The position numbers and the translations under genes were made by a program. From Acidobacteriota bacterium (GTDB lineage Bacteria > Acidobacteriota > Blastocatellia > Pyrinomonadales > Pyrinomonadaceae), in assembly GCA_023436495.1 (NCBI GenBank), contig JAEZIT010000120.1, positions 14,107-78,106 of the forward strand: a stretch of 64,000 bases of DNA, read 5' to 3'. This document shows positions 1-64,000 of this stretch, in pieces. Numbering within the stretch: position 1 is the stretch's first letter; every line of letters begins with the position of its first letter. The notes beneath the pieces are model-generated. The model had not been told where the DNA came from. It saw only the letters and a list, made by a program, of their open reading frames with translations, and did not search any database.

Positions 1-1
1 G

Positions 2-1531
2 GAAGACTTCCACGTTTGCGCGCTCATTGGCGATTCCTCGCTTGCCGGTGGCATGGCGATGGAAGCATTGAACCAGGCAGGCCACTTGAAGACGCGGCTG
101 ATCGTCTTGTTGAACGACAACGATATGTCGATCGCACCGGCAGTAGGCGCTCTGACGCGATATCTCAACCGTATCAAAGAAGCGCAGAGCTATCATTGGC
201 TCAAGGAAGAGGTCGGCGACACGCTTGATTCCGTGCCCGGGTTCGGCCACAGCCTCCGCAAAGCTGCCAAGACCGTCAAGGACGCCATCGCAGCCGCGGT
301 TCTGCCCGGAGCTCTCGTAAATGAACTCGGTTTCAAATACATCGGCTATGTTGACGGGCATAATGTCGAGATGCTCGTCCACGCCCTTGAAGAAGCTAAA
401 AAGATCGACGATGGGCCGGTGATCGTCCATGCGTTGACCACCAAAGGCAAGGGCTACCCGAGCAGCGAATCAAATTATTACGCATGGCATGCGACGGGGC
501 CGTTCGACATCAAGACCGGAAAGCCTGTGAAATCCGCGTCCGCGCCGGTCGCGCCGACATATACGCACGTTTTCGGGGAGACGATGTGCGAGATAATGGC
601 CGATAACGAAAAGGTCGTCGCGCTTACCGCCGCGATGCCGGACGGTACCGGGGTCGATAAGGTTCTGGAACGGTTTCCGGAACGTTCATTCGACGTCGGC
701 ATTGCCGAACAGCACGCCGTGACATTCTGCGCCGGAATGGCATGTGAAGGCTTAAAACCCGTTGCGGCAATATATTCCACCTTCCTGCAGCGCGGTTTCG
801 ATCAGGTGATCCACGATGTTTGCCTGCAGAAACTCGACGTAACCTTCGCGATGGACCGAGCGGGAATTGTCGGCGCCGACGGCCCGACGCATCACGGCCT
901 GCTTGATATTTCATATCTTCGCGGTTATCCGAATATCGTTTTGATGGCGCCGAAGGATGAGGCGGAGCTCCGCGACATGATGCTGACGGCGATCGATCAT
1001 AATGGCCCTGCCGCCTTGCGATTCCCGCGCGGCAACGGCGTCGGCGTCGATATTTCGGCACCGCCGAAGCTTATCGAGATCGGCAAGGGCGAGATCCTGC
1101 GCGAGGGCGCGGGCGATGTAGCGGTCCTCGCCTACGGATCGATGGTCTATCCGTCGCTCGGTGCCGCCGAACGTATGGCTGCACAGGGCGTCGAGGCAAC
1201 GGTCGCCAATGCAAGGTTCGTCAAACCGCTAGACCGTGAGCTGATACTTTCACTCGCAGCGAACAACCGTATTCTCGTAACGGTAGAAGAAGCATATCTC
1301 GCCGGCGGTTTCGGTTCGGCTGTCATGGAGCTGCTCGAACATGAAGGCATGTTGGGAAGTGTCCGGTTAGTACGCATGGGCGTTCCCGACGAGATAGTAA
1401 CGCACGGCGACCCGAAACGGCTGCTCGGAAAATACGGACTTGATGCGGACGGGATCGCCGCAAAGGCCCTGTCCGTTCTGAACGAGATCAGCGGAACTTC
1501 GGCCAAACCGCGTCTGAAAGCGGTAAAGTGA
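2..1531 (+). CDS. dxs: 1-deoxy-D-xylulose-5-phosphate synthase, C-terminal ~510 aa (5' end lies outside the window)
   Basis: The frame is open from nt 2 (EDFHVCALIGDSSLAGGMAMEALN, the TPP-binding GD..L.GG.A.EALN motif). Transketolase-like Pyr and C-terminal domains follow. TGA stop at 1529-1531. Confidence 0.95.
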   Translation, partial: EDFHVCALIGDSSLAGGMAMEALNQAGHLKTRLIVLLNDNDMSIAPAVGALTRYLNRIKEAQSYHWLKEEVGDTLDSVPGFGHSLRKAAKTVKDAIAAAVLPGALVNELGFKYIGYVDGHNVEMLVHALEEAKKIDDGPVIVHALTTKGKGYPSSESNYYAWHATGPFDIKTGKPVKSASAPVAPTYTHVFGETMCEIMADNEKVVALTAAMPDGTGVDKVLERFPERSFDVGIAEQHAVTFCAGMACEGLKPVAAIYSTFLQRGFDQVIHDVCLQKLDVTFAMDRAGIVGADGPTHHGLLDISYLRGYPNIVLMAPKDEAELRDMMLTAIDHNGPAALRFPRGNGVGVDISAPPKLIEIGKGEILREGAGDVAVLAYGSMVYPSLGAAERMAAQGVEATVANARFVKPLDRELILSLAANNRILVTVEEAYLAGGFGSAVMELLEHEGMLGSVRLVRMGVPDEIVTHGDPKRLLGKYGLDADGIAAKALSVLNEISGTSAKPRLKAVK

Positions 1532-1563
1532 CCGTAACGGATTTCCTGTATAGAATTAAATAG

Positions 1564-2331
1564 ATGAAAAAAGAAGAAAAGAAAAGCAGCGGAATTCCGC
1601 TCGTTATCATTGTACTCGTGCTCGTCCTGGTCGTAGTTGGTGGTTGGTGGTTCTACAATTCGTCGAAACCTTCGCCGAATGCTAACCGCGCGGCAAATGC
1701 TACAAATGCTGCCCGTGCAAACCAGGCGAACGCACCGATCGGGGCACAGCCGCCAAATATGCTCGGCTCGCCGACGGCAACCGTGACGGTCGAGGAATTT
1801 GCCGATTTCCAATGCCCGACATGTGCCACGGTCCATCCCGCGTTGAAACAGGTCCAGTCGCGTTACGGAAGCAAGATCAAGTTCATCTTCCGAAACTTTC
1901 CGCTTTCGATGCATGACAAGGCTTACAGCGCCGCCGTTGCTGCCGAAGCTGCGGGAATGCAGGGCAGGTTCTGGGACATGCAGAACCAGCTTTTCCAAAA
2001 CCAGCAGGCCTGGTCGAGCAATCCGAACTACATGCAGTTGTTCACGACCTACGCCGAGAATATTGGCCTTAACGTGGAACAGTTCCGCAATGACATGGCC
2101 GGTATGCAGGCAAAATCGCGTGTTGATGCCGACCTGCAGCGTGCCCGCGGCCTGAATGTCAATTCGACGCCGACCGTTTACGTAAACGGCAAGCAGGCGC
2201 CCTCGGTCACCGTCGATATACTTTCGCAAATGATCGACGCCGAACTGCAATCCGCGGCCGCACAGCCTGCGGGAAATACTGCCCCGGCAAATTCTGCTCC
2301 GGCCAATGCCGCACCGGCTAACACGAAATGA
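1564..2331 (+). CDS. DsbA-family thiol:disulfide oxidoreductase with N-terminal membrane anchor
   Basis: Has a TM helix, a low-complexity linker and a thioredoxin fold with CPTC active site (FADFQCPTCATVHP). The stop overlaps the next start (ATGA). Confidence 0.85.
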   Translation: MKKEEKKSSGIPLVIIVLVLVLVVVGGWWFYNSSKPSPNANRAANATNAARANQANAPIGAQPPNMLGSPTATVTVEEFADFQCPTCATVHPALKQVQSRYGSKIKFIFRNFPLSMHDKAYSAAVAAEAAGMQGRFWDMQNQLFQNQQAWSSNPNYMQLFTTYAENIGLNVEQFRNDMAGMQAKSRVDADLQRARGLNVNSTPTVYVNGKQAPSVTVDILSQMIDAELQSAAAQPAGNTAPANSAPANAAPANTK

Positions 2332-2780
2332 TGACTGAAGGATCCGCGATCTCGAATCAAAGTTCGATAGCAAAACTGCCTCTTCTGGCGGCGATCATCG
2401 CATTGATCGGGGTCGCGGATTCCGTCTATCTTACCGTAAAGCATTTTACTGCAGAACCCGTACCCTGCAGCCTGATCTCGGGCTGCGAGACGGTTTTGAC
2501 AAGCTCATATGCCGAGATCGGCGGCATCCCGCTGGCGGCTCTCGGAGCGCTCGCGTATTTTGCGGCGTTCTCACTTGCGCTGCTTGCCGCATTCGGCAGC
2601 CGCCTGATGTGGAGCCTCTTTGGCGCCCAGGTGATCATAATGGCACTCGTGACGCTTTGGCTCACATATCTCCAAGCGTTCGTCATCGGAGCCTTCTGCC
2701 AATTCTGCCTACTTTCAGCGGCCACCACCACGCTCTTGCTTCTCATATTCATTATTTCGCGCTTTTTTTCGCGAAATTGA
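2328..2780 (+). CDS. Vitamin K epoxide reductase (VKOR) family membrane protein
   Basis: Four predicted TM segments, a loop Cys pair (PCSLISGC) and a CxxC within a TM helix (FCQFC). Translationally coupled to the DsbA-like gene. Confidence 0.85.
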   Translation: MMTEGSAISNQSSIAKLPLLAAIIALIGVADSVYLTVKHFTAEPVPCSLISGCETVLTSSYAEIGGIPLAALGALAYFAAFSLALLAAFGSRLMWSLFGAQVIIMALVTLWLTYLQAFVIGAFCQFCLLSAATTTLLLLIFIISRFFSRN

Positions 2781-2876
2781 TCCGACTTTAAAACCGACTT
2801 GTGATTCCCGGCGAATACTACTTCGACCGGCGGAAATTATCTGCCGTGCTGAAAATTCGACAAAGGGAGAACTAAA

Positions 2877-3395
2877 ATGAAGAGGTTTGTATTAGGATTA
2901 GCGTTAGTATTGTTCGTGGGTTCTGTTTCCGTTTCGGCTCAAATGACGGCGGCGTCCGGCAAGGCGAAAAGGGCGGCAGAGACGAAGAAAGATATTGTTG
3001 ACACCGCGGTGTCGGCAGGCATGTTCAAGACCTTGGTGGCAGCGGTACAGGCGGCCGGATTGGTAGACACACTGAAAGGCGACGGGCCGTTCACCGTTTT
3101 CGCTCCGACCGACGAGGCGTTTGCCAAACTGCCGGCGGGTACGGTTGACAATCTTCTGAAACCGGAAAACAAAGACATGCTTGTTAAGATCCTTACGTAT
3201 CATGTGGTTCCGGGAAACGCGTTGGCTGCCGACGTCGTGAAGCAGAATTCGTGGAAAACCGTCCAGGGACAGGACTTAATGATCAAGGCGAGGGACGGAA
3301 AGGTGATGATAAACAAATCGAACGTAGTGAAGACGGACATCGCCGCATCGAACGGGACGATCCACGTAATCGACAGCGTTTTGATGCCAAAGTAG
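2877..3395 (+). CDS. Secreted fasciclin (FAS1) domain protein
   Basis: Signal peptide, then FAS1 motifs: [31 protein letters not shown] and [13 protein letters not shown]. Confidence 0.9.
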
Positions 3396-3462
3396 GGATT
3401 GGGCTTTAAATTCGGAAGGGAATAGATTAGTGTAAGCGAACCCAAATTATTCGGAATAACAT

Positions 3463-4020
3463 TTGGCTCAAGCTATATTAAAACGCATAGCACTAGGAGA
3501 CAGGTCCGCCGTCGATGATTGTCTTGACGCGTACGGCGGCCTGATCTGGTCTATTGCGCGGAAGATGCTCCGAAATTCTGACGAAGCCGAAGACGCGGTG
3601 CAGGAGGTTTTCATTGATATTTGGAAGAACGCCGGCAGATTTGATGAAACACAATCATCTGAGACTACGTTCGTCGCAATGATAGCGCGGCGGCGTATCA
3701 TCGACCGGATACGTTCTGCGAACCGGCGTATCTCGGCTGATTCGCTTGATGAAGTGATGACGGAACCGGCCCAACGCGGCGACGAAAAGATCCAGATCTG
3801 CGTTGAAGCCCGCGAGGCAGCAAAGGCGATGAATGCTTTGCGTCCCGAACAGCGACAAGTACTTGAGCTATCGATAGTTCAGGGACTATCTCATCAGGAG
3901 ATCGCAGATGCCACCGGGATGCCGCTGGGAACCGTCAAAACGCATGCACGGCGGGGACTTCTTTTGGCTCGGGAATATTTGGGATTGGGGAATTCGGGCG
4001 GTAAGGAGGTGACGGTATGA
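3463..4020 (+). CDS. ECF-type RNA polymerase sigma factor (SigK-like)
   Basis: Sigma-70 region 2 (EDAVQEVFIDIWKNAGRFD) and region 4 HTH (LSHQEIADATGMPLGTVKTHARRG). TTG start. The stop overlaps the anti-sigma start (ATGA at 4017-4020). Confidence 0.9.
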   Translation: MAQAILKRIALGDRSAVDDCLDAYGGLIWSIARKMLRNSDEAEDAVQEVFIDIWKNAGRFDETQSSETTFVAMIARRRIIDRIRSANRRISADSLDEVMTEPAQRGDEKIQICVEAREAAKAMNALRPEQRQVLELSIVQGLSHQEIADATGMPLGTVKTHARRGLLLAREYLGLGNSGGKEVTV

Positions 4021-4865
4021 ACCCGGATCGGGAAGAGATGCTGCTTGACCTCCTTATAAAGAAAGCCGTACACGGCCTGACCGAAGCTGAGGAACGGCAG
4101 CTCAGCGAACTGGAGGACGGCTCGGCTCGGGACGAATCGTTCGAGCTTACCGCGTCGGCCGTTGCTCTTGTGGATATTGACGTGAAGGAGGCACTTCCTA
4201 GTCAATTAAGGTCGCGGATCGCTGCGGACGCAGACGAATTTTTTGCGGAGCGTTCAGCTAGCGATCAGGCCACCAGAAACCAACGCCGCGAAGAGGCATT
4301 AAAACCGGCGACTCGTGGGCCTGTCTGGAATTGGCTCGGCTGGGCGGTCGCAGGAATTGCGTGCATAGCCCTGGCGGCAAATATTTGGATGACTCGATTT
4401 GTACCGCAACAGGATCTTGCCGGCGCTCCAACGCCTACTCCGACAATTCCGGCCACGCCTGATCCGGCGCAGAAACGACAGCGGCTGCTTGAGACCGCGG
4501 GTGATGTCACCCGTGCGTCATGGGCAGCAGGGACGGTAAAAACGGTTGCGCCCACGGGCGACGTAGTCTGGAGCGACGCAAAACAGGAAGGTTATATGCG
4601 GTTTACCGGCCTTCCGGTAAATGACCCTGGCAAGGAAACGTATCAGCTCTGGATCTTTGACGAAACTCAGGACGAAAAAACGCCGATCGATGGCGGTACG
4701 TTCGACGTTAATGCCGATGGAGAAGTAATAATTCCTATCAATGCGAAGTTAAAGGCCGTTAATCCCAAGCTATTTGCCGTAACAGTCGAAAAGCCCGGCG
4801 GCGTCGTAGTCTCAAAACGGGAAAAGATCGTTGCGTTGGCAAAGGCTGAAACTCAGGCATCCTGA
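4017..4865 (+). CDS. Anti-sigma factor with RskA-type extracytoplasmic domain
   Basis: Single TM helix (WNWLGWAVAGIACIALAANIW). The C-terminal domain carries the YQLWIFDE....AVTVEKPGGVVVS pattern typical of anti-sigma-K RskA. Coupled to the sigma gene. Confidence 0.8.
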   Translation: MNPDREEMLLDLLIKKAVHGLTEAEERQLSELEDGSARDESFELTASAVALVDIDVKEALPSQLRSRIAADADEFFAERSASDQATRNQRREEALKPATRGPVWNWLGWAVAGIACIALAANIWMTRFVPQQDLAGAPTPTPTIPATPDPAQKRQRLLETAGDVTRASWAAGTVKTVAPTGDVVWSDAKQEGYMRFTGLPVNDPGKETYQLWIFDETQDEKTPIDGGTFDVNADGEVIIPINAKLKAVNPKLFAVTVEKPGGVVVSKREKIVALAKAETQAS

Positions 4866-4969
4866 CCCACGTAATAACAGCATCTGAATCAAAAGCGGTC
4901 TAGGTTTTCGAACATTAGCGAAAGCCGAGGCCCGATTCTCTACTTAGTCCAATATTTCAGGAGTTCGAT

Positions 4970-7765
4970 ATGTCTATTAAAAAGCTCTTCGGCTTTTTGC
5001 TAATCTTGTTCTCACTTATGGCAAATATCACTTTTGCGCAGAGCGACGGCAAGTTGCCGAAATTGAATTACGAAGAATTCAAGTTGAAGAACGGTTTGCG
5101 GGTGATCATGCACCGCGATCCTTCGACGCCGATCGTGGCTGTAAACCTTTGGTATCACGTGGGTTCCAAGAACGAGGTCGTCGGCAAGACCGGCTTTGCA
5201 CACCTGTTTGAACATATGATGTTCCAGGGGTCGAAGAATTACAACGACGATTATTTCAAGCCGCTGCAGGAAGCCGGCGCTAACATTAACGGTTCAACGA
5301 ACCCTGACCGAACAAATTATTTCGAGGTCGTGCCGTCAAATTTCCTCGAGCTTGCTCTCTTTATGGAAGCAGACCGTATGGGCGGCCTGCTCGAAGCGAT
5401 GACGCAGGAAAAGCTAGACAACCAGCGCGACGTAGTCAAGAACGAACGCCGCCAGCGTTACGACAACCAGCCTTACGGAACCGCGTTCGAAAAGATTTTT
5501 GCGCAAATGTTTCCGCCGGGACATCCGTATAACTGGACGACCATCGGCTCGTTGGAAGATCTTTCGGCTGCTTCGATGGACGACGTAAAGGCATTTTTCC
5601 GCCAATATTACACGCCGAACAATACCTCCCTCGTGATAGCGGGCGATTTCGATCCGAAACAGGCAAAACAGTGGGTGGAGAAATATTTCGGGCCTATCCC
5701 GGCCGGAACCGACATCACGCGGCCTAATCCTGCGGCACCTAAGTTAACCGATGAGGTCCGGAAGACCTATGAAGATTCGGTCCAGCTGCCGCGTCTTTAC
5801 ATGGTGTGGCACAGCAGCCCCGCATACAGCGCCGACGAGGCTCCGCTCGATATTTTGAGCTCGATCCTTACGTCAGGCCGCGGCTCGCGTCTGCAAAGCA
5901 ATCTCGTTTATGACAAGCAGATAGCTCAGGACGTAGGCGCCTTCAATTATGCCCTGGAAGCCGGCGGAATGTTCATCACCCAGTCAACGGCGAAACCCGG
6001 TAAAACGCTCGAGGAGATCGAAAAGGAGATCAACGCCGAGATCGAACGCCTCAAGAACGAACCGCCGACTGCCGAAGAAATGGCAAGGGCATTGAATTCG
6101 ATAGAATCACAGACGGTGCTCGGGATGCAGACCGTGCTCGGGAAGGCCGACCAGATGAATGCCTATACGACATTTGTGGGCCGTCCGGATTATTTCCAGA
6201 CAGATCTGGACCGCTACCGCAAGGTAACGCCGGCGGACGTACAGCGCGTCGCTAAGAACTACTTGAACGGCAACCGATTCGTCATGCAGTTCGTACCGCG
6301 CAAGGAAAAGGCCGCTTCGCAACAGGCTGGCGGTGCCAACCGCCCCACCTCGGCCGCGGCAAAGGAAAAGGAAAAGGAAGAAACGAAGGATTATTCCGCA
6401 AATCTGCCCAAGCCGGGCCCGGATCCGAAACTCGTCCTGCCGTCTATCGAGAAACATAAACTCTCGAACGGCCTGAACGTGTGGGTGGTCAATCAATCGG
6501 AACTTCCAATTGTTTCGATGAACATGGTCGTAAACACCGGAGGCACTGCTGATCCGGCCGACCGTGCGGGACTCGCCTTCATGACGGCAGGCCTTCTCGA
6601 TGACGGAACAAAGACGCGATCGGCGGTCGAGATCGCTAATCAGGCACAGGCGATCGGGGCTTCGATCGGAACTGGGTCGGGCTGGGACGCAGCAAACGTT
6701 ACGTTGCAGACGCTGACCAAAAATCTCGATAAGGCTCTGGATCTGTACTCGGACGTGATCGTTAACCCGGTGTTCCCTGCCGACGAACTTGAGACTGTCC
6801 GCAGGCGTGCACTCGTCGGATTTCTTCAGCGAAAGGACAACCCGAACGCGATCGCTAATGTGGTTTATAACGGACTGCTCTATGGCAAGAACCATCCGTA
6901 CGGTAAGAGCCTCGGCGGCGACGAATCTTCGATCAAGTCGATCACGAAACCGGAGATCGAAAAGTTCTATTCGACATATTACAGGCCGAATAATTCGACG
7001 TTGATCGTCGTGGGCGATGTAACCTCGAAACAGCTTTTGCCGAAGCTTGAAAAAGCGTTCGCAGGATGGAAAGCTGCAGACGCCCCTGCCGTTGCGGTTC
7101 CGAACGCAGCCCAGTTCGACGCCCCCGGCATCTATATAGTTGACAAGCCGGGTGCGGCACAATCGGTCATCTCGATCGGACAGGTCGGCGTTGCACGAAA
7201 TAACCCCGACTATTTCCCGCTGACCGTGATGAATTCGATACTAGGCGGCCAGTTTTCGGCTCGAGTTAACATGAACCTTCGCGAGGACAAAGGCTACACC
7301 TACGGAGCCCGAACGGGATTCGGCTTTAGACGCGGCGCCGGCCCGTTCTCAGCCGATGCTGACGTGCAGACCGCAGTCACCAAGGAATCAGTTCAGGAAT
7401 TCTTAAAGGAACTAAACGGTATCCGCGGTGCGATCCCGGTTACGCCGGCCGAACTCGAGTACAACAAACAGAGCCTGATCCGTCGCTACCCGGCGGGATT
7501 CGAAACGGTCGGACAGATCTCCGGCCAACTTGCGAATCTGGTCATTTACGGGCTTCCGGATACATATTTCAACGATTATATCCGGAATATTCAGGCCGTT
7601 ACCGTACAGGACGTCAACCGCGTCGCTAACAAATATCTGACGCCGGACAAAATGGCGATCCTGATCGTTGGCGACAGGACCGTGATCGAACCTAAGCTGA
7701 AGGAAATCGAAAGCTGGGGCGATATGATCAAACACCTTGATTCGGAAGGGAATCCGATCAAGTAA
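4970..7765 (+). CDS. Secreted M16 (pitrilysin/insulinase) family zinc peptidase, fused double unit (931 aa)
   Basis: Signal peptide and inverted zinc motif HxxEH (HLFEHMMFQGS) in the first half. The second M16 unit lacks the motif. Confidence 0.9.
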   Translation: MSIKKLFGFLLILFSLMANITFAQSDGKLPKLNYEEFKLKNGLRVIMHRDPSTPIVAVNLWYHVGSKNEVVGKTGFAHLFEHMMFQGSKNYNDDYFKPLQEAGANINGSTNPDRTNYFEVVPSNFLELALFMEADRMGGLLEAMTQEKLDNQRDVVKNERRQRYDNQPYGTAFEKIFAQMFPPGHPYNWTTIGSLEDLSAASMDDVKAFFRQYYTPNNTSLVIAGDFDPKQAKQWVEKYFGPIPAGTDITRPNPAAPKLTDEVRKTYEDSVQLPRLYMVWHSSPAYSADEAPLDILSSILTSGRGSRLQSNLVYDKQIAQDVGAFNYALEAGGMFITQSTAKPGKTLEEIEKEINAEIERLKNEPPTAEEMARALNSIESQTVLGMQTVLGKADQMNAYTTFVGRPDYFQTDLDRYRKVTPADVQRVAKNYLNGNRFVMQFVPRKEKAASQQAGGANRPTSAAAKEKEKEETKDYSANLPKPGPDPKLVLPSIEKHKLSNGLNVWVVNQSELPIVSMNMVVNTGGTADPADRAGLAFMTAGLLDDGTKTRSAVEIANQAQAIGASIGTGSGWDAANVTLQTLTKNLDKALDLYSDVIVNPVFPADELETVRRRALVGFLQRKDNPNAIANVVYNGLLYGKNHPYGKSLGGDESSIKSITKPEIEKFYSTYYRPNNSTLIVVGDVTSKQLLPKLEKAFAGWKAADAPAVAVPNAAQFDAPGIYIVDKPGAAQSVISIGQVGVARNNPDYFPLTVMNSILGGQFSARVNMNLREDKGYTYGARTGFGFRRGAGPFSADADVQTAVTKESVQEFLKELNGIRGAIPVTPAELEYNKQSLIRRYPAGFETVGQISGQLANLVIYGLPDTYFNDYIRNIQAVTVQDVNRVANKYLTPDKMAILIVGDRTVIEPKLKEIESWGDMIKHLDSEGNPIK

Positions 7766-7792
7766 GCGAAGGATGAACGGGCTGCCGATCGA

Positions 7793-8347
7793 TCAGGCGG
7801 CCCGTTCTATTTCCGAAGCTTCGGCCGGATGTTCGGCCTCCTGTTCAGCTATATTCTCTGCTGCAGCATCAACTGCCATGGGCCCCGCGTTTTCGATCAG
7901 CGGCTTGCTCAGCTTGCCGACCAGCCATCGCCTGTAGACCTCGGCCTCTTCCAGCTTGCCGGTCCATCGTGCACGATCCAGCATTGTCAGCGCCATCGAT
8001 AAACAATGATGCTGTCCGGCGCGGTCCTGACGAGCCGAAAATAGGACGTAGCCTTGTTCGAGAAACTGTACGCCTCGTGTAGCCGTTTCCACGTCCTTGA
8101 AGCCCAACTTTCCGCGAAAGAATTTCGAATAAATATTCATCGGGTGGGCCGTCGATGTATAAAGATCGAAATAATTATCGATCAGACCTTCCTTATGCAA
8201 TACTGACCCGACATAGCTCGGTTTCGCTCCCGAGATGGCAGCGATCGTCTCGATCTCTGTTATACCGGCTCGAAACAGCGACAGTATCGTGTCCTTCTTG
8301 CTTGCCAGTACCCGTTTGTCTTTTGTTTCCAACACTTCGTTATTCAT
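7793..8347 (-). CDS. Hypothetical protein (185 aa), possible N-terminal HTH
   Basis: I prefer the ATG at 8347, preceded by AGGAG, over the track start at 8545, which would overlap the divergent TopIB gene. No recognisable catalytic motif. Confidence 0.55.
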   Translation of the reverse strand: MNNEVLETKDKRVLASKKDTILSLFRAGITEIETIAAISGAKPSYVGSVLHKEGLIDNYFDLYTSTAHPMNIYSKFFRGKLGFKDVETATRGVQFLEQGYVLFSARQDRAGQHHCLSMALTMLDRARWTGKLEEAEVYRRWLVGKLSKPLIENAGPMAVDAAAENIAEQEAEHPAEASEIERAA

Positions 8348-8532
8348 TGCCAAAACTCCTATCTTTAGTATAGTTGTTGGATGTTGCATCGGTGAAACAC
8401 GTTGCCTGAATGTCCCGGTTCGTGCCAATATCCTTAAGTTGCAAACAATTGATAACACAAGAGTTAACGGCTTCTTGAAAGTTTCTTGAAATAATTCGTT
8501 ATACTGGTAAAAAATCGTGCAGAGGGAAGTCA

Positions 8533-9597
8533 GTGAAAGTAACAAAGCCGCTCTTTGACGTAGAAAAGGCCAAACAGACTATCGCAAAGGGGCGAAGGGC
8601 AAATTGGATACGCCGCCGCGGCACAATGTCACGCGGTTTTTCATACACTGACGCCGCTGGAAAAAAGATTACATCGAAAGAGACGCTCGAACGCATCGCC
8701 TCGCTAGTGATTCCGCCGGCCTGGAAGTACGTCCGAATATCGCCGCACGCCGGCAGCAGCCTGCAGGCGGTTGGAATGGATACGACCGGTCGCGTCCAAT
8801 ATATTTATCATCCGAAGCACGCAGAAAAGCGTCAGCGCAAGAAGTACGCGAAGATCGAGCGGTTTGGCGAATACTTGCCTGCCCTCCGCCGCGCGACCAC
8901 CAAGGACCTGGAATTAGAAGGTTTTCCGCGCGAGCGCGTACTTGCGATCATGACGCGCCTGATCAATTCGCTGTATATGCGGATCGGCACGGAAAAGAGC
9001 GCCCGCCACTATAAGACCTATGGCATCACTACATTAAAGAACAAGCATTTACGCTTCGGACGCAATAACGAGCTTATATTTGATTTTGTAGGAAAAAGCC
9101 ATATCAAGCACAGAAAGGTCCTCGTAGACGACGATCTTGCCGCAATAATGAAGGAGCTCAAATCGCTTGGCGGCGCAAAGAAGCTATTCCATTATCTAGA
9201 CGACGAAGGAAATCCGAGATCGGTGACGCCGGGTGAAGTCAACAGCTATTTAAAATCGCATACCGCTCCCGAATTTTCGGCGAAAGACCTGCGGACATGG
9301 GGCGCGACATTGTTAGCAGCGATCCAACTTGCCGAGATCGGTCCGCCTCAAGACGCAAATGAGGCGAAAAAGAATATTGTGAAGGCCGTCAAGCGCGTCG
9401 CGGAACAACTAGGGAATACACCGACTGTTTGCCGGGGTTCGTATATCCACCCGACGGTCCTGAAATGCTACGAATCCGGGATCACTCTGGACGAATTCCG
9501 GCCGAAAAAAAGCCGGCGAATTAAACGCCGGCAGGATGATTACGAACCCGAGGAGAGAGCGCTTTTACGTCTGTTCGGCGCGCACTCCGGGAAATGA
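8533..9597 (+). CDS. DNA topoisomerase IB (poxvirus-like bacterial type IB)
   Basis: FSYTDAAGKKI...IPPAWKYVRIS...LQAVGMDTTGRVQYIYH N-terminal pattern, FSAKDLRTWGAT, and the active-site Tyr context RGSYIHP near the C-terminus. GTG start with a GAGGGA RBS. Confidence 0.85.
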   Translation: MKVTKPLFDVEKAKQTIAKGRRANWIRRRGTMSRGFSYTDAAGKKITSKETLERIASLVIPPAWKYVRISPHAGSSLQAVGMDTTGRVQYIYHPKHAEKRQRKKYAKIERFGEYLPALRRATTKDLELEGFPRERVLAIMTRLINSLYMRIGTEKSARHYKTYGITTLKNKHLRFGRNNELIFDFVGKSHIKHRKVLVDDDLAAIMKELKSLGGAKKLFHYLDDEGNPRSVTPGEVNSYLKSHTAPEFSAKDLRTWGATLLAAIQLAEIGPPQDANEAKKNIVKAVKRVAEQLGNTPTVCRGSYIHPTVLKCYESGITLDEFRPKKSRRIKRRQDDYEPEERALLRLFGAHSGK

Positions 9598-9604
9598 CGC
9601 CTAA

Positions 9605-11575
9605 CTATTTGCGGACCAGCACAACGGGTGTCTGCTCGGCGTCCATGATCTTTGTATAAAATTCGCGGACCGCAGAATATTTTTCGGCAGGAACCGAAGT
9701 TCGTTTTGTGATCAGTGAACGCGTATAGAACAGCTTGCCGTCCTTTACTTCGTATTTCGTGTCATATGTTCCGAACGGCATTGCGAGGTTTACCGCGTCC
9801 GGCATCTCATCGACGTCAAACCCGGCAGGAAGCTCGAATACGACATTCTCGGTGAACGAATTCGACTCGAATTCGATCCGGTGCTTACGTGCCTTTTCGG
9901 TTAGATACATACCGCGTGTGCGGCTCGCGACCGCGGGTTTGAAAACAAGCAGCCTGTTCTGCATAAGCTGCCCGTAACTTGGAGCGAAGAACTCTATATC
10001 AAGTTCGAATTGAGCGCTGGCGTGTTTGTCCACGGGCTCCAACTTCTGCAGGCGTGCCGCCGTTGCTCCTCGCGTCAGCCACCGCTCGATCGACTTTCTG
10101 AAGTCGTCTCGCGATACCGACCGGAACATGGTTCGCGGAGCCCTCGATTCCTGTCCGCTCACGCGCTCCATGATCTTGCCGGTAATGCTGCCGTCCGGCC
10201 CGAGTACAACGTTTGTATGTCGGTTCCAGGCATTGAACTCCGGAGGCGTGACGGGCATTTCAAAAATGCCGCCTTTATCACCCGCGACGACCAATGCGTT
10301 GCTACCCTGAAGATAATCCGGCAGATCGCCGACAGGTGTGTATGGGTCGGTAGCGTCAAAGATCAGCAACCGCCCCAGGCTCGGGTGTTTGACGACCGTC
10401 GCTGCTTCGGTTCCGTCGGATACCGCAACCGCGATGATACAGTGATTGAACTGACGCGGTGAGGCCCATTCCTTTCTGACAAATGTTGGATCGCCCGAAT
10501 AGATGATGATCGGAAAAGATTCGATCTTTAACGCGCGAAGCATTGCCCGCATCAGATTAGCCTTGTCCTTACAGTCTCCGTAACCGCGATTCATTACAAG
10601 GTCTGACGCCCGCGGCTTCATGCCGTTGCCGTAGCCAACGCCGATGTCGATCGAGATGTATTGCAAATTCTGAACGAACGTACCGATCGCGGCGATCTTC
10701 TCCAGTTCCGTTGTTTTTCCTGCTGTCAGCTCCCGAGCTTTTCCCGCGATCTCGTCATTTATCACGACCTGAGGGTCGTAGAGCTGCGTTGCCCAATTCG
10801 ACACTTCCAACCAGTCGGTGAAGGCCTTGTTCACCGCCATGTTCTTGTCTGCCGGCGCAAAATTTACGGCAATGCGCGGTACTAGGTTGGCGAATGATGG
10901 GCTTAGCGGTTCATAAGGGATCGGCGGAAGGTCGCGAAGTTCCCATACATGCGTGTTCCCGGAAACGGTTGGAGAGACCTCCGCACGATTGAACGTAAGG
11001 CTTGAAACATTCCAGCCCTGAGGAAGTGTCAGCGAAAACACCGAGCGTAGCGTCGGCCGGCTTTCCTGGAACAAGTACTGAAGCTGATAGAAGAGCGGTT
11101 TGTCCTCGGTCGTGTACGAATAGGCGAAGACATAGCCGATGTCCGCTTCCGATGCCGCACTGATTATCTTTACCCGGCCTTCATCGTAGACATCGTCCGG
11201 GTCCGAAATACGGTCGATCGTCTCCTTTTTGCCGAATTCTTTGACCGCGCCGCCCGGTGCGATCAGCCATGCCTGGAAATCCTTGATCTGGCTGAACTTC
11301 GCCAGGTAAAACGCATGCGCTGCGGCTTCGCGAATGCCTTCTTTATTCAGCACGCGCAATGCTTGCCTTTCCGTCGTGACAATTTTCCCCGACGAATCAA
11401 AGGTTACCGTTTCATCACGATACAGGATCACCGACGGCACGTCCTTTTCGTACGTCGGCACCGTGGTCTTCATCGCCTGCTGCACCCAAGCCGGTGCGGA
11501 CGCGGCAAACGCCGGAACACCGCAAATGAACATCGTGAGCAAAATAACCAGAGCCTTTTTCTTAATAAATTCCAT
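9605..11575 (-). CDS. Secreted DUF3857 / transglutaminase-like / DUF3858 protein (catalytic triad present)
   Basis: Signal peptide. Transglutaminase-core Cys motif GYGDCKDKANLMRAMLRAL, followed by His (FNHCIIAV) and Asp (IFDATD). Confidence 0.85.
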   Translation of the reverse strand: MEFIKKKALVILLTMFICGVPAFAASAPAWVQQAMKTTVPTYEKDVPSVILYRDETVTFDSSGKIVTTERQALRVLNKEGIREAAAHAFYLAKFSQIKDFQAWLIAPGGAVKEFGKKETIDRISDPDDVYDEGRVKIISAASEADIGYVFAYSYTTEDKPLFYQLQYLFQESRPTLRSVFSLTLPQGWNVSSLTFNRAEVSPTVSGNTHVWELRDLPPIPYEPLSPSFANLVPRIAVNFAPADKNMAVNKAFTDWLEVSNWATQLYDPQVVINDEIAGKARELTAGKTTELEKIAAIGTFVQNLQYISIDIGVGYGNGMKPRASDLVMNRGYGDCKDKANLMRAMLRALKIESFPIIIYSGDPTFVRKEWASPRQFNHCIIAVAVSDGTEAATVVKHPSLGRLLIFDATDPYTPVGDLPDYLQGSNALVVAGDKGGIFEMPVTPPEFNAWNRHTNVVLGPDGSITGKIMERVSGQESRAPRTMFRSVSRDDFRKSIERWLTRGATAARLQKLEPVDKHASAQFELDIEFFAPSYGQLMQNRLLVFKPAVASRTRGMYLTEKARKHRIEFESNSFTENVVFELPAGFDVDEMPDAVNLAMPFGTYDTKYEVKDGKLFYTRSLITKRTSVPAEKYSAVREFYTKIMDAEQTPVVLVRK

Positions 11576-11587
11576 TTAGTCCCCCGA

Positions 11588-13609
11588 TCAGTTTTGCTTA
11601 AGTGTGATTGTGTGCGTGTCGGCCTTATGAAACGTATCAAAAACAGTTTTCAGTACCGGATACGACGTTGCCGGGAAGATAAGAGACGAGTGATTTCCGA
11701 AATAGAACTTGCGCTTGTATATTAGGGTGTTCGCAGATTTATCGTGCTGCATGGAAATATCCAGCAGGCCGATCTTCGAAGCATCGCTAAGTTCGCCTGG
11801 CGAGTCCGCATTGTCGAGTTCAAAACCCGCGGGCAGTTTTATCACGATCTCGTCGTCATGTGACCATGGGTACTGAAAATAAACGCTGTACTGTCGCGTC
11901 GAGCTCGAAAAGACTGAGGATGGCCCGTACTCGAAAAATCCCGGTTGAACGAATAACCGCTTTCCGGTCTTTTGCGCATAATTGGGCATACTTATTTTAT
12001 AACGCTGGACAAGCGGTTTTGAGATGTCCATTACATTTTCGACAGAAACCTGCGAAACCTCTGCGCCCGCAAGCCTAACCTTGACCGATTCCTTAAGCGA
12101 TTCACTTAGTTTGTCGGCGGTCTCATCCCAATTGGCCTGCCTATAGCTGATGGCTGGCTGGCCTGTAAACTCGACGACAACATCCCCTTCCAACGTGCCG
12201 TCATCCTTTAAAGTAAATTTGCCGGAACGTCTATATCTGTTCTCGGGATGCTTCGCCATCGGAGTGTTCGTCCACAAAAACTCCTTTTCGTTGATCAAAA
12301 GCCCCCACGAATCCTCATCGTGCCACGGCATCATTCCAAACGGGACGAACGGATCACCCGGATTAAGATACTGAAATTTATCAGGTCCCGTTCTTATTGC
12401 AATAGCGGAAAAATGAAGCAAATGTTCATTCGCCATCTTCGGATCGAAGAACATACGGCTCCTATTACCGGTGAATGTCAGTCGAACGTCGAGGCCCTGC
12501 GAAATCGCCATTGACGCGAACAAATAATCAATATATCCAGGCAGCGCGGACTGTTTCTTGTCCAATAATTCATCCAGGCTCTTTATTCTGGTCAGCTTAG
12601 CGCGTGCCTCGGCAGTGATGGACGGGTCGTAGTAGAGGTTTTTGACCTCGGAACGAACAAAATCGAACAGCCGCCGTGCTTTCTCCTCGTTCGTCGTGGC
12701 CCCGGCAACCGCTGCTTCCGCTGCACGCTTCACGGCTTTGGTTGGTTTAAGAAACCCGTTAAATATCGCGCCCTTTTGGCTGGCGAATGCCGCCCAGTAC
12801 TTCTGGGGATTTGACGGGTCTTTGACTACGTAAGTTAATCCAAACGCACTGGAACTAACGACCGAAAACCGATCCGAGGTCAGGAGCAGCCACGGACGCA
12901 CCGAATCTTCGGGCGGCATGCGCGGTTCTTCCCTGAATGCAGGTACGTTAGTTCGTTCGGCGAGCCAAAACCCCTTCGCGTCCTTCTTGAACGTAAAGTT
13001 GCTGATGTTGTACGCCTGGTATTGCGGTTCTTTGGAATTATAGGGCTTGTAAAGATAGGTAAGGCGCTGCACCGGAAGATCCCGCTGAAGCGGGAGGCGC
13101 ATGCCCGAGGCTCCGTCTTCGTCCACTGCCTCTTTGTACTTATATTCAATGATCACGCCTGGTTCGATATTTGGAACGGCAAACGACTTCGCTTTGATCT
13201 TGACACCGCCGGCTTTAATAATCTCGCGGTCAAAGATATCAGCTGCGGCGATCTCGACCGTTGAGCCGTCGGCCTTGATCACACGTGCGGCAAGGTTTTT
13301 GATCTTTGTCCCTTTTGCGTAAGGGATATCGAATTTGCTGTATTTTTCACGGCCTCGCTCGGTGTATATCTTTACACGTACGTAATGCCACATATCGAGG
13401 TCGGTCGAGTCGCTGTCGTCGATGCGCATTTCCCAGAAAAGGGCTTCAGCATCGGCATCAGACTCAACCTTTGGGTTTTTCGCGGCGAGTTCATCCGGGG
13501 AAACGGGATTCCATTCCTTGTACTGTGCAAGGACGGCAGAGGATAAAAACAAAACGGCAAGCGCCGGTACAAACGTAAACAGCAGTTTTCTGCGGGCTGA
13601 TGAGAACAT
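11588..13609 (-). CDS. Secreted DUF3857/DUF3858 transglutaminase-like paralogue lacking the catalytic Cys
   Basis: Signal peptide and the same overall length and layout as the downstream gene. The position equivalent to GDCKD reads PGYIDYLFASM, with no Cys. There is a 12-nt gap to the next gene. Confidence 0.8.
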   Translation of the reverse strand: MFSSARRKLLFTFVPALAVLFLSSAVLAQYKEWNPVSPDELAAKNPKVESDADAEALFWEMRIDDSDSTDLDMWHYVRVKIYTERGREKYSKFDIPYAKGTKIKNLAARVIKADGSTVEIAAADIFDREIIKAGGVKIKAKSFAVPNIEPGVIIEYKYKEAVDEDGASGMRLPLQRDLPVQRLTYLYKPYNSKEPQYQAYNISNFTFKKDAKGFWLAERTNVPAFREEPRMPPEDSVRPWLLLTSDRFSVVSSSAFGLTYVVKDPSNPQKYWAAFASQKGAIFNGFLKPTKAVKRAAEAAVAGATTNEEKARRLFDFVRSEVKNLYYDPSITAEARAKLTRIKSLDELLDKKQSALPGYIDYLFASMAISQGLDVRLTFTGNRSRMFFDPKMANEHLLHFSAIAIRTGPDKFQYLNPGDPFVPFGMMPWHDEDSWGLLINEKEFLWTNTPMAKHPENRYRRSGKFTLKDDGTLEGDVVVEFTGQPAISYRQANWDETADKLSESLKESVKVRLAGAEVSQVSVENVMDISKPLVQRYKISMPNYAQKTGKRLFVQPGFFEYGPSSVFSSSTRQYSVYFQYPWSHDDEIVIKLPAGFELDNADSPGELSDASKIGLLDISMQHDKSANTLIYKRKFYFGNHSSLIFPATSYPVLKTVFDTFHKADTHTITLKQN

Positions 13610-13845
13610 ATTCTTAAGTTGTGTTAGGTCCTTTGGGTGAAACGCCCTTTTGAGCTGGTCGGAGAGGGCATTCCGGGGAAATCTGGAGACTACGGGCAGT
13701 CTCCTACTTTATGGTGCGAACAGTCTATACGAATACTTCCAAATAATCCAATAAAATTCTTACTTTCCGTAAAATGTCACTGAAATGTGACATAATTCCC
13801 GACTTCGCTTAGAATTCATAGAAACCCATTTATTCGCAGGAGATA

Positions 13846-14925
13846 ATGATGTCAGTCGATTTTAGTAAAATTCAGGAGCTGTTAGGCTCCGAATCGGAAA
13901 CACTTTTAAATCACGTATCAAAAACCATCCCCAAGGAAGATCTTCATCTCCCCGGCGGCGATTTTGTTGACCGTGTCGTGTCGCAATCGGACCGCAATCC
14001 GTCTGTAATGCGCAGTATGCAGACGCTGTTCGGCAACGGCCGCTTGGCCGGCACGGGCTATGTGTCGATCCTTCCGGTCGATCAGGGCATTGAGCATTCA
14101 GCCGGTGCGAGCTTTGCACCGAACCCGGCGTATTTCGACCCCGAGAATATTGTAAAACTCGCCATAGAAGGCGGCTGCAATGGCGTTGCCTCAACGTACG
14201 GCGTTCTCGGTTCGGTCGCCCGCAAGTACGCGCACAAGATTCCATTTATCGTTAAGATCAACCATAACGAACTGCTGACCTATCCCAACAGATTCGACCA
14301 AGTGATGTTCGGTACGATCGAACAAGCCCGCAATATGGGGGCGATCGCCGTCGGCGCAACTATCTATTTCGGGTCGGACGAATCCACGCGGCAGATAACC
14401 GAGGTTTCCGAAGCGTTCGCCTACGCGCACGAATTAGGAATGGCGACGATCCTATGGTGTTATCTTCGCAATCCCAAATTCAAGACGGCCGAAGGCGACA
14501 TGCACACCGCCGCCGACTTGACGGGGCAGGCGAACCACCTCGGCGTCACGATCCAGGCCGATATAATCAAGCAGAAGCTGCCGGAACGCAACGGAGGTTA
14601 CAACGCCCTGAATATCGAGAGCAGCTATGGAAAAACAAACAAGAAGATCTATGACGAGCTAACATCCGACAATCCGATAGACCTCGTTCGCTACCAGGTG
14701 GCGAACTGCTATATGGGACGTGCCGGCCTGATCAACTCGGGCGGCGAATCCAAGGGCTCAGGCGATCTTGCAGATGCTGTCCGGACGGCAGTAGTGAACA
14801 AGCGTGGCGGTGGTACCGGACTTATCTCGGGCCGCAAGGCCTTCCAGCGTCCAATGGCAGAAGGCGTCGAACTGCTGAACGCAATACAGGACGTTTATCT
14901 GGCAAAAGAAGTTACAGTCGCATAA
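13846..14925 (+). CDS. fbaB: Class I fructose-bisphosphate aldolase (DhnA/FbaB type)
   Basis: [20 protein letters not shown] and the overall ~350-aa DhnA-type pattern. A Lys-containing IVKINHN strand is present. Confidence 0.8.
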
Positions 14926-14970
14926 ATAACTTTGCCTGCGACAAAGGCCGCCTAAATTCGTTCCAAGAAA

Positions 14971-15010
14971 AACCACGTGCCGGAATCGTGTTCCTGTACG
15001 TGGTTTTTTC
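14971..15010. terminator. Bidirectional intrinsic terminator between convergent fbaB and MBL genes
   Basis: Hairpin AACCACGT-gccGGAAtcgtgTTCCtgt-ACGTGGTT, flanked by an A-run on the left and TTTTTT on the right. Confidence 0.6.
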
Positions 15011-15071
15011 CTCTTCGATAAACTGGAGAGATGTTTTTGTTTCGTTCAGCAGGCTTTGCTGGCGAAATCAT

Positions 15072-15971
15072 CTATTTCCTCGAATAGCTCTGATAAACGA
15101 TCTCGATCCACATGTCCGTCTTAATAAATCCCTTACCCCACGACGAAAATTTTTCTGGCAGCCCGGCTTTCTTGATGTCTTCCAGCGATCTTCCGGCTTT
15201 CATTTCCTTTTGAACATAATCGGATGTGTCGATCAGAACTTGGCGAAATGATCTCAGGTCATCAAGTGTCGCCAAGCCGCCGTGGCCGGGGATCAATTTG
15301 GCGTCGGGCGGTATCAGGCGGATCAGCTCCGTTACGTTGTTGATCACACCCTGAACGCTGCCGCCGCTGGCAAGGTCAACGAAAGGGTACATCCCGTTAA
15401 AGAAGTCGTCGCCCAAATGCACGACCTTTGCGTTATCAAAGAAAATGACCGAATCGCCGTCCGTGTGGCCGTTCGGAAAGTGGACGACACGTACGGTTTC
15501 GCCGTTCAGATGGATCGAAACGCTTTCGGTATAGGTCAATACCGGCAGCGCGAAGGCCGGATATGCCGGTGTCTTTTGTCCGAAAATGATCGGCGGATCC
15601 ATCATGCGCTTGCGGACATTTATGTGGGCCACGATCGTGGAATCCTTCCCAAAGTAGAAATTCCCCTCAGTGTGATCGCCGTGCCAATGTGTGTTCAGAA
15701 TGAACCGCGGCCTGTCCGAGCCGAGTTCCTTTAACGCAGCGGCAAGCTTTTCGCTTACAACTTTATAATCGTCATCTACGATCAGGATCCCTTCCGGCCC
15801 GACCAGAGCTCCGATGTTCCCGCCGCGGCCTTGCAGCATATAAACATTGCCTGAAACTTTGGTCGTCTTGACCTGAACATCCTGCCTGTTCTCAAAATGA
15901 CTATCATCACCATGTCCGAATGCGGCCATCGAAAGACCCGCGACCAACACCATTGTCAAAACGAATCGCAT
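15072..15971 (-). CDS. Secreted MBL-fold metallo-hydrolase
   Basis: Signal peptide, HxHxDH motif (NTHWHGDHTEGN), and later His/Asp ligands (GHTDGD, PGHG). Confidence 0.85.
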   Translation of the reverse strand: MRFVLTMVLVAGLSMAAFGHGDDSHFENRQDVQVKTTKVSGNVYMLQGRGGNIGALVGPEGILIVDDDYKVVSEKLAAALKELGSDRPRFILNTHWHGDHTEGNFYFGKDSTIVAHINVRKRMMDPPIIFGQKTPAYPAFALPVLTYTESVSIHLNGETVRVVHFPNGHTDGDSVIFFDNAKVVHLGDDFFNGMYPFVDLASGGSVQGVINNVTELIRLIPPDAKLIPGHGGLATLDDLRSFRQVLIDTSDYVQKEMKAGRSLEDIKKAGLPEKFSSWGKGFIKTDMWIEIVYQSYSRK

Positions 15972-16000
15972 ATTACCCTCCGTTTGTTATGTGTATGCGT

Positions 16001-16693
16001 TTAAATGTATCTGCCCGTGCCAACCTGATACAGCCCCGTAAGGAAAGGGTTCGAGGCCTTTTCACGCCCGACTGTCGTCTCCGGCCCGTGGCCCGAATAT
16101 ACCGTGAAATCATCTCCGAGGCTCAGTATATTCGTATTTATAGAATCTAAAAGTTGTTCATAATTTCCGCCCGGCAGGTCAGTCCGCCCGATCGAACCCT
16201 GAAACAAGCAGTCACCGACAAAGACCCTCGCGTGATTTTCTTCCGCCAGCACAACATGGCCGCGCGTGTGTCCCGGACAGTGACGTACGGAAAATTTGAG
16301 CTCGCCTACTTCGTACAACTCATTGTCCGCCCAATTTCGCGTCAGCGGCGGCGGATCGTCGTAATCCATCCCTAGGGGCTTCAATTGGTGTGGCTGCAGT
16401 CCCATCATCAGCGGCTGCTTCGGCAGGCCGTAATACAGGTCTTCATCATCCGTGTGCAGAATTATCTCCGCATCCGGGAACGCCGCGTGAAGGTCTCTCG
16501 TGCCGCCTACGTGATCGAGATGCCCGTGCGTTAGCGCGATCGCCTGAAGCTCAAGCCCGCTGTTCCTGATAAATTCGGCAAGCCGAAGCGAGCTTTCGCC
16601 CGGGTCAATACAGATCGCTTTACGCGTTGCCGAACACGCGACGACACGAGTATTTTGCTGGAACGGAGTCAGAACGAACGTCTCAATGATCAT
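16001..16693 (-). CDS. MBL-fold hydrolase, hydroxyacylglutathione hydrolase (GloB)-like
   Basis: LTHGHLDHVGG motif, CPGHTRGH, and GDCLFQGSIGRTDLPGG, which is typical of the YcbL/GloB-like group. Confidence 0.85.
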   Translation of the reverse strand: MIIETFVLTPFQQNTRVVACSATRKAICIDPGESSLRLAEFIRNSGLELQAIALTHGHLDHVGGTRDLHAAFPDAEIILHTDDEDLYYGLPKQPLMMGLQPHQLKPLGMDYDDPPPLTRNWADNELYEVGELKFSVRHCPGHTRGHVVLAEENHARVFVGDCLFQGSIGRTDLPGGNYEQLLDSINTNILSLGDDFTVYSGHGPETTVGREKASNPFLTGLYQVGTGRYI

Positions 16694-16976
16694 ATTTCAA
16701 CATTGCATCGATATATGGGCCAGGTTCGAAATCGCCGTCGCTGCGTGTCCTGAGAATGAAGGCGATCGCTTCTCGGTATGATCTCGAATCCGGCCTGCCC
16801 GGAAAACACGGCGTTTCTTCGTCCGTAAGACTGAGGTATGTTACAAGACAGCTCAGCAGCATCCACGTCAGAATGTCCTCACGCGTGCCGATCGGATTGA
16901 ACTTGACTATCGACTCGCTGTCCGCCTTTATTCCACTGCAGATACGTGCAAATTCGGCTTCGGTGATCAGTGCCAT
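16683..16976 (-). CDS. Hypothetical protein (97 aa)
   Basis: Co-oriented ORF overlapping the downstream MBL gene by 11 nt, consistent with an operon. No motif recognised. Confidence 0.45.
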   Translation of the reverse strand: MALITEAEFARICSGIKADSESIVKFNPIGTREDILTWMLLSCLVTYLSLTDEETPCFPGRPDSRSYREAIAFILRTRSDGDFEPGPYIDAMLKYDH

Positions 16977-17147
16977 CGGATATTAATTAGAACATAAATC
17001 GAAAATCATTCACAGTGAACTAAAATGAGACACGTTTTCTAACCGAACACAGGCGATGTACGAAATAATTACAACGACCATACAATGGCAAAACCGCCGA
17101 ATGCCGTAATTCCAGCATTTTTAACGAACATGGCATAGCGGAAATTT

Positions 17148-17163
17148 TGGCACACTGCTTGCT
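17148..17163 (+). promoter_or_regulatory. Candidate sigma-54 (-24/-12) promoter
   Basis: TGGCAC-ACTGC-TTGCT matches the TGGCAC-N5-TTGCW consensus exactly in sequence and spacing. It lies in the largest ORF-free gap of the window. Confidence 0.4.
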
Positions 17164-17174
17164 AATAAGAGCGT

Positions 17175-17612
17175 GCATATCGGAAGAATCATACGGATTT
17201 ACGGTAGGACAACTGAAGTTGAAAAAATGACGAGCAAGGGAAGGTAAGGTGTTAGCGAACGCTGATACCGATTACGAGCAAGGGAACGCGAAACTTCGGT
17301 AAGTGAATCTGATGTGTTAAAGAACAGGCCGGCTTTTTCGGGAAAATCTTCGTAGTGTGGGCACGAAGAAATCAGCCGGCCTGTATCTCAACAAATTTGG
17401 GGAACGATCAGTTTCCGTCAGTCCTCGGCACCGCTATTCGCGGCCAAGGACAACTTAGGATCGATCTTTGAAAATCGAAATTCGGGAGTCTTTCATTTCT
17501 TAACTTTATAGGGTGAACAAAATCTACATCTATCTCATATCTCAGATAGCTTTCGAATAGCGATTTTCATAGTAAATGCCGGGGCCATCATCTTCGATGG
17601 TCCCGGTTTTTA
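17175..17612 (+). ncRNA. Candidate ~440-nt non-coding transcript (sigma-54 promoter to intrinsic terminator)
   Basis: No ORF of 60 aa or more on either strand across 16990-17600. The promoter-like site is upstream and a strong terminator is downstream. The region contains an internal long hairpin and direct repeats. Family unknown. Confidence 0.25.
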
Positions 17613-17615
17613 TAT
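17579..17615 (+). terminator. Intrinsic terminator (plus-strand polarity; abuts the GNAT stop codon on the other strand)
   Basis: CCGGGGCCATC-atcttc-GATGGTCCCGG (11-bp stem with one G:U pair) followed by TTTTTATATTTT. Confidence 0.6.
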
Positions 17616-18056
17616 TTTCTCTTCGTACATTAAATATATCGATTCATTCATTCCGACGTTTTCATAAACCCTTTGAGCATGTGTATTGTCCTTTTCGACG
17701 TACAGCCTGAATCCGCACACGCCGCCTTTTTCGTCCGACAGCTTTTTTACAAGATCATACATTGCGCTGTAGATATGCTTGCCCCGATGTTCGGGCAAAA
17801 TATAAACGCTCTGTATCCACCAAAACCATTTATTCCGCCAATCGCTCCACTCGTATGTCACCATCAATCCGCCGACGATTTGTTCTACATCTTCAGCGAC
17901 GATATAAAATCCTTTCGCAGCGTCGCTGAAGACCGCCGAGACCCCGCTTCTTAAAGTCTCAGCGTCGAGTCTTTTTCCTTCGGTTTCGAGGGCCATTGCC
18001 TGGTTAAATTCAACCAATGCAGCGGCGTCGCGTGCTTCCGCGAGACGGATGTTCAT
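17610..18056 (-). CDS. GNAT family N-acetyltransferase
   Basis: 148 aa. Acetyl-CoA binding region (IQSVYILPEHRGKHIYSAMYDLV) with the R/Q-x-x-G-x-G/A-like motif. Confidence 0.85.
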   Translation of the reverse strand: MNIRLAEARDAAALVEFNQAMALETEGKRLDAETLRSGVSAVFSDAAKGFYIVAEDVEQIVGGLMVTYEWSDWRNKWFWWIQSVYILPEHRGKHIYSAMYDLVKKLSDEKGGVCGFRLYVEKDNTHAQRVYENVGMNESIYLMYEEKI

Positions 18057-18128
18057 ATTTGCTTCCTTGACGAAATCGGGTCGCCGCCGTAACCTAATAT
18101 GTTTTGCCGAACGGCCGGACGTTTATAT

Positions 18129-19088
18129 ATGGATCTTCGCATACTCTATCACGGAAACTGCTTTGACGGAGTTTCATCGGCAGCTATCTTCACCAAATTC
18201 TACCACTCGGTCGTTGACCCCGCAGCCAACGTGACGTATGCGCCGGTAATGCACCGCGCAGGAAACGCCTTCGACCGCGAATTGTTCGACGGCGATGAAA
18301 ATGCGATCGTCGATTTTAAGTACTGTGCCGATGACCGGCTGACGTGGTGGTTCGATCACCACCAATCCGCGTTCTTATCCGAAGCGGACGAACGCCATTT
18401 TCGGGAAGATACCAGCGGCAAAAAATTCCTGGATATCCACAGCGCGTCGTGCGCCGAATTCATTGCCCGTGTGGTTAAAGAGAGGTTCGGATTCGAAGAC
18501 GAGTCGCTCGCAGAACTGATCGAATGGGCGCACATCATCGACGGCGCATTTTATGAATCACCGGCACAATGCGTCGAACTGCGTTCGCCGGCGCTCAAAT
18601 TGATGCAGGTGATCGAAGGCGAAAAAGACCCTGCGTTCGTTGAGCAGATCATTCGAATGCTAACGCACAGTTCCTTGAACGAGATTGTCGAAAGCGAGGA
18701 GATCCAAGCAAAGCTGAAACCCATCCTGGAACAGCATTGGGCCACCGTCGAACTCATCCGCGAACGCGCAATCTACGATCGCGGCGTCGTCAGCTTCGAC
18801 CTGACTGACACCGGCATCGATGGCTACAACAAATTCATTCCTTACTATTTCTATCCGGAAACCACATACAACGTGGCATTGACGCAGAGTACGTTCAGGA
18901 CCAAGATCTCGGTCGGTTCTAACCCTTGGGCTCCGCGTCCGCGGCTCCACAACATTGCCGAGATCTGCGAACGCTACGGTGGTGGCGGACACGCCGTCGT
19001 CGGAGCCGTCTCGCTCAAACCCGAGGAGCTCGAATTAGGACGTCGGTATATGAATGAGATAATTGAAGAGCTGCGATTCGAGGACTAG
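18129..19088 (+). CDS. DHH/DHHA1 family phosphoesterase (NrnB-like)
   Basis: N-terminal ILYHGNCFDGVSSA, DHH motif (WWFDHHQS), and C-terminal GGGH motif (YGGGGHAVVGAVS). The ATG at 18129 is preferred over the track start at 18099. Confidence 0.8.
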   Translation: MDLRILYHGNCFDGVSSAAIFTKFYHSVVDPAANVTYAPVMHRAGNAFDRELFDGDENAIVDFKYCADDRLTWWFDHHQSAFLSEADERHFREDTSGKKFLDIHSASCAEFIARVVKERFGFEDESLAELIEWAHIIDGAFYESPAQCVELRSPALKLMQVIEGEKDPAFVEQIIRMLTHSSLNEIVESEEIQAKLKPILEQHWATVELIRERAIYDRGVVSFDLTDTGIDGYNKFIPYYFYPETTYNVALTQSTFRTKISVGSNPWAPRPRLHNIAEICERYGGGGHAVVGAVSLKPEELELGRRYMNEIIEELRFED

Positions 19089-20902
19089 GTCGCCGCTGCC
19101 TCTTCACGTCCCCTTAACCTGCTGTTACGATAACCGTAGGCAAAGTAAAGCAGCAGCCCGACAAGCAGCCATGCTCCGAACCTCATCCAGTTGATGATCC
19201 CTAACTCCGTCATCAGATAGGTACAGCACATCACCCCGAGCACCGGTATCAGCGTGAGCCGCTTCACGAAACAAAGCGCCGTCATAACCAGGGCAAGAGC
19301 GATAAAGACGAAGTACGGGATTTTATGGCTGAACGTCATCAGGGCCGATTCTCCGTTCTTCGGTGAAAAATCGGTAAAGAAGCTGACTACGGCGTCCGCA
19401 TTGTAATAGATCACCACGTACATGATGATCAGGAACAATACCGGCATGATCCATTGCGAATTTATATAAGGGACGAAACGCTTCTGGCCCGCGAATTCCT
19501 TGTCCTTCACTAACACGCCCGCGCAAACGATAGTAAATGCGAACAGCGTCCCGATCACGGTCAGGTCGGTCACTTCCGACAGGTTCATGAAGAGAGCCGG
19601 AACGGCGACCATGACGCCCGTAAGCAGCGTCGAGAACCACGGCGTGCGAAATTTCGGATGAATCGCCGAAAATATCTTCGGCAGCAGGCCGTCGCGGCTC
19701 ATCGCCATCCAGAGACGCGGCTGTCCTAGCTGGAACACCAGCAGCACCGTCGCAAGAGCCACAACCGAGCTAACCGCGATGATCCCCGAAACCCACGGAA
19801 TGTTCACGCCTTCCGGCCCGAAAACAAATGCGAGCGGATCGCCGACATTGAGCTTCGTGTACGACACCATGCCAGTAAGCACAAGAGCCAGCACGACATA
19901 CAGCACCGTACATACGATCAGCGAATAGAGCATGCCCCGCGGAAGCGTCTTATACGGATCCTTGCATTCTTCGGCCGTCGTCGAGAGTGCGTCAAAACCG
20001 ATATACGCAAAGAACACGGCTGCGACGCCGCCCATGACACCGCCGAAGCCGTTCGGCATGAACGGGCTCCAGTTCGACGTGTTCACATAAAAAGCACCGA
20101 GCACGATCACAAGCAGGATGATCGCAAGCTTGACCGCGACCATGATGTTCGACGCCGTCTTTGATTCGCGAATGCCGACGTAAACCAACGCCGTGATCAG
20201 CAGCACTATGCCGAGTGCGGGCAGGTCCGCGACGATGGGAATGCTGCCTATTGTGGGAGCGTTCGCCCACGCGGCGTGTGCATCAAGCTGTGCGCAGGTT
20301 ATCGCCGGGTCTGTGCCGCCGCACGCCGCACGCAGAGCCTCCAGCGTCTTTCCGTCGCCGACGGCCTTTTGGACCGCGTCGTATCCTTGCGACGCCGTGC
20401 GGAAATCCATCGTGAAATGTTCGGGAACGTTGACGCCGTTTGCCGACAATAGGCCCGTGAAATAATCACTCCAGGAAATTGCGACCGCTATGTTGCCGAT
20501 AGCGTATTCCACCAAAAGGTCCCAGCCGATTATCCACGCCAACAGTTCGCCAAAGCTTGCATAAGCATAGGTATAGGCCGAACCCGCGATCGGGATCTTC
20601 GACGCGAATTCCGCATAGCACAATGCCGAAAACCCACACGCGATCGCTGCAAAAACGAACAATAGGATCACCGCCGGGCCGCCTTTGTAAGAAGCTTGGC
20701 CTACCATCGCAAAGATCCCCGCGCCGACGATCGCCGCGATGCCCAGCATCGTCAAGTCAAATGTACCCAGCGACCGCCTTAGGCCGGTGACATTTTCCTC
20801 TGCCGGCGAACCGGGAACCAGCGTTTCCGAATCGGAAAAACCCGCGGCTGCATCCGCCTGTATCTGGGCGATGGATTTCTTGCGAAGTAGCGAATTGAGC
20901 AT
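19085..20902 (-). CDS. APC superfamily amino acid permease (cationic amino acid transporter-like, ~14 TM)
   Basis: Multi-TM protein with GAGIFAMVG and FFAYIGFDALSTTAEE signatures. The ATG at 20902 (MLNSLLRKKS) is preferred; the track start at 20923 is a TTG. Confidence 0.9.
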   Translation of the reverse strand: MLNSLLRKKSIAQIQADAAAGFSDSETLVPGSPAEENVTGLRRSLGTFDLTMLGIAAIVGAGIFAMVGQASYKGGPAVILLFVFAAIACGFSALCYAEFASKIPIAGSAYTYAYASFGELLAWIIGWDLLVEYAIGNIAVAISWSDYFTGLLSANGVNVPEHFTMDFRTASQGYDAVQKAVGDGKTLEALRAACGGTDPAITCAQLDAHAAWANAPTIGSIPIVADLPALGIVLLITALVYVGIRESKTASNIMVAVKLAIILLVIVLGAFYVNTSNWSPFMPNGFGGVMGGVAAVFFAYIGFDALSTTAEECKDPYKTLPRGMLYSLIVCTVLYVVLALVLTGMVSYTKLNVGDPLAFVFGPEGVNIPWVSGIIAVSSVVALATVLLVFQLGQPRLWMAMSRDGLLPKIFSAIHPKFRTPWFSTLLTGVMVAVPALFMNLSEVTDLTVIGTLFAFTIVCAGVLVKDKEFAGQKRFVPYINSQWIMPVLFLIIMYVVIYYNADAVVSFFTDFSPKNGESALMTFSHKIPYFVFIALALVMTALCFVKRLTLIPVLGVMCCTYLMTELGIINWMRFGAWLLVGLLLYFAYGYRNSRLRGREEAAAT

Positions 20903-21098
20903 ATTAAAATGGCGTTTCGGCAATGTGACCGATGATCAAGATCAAGAAACTCGTCGGCCCGCTGCCCGGCCGAACTATGCAGTGATTTGCGAATTCTGAA
21001 TGAAAACCGCGAAAGATGCAAGCGTGAGCGCTTTCGTCGATCGTACGAATCGCATTGGCACGCTCGATTAGCCGAAATCGTTCCGTTAAAATACCCTC

Positions 21099-21371
21099 AT
21101 GGATTGGAAGATCTTTGGGACAGCTTTTTTGACGTTGTTTTTGGCAGAGCTCGGTGACAAGACCCAGCTCGCCGTAATTACCATGACCGCAAAGACCGAA
21201 TCAAAGGTCGCGGTCTTCCTAGGAGCAAGCCTCGCTTTGGTGCTCGTATCGCTGCTTGGCGTCCTCGTCGGCGGCATACTAAGCCAATATATCCCCACCG
21301 AATGGCTTCAGCGCATCGTCGCTGCCGCATTTATTATCATCGGCATTTTAATGCTGCTCGGAAAGCTTTGA
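21099..21371 (+). CDS. UPF0016 (TMEM165/GDT1) family single-repeat membrane protein
   Basis: 90 aa with 3 TM segments. Signature E-x-G-D-K-T (AELGDKTQ). Confidence 0.85.
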   Translation: MDWKIFGTAFLTLFLAELGDKTQLAVITMTAKTESKVAVFLGASLALVLVSLLGVLVGGILSQYIPTEWLQRIVAAAFIIIGILMLLGKL

Positions 21372-21403
21372 TCGGCCGCGGCCGCCTTAAAGTTTGAACG
21401 CGC

Positions 21404-21964
21404 TTACGCTGAGACCGATCTGCGTTTCAGCCTGTCGGCGTATTTCTTCCGGAATTTTGCGACCTTCGGCGCAACGACCGCCGCGCAATACGGCTGGTTC
21501 GGGTTGTTCGCGAAGTATTCCTGATGGTAACCCTCCGCCGGCCAGAATTTGTCGAATGCAGTCACTTCCGTAACGATCGGGTCGTCGTAGATCCCGGCTT
21601 CGTTTATTTCGGCTATAACTTCTTCGGCGTCGCGTTTCTGTTCGTCCGAATGGTAATAGATCGCCGAACGGTACGAAGGCCCGACATCGTTGCCCTGGCG
21701 GTTAAGCGTCGTTGGGTCATGCACCGTGAAAAACACCCGCAGCAGGTCCTTGAATGATAAGGCGTTCGGGTCGAATTTTACCTGCACGACCTCGGTATGT
21801 CCCGTGTCCTGCATGCAGACTTCCTGATACGTCGGATTCTCCTTATGCCCGCCGGAATATCCCGAAACCACGTCCTCGACGCCTTCCAGGTCGTCAAAGA
21901 TCGCCTCGACACACCAAAAACACCCGGCACCAAGTGTGGCTGTTTCCAAATTACTCTTTTCCAT
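21404..21964 (-). CDS. msrA: Peptide-methionine (S)-S-oxide reductase
   Basis: GAGCFWCVEA active-site motif. The ATG at 21964 is preceded by AGGAG/AAGGA and lies directly after the acs stop. The longer track ORF would overlap acs. Confidence 0.92.
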   Translation of the reverse strand: MEKSNLETATLGAGCFWCVEAIFDDLEGVEDVVSGYSGGHKENPTYQEVCMQDTGHTEVVQVKFDPNALSFKDLLRVFFTVHDPTTLNRQGNDVGPSYRSAIYYHSDEQKRDAEEVIAEINEAGIYDDPIVTEVTAFDKFWPAEGYHQEYFANNPNQPYCAAVVAPKVAKFRKKYADRLKRRSVSA

Positions 21965-21968
21965 TTCC

Positions 21969-23921
21969 TTACTCCTCGTCCTGCCGCAGTTTCTCGAGCA
22001 CCGAAAAATCTTCAAGTGTCGTTACATCGCCCGCGACCTGCCCGCTCGATGCGAGCTCTCTTAGCAGCCGCCGCATGATCTTTCCCGAACGCGTTTTCGG
22101 CAGAGCGTCCGTAAAGCGTATATCGTCCGGTTTGGCGAGGGCACCGATCTCCTTCGCAACATGCGACCGAAGTTCGTTCTTCAGCGCGTCGCTGCCCGAG
22201 CGGCCGCCTTCCAGTGTCACGAATGCTGCGATCGCCTGGCCTTTCAGATCGTCCGGACGGCCGACAACGGCCGCTTCGGCAACAGATTCGTGGGACACGA
22301 GCGCCGATTCGACCTCTGCCGTACCCAGCCTGTGGCCGCTGACGTTTATTACGTCGTCGACGCGGCCCATGATCCAATAATTGCCCATTTCGTCCCGCCG
22401 CGCACCGTCGCCGGCGAAATATACGCCCGGAATCTCCGACCAATACGTTTCCTTATACCGCTGATCGTCTCCCCATATGGTCCTGAGCATCGCCGGCCAT
22501 GGATGTTTGATGACGAGGTAGCCGCCTTCGTTGGTGCCGACCGGTACACCCGCTTTCGTAACAACGTCAACGATAATTCCCGGCAGCGGCCGCGTGGCCG
22601 TTCCCGGCACTGTGGGCGTTGCCCCCGGCAGCGGCGAGATCATGATCCCGCCGGTTTCGGTCTGCCACCATGTATCGACGATCGGACACCGCCGCTTGCC
22701 GATCACGGCGTGATACCACATCCACGCCTCAGGATTGATCGGCTCGCCAACCGTCCCGAGAAGACGCAGTGATGACAAATCATGCTTAAGCGGATGCTGC
22801 TCGCCCCACTTTATAAATGCCCTGATCGCCGTCGGAGCCGTATAAAGGATATTGATCTTGTGACGCTCGATCATGTCCCAGAACCGGTCCGGCCCCGGGT
22901 AATTCGGAGCTCCTTCGTACATAAAAACGGTCGCCCCTTCCGCCAGCGGCCCGTAAACAACATAGCTGTGGCCGGTCACCCAGCCGATATCCGCCGTGCA
23001 CCAATAAATATCGTTGTCCTTCAGGTCGAAGATCATCCGCGTCGTATAGGTGATCTGGGTCATATACCCGCCCGTCGTATGCAGGATGCCCTTCGGTTTG
23101 CCGGTCGTACCCGAGGTGTAAAGGATATATAGCGGATGTTCCGAATCGAGCTCTTCGGCGGGGCACTCGGTGTCGACGGTCTTCGTCAGCTCGTGCCACC
23201 AATGATCGCGGCCGGGCTGCATCTTGATCTTCGATCCCGTGCGCTGAAAAACGATGATGTCCTTGACCGACGGACATTGTTTTGCCGCCTCGTCCACGAC
23301 GTCTTTTAACCGCAATTCTTCTCCGCGGCGATATCCGCCGTCCGCCGTGATTATCAGCTTGCACTGCCCGTCGTTGACGCGGTCGCGGATCGCGTCCGCC
23401 GAAAACCCGCCGAAGATAACTGTATGCGTCGCTCCGATACGCGCACATGCAAGCATCGCCACTGTCAGCGCCGGCACCAGCGGCATATAGATAGCGACAC
23501 GGTCGCCAGTCTTAATATCAAGTTCCCTCAAGACGTTCGCGAACCGCGCAACCTCCTGATGGAGCTGCAAATAAGTGATCGTCTTTATCTCGCCGGTCTC
23601 GCCTTCCCAAATGATCGCGGCCTTATTCCGCCGCCAGGTGTCTAAGTGTCGGTCGAGACAGTTGTACGAAACGTTGAGTTTGCCGCCGACGAACCATTTC
23701 GCAAACGGTTGGTTCCATTCCAGCACGTTGTCCCATTTTCTGAACCAGTGCAGGCTCTCCGCCTGTTTGGCCCAAAATGCTTGTGGGTCCGCGGCCGCTT
23801 CGGCATACAGGCGCTCGTATTCGTCCATGCTCTTGATCCGTGCATCGGCGGAAAATTCTGCGGGCGGCTGAAAGGTCCTCGTTTCGTTCAGTACGGATTC
23901 GATAGCAATGGGTTCGGTCAT
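21969..23921 (-). CDS. acs: Acetyl-CoA synthetase (AMP-forming)
   Basis: 650 aa. [14 protein letters not shown]-binding motif, WWQTETGG, and C-terminal [11 protein letters not shown]. Confidence 0.97.
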
Positions 23922-24058
23922 ATTCAGCGATTATAAAATAACTGTACACAGAGTTTAAAACCTTCTGTGCGCACGGCCGTTTTGGATTCCGGTTGCTACC
24001 GTGTAAAATCTGCGAAGATTCGGGTCCGCAGCCAATTTCTGTACCATAAATTCTACTT

Positions 24059-25570
24059 ATGCCGCTTCTCGAAATGAGAAATATCGTCAAGGAATTTCCG
24101 GGCGTAAAAGCGCTTGACGGCGTTAGCTTTACGCTCGAAAAGGGCGAATTTCACGCGTTGGTTGGCGAGAACGGCGCCGGTAAATCGACGCTGATGAAGG
24201 TATTATCCGGCGTATACCCTTCCGGCGATTTTACGGGTGACATCATCATCGACGGTGAAGAGCGGCATTTTCGCGGCGTTCGCGATTCCGAATCGGCCGG
24301 AATCGCTATCATTTTTCAGGAACTCTCACTCGTTAAAGAACTTACCGTCGGCGAAAACATCTTTCTCGGCAAGGAGCCGTCGCGTCTCGGTGTCATAAAT
24401 TGGTCCGAGCTTTATCATCGCGCCGCCAAGCTGCTCGCCGACCTGAATCTAGCCATCGATCCGCGTGTAACCGTCGGAAACCTTGGTATTGGCCAGCAGC
24501 AGCTTGTCGAGATCGCCAAGGCGCTCTCGCAGGAAGCCAAAATACTCGTCCTCGACGAACCAACCGCGGCGCTTACCGATTCCGAGGTTGAAACTCTTTT
24601 CGATATCCTCAGAAACCTGAAACAGCGCGGCGTCGGTATGATCTACATCTCGCACAAGCTCGACGAGGTGTTCGAGATGAGCGACCGCATCACCGTTCTC
24701 CGCGACGGCCGCACCGTTGGCACCGCCGATGCCGCTGATACGGACAAGAACAAGGTTATCGCGTTGATGGTCGGGCGCGAGGTCGGCGATATTTTTCCCG
24801 AACCCACGCACGAATTCGGCGAAACGGTCCTCGAGGTCCGCGGCCTTACGGTCTATTCCATTGATAATCCCGACAAGAAGGTCGTCGATAACATCTCATT
24901 CGGCGTCCGAGAGGGCGAGGTCCTCGGCATTGCGGGCCTAATGGGTTCCGGCCGTACGGAGCTTCTAATGTCGATCTTCGGAGGCTGGCAGGGAAAATAC
25001 GACCGCGAATTATTACTAAAAGGCCGCCGGATCGAGATAGATTCGCCGTCAGACGCGATTCGGAACGGCATCGGGTTTGTCACCGAGGACCGGAAGCGCT
25101 TCGGCCTTATCCTCGAACAGACCATTTCCGACAATATGTCGCTCGCCGGCTTGCGGTCTATCTCCGGCGCGTTCGTCACCAATCGAACGCGCGAAATGAA
25201 CGCGGCACAGGGACAGATGCGTTCGCTCCGCGTCAAGGCAAATTCGCCGCTAACCATAACCGGCACGCTATCCGGCGGCAATCAACAAAAGGTCGTGCTC
25301 GGGAAATGGCTTCTCACAAATCCGAAGGTGCTTTTTCTGGATGAGCCGACACGCGGTATCGACGTAGGAGCCAAACAGGAGATATACGCCGAGATAAATA
25401 AACTTGCGAAAGAGGGGTTGGCGATCGTACTTGTTTCGTCGGAACTGCCCGAAGTTTTGGGCCTGTCCGATCGCGTCATCGTGCTGCATGAAGGCGTCAT
25501 GACCGGGCAATTCGAACGCAGGGAAGCGACGCCGGAAAAAGTGATGGCGGCGGCGACCGGCTCCGTTTAA
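24059..25570 (+). CDS. Sugar ABC transporter ATP-binding protein (tandem ATPase, XylG/MglA/RbsA type)
   Basis: Two NBDs. The first has Walker A GENGAGKST, and the signature LSGGNQQK is in the second half. 503 aa. Confidence 0.93.
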   Translation: MPLLEMRNIVKEFPGVKALDGVSFTLEKGEFHALVGENGAGKSTLMKVLSGVYPSGDFTGDIIIDGEERHFRGVRDSESAGIAIIFQELSLVKELTVGENIFLGKEPSRLGVINWSELYHRAAKLLADLNLAIDPRVTVGNLGIGQQQLVEIAKALSQEAKILVLDEPTAALTDSEVETLFDILRNLKQRGVGMIYISHKLDEVFEMSDRITVLRDGRTVGTADAADTDKNKVIALMVGREVGDIFPEPTHEFGETVLEVRGLTVYSIDNPDKKVVDNISFGVREGEVLGIAGLMGSGRTELLMSIFGGWQGKYDRELLLKGRRIEIDSPSDAIRNGIGFVTEDRKRFGLILEQTISDNMSLAGLRSISGAFVTNRTREMNAAQGQMRSLRVKANSPLTITGTLSGGNQQKVVLGKWLLTNPKVLFLDEPTRGIDVGAKQEIYAEINKLAKEGLAIVLVSSELPEVLGLSDRVIVLHEGVMTGQFERREATPEKVMAAATGSV

Positions 25571-25580
25571 GAGATTTGGG

Positions 25581-26723
25581 ATGAACGAAACCTTAAAAGC
25601 GAATTTTTCGAAAGCGTCACTGCGTGCCTATGTAATGATCCTAGTTCTCGGGATCATCTGGGCATATTTTCACTGGGCGACCGATTCGATCTTTCTGACG
25701 TCGCGAAATCTGTCCAATCTGATGACGCAGATGTCGGTCACAGGCATTTTGGCGGTCGGCATGCTGATGCTGATCGTTTCCGGGAATATCGACCTGTCGG
25801 TCGGTTCGGTCCTTGGGTTTGCCGGCGGCGTCGCGGCGTTCGCTTTGACGACGATGGGCCATTCGCTGCCGGTATCGATCCTGCTCGCGATCGTTGTCGG
25901 AACGCTGATCGGCGTATTCCACGGCGTATTGACGGCTTACCTGAATATCCCGGCATTTATCGTGACGCTCGGCGGCCTGCTTGCTTGGCGCGGTGCCGTA
26001 AAGTGGCTGCTTGGCGGCAATACCATTCCCATCTCCGACGAAACATTCAAAGCCATCGGCCAGAGCAATCTGTCGGAAACGTACGGCTGGACACTTGCCG
26101 CGGTCGCGATAATCTTTGTCCTTCTTAACGCCGTCCGCAACGCGCGCTCGGTCAAGGAATACGGCCTTGGCGAAGCGAACTACGGCGGCGAACTGGTGAA
26201 ATCTATAATTCCCATCGGCGCGATCGTCGCGTTCATATGGGTGATGAATTCGTATCAGGGCGTGCCGATCCCGGTGCTCATTCTCGTCGCGGTCGGTCTG
26301 ATCGGCGCGTTCATTACGAATTCGACCACCTTCGGCAGATATCTTTACGCCATCGGCGGAAATTCGGACGCTGCCCGTCTCTCCGGCATCAATAATAAAC
26401 GCAATATTCTTGTCGTTTTCGGCGTTCTCGGAGCTTTGACGGGCGTGGCGTCGCTGATCTTTACTGCACGCGTTGGCAGCGCGGCTCCGGACGCCGGAAC
26501 ACTCAAAGAACTGGACGCTATCGCGGCGTGCGTTATCGGCGGAGCTTCGCTGGTCGGCGGACGCGGAACGATCTTTGGCGCATGTCTCGGGGCGCTCATT
26601 ATGGCGAGTCTCGATAACGGTATGTCACTCCTCAATGTCCGCGATTTCCTTCAGGACATCATTAAAGGCTCGATCCTGGTCGCGGCCGTAGGTTTGGATA
26701 TGGTCGGCCGCAAGCCAAGTTAG
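25581..26723 (+). CDS. Sugar ABC transporter permease (XylH/GguB-like)
   Basis: 380 aa and about 10 TM. Has the typical C-terminal GGASLVGGRGT pattern of the CUT2 family. Confidence 0.9.
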   Translation: MNETLKANFSKASLRAYVMILVLGIIWAYFHWATDSIFLTSRNLSNLMTQMSVTGILAVGMLMLIVSGNIDLSVGSVLGFAGGVAAFALTTMGHSLPVSILLAIVVGTLIGVFHGVLTAYLNIPAFIVTLGGLLAWRGAVKWLLGGNTIPISDETFKAIGQSNLSETYGWTLAAVAIIFVLLNAVRNARSVKEYGLGEANYGGELVKSIIPIGAIVAFIWVMNSYQGVPIPVLILVAVGLIGAFITNSTTFGRYLYAIGGNSDAARLSGINNKRNILVVFGVLGALTGVASLIFTARVGSAAPDAGTLKELDAIAACVIGGASLVGGRGTIFGACLGALIMASLDNGMSLLNVRDFLQDIIKGSILVAAVGLDMVGRKPS

Positions 26724-26729
26724 AACGCA

Positions 26730-27260
26730 ATGTCCGCACCGGAGCGATTCACTTGGGCGGTCGAGATTATGGACGTGCAGCCGACTGACCGCGTTCTCGA
26801 GATCGGCTGCGGCCACGGTATCGCGGCCGAACTCGTATGCGAATGCTTGACCACAGGAACCATCACCGCTATCGACCGTTCCGAAAAGATGGCCGAGCTC
26901 GCTCGCTCCCGGAATCGCGGCAATATCGATTCCGGAAAAGCCGTAATCGAGACGGCGGATCTGCTGACACATCCGCCGCCCGCCGCACGCTTCGACAAGA
27001 TCTTTCTTTATAACCTGAACGTTTTCTGGATGGACCCGGCCGACGAACTGGCCGCAATAAAACGCCTGCTCGCGCCAAGCGGTAAATTCTACATCTTTCA
27101 CCGCCCGCCGCCCGGCGGCGACGCACGCGAATACGCAGTCGAATTCGAAAAGAACTTGACGAAATACGGTCTTACAGTGATAGAAACGGAATTTAACGAT
27201 TCGCCCGAAGTAAATTCTGTATGCATCATATCGGAATACAGTTCAACTATCCCCCGATAA
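26730..27260 (+). CDS. Class I SAM-dependent methyltransferase
   Basis: Motif I VLEIGCGHG, with a Rossmann-like arrangement downstream. Confidence 0.8.
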   Translation: MSAPERFTWAVEIMDVQPTDRVLEIGCGHGIAAELVCECLTTGTITAIDRSEKMAELARSRNRGNIDSGKAVIETADLLTHPPPAARFDKIFLYNLNVFWMDPADELAAIKRLLAPSGKFYIFHRPPPGGDAREYAVEFEKNLTKYGLTVIETEFNDSPEVNSVCIISEYSSTIPR

Positions 27261-28290
27261 AACTCATCGTCCGCGACGGCTGCACAAAATCCTCGTCATT
27301 GATATGATGCCGGGCTTCTTTCTGCAGTACGGCGTTCTCGATAAATCCGACGATCTCGTCCCGCGATGCACCGCTACGCAGAACGTCGCGAAGGTTATGT
27401 TCACCGGTCGAAAACAGGCACGTCCTGATCTGCCCGTCCGCGGTCAGCCGTATTCGCGAACACTGTCCGCAGAACATTTCCGTCACCGGTGCGATAATGC
27501 CGATCTCGCCGGGTGCGCCGTCCTCAAATTCGTATTTCCATGCCGTTTCGCTTCCGCGTGACGTGTTCTTTTGTCTGATCGGGAACGCGGCGTTTATCGC
27601 ATCGCGTATCTCGCGGCCCGAAACGACCGAAGCCCGGTCCCACTCGTGCCCCGAATCCAGCGGCATAAATTCGATGAACCGCATAGAAACGGCGTTCTCG
27701 CGCGCGAACCGAGCAAAATCTACGACTTCGTCGTCATTGCAACCGCGAATGATCACGGCGTTGATCTTTACGGGTTCGAAACCATGTTCTTTCGCCGACG
27801 TGATCGCATCGAGCACTTTTCCCAGAGCATCCACGCCCGTGATGTCTTGAAATCTTTCGGGTTTTAACGAATCCAGGCTGATCGTCACGCGGTCGAGCCC
27901 CGCGTCCTTCAGGTCCGTTGCCTTGCGCGGCAGATCAAATCCGTTCGTCGTCAGGGCGAGGTCTTTCAGATCGGGCTTCAAACCGGAGAGCCGCCTCACC
28001 AGCGCTGGTACGTCCTTTCTTATCAGCGGTTCGCCGCCCGTCAGGCGTATCTTTTCTATACCGAGTGATACGAAGATCTCCGCCAGGTATTCGATCTCTT
28101 CGAAGGACAGGATCGTGCCTTTGCGGGCAAGCGGCGGTTCGCCGTTGGGCAGGCAGTAAAAGCATCTGAAATTACACCGGTCCGTCAGCGAAATTCGCAG
28201 GTCGCGGATGGTTCGGTTGTAAGCATCTCTCAGCACCACACGTAAATGATAACCCCTTTCGAATGACTTTGAAATTGTGGGACAGGGCAA
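27247..28290 (-). CDS. moaA: GTP 3',8-cyclase (molybdenum cofactor biosynthesis, radical SAM)
   Basis: LRISLTDRCNFRCFYCLP radical-SAM CxxxCxxC motif, and a C-terminal CxxC...C cluster (FCGQCSRIRLTADG). The start is uncertain: the track start is a TTG and GTG candidates lie about 15 codons in. Confidence 0.9.
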   Translation of the reverse strand: MPCPTISKSFERGYHLRVVLRDAYNRTIRDLRISLTDRCNFRCFYCLPNGEPPLARKGTILSFEEIEYLAEIFVSLGIEKIRLTGGEPLIRKDVPALVRRLSGLKPDLKDLALTTNGFDLPRKATDLKDAGLDRVTISLDSLKPERFQDITGVDALGKVLDAITSAKEHGFEPVKINAVIIRGCNDDEVVDFARFARENAVSMRFIEFMPLDSGHEWDRASVVSGREIRDAINAAFPIRQKNTSRGSETAWKYEFEDGAPGEIGIIAPVTEMFCGQCSRIRLTADGQIRTCLFSTGEHNLRDVLRSGASRDEIVGFIENAVLQKEARHHINDEDFVQPSRTMSFIGG

Positions 28291-28293
28291 GTT

Positions 28294-28333
28294 TTACGAT
28301 ATTTACGATATTTATGATATTTATGATTTTTAT
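28294..28333. repeat. 9-bp tandem repeat (TTACGATAT x2, TTATGATAT, TTATGATTT, TTAT)
   Basis: Read directly. It fills the 39-nt queG-moaA junction and includes the queG stop codon. Confidence 0.7.
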
Positions 28334-29268
28334 TGGTCAGGGCCGTTTGCCAGAGCTCGTGCGTTCCGCTGCAGGCCGCCGAGCTTCGCCCGCTTTATCG
28401 CGCTTCGGCGAAACCGTTCGGCATAGGTCTCCGGCGTGAATTCCGCTACCTCACTCAAGCTCACAGACGTTTCTCCGCGTCGCGGCTCGAACCGCGTCTC
28501 GTCCGTCGGTTTCTCGAACCGGTTCCACGGGCATACGTCCTGACAAATATCGCAGCCGTATATGTAGCCTTCCATTTTTCCGGTTATTTCCGCAGGCAGC
28601 TCTTCATCTCTTAGCTCGATCGTGGCATAGGACAGGCATTTCGTTGAATCGACAACGTATGGCTCGACGATCGCATTCGTCGGGCAGGCGTCGAGGCACG
28701 CGGTACAGCTTCCGCAATGATCGGGGACGATCTCGTGATCGTAGTCGAGCTCGATATTCAACAGCAGCTCGCCGATAAAGAACCACGAGCCGAATTCGCG
28801 GGTGATGACGTTCGAATGTTTGCCCATCCAGCCTAATCCGGCGCGCACCGCCCAAGCCTTGTCCATGATCGGCGCCGTATCGACGCAGGCCTTGCTTTCA
28901 ATACCCGGAACTTCCGTCGCGATCCACGCCTGCAGCTCCCGAAGCTTTTCCTTCACGACGTCGTGATAATCGTCGCCCCAGGCGTACCGCGAGATCTTGC
29001 CGCGTTCAGGGTCGTCCGCGTGTTCGTGCGGCGTGTAATAATTCAGTGCGACGACCACTATCGATCGGGCACCCTGAAACAGCACCGCCGGATCCGACCG
29101 CTTTTCCGGCTCGCGTTCCATCCATTTCATCTCGCCGTGATATCCGTTAGCGAGCCATTCGGCAAACCTCGCTCCTTCCGCCGCGAGCGGTTCCGCCGGG
29201 ACGATGCCGACCTTGTGAAACCCGACCGCCAGCGCCTTTTGTTTTATCTTTTCGCTTAATGGATCCAC
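28330..29268 (-). CDS. queG: Epoxyqueuosine reductase
   Basis: Two ferredoxin-type clusters (CGSCTACLDACPTNA, CDICQDVCPWN) and the conserved ISRYAWGDDYH region. Confidence 0.92.
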   Translation of the reverse strand: MDPLSEKIKQKALAVGFHKVGIVPAEPLAAEGARFAEWLANGYHGEMKWMEREPEKRSDPAVLFQGARSIVVVALNYYTPHEHADDPERGKISRYAWGDDYHDVVKEKLRELQAWIATEVPGIESKACVDTAPIMDKAWAVRAGLGWMGKHSNVITREFGSWFFIGELLLNIELDYDHEIVPDHCGSCTACLDACPTNAIVEPYVVDSTKCLSYATIELRDEELPAEITGKMEGYIYGCDICQDVCPWNRFEKPTDETRFEPRRGETSVSLSEVAEFTPETYAERFRRSAIKRAKLGGLQRNARALANGPDQ

Positions 29269-29351
29269 CTTTTTTCAGCCTAACATATCGGCGCAAAAAT
29301 GCGGCTGAACGGACAATGCCGAACAGCCGCGATGTTCTGGAAATAGTTTTC

Positions 29352-32300
29352 CTAGAAGCTGAATTTCAAACCGATCTGGAACTGACGCGGGTCATATGCG
29401 GCAGTCGAGCGGCTGTAATATTTGCCGCCGGTCCGTTCACCTTCGCTGTTCACCGCTCTGAAGAACGGCGACGCAGCGGCTTCGTTGAACCGGTTGAAGA
29501 TGTTAAAGCCTTCGAAAATAAGGTCGGCACGCAGGCGTTCGCCAAAGTAGAACGCACGCGAGATACGCAGGTCGACCGAGGCATACGGATGTGTTTTACC
29601 CATATTGCGGCCGAGGCTGCCGATGCCGAAAATAAGGTTTCCGTTCTGGTCGAAATCAAACATCGAACACGGCGCACCCGGCGCGACGATGTTCGCGGGC
29701 TGCGTTGCCGGGCAAAGCGATCCGTCCGGCAAAACATCCGGGCGGTCGGTCTGTGACGACTGGTCGTTGTTCGTGTCTATGTTCGTGATGATGTTGAACG
29801 GCCTTCCGGAAGAGATCTCAATGATCGGAGCGATCGTGAAATCCGCCAGCAGCTTCTTACCCCAGCTATTCCCGTTGCGCCAACTGGTCGGCGAAGCGAC
29901 GACGCCGCTGAAAATAAAGCGGTGACGCTGGTCGAACAGCGAATCGGCACGCTCCAGGTTAAAGCGGCGAACGTCCTGCGCGATCAGCAGCGTCTGCAGG
30001 TCGGACGAATCGTCGATCGCGTGTGACCACGTATAACCGGCCAGGAACTGGAAGTTGTTCGAAAAACGTCGTTTGAGTTCGACGTTCATCGCGTTATATT
30101 CCGAATTGCCGTCGGAAAGCTGTGCGTTTACCGAACCGAACGGCGTCAGGATCCCCGGTGTCCTAAGCGAACCGGAAAGCTGCGAATCGAGCAGCGCTTT
30201 CGTGACCACGCCGCCCGACAGAGCCTGCGCCAGGAAATAGTTCGGTGCATTCGGCCTGAAAAAGTTCGCGATCGCCGGTGCGACGACGCGTCCGCCCGGA
30301 CATTGCGCGATCATGCCGCCAATAACGACAGCGCATGTTTGCCCGTAAACGTTCGTGAACGTTGTTCCCGGAGCGGTCGTCGCGATCGTGATCGCGTTTG
30401 CCGCCTGTGTCGTCGTCGGCAGTAATCCGCCCGAAAAACGCTGGAAATTCTGGATCTGCAGGTTCGTGTTCGGCGAATTCAGGTCCGTCGGATGCGGCAG
30501 GTGATGCGCACCGACGAAGATGTAGCCGACCGTCAGCGACATGTTATTCGTTATCTGCTGTTCGATGGCAAGGTTTGCCTGCGTTGCCGAGGCGTACTGG
30601 AAATCCTTCGCGATCGGCAGCGTGAACGGCAGCACCGCACCGAATCCGGGGAACGTCTGGTCATTGAAACGCTGGCGACCGAACTGGTACTGCGAACTTG
30701 CCGCTACGCCCGGCGTGCGCGTTGCGCCGCAGATCGTCGGGACCGATCCGATAGCTCCGCAGACGGTGCCCTGGAAAACTTGAGCGGCGTTGAACAACGC
30801 TGTCGGGTCCGGGCTTCCGGCCGTCAGGACAGCCTGCTGCTGTTGTGCCGCGTCTGCGATGTCCGAATTGAACGCAGCCGCCAGCAGCGGATGGTCATAG
30901 AACAGCCCGAGCGCGCCGCGGACCACCGTCTTGCTGTTGCCGAAAATGTCCCAGGCAAACCCGAATCTCGGTGCCCAGTTGTTCGTGTCACGCGGGAATC
31001 CCTGCTGCACGCCGACGGCGTCCTGCGCCGCAAGAAGATCGGCCTGCGTCAGCGTGATGCCCGTCAGCGGATCTCTGAAATCCACCGGAGCGATCGTCTG
31101 TGTCAGTTCCACGTCGTAGCGGATGCCGTAATTGAGCGTCAGCCGCTGATGGATACGCCACGAATCCTGTGCAAAGAACGCGATCGGCTTGTTCTTGATC
31201 TGGCTGATCGGGTTGCCGAATCCCTGAATGTATGTCGACGGCATGCCGAGTCCGTATGACTGGACCGACGTAAATGCCGGAGCCGCGCCGACGCCCGGCA
31301 GGGCCGGAAACGGCGCGATGTTCGTCGCCGCAAAGTCGCCGAAATTGAACAGGCCGGCGAAGTTAAGCTCGAACAATGCCGACGGGATCTCTATCCAGTT
31401 AAAATCGGCACCGAATTTCATCGTGTGATTGCCGACGACGAAATTCACGTTGTCCGCGACCTGAAAACGCGTCTCGGTCCTGTCCACCGGCGAGAACAGT
31501 TCGCGGCCGATGAACGCCGTGTCCGTGATATTGAAGGCAACGGCCTCGTTGTTCTGCGAACGGAAGCTCGTGTCGCGCTTGCCCCAGCTAAACCGAAATT
31601 CGTTCAGCACGTTGCTCGCAAGATTTGTCGTAAGTCCCGACGAGAACGAATAGTCCTTGATGTCCGTAATGCCGGTTCGTGAAAAATCGTTTTGCCCGAG
31701 AGCCTGGTTCTGCGATTCGACCTGAACGCCCGAAACGCGGCTCGGGTTATAGCCGAAACGCATTGTCAGTTGATTGCTCGAATTGAACGAATGGTCGCCG
31801 CGGATCGAAAAATAATGCGTTTTGTCGCGGACCGGGAAAACCTTCTGCAGGTTCAGCAGCGGACGGAACGCGATGGGTTCACCCAAGCTGTTTGTGGTCG
31901 TGGTTGGCACCGGCGTTCCCACCAAAAGGAACCGCGGGCCAATGACCTGTCCGGCCGGGATCGGCGTGATCGCACCGGGGCTGCGGAGCGGGTTCGATCC
32001 GAACAGCGCGGTGTAGCTTCCGCTGGATGCCAGCGTCAAATAAGCGATCGCCGTCGAAGGGCTCGCCGCCAACAGGGCGTTCGCATACGCTGCCTGTTCC
32101 GGTGTCAAAAATCCATATGTCTGGCCGCCCAACGCAGCCGGGACCGTGACCGATGAGGTCAGCCCCTGCGTTACGTCCGACGTGAAGTACCCCGATTCGC
32201 GGCGCTGCCTTCCTTCAAAAGCTGCAAAAAAGAACGTGCGGTCCTTTACGATCGGCCCGCCGAGGGTTATTCCGTACTGGCCGCGGGTGAAATCCGGCTT

Positions 32301-33149
32301 TTCGCCTGCGGGAGCGAATGCGTTCCTCGCCTGGATCGACTTGTCGCGAAGAAATCCAAAAACGTTGCCTCTGAGCTGGTTCGTTCCGCGTTTCGTCACG
32401 ACGTTGACGACGCCGCCGGTCGCGCGTCCGAATTCCGGTGCATACGAATTTGTCGCCACCTGATATTCCTGCACCGCTTCCTGCCCGACGGTCGAACGCG
32501 CCGCGTTGATCGAATTATCGGTAAAATCCGCGCCGTCCACGTTCACCTGTGTCGAACGGCCGCGCTGGCCGCCGACGTTTATGCCCGATGTCGGAGCAGG
32601 CCCGATCGGCCGTCCGTTATCGCGGCTGACCGTGGGCAGCGTCAGGGCGAAACCGATCGCGCTGCGTTCGTTGATCGGCAGATTTTCGATGCGCTCCTGT
32701 TCGATCGTATTCGAGACGGATGTGCGTCCTGTTTCGATCAGTGCGACCGAATCGACCGGGACCTCAACGACGACGTCCGGCGACCCGACCTCGAGCGCGA
32801 TGGGAACGGTAGCGCGCTGGCCGACCGTCAGCCGCAAATTCGATACCGAAGCCTTTTTGAACGACGGAGCTTCCGCCGTGAGATTATAATCGCCGGGCGG
32901 CAGGCCGATCAGCTTATATTCGCCCGATTCGTTCGACGTCGCAGTTCGCGTAATGCCGGTATGCGGGTCGGTTACGGTTACCGTGGCACCGGCGATGACT
33001 GCGCCGTTCGAGTCGGTCACCGTACCGGACAGGTCCGCCGTGCTTACCTGTGCCTGGCCGAACGCGCCGATCGCACCCATTATCAGCATTGCGGCGACCA
33101 AAAATATACTGCCGGCTGCCGGCTCTGCCTTAAACGGAATTACTCTCAT
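29352..33149 (-). CDS. TonB-dependent outer-membrane receptor with N-terminal carboxypeptidase-regulatory-like domain (1265 aa)
   Basis: Signal peptide and CarboxypepD_reg pattern (GTVTDSNGAVIAGATVTV...GEYKLIGLPPGDY). Has a plug region and a long beta-barrel with C-terminal ...GLKFSF. Confidence 0.9.
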   Translation of the reverse strand: MRVIPFKAEPAAGSIFLVAAMLIMGAIGAFGQAQVSTADLSGTVTDSNGAVIAGATVTVTDPHTGITRTATSNESGEYKLIGLPPGDYNLTAEAPSFKKASVSNLRLTVGQRATVPIALEVGSPDVVVEVPVDSVALIETGRTSVSNTIEQERIENLPINERSAIGFALTLPTVSRDNGRPIGPAPTSGINVGGQRGRSTQVNVDGADFTDNSINAARSTVGQEAVQEYQVATNSYAPEFGRATGGVVNVVTKRGTNQLRGNVFGFLRDKSIQARNAFAPAGEKPDFTRGQYGITLGGPIVKDRTFFFAAFEGRQRRESGYFTSDVTQGLTSSVTVPAALGGQTYGFLTPEQAAYANALLAASPSTAIAYLTLASSGSYTALFGSNPLRSPGAITPIPAGQVIGPRFLLVGTPVPTTTTNSLGEPIAFRPLLNLQKVFPVRDKTHYFSIRGDHSFNSSNQLTMRFGYNPSRVSGVQVESQNQALGQNDFSRTGITDIKDYSFSSGLTTNLASNVLNEFRFSWGKRDTSFRSQNNEAVAFNITDTAFIGRELFSPVDRTETRFQVADNVNFVVGNHTMKFGADFNWIEIPSALFELNFAGLFNFGDFAATNIAPFPALPGVGAAPAFTSVQSYGLGMPSTYIQGFGNPISQIKNKPIAFFAQDSWRIHQRLTLNYGIRYDVELTQTIAPVDFRDPLTGITLTQADLLAAQDAVGVQQGFPRDTNNWAPRFGFAWDIFGNSKTVVRGALGLFYDHPLLAAAFNSDIADAAQQQQAVLTAGSPDPTALFNAAQVFQGTVCGAIGSVPTICGATRTPGVAASSQYQFGRQRFNDQTFPGFGAVLPFTLPIAKDFQYASATQANLAIEQQITNNMSLTVGYIFVGAHHLPHPTDLNSPNTNLQIQNFQRFSGGLLPTTTQAANAITIATTAPGTTFTNVYGQTCAVVIGGMIAQCPGGRVVAPAIANFFRPNAPNYFLAQALSGGVVTKALLDSQLSGSLRTPGILTPFGSVNAQLSDGNSEYNAMNVELKRRFSNNFQFLAGYTWSHAIDDSSDLQTLLIAQDVRRFNLERADSLFDQRHRFIFSGVVASPTSWRNGNSWGKKLLADFTIAPIIEISSGRPFNIITNIDTNNDQSSQTDRPDVLPDGSLCPATQPANIVAPGAPCSMFDFDQNGNLIFGIGSLGRNMGKTHPYASVDLRISRAFYFGERLRADLIFEGFNIFNRFNEAAASPFFRAVNSEGERTGGKYYSRSTAAYDPRQFQIGLKFSF

Positions 33150-33383
33150 TCAGTTGTTCTCCTTAGATATTTACGATAACTCGGTCGTCTGTCTAAAGCT
33201 TATTAGAGAAGCTATTGGCCTGTCCCGAAACCGCGGCTTCGTCGAAACTTCCGACTTGGTGTTATTGAATTTTCAGAATTTCGCTCGACAGATTATGACC
33301 GGATTAGATTTGCTTTGACTCTTTTATCGCAAAAACCCTTATAAGGCAAGCAAAAAGTAACATTTTCGCATCGTCTGTGAACT

Positions 33384-34565
33384 TTATTTTTGCTTGTTTC
33401 CTTGCCCGCGCGTCGCCCTCGCCAGCATCGTCCGCAGCCCCTCGCTTCGCCTGAGCGCCGCGATCGCCATTTTGCCCCAAAATGGCGAAAATGCCGCGCG
33501 CCGCAAAAGCCTTAATACTCCGAATCGCGATGCAAACCTTTGCTTGTATTCTGTTCTGTAATGCTCCGCCAGAGCGTCCGCATCGTCCCAGTGTCCGGTG
33601 ATGCAGCCCGCAAGCAATTCCGAGCTTTCCAGCGCCAGCAGAATGCCGCTGCCTGTGAACGGGTCGGCAAAACCGGCCGCATCGCCAACCGTCAAGAGGT
33701 TCGTCGCCGCGGGCATACCCCACACACCGAAATCGTCCACCGCGACCGTTAGCCATTCGCCGTCGCGCGCCGCACCGAAAAGCGAAGAGCGCGCACGCGG
33801 ATTCACCATCACGGCGTCTTCCAGTATCCGGTCGCCGCTGCCGCCCGCAAGCTTAACGGCGTCCGCGGTCAAAAACAGGCAAACATTCACGCGGCCGCCC
33901 TCGACCGGGCTCGCTCCGCCATATCCGCCCGGAAACGAATAGATCTCACAGGCGTCACGCCCGAGCGCCGCACCGCGAAAATGCGTCTTAAAGCCCACGA
34001 TCTTCGTGCCTCGTCGCCTGTTTCCGCCGGAGCCATTCTCTTTTGCCGCAAGTTTTGCAAGGATCCCGCTTCGGCCCGTCGCGTCTATAAACAGCCCCCC
34101 TTCTATCCGCTTATCGCCCGAAGCGGTCCGCACGCGAACGGCCGCAACACGTCCATCCACCATTTCGACACCCGCGGCCGCCGCTTCTTCGATCACCTCG
34201 GCACCCGCCTCGCCCGCGCGTCTCAGTAAGACCTCATCCATCCTCGCTCGGCTCAGACCCAGAGCGCATTCGCCGGCGTCCAGCACCTGCGACGGTATAA
34301 CGATCCCGCGTCCGCGTATGTCGAAAAAATGCGTTGCCGAAATACGCGCGCCGCCCGCGTCGAGCATTTGCCCAAGCACGCCGAGGCTCGCAAAATGCCG
34401 CAGCGATTCCGGCGATATGAACTCGCCGCACAGCTTCTCCCGCGGAAACCGCTCGCGTTCGATCAGGGTCACGCGAAATCCGGCCGACGCCAGCCTTATC
34501 GCCGTGCTCGAACCCGCCGGCCCGCCGCCGGCTATCACAATGTTGGGTTTCCGGTTTGCCGCCAC
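33384..34565 (-). CDS. FAD-dependent oxidoreductase (geranylgeranyl reductase-like)
   Basis: N-terminal dinucleotide fold IVIAGGGPAGSSTAIRLA, and a later GDAAGFADPFTGSG motif. Confidence 0.85.
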   Translation of the reverse strand: MAANRKPNIVIAGGGPAGSSTAIRLASAGFRVTLIERERFPREKLCGEFISPESLRHFASLGVLGQMLDAGGARISATHFFDIRGRGIVIPSQVLDAGECALGLSRARMDEVLLRRAGEAGAEVIEEAAAAGVEMVDGRVAAVRVRTASGDKRIEGGLFIDATGRSGILAKLAAKENGSGGNRRRGTKIVGFKTHFRGAALGRDACEIYSFPGGYGGASPVEGGRVNVCLFLTADAVKLAGGSGDRILEDAVMVNPRARSSLFGAARDGEWLTVAVDDFGVWGMPAATNLLTVGDAAGFADPFTGSGILLALESSELLAGCITGHWDDADALAEHYRTEYKQRFASRFGVLRLLRRAAFSPFWGKMAIAALRRSEGLRTMLARATRGQGNKQK

Positions 34566-34616
34566 TGAATATTATGATAGCGTTTTTGCGGGAGTTTTAG
34601 TCGTTATTTATCCGAT

Positions 34617-35576
34617 ATGCAGATCATTCCGATCACGGTCCCGACGCCGTTTTACGTCGGCGACGTAAACGTTTACCTGATCCGCGAAGACCCCGTAACG
34701 CTGATCGATGTAGGCCCTAAGACCGCCGATGCCGAACGAGCGCTTCGCGACGCGCTCGGCGGCCACGGCGTCCGTTTCTCCGACATCCGCCGCATTGTCC
34801 TTACGCATGCACACGAAGATCATTGCGGACTCGCCCGCAGCATTCGCGACGAGGCAAAGAACGCCGAGGTCTTAGTTCACGATTGGGAGACCGGCCATCT
34901 CTTCGGCCGCCTTGCGCAAGACGAGCATCGCCGCCTGCTGCTGCGTTCGGGCGTGCCCGCAGTCGTTTTCGACGAAATGCGTTCGATATACGATGACATC
35001 AGTTTGCTGACCGACGCGCTCGAAGATGGCGGATTCGAACCGCTCCGGGATGAGATGGAGCTCGAGTTCGAAAGCGGCGCCCTTCGCGTCCTGCACACGC
35101 CCGGCCATACACCAGGTTCGTGTTCGTTCGTCCGCGAAGCGAACCGCACGCTCGTGTGCGGTGACTGCGTCCTTAAACGCATTACGCCCAATCCGATCCT
35201 GTCGCCCGATCCCGTCGATCCCGACCGGCGCTTTCGCTCACTTGCCGAATATCTCGTCAGCCTCGCAAAGCTCCGCGGCCAATCGCCGACGCTCGTCCAC
35301 ACCGGCCACGGCGAACCGGTGACCGATTTCGAAGAGATCTTCAACCGGTACGTTCGCGCCATCGACGACCGTCAAAAACGCGTCATCTCTTTGCTCGGCA
35401 ATGACAGCCTGACGGCATTCGATGTCGCACAAAGGCTTTTCCCAAGCGCCATCGGCCGCGACGTTCACCGGTTCCTTGCGATCTCCGAATCCGTCGCGCA
35501 CCTCGACTACGCCGAATCCGAAGGCAAGATCGCGCTCGAATTGAAAGAAGGCATAGAATATTACCGCGCGAAGTAA
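34617..35576 (+). CDS. MBL-fold metallo-hydrolase
   Basis: LTHAHEDHCG (HxHxDH) and TPGHTPGS. Has a C-terminal winged-helix-like tail. Confidence 0.85.
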   Translation: MQIIPITVPTPFYVGDVNVYLIREDPVTLIDVGPKTADAERALRDALGGHGVRFSDIRRIVLTHAHEDHCGLARSIRDEAKNAEVLVHDWETGHLFGRLAQDEHRRLLLRSGVPAVVFDEMRSIYDDISLLTDALEDGGFEPLRDEMELEFESGALRVLHTPGHTPGSCSFVREANRTLVCGDCVLKRITPNPILSPDPVDPDRRFRSLAEYLVSLAKLRGQSPTLVHTGHGEPVTDFEEIFNRYVRAIDDRQKRVISLLGNDSLTAFDVAQRLFPSAIGRDVHRFLAISESVAHLDYAESEGKIALELKEGIEYYRAK

Positions 35577-35736
35577 GGGAGACGCACTCAACATTACCCT
35601 GATTCAACCCTTTGCGTCCTTCGCGTCTTTGCGTGAAACTCTTTTCCCTAACACCCCCGGCTCCATCTCCCAAACTCGAAACTTTACCGTAAATTAGCTA
35701 TACTTTACCTTTCGGACCACCTAATAAAACACGGAT

Positions 35737-36792
35737 ATGCCAATTATGACGAAGCTCTTTTTTGTACTCGTACTCTCTTTGACGCTCATCGCACCGGCCG
35801 CGGGGCAGAACGGCGGACTTGCGGTCGCCGGTGAAAAACGCCTGCAGAATATCAAGCAATTGACCTTCGCCGGCGAAAATGCCGAAGCCTATTTTTCGAC
35901 CGACGGCAAACAGCTTATTTTCCAATCCAAACGCGACGGCCGCGAATGTGACCAGATCTACACGATGAACATCGACGGCTCCAACGTCAAGATGGTCTCG
36001 ACCGGACAGGGCCGCACGACGTGTTCGTTCTTTTTGAACAAGAACAAGAATATCCTGTACGGTTCGACGCACCTCGACAACAAAGAATGTCCGCCGAACC
36101 CGGATTTTTCCAAGGGGTATGTCTGGGCCATCTATCCGTCGTACGATATTTTTTCCGCCAACGCCGACGGCACCAAGATCAAGCAACTGACGAAAACGCC
36201 CGGCTACGACGCCGAAGCCACCGTTTCGCCCGATGGTAAAAAGATCATCTTTACATCGACGCGCGATGGCGACCTCGACCTCTACGTCATGGACCGCAAC
36301 GGCAAGAACGTCAAACGCCTGACGACCGAACTCGGCTACGACGGCGGCGCGTTCTTCTCGCCGGATGGCAAACAGATCGTGTACCGCGCGTATCATCCGA
36401 AGACCGAGGCCGAGATCGCACGGTACAAGGACCGCCTAGCGAACGACCTGATCGAACCGAACAATTTTGAGATCTGGGTGATGAACGCCGACGGCACCAA
36501 CAAACGTCAGGTGACGAAACTCGGCGACGCCAGCTTCGCGCCGTATTTTACGCCGGACGGCAAGCGTATCATCTTCTGCACGAACCATTTCGCGTCCGAC
36601 CCGCGCAAGCGCAATTTCGACCTTGCGCTTATTAATATAGACGGCACGGGCCTCGAACGCGTCACCTACAACGAAACGTTCGACGGCTTCCCGATGTTCT
36701 CGCCCGACGGCAAAAAACTCGTTTTCGCCTCGAACCGCAACGCCGCGACGCAGGGCGACACCAACGTATTCATCGCCGATTGGGTAGAGTAG
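35737..36792 (+). CDS. Secreted PD40/TolB-like beta-propeller repeat protein
   Basis: Signal peptide and repeated FSPDGK/FTPDGK/VSPDGK PD40 motifs. Confidence 0.85.
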   Translation: MPIMTKLFFVLVLSLTLIAPAAGQNGGLAVAGEKRLQNIKQLTFAGENAEAYFSTDGKQLIFQSKRDGRECDQIYTMNIDGSNVKMVSTGQGRTTCSFFLNKNKNILYGSTHLDNKECPPNPDFSKGYVWAIYPSYDIFSANADGTKIKQLTKTPGYDAEATVSPDGKKIIFTSTRDGDLDLYVMDRNGKNVKRLTTELGYDGGAFFSPDGKQIVYRAYHPKTEAEIARYKDRLANDLIEPNNFEIWVMNADGTNKRQVTKLGDASFAPYFTPDGKRIIFCTNHFASDPRKRNFDLALINIDGTGLERVTYNETFDGFPMFSPDGKKLVFASNRNAATQGDTNVFIADWVE

Positions 36793-36825
36793 ATCAGCCG
36801 TAAGCGGGTGCTGAACGGAGTACAT

Positions 36826-38715
36826 ATGAAAACAGCAGTATTACGTACAAAACTTCTCTTCGTCCTTCTCTCTCTGGCCCTGTCCGTTCACGCGCAGGCG
36901 CCGCGGGTTGCTGATCAAACCGAGCAAAACCTGCGCAGGCACGTTCAGTACCTTGCCTCCGACGAACTCGAAGGCCGCCGTACCGGCGAACGCGGGGCGA
37001 CATCCGCTGCGGGTTACGTGGCGAACACGTTCGCGCAGTCAAAGCTAAAGCCCGGCCATAAGCCCGCGAACGCCAAGCCGAACTTCCTGCAGCCGTTCCC
37101 GTACGTCGCGGGCGTTACCCTCGGGTCGGACAATTTCCTGCGCATCGTTCCCGGAAACGCTTCGCAGGAGACGAAGATGGAGACGGGCGCCAACTGGATG
37201 CCGCTCGGCTATTCGCCAAATGCTGATATTCCGCCGTCACCGGTCGTTTTTGCCGGTTTCGGCATCGCGTCGAACGACCTGAAATACGACGATTACGCGG
37301 GCATCGACGCAAGCGGCAAGATCGTTGTGATCCTCGACGGCACGCCCGATTCCGGCCCGCATTCGCTGTTCGGGGCGTTTAACACACACCGTAAGGCGAG
37401 CATCGCCAAGGACAAAGGCGCGCGTGCGCTGATGATCGTCGCCGCCGATCCCGAATTCAAGGACGACCGCCTCGCCCGGCTGGTCTATGACCGCACGCTC
37501 GGCGAAACCGCCGTGCCGGTCGTCGGCATTTCACGCGGAGCGGCCTCGCAGCTTCTCGGTGCAAAAGACGAAAAAGAACTTGCCGAGATCGAAAAATGGA
37601 TCGCGATGAAAAAGGACGCTCCGCCGAGCGTTCGTATTTTGCTTTCCAACCCGCCCGCGGCGACAGCGCAGCTCAAGATCAACCTCGAAAAACGCCAGGT
37701 CGAAGCCTATAACGTCATCGGCATTCTCGAAGGCCGCGATCCCGTTCTGAAAAACGAAGCCATCATCATCGGCGCGCATTACGACCACCTCGGCCGCGGC
37801 GGGCAGGGAAGCCTCGCCGTCAATTCGTCCGAAATTCATCACGGAGCCGACGACAACGCTTCCGGCACGTCCGCCGTGCTCGAACTCGCACGCCAATTCG
37901 CCAGATCAAAGGATAACAAGCGCACGATCATCTTTATGTCATTCGGCGGCGAGGAAGAAGGCCTGCTCGGGTCGAAATATTACGTCGAACATCCCGTCTG
38001 GCCGCTCGAAAAAACAGTAGCGATGATAAACCTGGATATGGTCGGCAGGCTGAACGAAGGAAAGCTTACGATCGGCGGCGTCGGCACGGCATCCGAATGG
38101 AAGGAACTGATAAATTCGAAAAACCCGGCGACTACGACGCCTCATGCATCGGGAAACGGTACAGCGGCCACGGCGTTCGCATTGCAATTGAACGAAGACG
38201 GCTTCGGCCCGTCCGATCATTCGTCATTCTACGGCAAGCAGATCCCGGTCTTGTTCTTTTTCACCGGCACGCATAACGATTATCACAAACCGTCCGACAC
38301 GGCCGAAAAGATCAATTACGACGGCCTCCTAAACATAACGAACTTAGTCTCGTCGATCGCCCGCAGCATCGACCAAAATCCTAAACGCCCTGTTTACACC
38401 GTCGCGAAATCCGCCGGCGTGATGGGCGGGCGCACCGGCTTCAGTGTCTCGCTCGGCACCGTCCCGAGCTACGCCGACTCCACCGACGGCATGGTGCTCG
38501 ACGGCGTTCGCGACAATTCTCCGGCGGCAAAGGCCGGCCTCAAACCCGGCGACAAGATCGTCAAGCTTGCCGGCAAAGACGTCCGCAACGCGATGGATTA
38601 TACCTACGTGCTCGGTGATATGAAGGCCGGCGAGGAATACGATGTGGAGATACTTCGCGGCACCGAACGGATGACGCTCAAGATCGTACCGGCCGCGGCG
38701 GCACGGCGTCCCTAA
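36826..38715 (+). CDS. Secreted M28 family peptidase with PA domain and C-terminal PDZ domain
   Basis: M28 metal ligands (AHYDHLG, ADDNASGT, GGEEEGLLGS, PSDHSSF). PDZ pattern (GLKPGDKIVKLAG). The ATG at 36826 follows a GGAG RBS. Confidence 0.88.
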   Translation: MKTAVLRTKLLFVLLSLALSVHAQAPRVADQTEQNLRRHVQYLASDELEGRRTGERGATSAAGYVANTFAQSKLKPGHKPANAKPNFLQPFPYVAGVTLGSDNFLRIVPGNASQETKMETGANWMPLGYSPNADIPPSPVVFAGFGIASNDLKYDDYAGIDASGKIVVILDGTPDSGPHSLFGAFNTHRKASIAKDKGARALMIVAADPEFKDDRLARLVYDRTLGETAVPVVGISRGAASQLLGAKDEKELAEIEKWIAMKKDAPPSVRILLSNPPAATAQLKINLEKRQVEAYNVIGILEGRDPVLKNEAIIIGAHYDHLGRGGQGSLAVNSSEIHHGADDNASGTSAVLELARQFARSKDNKRTIIFMSFGGEEEGLLGSKYYVEHPVWPLEKTVAMINLDMVGRLNEGKLTIGGVGTASEWKELINSKNPATTTPHASGNGTAATAFALQLNEDGFGPSDHSSFYGKQIPVLFFFTGTHNDYHKPSDTAEKINYDGLLNITNLVSSIARSIDQNPKRPVYTVAKSAGVMGGRTGFSVSLGTVPSYADSTDGMVLDGVRDNSPAAKAGLKPGDKIVKLAGKDVRNAMDYTYVLGDMKAGEEYDVEILRGTERMTLKIVPAAAARRP

Positions 38716-38723
38716 ATTGACGC

Positions 38724-39176
38724 TCAGTGTGCCTTTCGCACGCCGAAACGCCACGCCCACCATATAAAGAATATCTGCAGCGGAATACGGAACAGCAGAT
38801 ACCACGTTCCGTATTCCATTCCGCCCATCTGTACCTGCTTCATGCTGCCGATAATGTTCGCCGGCAGCACCGCGATAAAGAAAATGATCAGCATCACGGA
38901 CGTCAATCGCGCCGTCCGCTCGGACAATAGGCCGATTACCGCCAACAGCTCGCAGACGCCCGTAAAATAGACCAGCTCGCGCTTTGCGGGCAGCTCCGCC
39001 GGCATCATCGCCACCATCGCATCCGTCTGCGTAAAATGCGCGATGCCCGTCGCGACCAGCATGCACGCCATCGCGACGCGCCCGATCACCCCGATATTTA
39101 TATGGTTTTTCAACCATATACGATTGACGGCATACAGCAGCCCGAATACTGTTAAAAGGATAATTAGCGGTGCCAT
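38724..39176 (-). CDS. DoxX-like small integral membrane protein
   Basis: 150 aa with 4 TM segments. The family assignment comes from general resemblance only. Confidence 0.55.
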   Translation of the reverse strand: MAPLIILLTVFGLLYAVNRIWLKNHINIGVIGRVAMACMLVATGIAHFTQTDAMVAMMPAELPAKRELVYFTGVCELLAVIGLLSERTARLTSVMLIIFFIAVLPANIIGSMKQVQMGGMEYGTWYLLFRIPLQIFFIWWAWRFGVRKAH

Positions 39177-39253
39177 AACAAGGTGTTCTTACCGAATAAA
39201 TTTATGGTATTGTATTCCCGGCACAGTTGATGCCGAGATCATTGCCGAACCCT

Positions 39254-40114
39254 ATGCCTTCCATCAAGTTTACTAAGTTTCACGGCTTTGGGAACGATTA
39301 TATCGTTATCGAACGTTCACGGCTCTTGGGCGTGGCCTCTGTCCCGGACTTTGCCCGTGCTATTTGCGACCGCCACACCGGAGCCGGGTCCGACGGCATC
39401 GCCGTTATCGAAGAATTGGACGGGCGCTTTGCCGATTATCATTGCGAGATCGTCAACCCCGACGGCAGCGTCGCCGGTTTTTCCGGCAACGGCACCCGCT
39501 GCGCCGTCGCGTATCTCTATTACAAAAAACGCTGGTCCGCACCCGACCTTCGCCTGCACACCCGCAGCGGCGTCAAGAATTTCACGCTGATCGAACGCAT
39601 CGCCGACGGCCATTATTGGTTCGAGGCCGAGATCGGCAAACCGAAATTCTCCAGCACCGAGATTCCCGTTGCGACCGGAGCTCCGATGGAATCGGTCATC
39701 GCGCGCCGCATTCCCGTCGGCGATTCGTGGTGGGAAATTTCGGCGGTCAACGTCGGCAACCCCGTCGCGTGCATATTTGTCGACGATTTCGATTTTGAAT
39801 GGCGGACCGTCGGCAAACAGCTCGAGGTTCATCCCGCATTCCCCGAAAAAGCGAACATCGTTTTCGTCAAGGTCGTCGACCGCGAAAATATCGAGCTCCG
39901 CATCTGGGAACGCGGTGTCGGCGAAACCTCAAGCTCCGGCACGTGCTGCAGCGGCGCCGCCGTACTTTGTGCCTTGACCGGCCGTACCGAACGCACCGTT
40001 TCTGTCCGCACCGAAGGCGGCACGACCGAAATACATTGGCGCGCCGATGACGAAATGCTCATCACCGGCCGTGCCGACCTCGCATACAGCGGCCGCTGGC
40101 CGGTCGCGGATTGA
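39254..40114 (+). CDS. dapF: Diaminopimelate epimerase
   Basis: FTKFHGFGNDY, SGNGTRC (first catalytic Cys), NVGNPVACIFVDD, and ERGVGET...GTCCSGA (second Cys region). The ATG at 39254 is preferred. Confidence 0.88.
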   Translation: MPSIKFTKFHGFGNDYIVIERSRLLGVASVPDFARAICDRHTGAGSDGIAVIEELDGRFADYHCEIVNPDGSVAGFSGNGTRCAVAYLYYKKRWSAPDLRLHTRSGVKNFTLIERIADGHYWFEAEIGKPKFSSTEIPVATGAPMESVIARRIPVGDSWWEISAVNVGNPVACIFVDDFDFEWRTVGKQLEVHPAFPEKANIVFVKVVDRENIELRIWERGVGETSSSGTCCSGAAVLCALTGRTERTVSVRTEGGTTEIHWRADDEMLITGRADLAYSGRWPVAD

Positions 40115-40118
40115 CGGG

Positions 40119-40655
40119 CTATTTCCCGTTCTTCATATATTTTTTCGGTATCTGATTGTCGGGCGTTTCCGCCTGCCAATATATCGTCACTATCCACCAG
40201 CGCTTGCCGTCGTTCAATAGCTGAAAACTGTTGATCCCGCGCATGAACGGCGTTTTTTCCGACAGTTTGTGGAACGATTCGTACGTCGAAAAAACGTGCG
40301 CGATGTTTCCGTATTGCTCAACGCGGCGGGCAACCTCGCGTTCGTGAAATCCCTCTTTCAAAAGAAAAGGCCCCGAACGCGTGATGTAATCTTCCGGCGT
40401 CATCGCCCGCGCGGCAAATGCCCCCGTCTGCGCGTTCTTTCCCGTCGGGATCAGCCGCGCGTCCTTGTGAAACAGCGTCCGGAACCGGTCCCAATCGCGT
40501 TCCTTCCCGGCGTCGCCGGAGATCACGTCGTACACCGCCTTCATTATCGAATCGATCGACGCCACGTCCGCCGGATCGGCCTGTTTCACGTCCTGTGCGG
40601 CAATGCCCTGGACCGCGATCAGGCCCAGAATTATTGCAAGTAATTTCGTTTTCAT
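40119..40655 (-). CDS. Secreted hypothetical protein, possibly NTF2/SnoaL-like fold
   Basis: Signal peptide (MKTKLLAIILGLIAVQGIAAQ) from the ATG at 40655. The fold call is weak. Confidence 0.55.
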   Translation of the reverse strand: MKTKLLAIILGLIAVQGIAAQDVKQADPADVASIDSIMKAVYDVISGDAGKERDWDRFRTLFHKDARLIPTGKNAQTGAFAARAMTPEDYITRSGPFLLKEGFHEREVARRVEQYGNIAHVFSTYESFHKLSEKTPFMRGINSFQLLNDGKRWWIVTIYWQAETPDNQIPKKYMKNGK

Positions 40656-40690
40656 AGGCCGGGTTTTACGATTGTTCGCACACCAAAGTT

Positions 40691-41554
40691 TCACTGCCCG
40701 TCAATGCGTGTTTCCAGCGTGTCCTGCAATGCCTTCGGCAGGGCATCCAACAGGTCATATCCCGTCCGCCGTTCGATCTCTCTGACCGTGGTCCTGTACC
40801 GTTCCCAGCGCTGGTTATCCAGCCCGTCCGTGTTCGGCATATCGACCGCGATCACGCGCGTCCGTTCGTTTACATCCGCCGCGCCGCGTCCGCGCGGCAG
40901 CACGATCACCACTTTCCAGCAATTCGTCGGCACCGTGATCTTGTTCTTGATTCTGCCCTTGTCGCCGTAAACTCCCGCGATCGTGTAAACGTCGTTCCCG
41001 TTTCGCACCAGACGCCTCGAATACGATTCCAGCGTCTCCCACGGGTATTGGTTCAGGCTGCCCGTTTGCGGCACGATATTCGTCATAAAAAAGGTCTCTT
41101 CGTTTCGTGTCGCGTCGCCGAACCGGTCCGCGCTCGGCAGCAGGTGCCCGCGGTTGTATCCGCTGCCCGAATAATCGAAATACGCGATGCGCGCAAATCC
41201 CGCCGGCGAACGCGGGTCCGGCCGAAAATCCGGTCGCTGCAATTTTGACCCGAGGTCTTCGCGCGTCGTTCGCCACGCGACCCAATTCGCCGTCCCGCGG
41301 CTATTGTTATACGATATCGCCGACCCTTCGCCGACGATCAGAAAATTATCCCGGTCCGCCGCGTCCGCCGTCGCCTTCGACGGGTTCCCGAACGCCAAAT
41401 GGACGCTCGAAACCGGTTCCGGCGCCCGCCGCGCCGCCGCATTCGCCGCATTCGCCGCGGCGTTCGCGTCATCCCGCGGCCATTCGCGCACCGCCCCGCA
41501 CCCCGCCAACCCCAACACGATCAACGCCGCCAAAACTGTGGTTACTATTCGCAT
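40691..41554 (-). CDS. Secreted DNA/RNA non-specific endonuclease (beta-beta-alpha-Me, NucA/EndoG family)
   Basis: Signal/lipoprotein-like N-terminus (LAGCG). Active-site motif GYNRGHLLPSADR and downstream N (TNIVPQ). Confidence 0.88.
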   Translation of the reverse strand: MRIVTTVLAALIVLGLAGCGAVREWPRDDANAAANAANAAARRAPEPVSSVHLAFGNPSKATADAADRDNFLIVGEGSAISYNNSRGTANWVAWRTTREDLGSKLQRPDFRPDPRSPAGFARIAYFDYSGSGYNRGHLLPSADRFGDATRNEETFFMTNIVPQTGSLNQYPWETLESYSRRLVRNGNDVYTIAGVYGDKGRIKNKITVPTNCWKVVIVLPRGRGAADVNERTRVIAVDMPNTDGLDNQRWERYRTTVREIERRTGYDLLDALPKALQDTLETRIDGQ

Positions 41555-41654
41555 GAAACTATTTACTGCCGCTAACCATTATGAAGCATTCCGCCGCGAA
41601 TCTCCCTCCGACAACAGAAGCACAGCGCAATACATCTGATCCTTGTCTTCCATT

Positions 41655-41812
41655 GAATTGCCCCTAGCTTTAGCTAGGGGTTCTCGAACAGTAAACGCCC
41701 CGGCTTTAGCCGAACCTCTTTTTAAATTCCATTCCTTATGGCTTCAGCCAAATTTGGGCTAAAGCCCGGTCAATATCCATGCTCAAAGCCCTAGCTAAAG
41801 CTAGGGGCAATT
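41655..41812. repeat. REPIN-like inverted doublet of family-A palindromic repeats
   Basis: Left arm GAATTGCCCCTAGCTTTAGCTAGGGG...CCGGCTTTAGCCG. Right arm GGGCTAAAGCCC...CCCTAGCTAAAGCTAGGGGCAATT. The arms are reverse complements in overall order. Confidence 0.8.
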
Positions 41813-41861
41813 TATTTCCGCGCCTAACTATTCCCCGTGTTTTGCGGTAAAATAGACTTTT

Positions 41862-42947
41862 ATGTCCGAAAAGACGCACATTACGGGCCTATCGCCGGCG
41901 GCGCTCGCCGAACTTGTCGAATCCATCGGCGAGCCGAAATACCGCGCCGTCCAGATCTTCAAAGGCGTGCACGGCCGCCGCCTGCGCTCGTTCGACGACA
42001 TGACCGACCTGCCGAAGGCCTTTCGTGCAAAACTTGCCGAGATCGCTGACGTCTCGACGCTGACCGTCGACGCGCGTTACGTTTCCGAAGACGGCACGCG
42101 GCGCTATCTGATGACCACCGCCGACGGCCGCCCGGTCGAAACCGTCTTTATCCCGACCGAAGGCCGCGACACCATCTGTTTCTCGTCGCAATCCGGCTGC
42201 CCGCTCAAATGCGATTTCTGCCTGACGGCAAAACTTGGCCTGCTGCGCAACCTGACGGCGGCAGAGATCGTCGAACAGATCATCATCGTCCTGAATGACG
42301 TTTACGGCGTTGGCGGCGAAACTCCGCACGGGACCAATCTTGTCGCGATGGGCGCGGGCGAACCGTTCCTGAATTTTGAGGATCTCATCGCCGCGCTCGA
42401 TATTATGTCCAGCGAAGACGGCCTGTTCATCGTGCCCGGCCGCGTCACCGTTTCGACCGCCGGCATCGTGCCGAAGATATATGAGTTTGCACAGCTCGAA
42501 CGCCGGCCGAACCTCGCCATTTCGCTTTCGGCGCCGAACGACGAGCTCCGCGACAAACTTATGCCGATCAACCGCCGCTGGAACATCGCGGAATTGATGG
42601 CTGCGGCAAAGGCGTTCCAAAAAACGCTCGGCCGCGGCGAACGCTTTACGTTCGAATATGTCCTGCTCGGCGGCGTCAACGATTCCGACCGCCATGCCGA
42701 AGACCTGGCGGCGCTCGTCAAGCGCCACGGCCTGTCGCGGGTCAAAATAAACCTGATCCCGCATAATCCGGCCGAACAGCTCGATTATCATCCGTCGGCC
42801 CCGGAACAGGTCGGCCGCTTCAAACAGATCCTGGAATCGAACGGCATTTCGGCGTACGTCCGCCGTCCGCGCGGCCGCGATATTTACGCTGCGTGCGGCC
42901 AACTGGCTGCAAAACAGGAACCGAATCTGGTACAGATCGCCGCCTGA
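41862..42947 (+). CDS. rlmN: 23S rRNA/tRNA (adenine-C2)-methyltransferase, radical SAM
   Basis: SSQSGCPLKCDFCLT radical-SAM motif, N-terminal KYRAVQIFKGVH, and C-terminal CGQL. Confidence 0.93.
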   Translation: MSEKTHITGLSPAALAELVESIGEPKYRAVQIFKGVHGRRLRSFDDMTDLPKAFRAKLAEIADVSTLTVDARYVSEDGTRRYLMTTADGRPVETVFIPTEGRDTICFSSQSGCPLKCDFCLTAKLGLLRNLTAAEIVEQIIIVLNDVYGVGGETPHGTNLVAMGAGEPFLNFEDLIAALDIMSSEDGLFIVPGRVTVSTAGIVPKIYEFAQLERRPNLAISLSAPNDELRDKLMPINRRWNIAELMAAAKAFQKTLGRGERFTFEYVLLGGVNDSDRHAEDLAALVKRHGLSRVKINLIPHNPAEQLDYHPSAPEQVGRFKQILESNGISAYVRRPRGRDIYAACGQLAAKQEPNLVQIAA

Positions 42948-42960
42948 CAATTTTTCGATT

Positions 42961-43470
42961 ATGGAACTTATGATCCCGGGTCTGATACTCGTCGCACTGA
43001 TGGTGTATCTTTCGACCCGCATAAAACGCACCGCGGCCGAAGCCTTCGCCCGCGAAGAGATAGACACAGGCGAATTCTCGCTCGTTAAGCCGGAAGGCTT
43101 CATCAATCCCGTCAAGGACGCGAGCGAATATGCATTCGAAGCCTATTCCAAGGACTACGGCCGCGATGCCGCGGGCAATCTGCCTCAGGCGTCGATCACC
43201 GTAAAACGCCACGGCAGTGACCTCGAATCCGTTTACGAATCCGCACGCGGTTCGCTGACCGACCCCGAAACGATCGGCTCCGACGGCGACGAATTCGTCG
43301 TCCGCGGCCGCGGCACCGAAGGCAGCACCGCCGCCGAGGTCTATTACAAACTAGTACGCGCCGGCAGCGCCGTTTACGAATTTCGCACCTGCGCCCTCAC
43401 CGACCACGCAGCCGATTTCCGCGAACGCCTCCGCCAAACCGCCGACAGCTTCGCCGTCCGCCCGCGGTAA
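42961..43470 (+). CDS. Hypothetical single-pass membrane protein (169 aa)
   Basis: N-terminal TM helix. Lies 13 nt downstream of rlmN. No motif recognised. Confidence 0.5.
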   Translation: MELMIPGLILVALMVYLSTRIKRTAAEAFAREEIDTGEFSLVKPEGFINPVKDASEYAFEAYSKDYGRDAAGNLPQASITVKRHGSDLESVYESARGSLTDPETIGSDGDEFVVRGRGTEGSTAAEVYYKLVRAGSAVYEFRTCALTDHAADFRERLRQTADSFAVRPR

Positions 43471-43535
43471 CTGCTCCGCGACATTTTTACAACAGAGTGG
43501 AGCAGTCGAAGAGTAACGGAAGTAAAACAGGCGGA

Positions 43536-43668
43536 GAATTGCCCCTAGCTTTCCTTTTTTGAATTGCCCCTAGCTTTCCTCCGTTGAATTGCCCCTAGCT
43601 TTCCTCTGTTGAATTGCCCCTAGCTTTAGCTAGGGGTCCTCGAACAATAAAAGCCCCGGCTTTAGCCG
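43536..43668 (+). repeat. Three 25-bp tandem truncated family-A half-repeats, then a full family-A hairpin and a secondary hairpin
   Basis: GAATTGCCCCTAGCTTTCCT(TTTTT/CCGTT/CTGTT) x3, then GAATTGCCCCTAGCTTTAGCTAGGGG and CCGGCTTTAGCCG. Confidence 0.85.
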
Positions 43669-43711
43669 AACTACTTCTTTAAAACGATCATCCTTAAAGC
43701 TTTAGCTGAAT

Positions 43712-44143
43712 TTAGCCGAATTTTACAAACCCCGCCCGATTAAGGAAATCCTCAAATTCTTTTTCGAATGTTCGGCCCCGATGATGTTCCTCCTGCCGGG
43801 CAATATAGTTTCGGACGCCTTCTAAATTGGATTCACTTACGGACACGGCAAAGTACTCTTCCTGCCACCCGAACTTGAGCTTCGTAAGTTTATTTTTATT
43901 GATCCAAAATGAGGATTCACCTTTTAATAATCGAACGACGTCCTCAAGCGTCTGGTTGGTCCCCAGCGAGATCAAACAATGGATGTGATCGACATAGCCA
44001 CCGATAAAATCCAGAAAGATTCCTTTCTGCAATGCGTTTTCGCGAATGTGATCGAACACCTTCGACCGAATTTCCGGCTTTAAATAAGGATGTCGGTTCT
44101 TTGTCGACCAGACGATGTGTATCCAGACCTTTACAAATGGCAT
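43712..44143 (-). CDS. IS200/IS605-type Y1 (HUH) transposase; REP-associated tyrosine transposase (RAYT) candidate
   Basis: 143 aa. HUH motif in YVDHIHCLIS and catalytic Tyr region VRNYIARQEEHH. N-terminal VWSTKNR pattern. Confidence 0.85.
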   Translation of the reverse strand: MPFVKVWIHIVWSTKNRHPYLKPEIRSKVFDHIRENALQKGIFLDFIGGYVDHIHCLISLGTNQTLEDVVRLLKGESSFWINKNKLTKLKFGWQEEYFAVSVSESNLEGVRNYIARQEEHHRGRTFEKEFEDFLNRAGFVKFG

Positions 44144-44217
44144 ATGAGAGAATTTGGATGATTTGTTTTTCAGATTGTTCCATATGGCGAAATTTGGCGC
44201 AAGACCGAGGTAGCTTT

Positions 44218-44274
44218 GGGCTAAAGCCCGACCATTTGCTGGACTTATCCACTAGCTAAAGCTAGTGGCAATTC
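44218..44274 (-). repeat. Family-A REP (variant) with secondary hairpin, right flank of RAYT
   Basis: GGGCTAAAGCCC followed by CCACTAGCTAAAGCTAGTGGCAATTC. Confidence 0.8.
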
Positions 44275-44382
44275 AAATGAAGAAACTCTTTTATGAAAAC
44301 GCCGCTATTTTCAGCCGGTAACGCTTCGTTCTGCCGGTCAACCGTTCGCCCTGGGGCGGCATCTGACCTACAATATTGAAAT

Positions 44383-44838
44383 ATGACGAAATTCCTACTG
44401 TTGATCGCCATAATATTCGCCGCCGGGATCGGCCTTGAATCATCCGCCCAAACCGTTACCGGATCTGTCGGCACCGCTACACGCGGAAAAGCCGTCAGCG
44501 GCACCGTCGTTATAAATATCCCGGACGGCCTGCACGTAAATTCCAACCGGCCAAATAGCGAATACGCCATCCCGACGACCGTCCGCCTTACGGCACCCGG
44601 CGCTCGTGTCGGCGCGGTCCGCTATCCGCGCGGCCGCAACCGCAAATTCCAATTTTCCGAAAGCACGATCAACGTTTACGAAGGCCGAGTCGCCATTCCG
44701 TTCACCGTCACCGTTCCCGCGAACTACCGCGGCAACACCGTCCGCGTCCGCGCCGCCGTCCGCTACCAGGCCTGCACCGACGAGGTCTGCTATCCCCCAA
44801 AAACCGCGGACATAACCATGACCGCCCGCGTGCGTTAA
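44383..44838 (+). CDS. Secreted DsbD N-terminal (alpha) domain-like protein
   Basis: Signal peptide, an Ig-like beta pattern, and the characteristic C-terminal YQACTDEVCYPP Cys pair. Confidence 0.75.
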   Translation: MTKFLLLIAIIFAAGIGLESSAQTVTGSVGTATRGKAVSGTVVINIPDGLHVNSNRPNSEYAIPTTVRLTAPGARVGAVRYPRGRNRKFQFSESTINVYEGRVAIPFTVTVPANYRGNTVRVRAAVRYQACTDEVCYPPKTADITMTARVR

Positions 44839-44864
44839 AACGCAGGAAGGACGCCCGCACATAC

Positions 44865-45129
44865 GACGGACCGCTGGTCCGTCTCTTAATGTAAGGCGGA
44901 CCGCTGGTCCGCCAACCCCGCCCATCGGCCCGCAAATTGTCCCAACAAACCTCTGCGCAAACATCGCGGACCACCGGTCCGCGTTACATCTCCGCCGCCA
45001 AATGTACAGCGGACCGCTGGTCCGTCGCGCCCCGCAGCCCATCGTTCCGTAAAATCCCCCGACAAGCCTCTGCGCAAACATCGCGGACCACCGGTCCGCG
45101 TTACGTTCCCAAGCCCGCGTTACATCTCC
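44865..45129. repeat. Family-B GC-rich palindromes (GCGGACC-NNN-GGTCCGC), five copies within a ~115-bp tandem duplication
   Basis: Palindromes at 44865-83, 44895-913, 44966-82, 45010-25 and 45083-99. The flanking segment CCTCTGCGCAAACATCGCGGACCACCGGTCCGCGTTAC is duplicated. Confidence 0.8.
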
Positions 45130-45130
45130 C

Positions 45131-45452
45131 CAGCCTCGTAGAGGCGTACCGTTTGTAGAACCTGCCAGCCGATCAACGCCCCAAGCTCCGTAGGAGCGAC
45201 CCGTTTGTAGAACCGCACATCAGCCAAGCGCGCCAAGCTCCGTTAGGAGCGACCCGTTTGTAGAACCGCGCACCAAAAGTTCATCCCTAGCTCCGTAGGA
45301 GCGTCCCGTTTGTAGAACGACATGCCCAATTAATGACCCAAGCTCCGTAGGAGCGACCCGTTCCCGCACCGCCCAAACCAACGGGCCGCTCCTACGGAGC
45401 TACGAAAACTTTTCCCACCCATTACTACAAACGGAACGCTCCTCCGGAGCTC
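45131..45452. repeat. Family-C repeats (AGCTCCGTAGGAGCGACCCGTTTGTAGAAC): five direct copies at 52-53-bp period plus two inverted copies
   Basis: Direct copies start near 45131, 45182, 45234, 45288 and 45339. Inverted copies are at 45381-45401 and 45422-45452. Confidence 0.8.
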
Positions 45453-45580
45453 AAAACAAAACTCCTCTTCCTTTGCGTCCTCCGCGTCTCTGCATGAGAT
45501 CTTCTGCCGAAGCCCGCACGCAGTAAGGGCGAAACATCCAACGCCATACCTACGCTAGCCGCCCGACTTTCCTCCCATAA

Positions 45581-45753
45581 ATTGCCACGGGCCTCAGCCC
45601 GTGGTCACCGCCCAACAACCAATCCGGCTTCAGCCAAATTGGGCTAAAGCCCAGTAAATGATGATGCTTCCATCCCCGAGCTAAAGCTCGGGGCAACTTA
45701 TAAAAAGAGGTCAATGATGATGCTCCATCCCCGAGCTAAAGCTCAGGGCAACT
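45581..45753. repeat. Family-A-related hairpins (variants), including a tandem duplicated unit
   Basis: ATTGCCACGGGCCTCAGCCCGTGG, GGCTTCAGCC and GGGCTAAAGCCC. Also two copies of ATGATGATGCT(T)CCATCCCCGAGCTAAAGCTC(G/A)GGGCAACT. Confidence 0.75.
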
Positions 45754-45807
45754 CATAAAACCTCGAGACAAAAGCGATCCATTTTCTCCCCCACTCCCCC
45801 AAAACTC

Positions 45808-47793
45808 TCACTCAATTATCACCGTCCTCGCGTTCGCAAGCTCCTCCGGCGTTTTCAGCCTGAAACTCTCCGGTACGAACGCGATCGCCACTAGTTCGGC
45901 GGGAATGCCCGGGCGGGCGGGTTTATAGGTCAGGACGGTGAGCTGCGTTCCAAACCCCACTCCGCAATCGATCGCGAACGAATTGCTGCCTTCGGTCAAC
46001 ACGGACATCCGCAGGCCCGAAAAATCCCTGCTCGCCAATTCGGTCTTTTGCCCGGCGATCGTCACCGCGTAGCGGATCTTTCCGTCGCGGCACGTCACGC
46101 GATCGACATACCCCACGGCCTGCCGTTCGCCCGTGCCCGGCCTCTCCAATATGCGGTTCAGATTCGTATTCACCCGGTCGAGCTCCAAACGGGCGAGGTC
46201 GGCGTCCGTCACGGCGGAGCGTTTCAAAAATATCGGCGGAGGCCCGAAATAGATCATATCGCCGTGCATCGCCTCGCGCGCCGCCGCGTATTGGATGACG
46301 GCAAGGACGATCGCTTGAGCATCGGCACGCGTCTCGCGCGAAGCCGCATCCGACGCCGCAACGCGCTCGGCGATCGCCTTTGCTTCCGAATATTTTTCCT
46401 GCATCACCAGCGCCTTTGCCAGCAGGACCTCGTACGCCGGTTTTCCCGGATCGATCGACAGGGCAGTGCGAATTTGCTCCGCGGCCTCGTCCGGGTTCTC
46501 GCCGTTGGCGATGTTTATGAACGCCAGCAGCGCATACGGATCCGCCTGGCGGTTGTCAGCAGCGATCGCCCGCCGCAGGGCCTGCCGCATCGCCGCTGAA
46601 TCCGCGGTAGAGTATTTTGCGACCCTGCCGAACGCGTCGGCGGATTCGCGGCTGACCGCGTACGCATAATTAAAATTCGCCGCGGCCGTGTTGCTCTTCG
46701 CAACGGCCTTTTGGAGGAACGGCTTTGCTTCGGCGAACCGTTCCTGCCTGACCAACGCGTCGCCGAGCGCGGCATTTGCCTCCGGCGACGACGGCTCGAG
46801 CTTCAACGCCTCGCGCAGCATCTCCTCGCCCTCAAAAACACGTCCCATCCGCGACAGAAGATCCCCGAGGTACGCCTTCGCCGTCGCCTCCGTGATCCGT
46901 TTCGAAGCGGCCTGTACACTTTTGGCGGCGCTGCCGGACGGCCTTGGTGCAGAAGGTGGCACCGATGCGAAATTCGCAACATAGATGGACAGCTCTCGTT
47001 CGAATGCGGCCGCGTCGAGAGAGTAGACCCGAGCAAGCGCGGTATCGATGCCGGCAGGCGCCGCCTTCAGAAATTCGGCCATCTTGCCCGCACCGCCGCG
47101 CTGCATCAGAAAATGCACGGCCGCCCAACTCTGCGCATAGAACAGCCCGCGCGAAGCGCTCCGCTCGCGATGGAGTTCCTTGTTGGAAACCGCGAACAAC
47201 TCACCCAGCGGAATAAGCTTTTCCTTTCGCAGCACGGACGCGTGGCCGGCCGGCTCGCGCCCGAAAACCGCCGCGCCGTCCTCGACCCGAAATGTCTCGA
47301 AGTATTCCGCGAGGCCTTCGCCCAGCCACGCGGGAACTTTGCCCGGGCCGAAATTCGAATTCAGAACGTAGTGCGTGTATTCGTGAAAGACCGTGTTGAA
47401 CGGGTCCGTACGGCCGGCCGCCGCGAAGGTTATATAGTTCACATCGCCCGCGGCAAGGAAATATCCGACGGCGCTCTCATCAGGAAGGCCGTCCGCCGTC
47501 ACCGGCTTGAACGGCGTGTAGGCGGCCTGGTCTTTGAAAACAATGACGTTGGTTTCGGTGCGGCTCTCCGATCTTAGGTCTGGGAAAACCTGCCGCAGCG
47601 CCGCGCGAAATTTCTCCAGCCCGCCGCCGGCGTTGCGGATGTCCGCTTCGGACGCGTTGCCGATCAGATGGAAATTATCGGTCCGAACCTCGGTCCATAC
47701 ATCACCGCCCGCCCGCGCGCCTATGCAGAGCAGCGCGATCGCCGCCATCAATAACAGGCTGCGAAATTTAATGAGAACCGCCGGGTGATGCAT
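45808..47793 (-). CDS. Secreted MA-clan HExxH metallopeptidase-like protein with TPR repeats
   Basis: Signal peptide, HEYTHY zinc-binding-type motif (VFHEYTHYVL), and a central TPR-like helical region. Confidence 0.75.
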   Translation of the reverse strand: MHHPAVLIKFRSLLLMAAIALLCIGARAGGDVWTEVRTDNFHLIGNASEADIRNAGGGLEKFRAALRQVFPDLRSESRTETNVIVFKDQAAYTPFKPVTADGLPDESAVGYFLAAGDVNYITFAAAGRTDPFNTVFHEYTHYVLNSNFGPGKVPAWLGEGLAEYFETFRVEDGAAVFGREPAGHASVLRKEKLIPLGELFAVSNKELHRERSASRGLFYAQSWAAVHFLMQRGGAGKMAEFLKAAPAGIDTALARVYSLDAAAFERELSIYVANFASVPPSAPRPSGSAAKSVQAASKRITEATAKAYLGDLLSRMGRVFEGEEMLREALKLEPSSPEANAALGDALVRQERFAEAKPFLQKAVAKSNTAAANFNYAYAVSRESADAFGRVAKYSTADSAAMRQALRRAIAADNRQADPYALLAFINIANGENPDEAAEQIRTALSIDPGKPAYEVLLAKALVMQEKYSEAKAIAERVAASDAASRETRADAQAIVLAVIQYAAAREAMHGDMIYFGPPPIFLKRSAVTDADLARLELDRVNTNLNRILERPGTGERQAVGYVDRVTCRDGKIRYAVTIAGQKTELASRDFSGLRMSVLTEGSNSFAIDCGVGFGTQLTVLTYKPARPGIPAELVAIAFVPESFRLKTPEELANARTVIIE

Positions 47794-47829
47794 TAACGGT
47801 TTGATTATCCGGCAGGAAAAAATGTTGCA

Positions 47830-48705
47830 TCAGGCGCGGCCGATCACGGACATAAGCCTGCCCGTTTTGCCGTAGAGCTTTTTTTCGACGCGATAGGAAA
47901 AGAAGAGGTCGGTCCGCTCCATCGTGCAGAGCGGGGCCGTGTAGATATTTTCCATCCGCACGCCCGCGTCGATCAGCTGATCGCGATTGGCAAGATGGAG
48001 GTCGACGAGCGCGTGGCCGTCGCGGGTCGGCGTAAAATATTTTCCACTTGTGGAAAAATTCTCGGCAAAGGCATCGATGACGTCGCCGCCGACCTCGTAA
48101 TTTCTTCCGCACGCCGCCGGGCCGATCGCCGCGATAGCGTCCGATGCCCGCGCGCCGAATTTCTCGTTCATCTTCTCCATCGCCTTCGTCACGATCGATG
48201 CCGCCGTTCCCCTCCATCCCGCATGGACAGCCGCGAATGCGCCCGTGGCCGGATCGCCGATCAGGACCGGGACGCAATCGGCGGTTTTGACGCCGACCAA
48301 AATGCCTTTTCGGTCAGAAACCAGCGCATCGGCGCGGTCTTCGGTCCGATTTTCGTCGTCGGTCGTCAGGACTGTTTTGATAATGTCACTATGGACCTGC
48401 CACGCTGTCACTAACCGCGGAAATTGCGCGAACAATGTGCCCATAAAGCGCCGTCGATTTTCTTCGATATTTTCGGCCGGATCTTCGTCATATCCGGCGA
48501 GGTTCAGGTCGTTTTCCGGGAACGGCGAAACCCCGCCCAGCCGCGTCGAAAAGCCGTTCGCAAAACCCGCGTCCTCCAAGGCTTTGCAGATCAGGACTTT
48601 AACCCCGCCCGCTTCTCGCCAAAAGAACCCGTTATCGGTTAGAATCTGTTCGTCAGGTGCAGTATTTATCGGGGTTTTTATGATCGTTTCCATTGGCGTC
48701 GACAT
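47830..48705 (-). CDS. pgeF: Peptidoglycan editing factor / YfiH-family (laccase-domain) protein
   Basis: GFSTRLGGVS, TADCVPVLI and AVHAGWRGT motifs. The start (48705 or 48693) overlaps the divergent acpS start. Confidence 0.85.
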   Translation of the reverse strand: MSTPMETIIKTPINTAPDEQILTDNGFFWREAGGVKVLICKALEDAGFANGFSTRLGGVSPFPENDLNLAGYDEDPAENIEENRRRFMGTLFAQFPRLVTAWQVHSDIIKTVLTTDDENRTEDRADALVSDRKGILVGVKTADCVPVLIGDPATGAFAAVHAGWRGTAASIVTKAMEKMNEKFGARASDAIAAIGPAACGRNYEVGGDVIDAFAENFSTSGKYFTPTRDGHALVDLHLANRDQLIDAGVRMENIYTAPLCTMERTDLFFSYRVEKKLYGKTGRLMSVIGRA

Positions 48706-49060
48706 AATCGAAGTCTATCGTATCCGCGAGACCATTGAAAGGACCCCGCGGTTCGTGGACCGCGTATTTACGGCCTCGGAACGCAATTACTGCGACGCAA
48801 AAGGCGCCGCCGCGGCCCAGAGCTACGCCGGGCGATTTGCCGCTAAAGAGGCGTTTCTAAAGGCTTTACGCACCGGCTGGAGCGGCCAAATAACCTGGCA
48901 CGATATCGAGATCGTATCGGACGAAAATCGCGTCCCGTCACTCAAAATATACGGCGAAGCCCTTAGGATACTTGAACTTACGGGTGCCGACCAAGTTCAC
49001 CTCTCGATATCGCACACGACCGAACACGCGGTGGCACAGGTCATTCTCGAACGAACCTAA
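48680..49060 (+). CDS. acpS: Holo-[acyl-carrier-protein] synthase
   Basis: MIVSIGVDIIEVYRI start, FAAKEAFLKAL, and ISHTTEHAVAQVILE. The internal ATG at 48680 of the longer track ORF was used. Confidence 0.9.
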   Translation: MIVSIGVDIIEVYRIRETIERTPRFVDRVFTASERNYCDAKGAAAAQSYAGRFAAKEAFLKALRTGWSGQITWHDIEIVSDENRVPSLKIYGEALRILELTGADQVHLSISHTTEHAVAQVILERT

Positions 49061-49086
49061 CCCCTTGCATCTACTCCATTTACGTG

Positions 49087-50979
49087 CTATTTCCGTTCGT
49101 CGAGCGAGAAATAAGCGATCGAGGGGTCATGATCCGAAAACCGCTCGACCCGCGTTGCGTCGTTCCTGTAAACCTCAGGAAAATCAGCGTTTAGCCTCGC
49201 GTAACCAAACCCGTTCAAATGCCGTGTGAGATTTGCCGTGACCAAAATATGGTCCAACACCTGCGAATTCCCATCGAATATGTAAGAGTAACGTTCTAAA
49301 GGCTTTATCAGATCAACAAGGTTGATCATGTCCGGATCGACCATGTCCGCCGAAGGATTCTCAACTGCATTTCCGCCCGCCGGTTTTCCGGCGATCGTGC
49401 CCATAAGATCAGTTATTCCATCATTAAACTGATACATATTGAAATCGCCGACCAGAATTATCCGCTCGGCCGGATCGGCCTTTTGCCGCCCTTGGACCCA
49501 CTTCGCGAGATATTCGGCCTGCAACCGCTTCTTCATGCGAACATTGGCTTTCTGCTTTGGGTCGTTATATCCGCCGAACGATTTCAAATGATTCGCAACT
49601 ACTGTAAATTCAAAGGGTTGGCCGGATTTCCCGTCCTCGACCGCAGCCCGGAGCATCAAAGGCGGCCGGTCGTTCAGAAAATTCTGCTCCTTAGTATCTG
49701 GGTTCAAGTATTTCTCCTCTTTCCCGAACTGCTTTATTTCCAGCACTTTAACTCCCGAGGTTTTCACCAGAAAACCGTTATCGATCCCCCGCCCGTCATT
49801 GTCGTCAATGAGAAAGGCCTTGTATTTTGGATCCGGCCCACCGGCGGCGACGGCATCGCTGTTGACCGCATCCGCCAGCCGCGTAAGTGCTTCTAAATTC
49901 TCGGCTTCCGCGATTCCGATCACGTCGGCGAAGTTTAGATGTTCGCGAATCGCCATTGACACCTTTTTCGTCCGACGCGCAAACCCAGCGGTGTCAACAA
50001 TTACCTCATTGATCGCCGGATCGTCACGGTCGTCGAAAAAATTCTCAATGTTCATCGCCGCGACAGTAAACTGCCGGGCCGACGGAACGGGAAGCGGTGT
50101 GCGTTTAACCCCTTTTGATACAGTAAGTTTCAGTGCAGGATCAGAAAATATCGTATACGTCCGATAGGCGTAATGAAGCACGCCCGTGATCGCGGAAAGG
50201 CTCGAATATGCTTCAATATCAATAGGTTGCGAGCCGAGTTGAGCCGAACTCTCAACCCGGATCCGCTCGGGATTACCGTCAAAAATTGCAAGTTCCGGCA
50301 ATTTCGATCGCAGGGAATCCCGCTCCTTATCCGTAAGGAACACAGTTTCAAAGACTTCCAGCCCCGGCTCGCGGTATGTCCGTCCGACGCCATCGGGCAC
50401 TCCGTAAAATATCCCATTCGATACTGAGTTTCCGGACTTGTCGTCAAACCGCCCATCCGTAGGTGACACGACGGTCATATTTGTCACCGTAACTCTCATG
50501 CCTTCAAGCTTTTCCAGTTGATCTATGCGGTTGGTACGCATATCCGCAGCGGTGATCTCCACCGGCTTCGGCAGCGGCATACCCTTCGTCAAAACCCGGA
50601 TAGTGTCCCTGTCCTGGAAGAACGAAAGTTGGGTCAAGGAGAGTGTGTTTGGTTCGCTCCGGGGCCGGAATTCATTGACCGTCCCGGTGATCAAGATCAA
50701 ATTTCCCACAGCCGCCTCGGCCGGCGGCTCGTTTCGGGAATAGACAAACAGACCTTCCGACGAATTGGCGTCGGAATCCGTTTTATCGTCCGGCGATTGA
50801 ATAAAAAAGCCGGTGCGGGTTCTGGCTGTCACGATGCCTCGGACGCCGGTTTGGCGGCCATCCAGCGGCGAAAAGTTCCCGGTTCCCTGGATCGCCGAGA
50901 TAGAAGTTTCTGTTTGTGCAGGTATGTCCGCGGCAAAGCCAGCCGCGACAACAAATAGGGCGAGAATCAGTTTTTTCAT
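49087..50979 (-). CDS. Secreted ExeM/NucH-type extracellular nuclease (endonuclease/exonuclease/phosphatase fold)
   Basis: Signal peptide from the ATG at 50979. N-terminal ISAIQGTG...VRGIVTA...GFFIQ OB-like pattern. C-terminal EEP motifs (GDFN, SDHDP). Confidence 0.82.
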   Translation of the reverse strand: MKKLILALFVVAAGFAADIPAQTETSISAIQGTGNFSPLDGRQTGVRGIVTARTRTGFFIQSPDDKTDSDANSSEGLFVYSRNEPPAEAAVGNLILITGTVNEFRPRSEPNTLSLTQLSFFQDRDTIRVLTKGMPLPKPVEITAADMRTNRIDQLEKLEGMRVTVTNMTVVSPTDGRFDDKSGNSVSNGIFYGVPDGVGRTYREPGLEVFETVFLTDKERDSLRSKLPELAIFDGNPERIRVESSAQLGSQPIDIEAYSSLSAITGVLHYAYRTYTIFSDPALKLTVSKGVKRTPLPVPSARQFTVAAMNIENFFDDRDDPAINEVIVDTAGFARRTKKVSMAIREHLNFADVIGIAEAENLEALTRLADAVNSDAVAAGGPDPKYKAFLIDDNDGRGIDNGFLVKTSGVKVLEIKQFGKEEKYLNPDTKEQNFLNDRPPLMLRAAVEDGKSGQPFEFTVVANHLKSFGGYNDPKQKANVRMKKRLQAEYLAKWVQGRQKADPAERIILVGDFNMYQFNDGITDLMGTIAGKPAGGNAVENPSADMVDPDMINLVDLIKPLERYSYIFDGNSQVLDHILVTANLTRHLNGFGYARLNADFPEVYRNDATRVERFSDHDPSIAYFSLDERK

Positions 50980-51049
50980 CGTTGAAGACAAGAGCGGCCC
51001 GGGAGCGAGAGATCTCCGGGCCGCCGGTAATAAACCCAATGGTAGCAAC

Positions 51050-52762
51050 CTATTGACGGTCGCGGCGACGCTCCATCAACTCCTGAGAGTTTTTCGGAAC
51101 GTTCGAAAAGAAGTTATATCCCGTCAGGTTTTCGACAGCGTCGACCGTCACGCGGAAATTACGCCAAGGAGCGTTAATATCGACAGGCGGCTGATTGGGA
51201 ACGATAATGCCAAACGCCCGCGTACCTTTGTTAACTCTCTGCAGGTCATTATTGCCGTTGGGCAGGACAAGTACTACCTTCCAGGTCACCTGCGGCACGA
51301 CGATACGGCCTTGGGCAATCGTCCCTGCATTCCCGTGCGGCCCTGTGAAAATATAGATCTCGTTGCCCTGGCTTGCGAGCGTGCGGCAATAGGTTTCAAA
51401 TTCCTCCCATGGCCCCTGATTATTTGCCGAAAGCTGCGGAACAAAATTCGTCATCAGGAACGTTGCCGAATTGTTGGGGATCGAATTCGTCCGGTCTCCC
51501 GAAGGGCACATATGCCCGCGGTCGTAACCGGACCCGGAATAATCCTCGCTCAAGACCTGATACCAGCCCATCGGCAGGGCCGGATCGGGACGATAATCGT
51601 CCTGTCGGCCAGAAGAGCCGATCCAGCTGCTGTCGAGCCGCCAGGCGACCCAATTAGGAGTGGCCTTGCTTCGGTTATACGACAGCGTGTACTGCGGCTT
51701 CTGCATAAGGTAATTATTCTCGTTGGCAATGTCTCCGGTCGCGTTGCTGGGATTTCCCAAGATGAGCGGGTCCTCGTTCGGCAGCGGCGCATTGATCGTT
51801 AAAGTGACATTAACGGAGGCAGTGCGGCCTTCTGCGTCGACTGCCGCGCCCGCGATCGGAGCCATTCCTCCGGGCGTGCTCTGGGCAACTGTCGCTAGAT
51901 AACTGAAAACATTGTCATTAGGCGTTATATCGCCGTTGGTGCCATCGTCGAACAGCTGCTGGTTCGCGTCGCCGCCGATGGACTGCAGATTCGCCGCGAC
52001 GGTGATCGAAGTACTTGGCGGTGTGGTCGCAGGAATGACGGTAACTTGCAGTAAAGTACTGCCGCCTGGCGAGACGACCGTGGGGTTAGCATTCATCGCC
52101 GCGAAGAGGGTCGTGCCTCCTCCGCTGCATGAAAAAACGGCCGTTACGGAGTTTCTCGGCGCTGAGGGTATCGTCGGAGAAAAGTCGTTCGCGTTGTTAT
52201 CGTTGTCCTGACAACCGCTATTTTGCCGCGACTGACTGTTGTTCAGCGCAGGCGCCGCAGTTGGCGACGCTTCGACGAAAATGTTTGTGGCCGTCCCCCA
52301 CCCGACGGAATCGATTATTGCACCCGTATTTGGAGCTCCCTGCCGGATCGCCAACCCGCCGCCTGCGGCGCCAAGCGCGCAGCTGCAGGTATTGCTGTTA
52401 TAAGAAGCATCCGGGGCCACGGTGCCGTCGTACGCTGTGTTTGCGATAAGGTAATAGCCGCCAGATGGAATTATCGTGGATGAGGGCCATTCCATCATTT
52501 TCACATCATTGGTCCCGTTTGCCGACCGATACACTACGGTATACCCGCTAAGATCGATCAAAGACGGTCCCGAATTATGTATCTCGATAAACTCGTCGTT
52601 CGCCGTACCGCCAGCTGTCTGGAACTGGCTGATCATCAAATGCGGCGATACGACTGCTGTTTCGGCTTTTGCGTCGGTTAAGAAAAGATATGGCCCGGCG
52701 AAGGCGACCAGGCCGAAAACAATTGTGCAGACGAATGATATCTTTAGTAGGCTAAGTCTCAT
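51050..52762 (-). CDS. Secreted lamin-tail-domain protein fused to a DNA/RNA non-specific endonuclease domain
   Basis: Signal peptide, LTD pattern (LMISQFQTAGGTANDEFIEIHN...LSGYTVVY), and C-terminal SGYDRGHMCPSGDR with TNFVPQ. Confidence 0.88.
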   Translation of the reverse strand: MRLSLLKISFVCTIVFGLVAFAGPYLFLTDAKAETAVVSPHLMISQFQTAGGTANDEFIEIHNSGPSLIDLSGYTVVYRSANGTNDVKMMEWPSSTIIPSGGYYLIANTAYDGTVAPDASYNSNTCSCALGAAGGGLAIRQGAPNTGAIIDSVGWGTATNIFVEASPTAAPALNNSQSRQNSGCQDNDNNANDFSPTIPSAPRNSVTAVFSCSGGGTTLFAAMNANPTVVSPGGSTLLQVTVIPATTPPSTSITVAANLQSIGGDANQQLFDDGTNGDITPNDNVFSYLATVAQSTPGGMAPIAGAAVDAEGRTASVNVTLTINAPLPNEDPLILGNPSNATGDIANENNYLMQKPQYTLSYNRSKATPNWVAWRLDSSWIGSSGRQDDYRPDPALPMGWYQVLSEDYSGSGYDRGHMCPSGDRTNSIPNNSATFLMTNFVPQLSANNQGPWEEFETYCRTLASQGNEIYIFTGPHGNAGTIAQGRIVVPQVTWKVVLVLPNGNNDLQRVNKGTRAFGIIVPNQPPVDINAPWRNFRVTVDAVENLTGYNFFSNVPKNSQELMERRRDRQ

Positions 52763-52833
52763 AAATTCAGTTTGGAACGAAGGCGAATTTTAATTTTTAC
52801 CACAGATCTGCCGCGAAAAATAGATTGGTATGG

Positions 52834-53694
52834 TCATTTCGCCATGCGGCGCTGGTCTGTAAGCTTCTTCCGAAATGCTATCTCACTCGATTCGATGTAT
52901 TTCTTATATCCTTGTGGATCGATAAACGGATTTGAACTGCCGCTGTTAAGTTTTGCGATCTTGTCCGCAAGACCAAAAAATCCGCCATGTGACCCAAGGA
53001 AAATATCGGCTTTCATAGACCGCAGCCTGGCGAATGTCTTCGTAAAATCGTCTGCGATCTCCGGGTATTTTTCATTTCCGGTCAATTTATATCCCGGTGA
53101 CGAAGTGCTGCAGACAAATATCACGTTGAAATTCTTACGATTCTCGCGAACGTTTGTGGTCCACGTAGTACAGCCGCGTGTATGGCCGGGTGTGATATTG
53201 GCGGTCAGCGACACGTCTCACAATCGGACTTTCTCACCATCCGTTAACAGCTTGTCCGGTCTTACCGGCTCGAACGCAAAGTCATCGCCGAAGTTCGGAT
53301 CTTGCCGCCCACCGTTCAGAAATAGTATTTCGTCCGGCTGGCTCACCAACAGTTTCGCGTTCGTAAGTCGTTTGATCTCCGCGATCCCTCCGGCGTGGTC
53401 ATAATGAGCGTGACTGTTCAGAATGAACTTTATGTCCGCCGGTTTGAAGCCCAGCTTGTTAATGCTTTCCACGATCAGCGAGGCGGTTTGCGGAAAACCG
53501 CCGTCGATCAAAATATGGCCTTTTGGCGTGGTAATAAGATAGGAGGTAATGTCACTTGCGCCGACATAATATATATTTCCTGCGATCTTAAACGGTTCAA
53601 CCGGTTGGTTCCAGGAGCGTTCCTGTTCGGTGGTTTGTGCGAAACTCGAAATCGAAAAGAGCGATAAAAATGCGGCAATGAAAGCAACCTTCAT
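52834..53694 (-). pseudogene. Subclass-B3-like metallo-beta-lactamase interrupted by one in-frame TGA
   Basis: The two track ORFs (53218-53694 and 52834-53214) are in the same frame. The junction reads DGEKVRL-TGA-DVSLTANITPGHTRGCTTW. The N-terminal part has a signal peptide and SHAHYDHAGG. Confidence 0.75.
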
Positions 53695-53703
53695 CCAAGC
53701 AGT

Positions 53704-55050
53704 TTATCTTACCGGCCGCGGATAGGCTACGGGACTCTTGTTGCCCGATTTGTCCACGGCGCGAACACCGAAAAAGTAATTGTCTTTAGACATGCTTTTA
53801 ACCACGTAATTCGTGACGTTGCCCACATTTATAGAACCCGTCCAATCCGGAGACGACGTGTCGCGCCACACTATTTCGTAACCGGCGATGTCATGATCAG
53901 TGTTGGCGTTCCATTTCAGTTCGGTATCATTGGTTAGACGACTAGTAACGATCCCTGTGTTTTTCGGGATCGCCGGTGCTTTTGCCAGGCTGGCAAGCGC
54001 TGCAAGGTTCACGCGGGCCACGTTCGCCGTGTATTCAAAATCGACGAATTCCGGCGTATCGCCGTAAAATATTCCGTTTTCCCTCCGAACGTTCTGGTGC
54101 TGATGGGTATAGTCCTCGTCGGCCTCGGTAATTCTGACAGCCGGGAATCCGCGCTCAAGGAACGGAATGTGATCGCCGCCGCGAAGATAGCGGTCACGAC
54201 GATAGATCGGCCAAGCCTGAAAGTTCTTTATATAGCGAGCGGATTGTTCCTTCACGTACCGTCCAAGCTGCCGTGCCTCAGAATCGTTTTCTCCGCCGAC
54301 GCTTCGACGAGTGCGTGCTTCGGCTTCGTTTTCATCCGTCGGCACACCTTCGGCGAAAACACGGACACGATTCCGATGAGGCGAATTCTTTTGACTAGTC
54401 ACGCCGCCGACGATATCATTGGTGAACATTCCCTCGATGTTCATTCCTTTCTGCTTAGCTTGCTCGGCAAAATATGCGGCCCCGAGCAAGCCCTGCTCTT
54501 CCCCTGCGACTGCAACAAATACGATCGTTGCATCAAATTTCGCTTTTGACATAACGCGCGCAAGTTCGATGACCACAGCGGTCCCGGATGCGTCGTCATT
54601 TGCGCCGGGAGCATCGCATTTCCCATCGGTCGGCGAGGAGCACATCGAATCGTAATGTCCCGAAACGACATAGACACGGCCCGGGTCGGTGCTTCCCCTG
54701 AGTGTGGCGACAATATTGGTCAATGTGGTCGGCTCGGGAATGCGATTGGCTTTCGGCTGAAGAAAATTCTGCTTTTCGACAACCAGGCAGCCGCCGCAAT
54801 CAACCGAAATACTTTGGAATTCATTAAAGATCCAGTCGCGTGCCGCTCCGATACCGCGTGTCGGGTTATCCTGTTCGGAAAGCGTATTTCGGGTTCCAAA
54901 AGACACCAGTTTCCTGATCGACATCTCGATATTCTTCGGCGAAACCTTTTTTATCATGCTGGTGATCTCCGGGTCGGGATTATTCTTGCTCTGCCCGGAC
55001 ACAGCAGCGACGAATGTTAAGAGAAAAACCAGAAACGTTGTGAATTTCAT
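53704..55050 (-). CDS. Secreted M28 family peptidase with C-terminal fibronectin type III-like domain
   Basis: Signal peptide. M28 ligands (SGHYDS, GANDDASGT, AGEEQGLLG). C-terminal FN3-like beta region (AGYEIVWRD...YFFGVRAVD). Confidence 0.88.
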   Translation of the reverse strand: MKFTTFLVFLLTFVAAVSGQSKNNPDPEITSMIKKVSPKNIEMSIRKLVSFGTRNTLSEQDNPTRGIGAARDWIFNEFQSISVDCGGCLVVEKQNFLQPKANRIPEPTTLTNIVATLRGSTDPGRVYVVSGHYDSMCSSPTDGKCDAPGANDDASGTAVVIELARVMSKAKFDATIVFVAVAGEEQGLLGAAYFAEQAKQKGMNIEGMFTNDIVGGVTSQKNSPHRNRVRVFAEGVPTDENEAEARTRRSVGGENDSEARQLGRYVKEQSARYIKNFQAWPIYRRDRYLRGGDHIPFLERGFPAVRITEADEDYTHQHQNVRRENGIFYGDTPEFVDFEYTANVARVNLAALASLAKAPAIPKNTGIVTSRLTNDTELKWNANTDHDIAGYEIVWRDTSSPDWTGSINVGNVTNYVVKSMSKDNYFFGVRAVDKSGNKSPVAYPRPVR

Positions 55051-55288
55051 TATTTAGCCTCGGATCGATTGTATTTGATTTCCGCATCCTGTAGCTAACG
55101 CCGTCCAAGTATTGGAACCGCCCGACGCGCAGGTTTCATTAATGTGGAAAAAACATTGACACACAGGTTCATGGTGATAGAATTCTGCGCGAAATATGTC
55201 CCTTTTCCAACGCGCTTTCGTCTCCCATGACGGAGGGATTTCGCTTAATATAAGCGAAATCCATAGTTTTTCAAGACAGGAGACAATC

Positions 55289-56971
55289 ATGAAGTGTTTG
55301 TTATTGTTAGCGATACTCATTCTATCAGTTTCGATCTTTGGGCAGCACAGCGGCCATTCGGCCGCAACCTCCGAGCGTCCGGTGACCCAGGACGGAGGCC
55401 TTGGAAATGTGGACCATCCGGTCTCAACAAAAAATCCGGAGGCGCAGATCTTCTTTAATCAAGGGCTTGCATATCTTTACGGGTTTAATCATGCCGAAGG
55501 CGTCCGGTCTTTCAAGAAGGCGGCCGAACTTGATCCGAATTTGGCAATGGCGTATTGGGGCGCGTCATTAGGCCTTGGAGCAAATTATAACGATCCGGCA
55601 AACCCCGATCGTTTCAAAGAAGCTTACGTGATGCTGCAAAAGGCGATGGAACTCGCTCCAAAAGCGTCACCGGCTGAACAGGCGTATATCAACGCTCTTT
55701 CGAAGCGCTATTCAAGCGATCCGGCAGCGGACCCGAAAAAACTCGCCGCTGATTATCGAGCCGCTATGGCGGAACTCGTAAAGCGATACCCGGACGATCT
55801 TGACGCGGCGACCCTGTATGCAGAGAGCATGATGAATCTTCGCCCATGGCAGTTGTGGACCCTTGACGGCCAACCTGCCGACGGAACGCTGGAGATCATA
55901 GCGGTGCTTGAAGGCGTGCTCCGGCGAAATCCGAATCACACGGGTGCCAATCACTATTATATTCATGCGGTAGAGGCTTCGAAAACGCCGGAAAGGGCAC
56001 TCGCGAGCGCGGCCCGGCTTGGCGGGCTGGCACCAAATGCCGGACATTTGGTCCATATGCCGTCGCACATTTACCTGCGGACCGGTGATTATGACGCCGC
56101 CGTGAAAAGCAACGACCTGGCGATCATCGCCGATAAAAATTACATACAGAAAAGCGGAGCAAGCGGCCTGTACCCGGCGATGTACTATAACCACAATATC
56201 CATATGCTCGCCGCTTCGCACGCGCACAACGGCAATTACGCGGGAGCATTGAAGGCGTCGCAGGATCTCGAAACAAACGTCGGGCCGATCGTTAAGGCAA
56301 TGCCGATGCTCGAGATGTTCATGCCTTATCATCTAACGACTCTGATCCGCTTTCAGAAATGGGACGAGATAATGAAATATCCCAAGCCCGCACCTGAACT
56401 CCAACTGACAACGGCTTTTTGGCACTTGGCACGCGGAATGGCATTCGCCGATGGGAAGAACGCGGCCGAAGCAAATAAAGAGCTTACCGAGCTCAGAAGC
56501 GTGATGAAGACAATACCGCCGGAGGCCATGATGTTCACGAATCCGTCCTTAAGCATTGTGAAGATCGCGGATGAATTGCTTGCCGGGCAAATAGCGATGG
56601 CCCAGGGCGATCGAAAAGGTGGAATACAAGGGCTTCAGCGGGCGGCGGCGGCCGAAGACCTTACGCATTATGCCGAACCGCCGGATTGGGACCTGCCGAC
56701 ACGTGAATGGCTTGGGCGGGCGCTCTTGGTCGATGGACAGTATGCCGAGGCCGAGAAAGTTTACCGACGCGAGATCGAACGCAATCCGCGGAGCGGCCGT
56801 GCACTGTTCGGCCTTGCCGAGGCGCTGAGGAAGCAGGGAAACGATTCGGCCGCTGCTATGGTAGATCGCGAATTCCGTCAGAATTGGAAAAGCGCCGATT
56901 CCCAGTTAAATGCTGAGTATCTTTACGGAAGGCGAGCGAACCAGACCGCCGAAATTTCGACGCGGCCGTGA
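55289..56971 (+). CDS. Secreted TPR-repeat protein (560 aa)
   Basis: The ATG at 55289 follows an AGGAG RBS and opens a signal peptide (MKCLLLLAILILSVSIFG). The rest is TPR-like helical repeats. Confidence 0.78.
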   Translation: MKCLLLLAILILSVSIFGQHSGHSAATSERPVTQDGGLGNVDHPVSTKNPEAQIFFNQGLAYLYGFNHAEGVRSFKKAAELDPNLAMAYWGASLGLGANYNDPANPDRFKEAYVMLQKAMELAPKASPAEQAYINALSKRYSSDPAADPKKLAADYRAAMAELVKRYPDDLDAATLYAESMMNLRPWQLWTLDGQPADGTLEIIAVLEGVLRRNPNHTGANHYYIHAVEASKTPERALASAARLGGLAPNAGHLVHMPSHIYLRTGDYDAAVKSNDLAIIADKNYIQKSGASGLYPAMYYNHNIHMLAASHAHNGNYAGALKASQDLETNVGPIVKAMPMLEMFMPYHLTTLIRFQKWDEIMKYPKPAPELQLTTAFWHLARGMAFADGKNAAEANKELTELRSVMKTIPPEAMMFTNPSLSIVKIADELLAGQIAMAQGDRKGGIQGLQRAAAAEDLTHYAEPPDWDLPTREWLGRALLVDGQYAEAEKVYRREIERNPRSGRALFGLAEALRKQGNDSAAAMVDREFRQNWKSADSQLNAEYLYGRRANQTAEISTRP

Positions 56972-57108
56972 CGCGTCCGGATACAGGGAATGGACTGTTT
57001 TACGCCGGCTTAAAATCTTATTTTTCCGAGCCGGCGTATGCTTCGAAAGCCTGGATTCTTAAACCCAACGAGGGATAGATGTTCAACGACCTCAGCGGGC
57101 AGCTAATA

Positions 57109-59004
57109 TCATTGTGCTGTTATCTTGAACGCGTGGATTTTGTCGCCGTCAGCGGAATAAAGTAAGTCCGCAGCCTCGTCAATCAGAAATTGCGGATCAG
57201 GATCCGACGCAAATATGAATCGCTGGCTGCGCCCGTTATGAACGTTGACGCCCGCCAGACCTTTACGGTCGAATGGTTTCGGAAGATCCGTATAAAAATA
57301 CATATAATTGCCGCGAAGCTCCGCGAGACGCTTTTTCCTAAGAAGAAGATCGGATAATTTTTCCACCTGTCTTACCGGATCGAGGCGGTCGATGACACTT
57401 TCCTGCACATCCGACCGTGAAGGAGCTATGCGCCCGAGAGTGCCAAGCCCCGGCCGTTCGATTCTTAGCCCGCCGATCCGGTCTGCGATACCGGGCAAGC
57501 GTGCAATCGACCCGTATGCGTAAATACGTCCAACCGCGTAATTCCGCGCGGAGGAGCTAGCGAGTGTGGTCAGATCGAACGATCCAAAACGTGATCTCAG
57601 ACCGGACCAGCGAAACGAGTTGATCGCCGACGCCGCGCTCATTCCGACCCGGGCGAGACTGAACGCTGACGTCGCGACACCGCCGTAGCGAAAATAGAGA
57701 GCGGTGGCGCGCAGAGCGATACCGCCGATAATACGAAATACGCCGCGGGCAGGAGCTTTGTGTCGGACACGCCAGGCTTCTGCGGGTGCTTGAGCACGAA
57801 AAGATTTTCCGGCCGTAACGGAATTCCGCAGAAAAAATGCCGCGATCTCGTCATTTCCACCGACCACGGCCTGGCCGCTTTCGTTGATCAGTACGAACTG
57901 TGCCTGGTCGATCTTATGTTTCTCATTTAACAACCGTTTTCCGGTTCGCGCATCGATCGTCATCAATTCGTTCTTATCCGCGATAACGATGGTGTTGGGA
58001 TCCGCGAAAACAAAATTCGTTAATCCCTTATCGCCGCCTTTGTATCTCCAGCGAGTCTTGCCGTTCCCTGTGTCGATCGCAGATATACCAAAGGGCCCTC
58101 TCGAAACTATTTCGCCGTCCCTTAATCGTGTAAATTGTCCGCCTGTCCGCACATAAAGAGTGTCACCAACGACAGCCATTTCCGACGCTGACCCAAGATC
58201 GCCGGCTGTCCATTCCGTTTGCCCGCTTTGCCGGCCGACGGCACGTATCTTTCCGCGGCCTGAAATGAAAATATGGGTTTCGTTGAAGACCGGATCTGCC
58301 TCGGTCAATGCGAGCCCGTCTTCATTGATTCTGAATTTCTCGCGTTCCTTCTCCCGCCCGGTCCGAGCGTCATAGCTCGTTGCACCGTCGTAGAAAAGGA
58401 ACAATCTGCCGTCCAGCAAGAGCGGGGCGCGGTAATTGTCCAAAGTGTAATCCACATCACCTAGATCCTTGCCGAAGCGCGCCGGCATCATTTGAACGTC
58501 GCTGTCCAATTGGCGTTTCCAAAGTTCATTGCCGGTAGAAAGCTGCAGCACGTGAACGACCGGCGTTCGTTTAAATTCGCCGCCTGCCCGGCCGCGCGTG
58601 TCCTTCACCAAAACGACAGCGAGCAGATCGCTGGCGGGATCAACGGCGAGCTGCAGGACGTCGCCCTTCAGTTTGTCGCATTGCCAAACGCGCGCGCCAG
58701 ATAGCTGGTCGACCGCTTCGACCCGTGATTTCGAGCCTTCGTCGCGGGAAAGCAAGATAAGATCCGTTTCGGGTATTGGAGTTACGGCGGTTTCGTTTAT
58801 TCTGCCTGTCGCCCGCCGCCAGATCTGCATGCCGGTTTCGCCGTCAACGGCATACAAATTCCGTTCGGTCCCGACCAGGATCGTGCCGAAATCGGTTGTT
58901 TGATAAAAGCGAACACGAGAATCGAGGTCCGAACTCCAGACAGTCTGAAAAAACGCGGGCGATGCGAACAGAACCAATTGTAAACAAAGAAATAAGGCGC
59001 GCAT
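57109..59004 (-). CDS. Secreted PQQ-like (BamB-like) beta-propeller repeat protein with large C-terminal region
   Basis: Signal peptide and repeated LYAVDG.TG...W-type blades. Confidence 0.75.
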   Translation of the reverse strand: MRALFLCLQLVLFASPAFFQTVWSSDLDSRVRFYQTTDFGTILVGTERNLYAVDGETGMQIWRRATGRINETAVTPIPETDLILLSRDEGSKSRVEAVDQLSGARVWQCDKLKGDVLQLAVDPASDLLAVVLVKDTRGRAGGEFKRTPVVHVLQLSTGNELWKRQLDSDVQMMPARFGKDLGDVDYTLDNYRAPLLLDGRLFLFYDGATSYDARTGREKEREKFRINEDGLALTEADPVFNETHIFISGRGKIRAVGRQSGQTEWTAGDLGSASEMAVVGDTLYVRTGGQFTRLRDGEIVSRGPFGISAIDTGNGKTRWRYKGGDKGLTNFVFADPNTIVIADKNELMTIDARTGKRLLNEKHKIDQAQFVLINESGQAVVGGNDEIAAFFLRNSVTAGKSFRAQAPAEAWRVRHKAPARGVFRIIGGIALRATALYFRYGGVATSAFSLARVGMSAASAINSFRWSGLRSRFGSFDLTTLASSSARNYAVGRIYAYGSIARLPGIADRIGGLRIERPGLGTLGRIAPSRSDVQESVIDRLDPVRQVEKLSDLLLRKKRLAELRGNYMYFYTDLPKPFDRKGLAGVNVHNGRSQRFIFASDPDPQFLIDEAADLLYSADGDKIHAFKITAQ

Positions 59005-59172
59005 GATTTGATTTTACCGCAGACCGATTGCGTTCGCAGAACAAATTTTCCGACATCGGAAATACAGAGTTCGCGACAACAATCCATTCGAACGTTTCAT
59101 CAAATCATATATTGCGAACCGAAATGAGCCCGGCTGAAGTTAAGTCGCAATTCCTGGCCGGGCAGGGAGGTC

Positions 59173-59604
59173 ATGATGCGATCCGTTAATCTATTTGGAA
59201 TCTTCATTTTGGCCGCGGCTCTTCTCGCTTCGGTATTTGTTTCCGATGCATCCGCACAACGCCGCAGAACGCTTCGAAGTAGCTCGATTGCCGCTTCGCG
59301 CCCGATATTCATCAGACAATATGTTATTCGCCGCGATCCGTTCTGGTATGACCGTTATCGCTGGGGCTGGGGCGACCCGTTCGGATATGATCCGTATTTT
59401 TACGATCCATATCTGCCCGAACGGCGTGAACGATATTTTCGCGAGAAATCTGTTCGCGATGCGAGGCGAAAGATCGCGAAAAACCGAGCAAAATTTACCC
59501 GTGACGGATATCTATCTGCAAAAGAGAGGGAAAAATTAGCGAAGAACTATAAAAAATACAGTAAAGCCGTTCGTAAACTGAACAGATTCAATCAGGACTA
59601 TTGA
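59173..59604 (+). CDS. Small secreted protein, aromatic-rich core and basic tail (hypothetical)
   Basis: GGGAGG RBS and signal peptide. The core segment is DPFWYDRYRWGWGDPFGYDPYFYDPY, and the C-terminus is K/R-rich. Confidence 0.55.
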   Translation: MMRSVNLFGIFILAAALLASVFVSDASAQRRRTLRSSSIAASRPIFIRQYVIRRDPFWYDRYRWGWGDPFGYDPYFYDPYLPERRERYFREKSVRDARRKIAKNRAKFTRDGYLSAKEREKLAKNYKKYSKAVRKLNRFNQDY

Positions 59605-60647
59605 ATACGGTAGGCCCGTTCTTTCCAGACTATCACGACGGTCCCTTCCAAGCTGTCGGCAATGGAACGAAGTCCAGCGTCAAGCCGAATATATCCGTCG
59701 GTCCCGCGGCGGACAGTTGTCAGCGGCTGGTTCCGATATGATTGGTCGTACCAGCTTCCGCTGCGCCTCTCAAAAGTTTTTCCGTCGATGATTCGCACAT
59801 TTGGGCCTTCTTTATCAGCTCGGCCGGCGGAACGTTCAAGCATCGGCAAGTTTTCGCTGTTAACACCTCTTGCCGGCGCCTTCTTCTGGGCAGCACCCGC
59901 CTCGGTCGGAGGTGGAGGAGCTGCCGCCGCCATCGGTTCAGCTCGCCGTGCCAGATCCGCCTGCTTTTCGACTTTGGATTCTTCGGCGCTCATCGCCGCT
60001 ACTTCGGTTCTATCCAGTATCACCGGTTTGGCTGCGTCCGCCGAATTTGCGGTCGGTTTCGGAACTGCTGCACCGGCCGCGGTCTCCGATGACACATTCG
60101 ATGATCCATTCGCCGCATTCGCAGCGACCGTCACCGCGTTCGACGCGGCGTTTGCGACCAAAGCAGAATTTGAGTTCAACAAGTGGTCCGGTTCAACGGA
60201 CATCGGGCCGCTTGCTCGTTGTTCGTTTTCTGCGATCTGAGTCAACTGCGTGTTTTGCGCGGTTTCGGTCCGTTGGAACAGGACATAACCGAGGATTCCG
60301 CTAAAAACCAGCACCAGTGCGCCCATTGCCGCCGCTAACTGGGGCAATCGGAAAAAGCTGCGGTACCAGGGTTCGGCTTTGCGCGCGTAACTCTGCACGA
60401 CAGCGGCTGCCGGAGCAGCCTGATCATTCAGCATGATGATGTCGGCCAGCATTCGACGACATTTGCCGCAATCAGCTAAGTGATTTGTATAAATAGGCTT
60501 AGATGCGGCAGGTAAAGCATTTTCCGCAAACGATACAAGCTCGTCCGGTCCAAGATGGCCGGCGTCGACAGACTCCGAGCGCGCGGGCATATTGCGTCCC
60601 GCGTCTCGCAGTAGGGCATCAATTTCCTTGTCGAAGTCCGGTTCCAT
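59598..60647 (-). CDS. Membrane anti-sigma factor (zf-HC2 type)
   Basis: N-terminal H-x3-C-x2-C (NHLADCGKCRRML), a single TM helix, and an Ala/Pro-rich linker. Lies downstream of the sigma gene. Confidence 0.75.
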   Translation of the reverse strand: MEPDFDKEIDALLRDAGRNMPARSESVDAGHLGPDELVSFAENALPAASKPIYTNHLADCGKCRRMLADIIMLNDQAAPAAAVVQSYARKAEPWYRSFFRLPQLAAAMGALVLVFSGILGYVLFQRTETAQNTQLTQIAENEQRASGPMSVEPDHLLNSNSALVANAASNAVTVAANAANGSSNVSSETAAGAAVPKPTANSADAAKPVILDRTEVAAMSAEESKVEKQADLARRAEPMAAAAPPPPTEAGAAQKKAPARGVNSENLPMLERSAGRADKEGPNVRIIDGKTFERRSGSWYDQSYRNQPLTTVRRGTDGYIRLDAGLRSIADSLEGTVVIVWKERAYRIQ

Positions 60648-60729
60648 TACTTTCTGTTAAACCCAAAGGCTTGGCGGCCCGATGATCGAGGCCGCTTTGC
60701 CCCGGGGTCTTGTGGTTTTCGTAACCCGT

Positions 60730-61686
60730 TTAAAGAACGCCCGAGGCGTATAAATCTTGCACCAATGCAATTATCAACATTACTGTGAACAGTTTCTCAA
60801 CATTCAGCCCCAGCCTTGCCGCGGTCTCTGATAAATAACGCTTTATCTCCCCACCGCTCCATCCATGCCGCTCGCGAAGAATCCGTTCTACTGCTTTCCT
60901 GATATCAGTCTGAATACGAGCCAGGCGTCGGCTTGCGGTAGCCTCGTGAAAACCAAACGTTGACGCAATTTCCTTAAGTTTAAGGTCCTCGAAATAATAC
61001 ATCTTCAATATCAGCTTGTCTTCAGCGGCCAAGCCTTCGATCGCTGAACGTAAAGCGCTTGCTACATCGTCGCCCGTTCGGTTTTCGGAGAAAATTTCTT
61101 CGGGATTTTCGGAATGCGAAAAAATATGGACATCGGAAGTCTCGGCTGCGTCGTTCGCAAGATTCTCAAATTCCCGCGCCTCCTCGATCTGGACGAACCG
61201 CGAGTGTTTCCGGAATTGGTCGATCGCGAGCTGTGAAACGACGGCCCGAAGCCATCCTGCAAGCGAGCCCCGGCCGGAAAAATATATAAGTTTGCTCTTC
61301 TTTCGTCCGTCATCACCGGTTCGCAGGCCAAAAAGCTCCGCCCATATCGAACTCGCGAGGTCCTCAGCATCTTCGTTGTTCGCCGAGATCTTTCGGGCAG
61401 CAGACTTTACCGTGTGATCGTATTTTGCAACAAGTTCTTCCCAAGCCGCTTCGTCGCCTCGTTCACATGCAAGGATCAGAAGCAGGTCATCGGAATGGAT
61501 GTCATTAACAAAAGATCTTATGTCGCTCGGCTGGCATTTTTCTTGATTCAGGTACTTTCCAATAGCAGAAATGACCCTTGGCCGCACATCGTCGATCGAC
61601 ATATTGCGCGAATTGTCGGCGCGCGCTAACAACGAGGCGATCGCCTCGTCTATCGTGTTGTTCTGTTTTTCATCGAACGATGTCAT
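60730..61686 (-). CDS. Sigma-70 family (ECF-related) sigma factor with N- and C-terminal extensions (318 aa)
   Basis: Region 2 (EAWEELVAKYDHTVKSAARKI...DLASSIWAELF) and region 4 HTH (LKLKEIASTFGFHEATASRRLARI). Confidence 0.82.
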   Translation of the reverse strand: MTSFDEKQNNTIDEAIASLLARADNSRNMSIDDVRPRVISAIGKYLNQEKCQPSDIRSFVNDIHSDDLLLILACERGDEAAWEELVAKYDHTVKSAARKISANNEDAEDLASSIWAELFGLRTGDDGRKKSKLIYFSGRGSLAGWLRAVVSQLAIDQFRKHSRFVQIEEAREFENLANDAAETSDVHIFSHSENPEEIFSENRTGDDVASALRSAIEGLAAEDKLILKMYYFEDLKLKEIASTFGFHEATASRRLARIQTDIRKAVERILRERHGWSGGEIKRYLSETAARLGLNVEKLFTVMLIIALVQDLYASGVL

Positions 61687-61741
61687 GTGCTGACCGGAAA
61701 AATTCTATCAGATATCGCTATATGATGCTTATAATTGGTAG

Positions 61742-62605
61742 ATGATCTCCAAAATCGAGTATCAGGCTGTGGCAGATTGCGTCGAGATCTCGAATGCGGA
61801 TATAAGGGTTGTGGTGTCAATGACTTTCGGCCCTCGGATCCTATCGTATCGGTTAAACGGCGGCGAGAATGTTTTGGGTTGGCATCCACACGCCGAGGTC
61901 AACACCGACTTGGGGATCTGGAAGCCATATGGCGGACATCGGCTTTGGATCGCGCCGGAGGACATGCCTCGATCCTATACTCCTGATAATGATAGCGTTG
62001 ACGTAAATGTGGTCGACGATCTTTCCGCGATCTTCACACAACGGGCCGAGCCGTTTAGTAATACGCAAAAACAAATATCCATAAAGCTCGATGAAGTTGG
62101 AAGCGGCGTCAGAATAGACCATAAGATCATAAACCTCGGCGAGGACCTGATGGAGATATCGGCATGGGCGCTCACGATAATGGCTGCCGGCGGCGAGGCA
62201 ATTGTGCCGAACGAACCTTTCGCTCCCTATAGTCACAATGACCTTTTGCCGGTTCGCACGATGGCTCTGTGGCCGTACACTGACCTTACCGATCCGCGGT
62301 GGAAATTCCGAAAAGATTCGATCGGACTGCGTGTGGATGAGAGTATTCGATCACCTCAGAAATTCGGTGTATTGAATAAGCGTGGCTGGGCAGCGTATCG
62401 TTGGCGCGGATTGATGTTCGTAAAACGATTTGAATTTATTGAGGGCTCAATATATCCCGACATGAATTCGAACGTCGAGGTCTATACGGACGGCGGGTTT
62501 GTGGAGCTCGAAACGCTTTCTCCGATGACGGCCGTTTCTCCGGGCGGTTCCGTTTCACACGTCGAGCGCTGGGAACTGTCTACGGAAACCGAAGATCTAT
62601 TTTAG
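61742..62605 (+). CDS. Hypothetical protein, possibly galactose-mutarotase-like/DUF4380-like fold
   Basis: 287-aa ORF with an all-beta character and a GGHRLWIAPE motif. The functional call is tentative. Confidence 0.55.
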   Translation: MISKIEYQAVADCVEISNADIRVVVSMTFGPRILSYRLNGGENVLGWHPHAEVNTDLGIWKPYGGHRLWIAPEDMPRSYTPDNDSVDVNVVDDLSAIFTQRAEPFSNTQKQISIKLDEVGSGVRIDHKIINLGEDLMEISAWALTIMAAGGEAIVPNEPFAPYSHNDLLPVRTMALWPYTDLTDPRWKFRKDSIGLRVDESIRSPQKFGVLNKRGWAAYRWRGLMFVKRFEFIEGSIYPDMNSNVEVYTDGGFVELETLSPMTAVSPGGSVSHVERWELSTETEDLF

Positions 62606-63676
62606 GTGCTTGTGCAAAAACCGAATGATCTTGTAGCCATCAAGATATACCCACGGCTTTTCGCCAAGAGTATAGTGGCCGCAGGGGATCGCCGCCTTGC
62701 TGTGTTTTATATTTCGCCGCCGAAGCTCACGCATGACGTCTCGCGATAGCTCAACGGGAAAACTCAGGTCATAAAGCGTATAGATATATCTTTGCGGCCG
62801 CATCGGAAGCGTCGCAAGCCGTTCCATATAAGCCATCGGCGAAACCGGAAGCCAAAAGTTGCGAAGCTCGTCCAGAGTGATATTGTCGCCTATCCCATCC
62901 CTTACGTGATAAGTCGAGAGTCCATTCCATACTACATCCGCCATATAGCCGGACACATGATTGAAGACCGCGGCGTCAACATCCGGATCATGAACGAACG
63001 TAAGGAATGCTACGCACGAACCTATACTGGTTCCTACAAGTCCGACCTTTTCATAACCTTGCCGCTTCAACCATTGAACAGCCGCGCGCGTGTCCAGTAC
63101 GGATTGCCGGACAGATTGTAACGTACGCCCGATGTTAGGAGAGACGAGGTGGTCCGCTCGTTCAAGTTCGGGCGGCATTCGTTCTTCGTGATAAGGAAGC
63201 GTTAATCTCAACGCGGATAGGCCGACCTTGTTAAAAAACCTTGCGAGGTCAAAATAGGTCCCCGCTTTTGCATTCCAATGCGGTAAGAGTACTACCGCGG
63301 CGCGTTTGTCGGGGTGCGGAAAATAAGTCGCATAAGCTGTATTGTTTTCAGGCGACAGTGTCGACAGGGAACTTTGCCATGTGACGACGGGCATCTCGAT
63401 CGGCGGAGCGGGCGGCTCGAGTTCCTCGGCACTGATCGATCCGGATGATGGGATCTCGCGAACGTTCACAGCGAAGCTGTCGATTTGCGGAGTAGCAAAA
63501 TAACTGTCGCTGTCTCGTAGAACACGGTCCGTGTGGGCATTAAGAGCAGCCCTTCCATCGTTCGAGTCAGCATCTTCCGCCACAAATTCCGCGCCCCACT
63601 CGAATGGCAATGCGACGCGATTATCATTCAGCATCGCGAAGTGCCGTTCTCGCCTGTGCATATAACGTTTGAGCAT
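62597..63676 (-). CDS. Alpha/beta hydrolase
   Basis: Nucleophile elbow GTSIGS, with later Asp/His candidates (PCGHYT). Confidence 0.78.
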   Translation of the reverse strand: MLKRYMHRRERHFAMLNDNRVALPFEWGAEFVAEDADSNDGRAALNAHTDRVLRDSDSYFATPQIDSFAVNVREIPSSGSISAEELEPPAPPIEMPVVTWQSSLSTLSPENNTAYATYFPHPDKRAAVVLLPHWNAKAGTYFDLARFFNKVGLSALRLTLPYHEERMPPELERADHLVSPNIGRTLQSVRQSVLDTRAAVQWLKRQGYEKVGLVGTSIGSCVAFLTFVHDPDVDAAVFNHVSGYMADVVWNGLSTYHVRDGIGDNITLDELRNFWLPVSPMAYMERLATLPMRPQRYIYTLYDLSFPVELSRDVMRELRRRNIKHSKAAIPCGHYTLGEKPWVYLDGYKIIRFLHKHLK

Positions 63677-63760
63677 AAAAACACTCGCGAAAAGCGAGAT
63701 AATAAGCGAGAATTACGGTCAGTAACCTCATTCACATGAAATCTAAAATCCCTGGTCTGT

Positions 63761-64000
63761 TTATTCGGACGTCACTCCGCTTCTTTCCAGTACTTTGTCG
63801 TAGTAATTGAGGTACTGCGGAATTATCTTATCTGTGCTGTATCGATCCACTGCCTGTTCGCGGCCGCGACGGCCGAACGATCGAAGCATTTCTTCATCCT
63901 TCAGCAGCCGTAGGACGTCACGGCTCATCTTTTCTACATCCCCAATATCGCTGAGAAACCCATTCTCGCCGTCTGTAACAACCTCAGGCATTCCTCCGAT
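63761..64000 (-). CDS. GT4-family glycosyltransferase, C-terminal fragment (BshA-like; 5' part outside the window)
   Basis: The frame is open to the window edge. GGMPEVVTDGENGFL matches the conserved E-x7-E region of GT-B retaining glycosyltransferases. Confidence 0.78.
   Translation of the reverse strand: MGGMPEVVTDGENGFLSDIGDVEKMSRDVLRLLKDEEMLRSFGRRGREQAVDRYSTDKIIPQYLNYYDKVLERSGVTSE

Follow-up and report, generated by a model that had tools for sequence, protein, structure and literature searches.

The window, by which we mean the whole 64-kb stretch of Pyrinomonadaceae DNA that was analysed, contains one gene of the Y1/HUH type, an ORF of 143 amino acids whose product is a tyrosine transposase (Table 1). 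The ORF matches Pfam Y1_Tnp with E = 8e-26, and a Foldseek search with an AlphaFold2 model of the protein returned a match to the Y1_Tnp fold. The HUH motif (VDHIHCL) and the catalytic-tyrosine region (VRNYIARQEEHH) that the initial annotation had pointed out are both present in the translation. In protein coordinates the HUH motif is DHIH (residues 52-55), followed by WQ (93-94) and the catalytic-Tyr motif YIARQEEHH (113-121), and ISDra2 TnpA aligns with the protein over the HUH and Tyr motifs in a PDB sequence search. In an alignment of 19 sequences H53, H55 and Y113 are invariant and the HUH and Tyr motifs show no variation; the C-terminal tail, F..EF..F...AGF, is also conserved, with F126, E129, F133, G138 and F139 as its conserved columns. 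The final codons of the gene, TTC GGC TAA, lie within a REP-related TTTAGCCGAA repeat, as had been remarked before, and in many homologues the stop codon likewise falls within the loop of such a hairpin, GGC-TAA-AGCC.

The gene is bracketed by two inverted copies of a 65-nt, two-part repeat unit. In the unit the head RRTTG is followed by HP1, a hairpin of 8 bp whose loop is TTTA, and, after a spacer, by HP2, a GGCTTTAGCC hairpin; the consensus reads RRTTG, CCNNNNGC-TTTA-GCNNNNGG (8 bp), about 22 nt of variable spacer, GGC-TTTA-GCC and RAA. The two flanking units form an inverted-repeat pair (I1) of 37 nt with 86% complementarity, and the 26-mer GAATTGCCCCTAGCTTTAGCTAGGGG at 43611-43636 recurs as its reverse complement at 44249-44274 with a compensated change in the stem, CCCC/GGGG to CCAC/GTGG. 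All the sequence elements named in the initial annotation were recovered at their positions, including the secondary hairpins at 43656-43668 and 44218-44229; its picture of a Y1 gene flanked by inverted hairpins is borne out, and the C:G to A:T stem change that it described as compensated is real. The two-part architecture of the 65-nt unit, the total of seven units in the window and three tandem half-hairpin copies are observations that go beyond it. These copies adjoin the stop-side unit on the side away from the gene, and each ends in the loop TTT (GAATTGCCCCTAGCTTT followed by CCTYYKTT); Tandem Repeats Finder reported a period of 25, 3.7 copies and 94% matches for this segment.

The seven units were found with a covariance model (CM) and all lie inside 41652-45757; the CM gave no units in the remaining ~59 kb of the window and none more than 2.5 kb from the gene. 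The further intergenic copies of the hairpin that had been noticed nearby proved to be gene-less, extragenic inverted doublets, one located 2 kb to each side of the cassette, and by sequence comparison a doublet is the cassette minus its gene. The doublet at the lower coordinates, which sits between a divergent nuclease gene and rlmN, whose named homologues are the basis for assigning the DNA to Pyrinomonadaceae, folds into a single long hairpin (-40.7 kcal/mol, z = -7.8).

Table 1. Features of the transposase cassette and the neighbouring doublets (positions in the window; CM, covariance model; TRF, Tandem Repeats Finder)
Feature	Position	Strand	Evidence or detail
Gene-less inverted doublet	41652..41816		Units 41652-41716 (+) and 41752-41816 (-); CM 67.1 and 62.0 bits
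Three tandem 25-nt copies of head + 5′ arm of HP1	43536..43610	+	TRF; repeat family D1
Stop-codon-side unit	43608..43672	+	CM R1 68.0 bits, E = 5e-15; DNA fold shows both hairpins
Stop-side unit, head GAATTG	43611-43616	+	
Stop-side HP1, CCCCTAGC-TTTA-GCTAGGGG	43617-43636	+	
Stop-side HP2, CGGC-TTTA-GCCG, then AAC	43657-43668	+	
Degenerate hairpin fragments, AGCTTTAGCT, then TTTAGCCGAA x ~2.3	43698..43723	+	Overlap the last codons and stop codon
Y1/HUH tyrosine transposase gene, 143 aa	43712..44143	-	ORF
Start-codon-side unit, inverted	44214..44277	-	CM R1 68.1 bits; DNA fold
Start-side HP2, GGGCTAAAGCCC	44218-44229	-	
Start-side HP1, compensated CCAC/GTGG stem	44249-44268	-	
Second gene-less doublet (two units + extra partial HP1)	45576..45757		CM 46.3, 69.2 and 30.3 bits; alignment A4
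Divergent unit of second doublet, stem CCACGGGC/GCCCGTGG	45576-45640	+	CM 46.3 bits
Second unit of second doublet, stem CCCCGAGC/GCTCGGGG	45637-45702	-	CM 69.2 bits
Extra partial HP1 copy beside second doublet	45713-45757	-	CM 30.3 bits

A scan of genome contigs yielded at least 120 loci; the source genome was not among the matches listed. The pairing of gene and unit occurs in at least eight phyla, among them Acidobacteriota, Bacteroidota and Planctomycetota, and the canonical bracketing, by a plus-strand unit on one flank and a minus-strand unit on the opposite flank, is found in the window and in seven of the other loci. The pair is also present in Flavobacterium, so that the system is not specific to Acidobacteria. 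Its carriers include the complete genomes OY969475.1 and OZ252034.1 (Pyrinomonadaceae) and CP158861 (Flavobacterium anhuiense FLA4). A literature search with the repeat sequence turned up nothing but primers and unrelated text, and no publication describing the repeat came to light.

The association between enzyme and repeat was assessed in 68 metagenome loci that had been picked by the protein alone, blind to the repeat, with 323 windows at least 1 kb away as controls. Units in the flanks were scored by nhmmer limited to those flanks, since a strict regular expression was too insensitive compared to the covariance model. A unit lay within 280 nt of the gene in 65 of the 68 loci (96%) as opposed to 1 of the 323 control windows (0.3%), a disparity that makes a functional link between the enzyme and the repeat hard to avoid, and 37 of the 68 loci carried the canonical inverted pair. 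Few copies are present in the window, and this is the only point in favour of reading the inverted hairpins around the ORF as chance palindromes. However, the 26-mer has four matches there at up to three mismatches (0.00 expected) and GCTTTAGC occurs 13 times (1.4 expected); four to seven copies were observed where shuffles gave an expectation of zero, CM E-values go down to 1e-15, and the arrangement is repeated in dozens of independent genomes. A chance arrangement is refuted by the shuffles, the E-values and the 65/68 versus 1/323 association, and we give it a negligible probability.

The copies of the unit vary in a way that preserves its structure. Its stems differ by compensated changes, with strong covariation over 86 to 147 copies, around a fixed head, loop and set of closing GC pairs. 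Of 147 pattern hits, 133 have Watson-Crick pairs at both free positions of the stem. One position has AU (46), UA (29) and CG (6) pairs and the other UA (42), CG (34) and GC (7); none of 500 shuffles reached the observed covariation score, and more compensated stems were seen among the protein-selected loci. The head occurs as GAATTG, AAATTG and AAGTTG, with T7, T8 and G9 invariant (alignment A1). In the loci examined, units far outnumber genes, adjacent units are mostly arranged as inverted pairs (86 convergent, 10 divergent and 9 tandem), and only 5.8% of units fall within ORFs of 150 aa or more, compared to 78.6% of random positions, in agreement with the extragenic, mostly inverted distribution that the initial annotation had anticipated.

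Extragenic hairpins of this kind could in principle be regulatory or structural elements of the host (terminators, small-RNA genes or protein-binding sites) to which the Y1 gene is merely adjacent. HP2 followed by GCTTTTATTG on the strand of the gene scores as terminator-like, the looped position of the stop codon in many homologues would fit, and matches to Rfam Flavo-1 and an Acido-Lenti-1-like hairpin lie close to doublets. Nevertheless, host elements would hardly explain why protein-selected loci and control windows differ so sharply in the presence of a unit, and doublets are found between divergent as well as convergent genes. Furthermore, terminator-like sites were not enriched relative to shuffles, a promoter and terminator scan giving nothing above them, and no Rfam family covered the units in a search of the window and other loci. 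We therefore consider host elements a very improbable explanation. The microRNA matches that the units returned in Rfam were weak and merely reflect long hairpins, and were discarded.

The consensus of Acido-Lenti-1 (RF01687), in which a GC-rich hairpin of 8 bp and a loop of 4 nt precede CUAAUUU, does look like HP1 and its head when these are read on the reverse strand, but its loop and stem sequences differ from those of the units. The family gave no match in 41000-46500 of the window at E up to 5, and a hairpin beside a doublet in one of the other loci scored 30.3 bits, below the gathering score of 37, so that its identity as Acido-Lenti-1 was rejected.

By sequence and predicted fold, the transposase groups with IS200/IS605 TnpA and not with classical RAYTs. 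It passes the NCBIfam IS200 equivalog model (63.6 bits, cutoff 55) and scores below the cutoff of REP_Tyr_transpos (27.3 bits, cutoff 80). A PDB sequence search (phmmer, E up to 1) matched ISDra2 and IS608 TnpA but not the E. coli TnpA-REP structure 4ER8, and with Foldseek the nearest solved structures were again ISDra2 and IS608 TnpA, 4ER8 ranking only 30th. The motifs DHIH, WQ and Y---Q--HH place the protein in the IS200-like TnpAY1 subclass 1.2, an assignment made by comparing motifs and length with Table 1 of Quentin, Siguier, Chandler and Fichant (2018, BMC Genomics 19:475; PMC6006769). Members of this subclass have DH[IV]H, WQ, Y---Q--HH, a conserved C-terminal tail and about 148 aa (143 aa here), and they resemble our system in their low copy number and lack of typical IS features. 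The same authors list the subclass as 'REP: no' and as mostly from Cyanobacteria and Bacteroidetes, whereas the members found here are tightly tied to the head-RRTTG two-hairpin repeat and come also from Acidobacteriota, Planctomycetota, Zixibacteria, Ignavibacteria and other phyla. The initial annotation had preferred a RAYT to IS200 and had set clustering with canonical IS200 TnpA against that preference. Such clustering is what sequence and fold display, but the motifs are those of the non-IS subclass 1.2, so that the objection applies only by half.

The affinity to IS200 raises the possibility that the cassette is an ordinary autonomous IS200-family insertion sequence, mobile as a whole, with the gene-less doublets as MITE-like derivatives produced by internal deletion. 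The IS200 equivalog score and the nearest structures are those expected of such an element, a doublet looks like a cassette with the gene taken out, and the genomic position of the cassette varies among Pyrinomonadaceae genomes: the genes next to it in the window recur at none of five other loci from Pyrinomonadaceae and Blastocatellia. The cassette also behaves as an insertion. It is absent between the same two genes in the syntenic relatives L122, L123 and L124, whose RlmN is 81-85% identical, and it is AT-rich for its host, with a GC content of 42-45% against 57-64% in the surroundings. Both doublets are likewise missing at the corresponding sites of syntenic relatives (the doublet next to rlmN from the corresponding intergenic region of L122, L124 and L125), and L123 has a doublet at another site. 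Because the intergenic DNA of these relatives is too diverged for the empty sites to be aligned, insertion boundaries and a target site are not recoverable from them.

The behaviour of the gene and the form of its ends nonetheless make an ordinary insertion sequence unlikely. Three proteins found in identical form on 2, 9 and 10 contigs each occur in one genomic context only, which is not how a multi-copy IS behaves and upholds the earlier view that the unit is not one, and each protein-selected locus has one subclass-1.2 gene. The repeat pattern had a single match in 2.9 million viral contigs, and a plasmid search returned only two protein matches, both below 40% identity; IS200/IS605 elements differ in these respects, as they do in their W and Y motifs, WQ and Y---Q--HH being characteristic of the non-IS subclass 1.2 and not of subclass 1.1. 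The ends differ as well. In IS200/IS605 elements the left and right ends are unlike each other, the subterminal hairpins share one strand and terminal inverted repeats are absent; the cassette is instead bounded on both sides by symmetric, inverted copies of a single unit, and these units are far more numerous than the genes.

The organisation of the locus is instead close to that of classical RAYT/REPIN systems (E. coli TnpA-REP, 4ER8; Pseudomonas groups 2 and 3; Bertels and Rainey 2011, PMC3116915), in which a Y1 gene likewise lies between inverted REP hairpins (REPtron-like) and gene-less inverted doublets able to fold into one long hairpin are found in extragenic DNA. There are also differences. 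The enzyme here is class 1 (Y---Q) and that of classical RAYTs class 2 (Y---NP), the unit has two hairpins and no GTAG or GTGG head, and the gene is not syntenic with its relatives. The best-studied RAYT groups (2 and 3) are vertically inherited, and the cassette behaves as an insertion instead. Classical REPs are species-specific, and REPs have been stated not to be conserved between species (PMC6006769), whereas the sequence of the present repeat is conserved across phyla. Classical REPIN populations are also far larger: indirect estimates of about one site per 80-100 kb would correspond to tens of copies per genome, not hundreds. Bertels, Gallie and Rainey (2017; PMC5581495) describe a further parallel, 'IS200 Group 3', a group of the IS200 family without duplicates or plasmid-borne members and with abundant 16-mers in its flanks. 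The likeness is one of described RAYT-like behaviour, and the repeat itself is not described there.

Taken together, these comparisons suggest that the locus is probably a system of the REP/RAYT type whose enzyme is IS200-like and not a classical RAYT. The RAYT/REPIN reading of the initial annotation thus largely survives for function and organisation but not for family, the protein being of IS200-like subclass 1.2 and the repeat having no GTAG head. By analogy with IS200/IS605 TnpA, the protein would be expected to use HUH and single-tyrosine chemistry and to recognise DNA hairpins. Judging from the biochemistry of IS200/IS605 and of E. coli TnpA-REP, the enzyme, probably a dimer as in IS200/IS605 TnpA and as its tandem-fused homologues predict, would bind hairpins with the TTTA loop where DNA is single-stranded, replication forks being the most likely place, and would cleave and rejoin DNA beside them, copying or moving units and doublets in trans. 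Mobilisation may take place preferentially near the enzyme's own gene, and such a preference would account for the local cluster of three sites in 4.2 kb. The unit-gene-unit cassette could have arrived in the lineage as one insertion and then seeded the nearby doublets.

A broader proposal, whose chances we judge to be evenly balanced, is that subclass-1.2 enzymes constitute a second REP system, domesticated independently from the IS200 lineage. Its hallmarks would be an RRTTG two-hairpin repeat with a core that is near-identical in at least eight phyla and stems that drift by compensated changes, a gene that ends in its own hairpin, and recurrent 'scars' of tandem half-hairpins along the cassette's outer edge. 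If true, this would overturn two published statements, that the subclass is without REPs and that REPs are species-specific.

REP/RAYT systems provide the main example of a single-copy transposase that bacteria have kept and that maintains a population of small repeats. To our knowledge, nearly all work on them has been carried out in Proteobacteria. The present results expose a gap in classification, in that an IS200-like subclass thought to be repeat-less has a well-defined cognate repeat. This repeat was overlooked because earlier searches demanded a GTAG head; the automatic REP search of Quentin et al. (2018) demanded GTAG or GTGG (PMC6006769). Since phyla share the core of the repeat and differ only by compensated changes in the stems, the head RRTTG, the loop TTTA and the closing GC pairs are the bases probably read by the enzyme. 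The occurrence of the system in cultivable Flavobacterium isolates makes enzyme-dependent mobilisation directly testable. In soil Acidobacteriota and Bacteroidota, correct labels could be given to the 130-nt doublets and to the spurious ORFs crossing them.

Half-hairpin arrays similar to the one beside the stop-side unit are present in nine of the other loci. They may have been produced by enzyme cleavage in the HP1 loop or by replication slippage between the TTT of the loop and the 5′ flank, which is rich in T.

The 143-aa ORF with the motifs VDHIHCL and VRNYIARQEEHH that the initial annotation described between inverted hairpin repeats is present at 43712-44143 on the minus strand, as judged from the sequence of 43300-44500 and an ORF listing. 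The repeat GAATTGCCCCTAGCTTTAGCTAGGGG lies at 43611-43636 and its reverse complement at 44249-44274, with a CCCC/GGGG to CCAC/GTGG change that is compensated on both arms; the short hairpins CCGGCTTTAGCCG (43656-43668) and GGGCTAAAGCCC (44218-44229) are likewise in place, and the final codons of the gene (TTC GGC TAA) fall within a TTTAGCCGAA repeat, all as described. These matches are not due to chance: the window has four occurrences of the 26-mer at up to three mismatches (0.00 expected), seven of the head with the 5′ arm (0.02 expected) and 13 of GCTTTAGC (1.4 expected). The claimed additional copies nearby were recovered at two loci, 41652-41816 and 45576-45757, and a covariance model made from the alignment of the repeat unit found seven units in the window (see table) and none in the rest of the 64 kb. 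A tandem array at 43536-43610, in which the head and 5′ arm occur three times at 25 nt each, had been overlooked. Spurious minus-strand ORFs of 47-54 aa cross the doublets, that is, the inverted unit pairs (41736-41879 and 45550-45714), reading the hairpins as ...LPLALARA... and ...LKP...; gene callers could label them hypothetical proteins.

Repeat units found in the window with the covariance model
Feature	Position	Strand	Source
Unit	41652-41716	+	covariance model
Unit	41752-41816	-	covariance model
Unit beside Y1 gene	43608-43672	+	covariance model
Unit beside Y1 gene	44214-44277	-	covariance model
Unit	45576-45640	+	covariance model
Unit	45637-45702	-	covariance model
Partial unit copy	45713-45757	-	covariance model

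Scanning one genome per species with a degenerate pattern gave at least 120 loci, and 147 pattern hits among the matches listed yielded a common layout: a T-rich flank, the head RRTTG, a first hairpin (HP1, CCNCNAGC-TTTA-GCTNGNGG), a variable spacer of 19-27 nt, a second hairpin (HP2, GGC-TTTA-GCC) and RAA. Both stem positions left free by the pattern are Watson-Crick pairs in 133 of these hits, among which stem variants are partly lineage-specific. In an alignment of 86 units, the first free position is AU in 46, UA in 29 and CG in 6, and the second is UA in 42, CG in 34 and GC in 7; the HP2 outer pair, also unconstrained by the pattern, is GC in 23, CG in 18 and UA in 12. None of 500 shuffles reached the covariation score. 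Loci selected by protein contain further compensated stems (e.g. CCGTTGGC/GCCAACGG and CCTCCTGC/GCAGGAGG), and every such variant retains the head. A lone unit is predicted to fold into two local hairpins, and a doublet into one long hairpin (-40.7 kcal/mol, z = -7.8).

The window and the 120 loci among the matches listed hold 240 units, and here the expectation that the repeats are intergenic and mostly in inverted pairs was borne out: 5.8% of units lie within ORFs of at least 150 aa versus 78.6% of random positions, and adjacent pairs are convergent in 86 cases, divergent in 10 and tandem in 9. The gap between convergent units is 0-77 nt in most pairs and 103 nt in one, or 438-651 nt where a Y1 gene intervenes. 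Extra sites in the retrieved 8-kb blocks suggest a density of about one site per 78 kb. Hosts among the matches listed include Pyrinomonadaceae, Blastocatellia and Chloracidobacterium, as well as many Flavobacterium isolates, Chitinophagales, Cytophagales, Pirellulales, Spartobacteria, Ignavibacteria, Caldithrix, Zixibacteria and Gemmatimonadota.

Gene and unit are tightly linked across phyla. By tblastn, Y1 homologues of 51-72% identity adjoin pattern hits in eight of the scanned loci (L012, L038, L005, L079, L062, L091, L001 and L006), and the covariance model showed the order plus-strand unit, gene, minus-strand unit in most of them, with the gene pointing either way. Since this sample had been chosen by the repeat, we ran the converse test on 80 metagenome loci fetched by protein only, in which the model found 211 units. 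Where both flanks were visible, a unit lay within 280 nt of the gene in 65 of 68 loci, a minus-strand unit on the stop-codon side in 54 and a full canonical pair in 37; a single one of 323 control windows lying 1 kb or more away contained a unit. Many homologues have their stop codon inside an HP2-type loop (GGC TAA AGCC), after which come another HP2 and HP1, as in the window. Metagenome locus L177 contains, besides its subclass-1.2 gene, a distant Y1 gene of 37% identity (467-868) located 1.6 kb upstream, and L035 also carries a Y1 gene of 40% identity. Downstream of the Flavobacterium cellulosilyticum Y1 cassette in L001, at a distance of about 1.5 kb, begins a CRISPR array (6654-7988, Rfam CRISPR-DR50) with 18 or more repeats.

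The initial annotation had placed the gene with RAYTs rather than IS200. The layout, with its gene-less doublets, resembles that of REP/RAYT systems, but the protein groups with IS200: it matches Pfam Y1_Tnp (8e-26) and the NCBIfam IS200 model (63.6 bits, cutoff 55), scoring 27.3 bits on the RAYT model (cutoff 80). A PDB sequence search retrieved ISDra2 TnpA (2e-10) and IS608 TnpA (8e-6) and did not match the E. coli RAYT 4ER8, which Foldseek, queried with an AlphaFold2 model (pLDDT 73), placed at rank 30 behind 29 IS200/IS605 TnpA structures. In DHIH, WQ, Y---Q--HH, length and a conserved C-terminal tail the protein agrees with subclass 1.2, an IS200-related, low-copy group without IS features, mainly from Cyanobacteria and Bacteroidetes and recorded as 'REP: no' (Quentin et al. 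2018, PMC6006769). The automatic REP search of that study required a GTAG or GTGG head, so a repeat headed by RRTTG would escape it. This protein family may be identical to the 'IS200 Group 3' of Bertels et al. 2017 (PMC5581495), which is free of duplicates, does not occur on plasmids and is rich in flanking 16-mers. Our literature search, including by repeat sequence, found no paper describing the repeat. Three homologues of about 290 aa (P0244, P0245 and P0249) consist of two complete Y1 modules fused in tandem, each with HUH and Y---Q--HH motifs, and look like single-chain dimers of subclass 1.2; several such clusters occur among the best 150 representatives.

The gene behaves as a single-context locus, with identical proteins (P0001, P0012 and P0035) on 2, 9 and 10 contigs in one genomic context each. 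The repeat pattern matched once in 2.9 million viral contigs, and plasmids gave only two protein matches, each below 40% identity. Three relatives (RlmN 81-85% identical to that of the window) keep the order nuclease, rlmN, hypothetical gene and DsbD_N-like gene; the cassette and both doublets are absent from the corresponding sites in all three, one of which has a doublet at another site. Given this absence and a GC content of 42-45% for the cassette in a region of 57-64%, cassette and doublets are therefore lineage-specific gains. This agrees with a mobile element and does not fit the strict vertical inheritance reported for the best-studied RAYTs, groups 2 and 3. The main rival is an ordinary IS with MITE-like derivatives; we consider it improbable, and it owes its remaining weight to the grouping of the protein with IS200 and to the cassette being an insertion in the window lineage. 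The locus is best read as a REP/RAYT-type system that pairs an IS200-like class-1 enzyme with a two-hairpin repeat without a GTAG head. In such a system, a dimeric enzyme would bind and cleave single-stranded DNA, mobilise the units in trans and act preferentially near its own gene.

Tandem arrays of the head, 5′ arm and loop T's occur on the outer side of gene-flanking units in the window, L001, L087, L091, L103, L117, L126, L186, L191 and L203, with three copies of 25 nt in the window and five or more of 18 nt in L203. At every junction the loop TTT meets the T-rich 5′ flank of the head, which is compatible both with replication slippage at the hairpin apex via T-run microhomology and with enzyme-mediated cutting and rejoining.

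Other repeats lie close by. In the window, the palindrome GCGGACC(G/A)C(T/C)GGTCCGC occurs five times inside a 117-nt tandem repeat (44866-45099) and is confined to that intergenic region. A 52-nt tandem repeat of about four copies (45149-45451, core AGCTCCGTAGGAGCG), two inverted copies of which form a long hairpin at 45341-45401, is the third repeat family within one 969-nt intergenic region that measures 81 nt in the relative L124. In Flavobacterium loci, Rfam Flavo-1 RNA matches L083 4098-4176 (41.5 bits) and L087 3624-3692 (43.1 bits) at about the gathering value of 42, and L087 413-490 and L089 5395-5473 well above it; REP doublets are 100-160 nt away from the latter two, so several repeat or small-RNA elements gather in the same intergenic regions. 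Adjoining a doublet in L052 (7250-7283), a hairpin CCCAGGGC-TAAA-GCCCTGGG followed by CTATTTT scores 30.3 bits on Rfam Acido-Lenti-1, under the gathering score of 37. Read on the reverse strand, HP1 with its head looks like the Acido-Lenti-1 consensus, so this Rfam motif may be REP-like as well.

Follow-up and report, generated by a model that had tools for sequence, protein, structure and literature searches.

A repeat-filled intergenic gap in a Pyrinomonadaceae genome is probably one copy of a dispersed, ordered mosaic of REP-type hairpin modules

Two convergent genes enclose a gap filled with repeat modules

The window analysed here is a stretch of 64,000 nucleotides (G000:C83:14107-78106) from a Pyrinomonadaceae assembly of 3.48 Mb, which comprises 141 contigs, is 96% complete and was searched as a whole. 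The source is an uncultured soil acidobacterium, assigned to this family by the names that homologues of its proteins bear. Within the window, a 969-base gap (44839-45807) separates two convergent genes that encode a DsbD_N-like protein and a Peptidase_MA protein. A whole-genome BLAST search identified positions 44862-45801, 940 of the 969 nucleotides, as repeat modules with copies elsewhere in the genome. Repeat islands make up ~1.2% of this genome, and the gap is the sixth largest among them.

We found no Pfam match for the ORFs of the gap (213, 88, 73 and 63 aa) and consider none of them credible, as the initial annotation had claimed. The largest (window 44440-45081, minus strand) is annotated as a gene in the ENA record. 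It runs antisense to the conserved DsbD_N gene and is a read-through of the repeats. Because ENA calls this 213-aa ORF instead, the true DsbD_N protein is missing from the protein collection. This corrects the public gene calls.

Sequence reading and repeat finders recovered all four repeat groups that had been described in the gap, each where it had been placed. The earlier module list overlooked module D2, however, and left module F and the C-rich tail unnamed. The 64-kb window contains five family-B cores and five copies of the 21-nt family-C core, all of them inside the gap; shuffled windows are expected to contain 0.09 and 0.01, respectively. The A1 and A3 modules together are a gene-less version of the two flanks of the nearby Y1 transposase gene.

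As a single strand, the whole gap folds far more stably than shuffled sequences (z = -11.9). Corresponding values are -5.1 for the first B doublet, -7.7 for the inverted pair of C units and -4.8 for the A hairpins. No Rfam family scored above its gathering threshold on the gap (best matches 15-24 bits, against cut-offs of 35-150), and a known RNA family was rejected on this basis.

Table 1. Coordinates of genes and repeat modules; positions without a contig name are those of the window.
Feature	Location	Strand	Description
Family-A hairpins at the Y1 gene	43536-43700 and 44200-44275		Bracket the window Y1 gene
IS200-like Y1 (HUH) transposase gene	43712-44143	-	Motif Y---Q--HH
DsbD_N-like gene	44383-44838	+	Left neighbour; kept in relatives at 53-74% aa identity
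Family B, all units	44867-45098		Five CGGACCRCYGGTCCG palindromes; solo unit and two doublets of 113-117 nt
Solo family-B palindrome	44862-44883	+	CGGACCGCTGGTCCG, ATGTA-type foot; left mosaic edge, 23 nt past the DsbD_N stop
B doublet 1	44888-45000	+	Two inverted B palindromes ~55 nt apart, forming one long hairpin; REPIN-like
B doublet 2	45001-45117	+	Tandem copy of doublet 1, 84% match, 117-nt period; z = -2.9
Five direct family-C units	45132-45375	+	GCTCCGTAGGAGC hairpin with CCCGTTTGTAGAAC tail; period 52-53 nt
Two inverted family-C units	45377-45451	+	First pairs with the last direct unit; 21-22 bp stem
Module D1	~45460-45504	+	TTTGCGTCCTCCGCGTCT.., non-palindromic; the 'dispersed 35-bp element' of the initial annotation
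Module D2	45503-45545	+	TGCCGAAGCCCGCACGCAGTAAGGGCGAAACA
A-type hairpins, all	45577-45760		Loop GCTAAAGC
A1	45577-45612	+	Family-A REP; ATAAATTGCC foot and CACGGGC/GCCCGTG hairpin
A2	45619-45652	+	Two small hairpins, CCGGCTTCAGCC and GGGCTAAAGCCC, like those adjoining the Y1 gene
A3 with 55-nt tandem copy	45669-45760	+	Inverted family-A REPs (CCCCGAGCTAAAGCTCGGGG-CAACTT)
C-rich tail	45780-45801	+	(CACTCCC)n type; last part of the A module at many loci; 6 nt separate its end from the peptidase stop
Peptidase_MA/DUF1570/TPR gene	45808-47793	-	Right neighbour; C-terminus ...RTVIIE*
Intact IS200-like Y1 genes	C83 (window), C2, C21		Motif Y---Q--HH
Classical RAYT	C43:4900-6137		Intact, 182 aa, YIHMNPVRAGL
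Truncated RAYT	C59		N-terminally truncated; adjoins a mosaic copy
Degenerate Y1 copy	C107
Right-hand extension	C12:11800-12060
Right-hand extension	C33:5700-5930
Right-hand extension	C53:2930-3180
Right-hand extension	C123:560-800
Right-hand extension	C24:480-600
Right-hand extension	C111:1180-1320

The modules recur in one order across the genome

We identified 49 copies of A, 37 of B, 52 of C, ~22 of D1, ~51 of D2 and 31 of F at 68 loci in an nhmmer census of the genome. The genome-wide count that the initial annotation had proposed thus yielded six multi-copy module families, together with six Y1_Tnp matches that are described below. As is typical of REP-type repeats, the units are short imperfect palindromes, occur in multiple copies and lie outside genes.

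The modules follow the grammar [D2 F D2] [B doublets] [C direct] [two inverted C] D1 D2 (F D2) A1 A2 A3 tail. This grammar is found in one order and relative orientation at seven loci, on contigs C62, C94, C81, C83 (the window), C111, C127 and C19. The F/D2/A part occurs at more than 10 loci, and the order 'D2 F D2 A' at at least eight loci besides the seven composites. BLAST matches collinear with the gap include C94 (82% identity over 711 nt) and C62 (79% over 553 nt), with further long matches on C19, C81, C127, C111 and C59. A MAFFT alignment of eight composite loci extends from end to end, non-palindromic spacers included, and exposed modules D2, F (GTCAGAACCACCTCGCGTKAGCGGGTGGGTTCTTC) and the C-rich (CACTCCC)n tail. 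Repeats and alignable linkers in a fixed order at seven loci constitute a BIME-like architecture. In families B, C and A, units pair up as inverted doublets, and each doublet folds into a single hairpin; D2, F and D1 are oriented singlets in this genome and inverted doublets in relatives.

Since order and orientation repeat at six other loci and the spacers are homologous, the gap is probably a single instance of an ordered, non-coding mosaic of REP/REPIN (BIME-like) hairpin modules that is dispersed through the genome. A puzzling gap would thereby be accounted for as ordinary selfish DNA.

The initial annotation had raised the idea of unrelated families landing at a special site, which the same order, orientation and homologous spacers at the six other loci do not bear out. 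If the gap were instead a landing zone, the families would arrive separately, each module would insert at a short target in the end of another, and the stack would be rebuilt at every locus. Whole modules have indeed been gained or lost from copy to copy, C111 having an additional D2 and C81 and C59 an additional F-D2. The order F-D2-A also occurs in a second species (G008) in which C sits elsewhere, and the target of IS200/IS605 enzymes is a fixed tetranucleotide, with insertion on its 3' side (PMC3333891). A weaker point in favour of separate arrival is the F doublet that fills the homologous gap in one environmental relative. We nevertheless find this explanation doubtful: there is no unique DNA between the modules, the spacers that join them are non-palindromic and shared across loci, B-C-D1 is found in this order only in this genome, and no conserved target motif was identified.

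The family-C units, which are 30 nt long, partly palindromic and separated by spacers of ~22 nt at a regular 52-nt period, also resemble a degenerate CRISPR-like array. Spacers common to different loci led us to reject this reading, which we regard as barely credible. In addition, the array is closed by inverted units, C units flank Y1 genes, and no cas gene was found among the neighbours examined.

Copies of the mosaic are recombinant patchworks

In 80-nt sliding segments, the nearest neighbour of the window copy switches every 40-120 nt with a local identity of 94-100%; long-range identity between copies is ~80%. Along the gap, the series of best matches is C127, C81, C94, C19, C59, C81, C111, C94, C59, C79, C136 and C71. 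Spacer haplotypes group the loci differently from block to block. These shifts in best-match locus and haplotype grouping along the mosaic indicate that the copies are recombinant patchworks. Judged from the sequences, the patchwork would fit block duplication combined with exchange between dispersed copies, either by cleavage-and-rejoining or by gene conversion.

The arrangement might also be an artefact of assembling the genome from a metagenome, in which repeats were collapsed or joined into a chimera. Many contigs end within these repeats, and a Logan contig is cut off at 45676, in the A hairpins, a break typical of repeats; the mosaics are break points of this genome's assemblies. An artefact at the window locus is nonetheless highly improbable. 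Copies that lie ~20% apart are not collapsible in assembly for that reason, and the junctions with both genes are clean. The ENA assembly ERZ27268839, which may share reads with this one, contains a 99.7-kb contig that is 100% identical over window positions 41808-51793 (9,986 nt), including the gap and both flanking genes. Rearrangement on re-assembly, which the initial annotation had named as evidence that would count against its reading, is therefore not seen in that contig, with the same proviso about reads.

Module orientation follows GC skew

At every locus to which modules D1, D2 and F give an unambiguous direction, we compared this orientation with GC skew in the surrounding ±20 kb, with repeats masked and the nearest ±2 kb excluded. 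The form that the mosaic takes on the + strand of the window lies on the negative-GC-skew strand at 37 of 40 loci (Fisher p = 4e-8), and 25 of 28 contigs are fully consistent with this rule. GC skew around the gap in the window is itself negative. On C75, both module orientations are present and flip together with the skew. GC skew tracks gene-strand bias (Spearman 0.46, p = 5e-10), which identifies the G-rich strand as leading. The + strand form of the mosaic is thus on the C-rich, lagging strand at the same 37 loci. Orientation has no locus-level link with transcription, as measured by gene-strand bias (p = 0.53). In the second species, G008, the strand rule follows the same trend where the skew is clear and is non-significant.

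The C75 contig is 75 kb long, and its skew changes from +0.12 to -0.08 between the two sets of modules (1-110 and 69300-70600). Either the replication origin or the terminus may lie on this contig; dnaA itself is found on C58.

Published work places the action of Y1 enzymes on the lagging-strand template and describes REP cleavage and rejoining by TnpA-REP (PMC3333891, PMC6006769). Single-strand handling at the replication fork is established for IS608 and ISDra2 and has been proposed for REPs (PMC3333891, PMC6006769). By analogy, the polarity is the pattern expected if the modules were handled as single strands at the fork, and the orientation bias offers a clean computational indication that REP-type mosaics behave as single strands coupled to replication. 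Polarity could also arise from selection instead of from the insertion mechanism.

Selection could act on a strand-dependent signal or RNA, such as a replication-oriented or topology site (comparable to gyrase- or IHF-binding BIMEs), a bidirectional transcript end or a small-RNA family. Strict polarity, very strong folding, near-identical copies of A1 and F and an F-D2-A order preserved across species all suit such a function. The gap has no match in Rfam and no promoter-like site, though, and its terminator-like sites are no more numerous than in shuffled sequences. Module content varies freely by locus, the long mosaic is absent from 30 relatives, and the arrangements of neighbouring genes are mixed (convergent, tandem and divergent) in a gene-context table that was built from crude longest-ORF calls and is indicative only. 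On balance we think a selected signal quite unlikely. We also rejected the repeats as a common promoter of a paralogous gene family, as the downstream genes differ in identity and strand.

In the tail of the mosaic, positions 45780-45801 of the minus strand place G runs on the leading strand (GGGGAGTGGGGGAG...). The tail is longer at C81:30376-30430 and C136:1-80, and four or more G runs are present at other loci. A G-quadruplex is possible, on sequence grounds, in tails with four or more G runs.

Several Y1 genes adjoin dispersed hairpin families

Four of the six genomic matches to Pfam Y1_Tnp are intact. Five of the matches, three of them intact, lie outside the window, in line with the earlier suggestion of additional RAYT genes elsewhere in the genome. 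Several families beside one RAYT had been considered unusual in the initial annotation, a view that published work does not support. Pseudomonas fluorescens SBW25 has three REP families and three RAYTs (PMC3116915), and the presence of several REP families with several RAYTs per genome has been stated as a general point (PMC6006769).

Most of these genes are bracketed by repeats. The window Y1 gene lies between family-A hairpins and the C107 remnant between copies of an A-like variant. The C43 RAYT has arrays of a family of its own, G (GCGGAAAAGCTCTGCTTTTCCG and GCGGCTCTGCCGC), on both sides, the truncated C59 RAYT a G-like hairpin pair and the C21 gene family E. Family G is dispersed, with 19 matches on 7 contigs; family E is local only. 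Together with family G, the C43 RAYT, at a contig end, is a textbook REPtron.

Family C units are located 3' of the C2 Y1 gene and also flank its 56-57% orthologues in two relatives, G007 and G018. In another relative, G006, A hairpins precede a 59% orthologue of the window Y1 gene, and an inverted doublet of D2 directly follows it. This is the only case in which D2 was found next to a Y1 gene; within the 141-contig, 96%-complete assembly, no Y1 gene adjoins D2, B, D1 or F. We found no TnpB in the genome, and a TnpB guide-RNA origin of the repeats was rejected for that reason.

The IS200-like proteins of the window, C2 and C21 are 143-151 aa long, contain DH[IV]H-type HuH, WQ and Y---Q--HH motifs and share ~36% mutual identity. 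These lengths and motifs agree with TnpA-Y1 subclass 1.2 (PMC6006769). The Y1 genes are single per type and divergent, as opposed to a multi-copy IS, and their own strand has no consistent orientation. Genomic adjacency suggests that IS200-like genes of subclass 1.2 can have dispersed hairpin partners, the pairing of the C2 gene with family C being confirmed in three genomes. The genome is an acidobacterial example of several REP families coexisting with several Y1 genes.

The gap is near zero in relatives

The gene order at this locus is conserved: rlmN, orf169 and DsbD_N are followed by the convergent peptidase and Cu-oxidase_4 genes. The initial annotation had asked whether the region is expanded, and a synteny comparison indicates that it is. 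The 969-base gap in this genome compares with a median of 3 nt (range -19 to 348) in 18 relatives, measured after reading frames were extended to stop codons. The 348-nt gap contains a small zinc-finger-like ORF. On the other side of the DsbD_N gene, the spacing from orf169 is 83-120 nt in relatives versus 913 nt here, where the Y1 gene and hairpins lie between the two genes. The Y1 gene is missing from the equivalent position in relatives.

Relatives carry parts of the mosaic. Of the 31 genomes searched, this one alone contained the long B-C-D1-D2-A composite. D2 is the most widespread module and occurs across the genus; in genome G014 it forms a plain inverted doublet. F-D2-A is the sole order kept across species. 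D1 forms inverted doublets in an environmental relative. The DsbD_N relatives in a metagenome scan reach 74% identity at most, and exact-protein look-ups with the DsbD_N and Y1 proteins matched no other strain.

On an environmental Pyrinomonadaceae-like contig, Ga0209574_10000549, an inverted doublet of family F occupies the homologous gap (L089:8612-8749).

No relatives of the peptidase were found on genome contigs in the related-locus search. The homologues nearest to it, at 43-49% identity, belong to a short form with 675-721 aa and the ending RTVIIEDDRxFKS.... The peptidase here stops at RTVIIE*, 14-26 residues short of them, and the mosaic probably clipped the corresponding ~14-26 codons, so that it also marks a clipped gene end.

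The peptidase stop lies within CTCACTCAA (window 45808-45830), which is similar to the mosaic tail at C127; this similarity suggests that the repeat may supply the stop codon. Most peptidases of genus relatives (loci L009-L011, L017 and L018) are ~800 aa long and have a tandem second C-terminal domain of ~110 aa (...EFVPxxF), of which this genome and the nearest homologues have one copy. The ~800-aa length of the genus relatives, in which the 'gap' is coding, had been the original ground for supposing that the mosaic deleted a 130-aa C-terminal domain. We rejected this deletion because the nearest homologues are short forms too, which limits the missing part to ~14-26 residues.

Comparison with known systems and a proposed mechanism

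The main features of the mosaic all have precedents. The REPIN/REP-RAYT system of SBW25 (Bertels and Rainey, 2011, PMC3116915) likewise has several REP families per genome, a replicative unit that is an inverted doublet folding as a hairpin, and higher-order ordered clusters; each SBW25 family adjoins its own Y1 gene, as families A, C and G do here. Mixed GI-GIII tandem arrays in SBW25 include near-identical copies in opposite orientation on either side of the origin (PMC3116915). The present case differs in that the host belongs to the Acidobacteriota, the repeat sequences are unrelated, a single fixed order spanning ~0.9 kb combines at least six families, three of the partner genes are IS200-like (Y---Q--HH) and not classical RAYTs, and several families lack a partner gene in the assembly.

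The BIMEs and REPtrons of Escherichia coli (Ton-Hoang et al., 2012, PMC3333891) share with these mosaics REPs in alternating orientation joined by conserved linkers, and a single Y1 gene bordered by REPs. The single-strand cleavage and rejoining with local amplification that has been proposed for them would fit the patchwork described here (PMC3333891). Unlike BIMEs, however, the arrays in this genome contain modules of several unrelated families and have no GTAG foot, no y, z1 or z2 REP types and no named linkers; strand polarity was measured here. The feet are ATAAATTGCC in A, ATGTAAGG in B, TTGCCGAAG in D2 and GTCAGAAC in F. Family C contains GTAG in its hairpin loop and on the 3' side of the hairpin instead of as a 5' foot.

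TnpA-Y1 subclass 1.2 is listed as 'REP: no', with Cyanobacteria and Bacteroidetes as its taxa (Table 1 of Quentin et al., 2018, PMC6006769). The window, C2 and C21 proteins match this subclass in length and motifs, and like it they are low-copy and mutually divergent. In contrast to that listing, two of the three genes adjoin a hairpin family dispersed ~50 times, and they do so in an acidobacterium. IS200/IS605 elements and their gene-less derivatives offer a further parallel, with subterminal hairpins, a Y1 HUH enzyme and an orientation tied to the lagging-strand template. Here, however, TnpB is lacking and the Y1 genes are single and ~36% identical instead of multi-copy, near-identical tnpA genes. 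Comparing the loci, we found no common left or right ends and no target site of the IS200/IS605 type. What sets this case apart is its phylum, how many families share one fixed order, the clean polarity and partner genes of a subclass listed as repeat-less.

We propose that the putative Y1 enzymes would move or copy the modules as single-stranded DNA at the replication fork, and that such fork-coupled handling would set module polarity. Shared spacers suggest that the mosaic spread through the lineage as blocks. Cleavage-and-rejoining or gene conversion would keep reshuffling and homogenising patches of 50-120 nt. At the window locus, the mosaic would have come to occupy an intergenic space of almost no length, between convergent genes, and removed the final ~20 codons of the peptidase. 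Effects on the host, for example hairpins that end convergent transcripts, would be a side effect.

In a more speculative version, the whole mosaic of ~0.9-1.5 kb would be a single composite, strand-polar, non-autonomous element (a 'super-REPIN'). It would be moved as a unit by the IS200-like Y1 enzymes of subclass 1.2 through an upstream alternative end, the duplicated F-D2 block, and would capture the REP families between its ends. We consider this version unlikely. If true, a Y1 subclass described without repeats or IS properties would drive a modular, replication-coupled mobile system in Acidobacteria.

Some copies of the mosaic contain sequence that the window copy lacks. The copy at C59:16000-17900 has an insertion of ~330 nt between the direct and inverted C units. 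At least six loci have a right-hand extension (Table 1), in which a D1-like box is accompanied by three to five iterons of the TTTATGA(T/A) type and by GCAAAATTTTCATGCGCGCCGCGCAAAATGTCACTAAC, a conserved box of 38 nt. Across the genome there are 28 matches to the iteron motif, and the genes downstream of the extension vary by locus.
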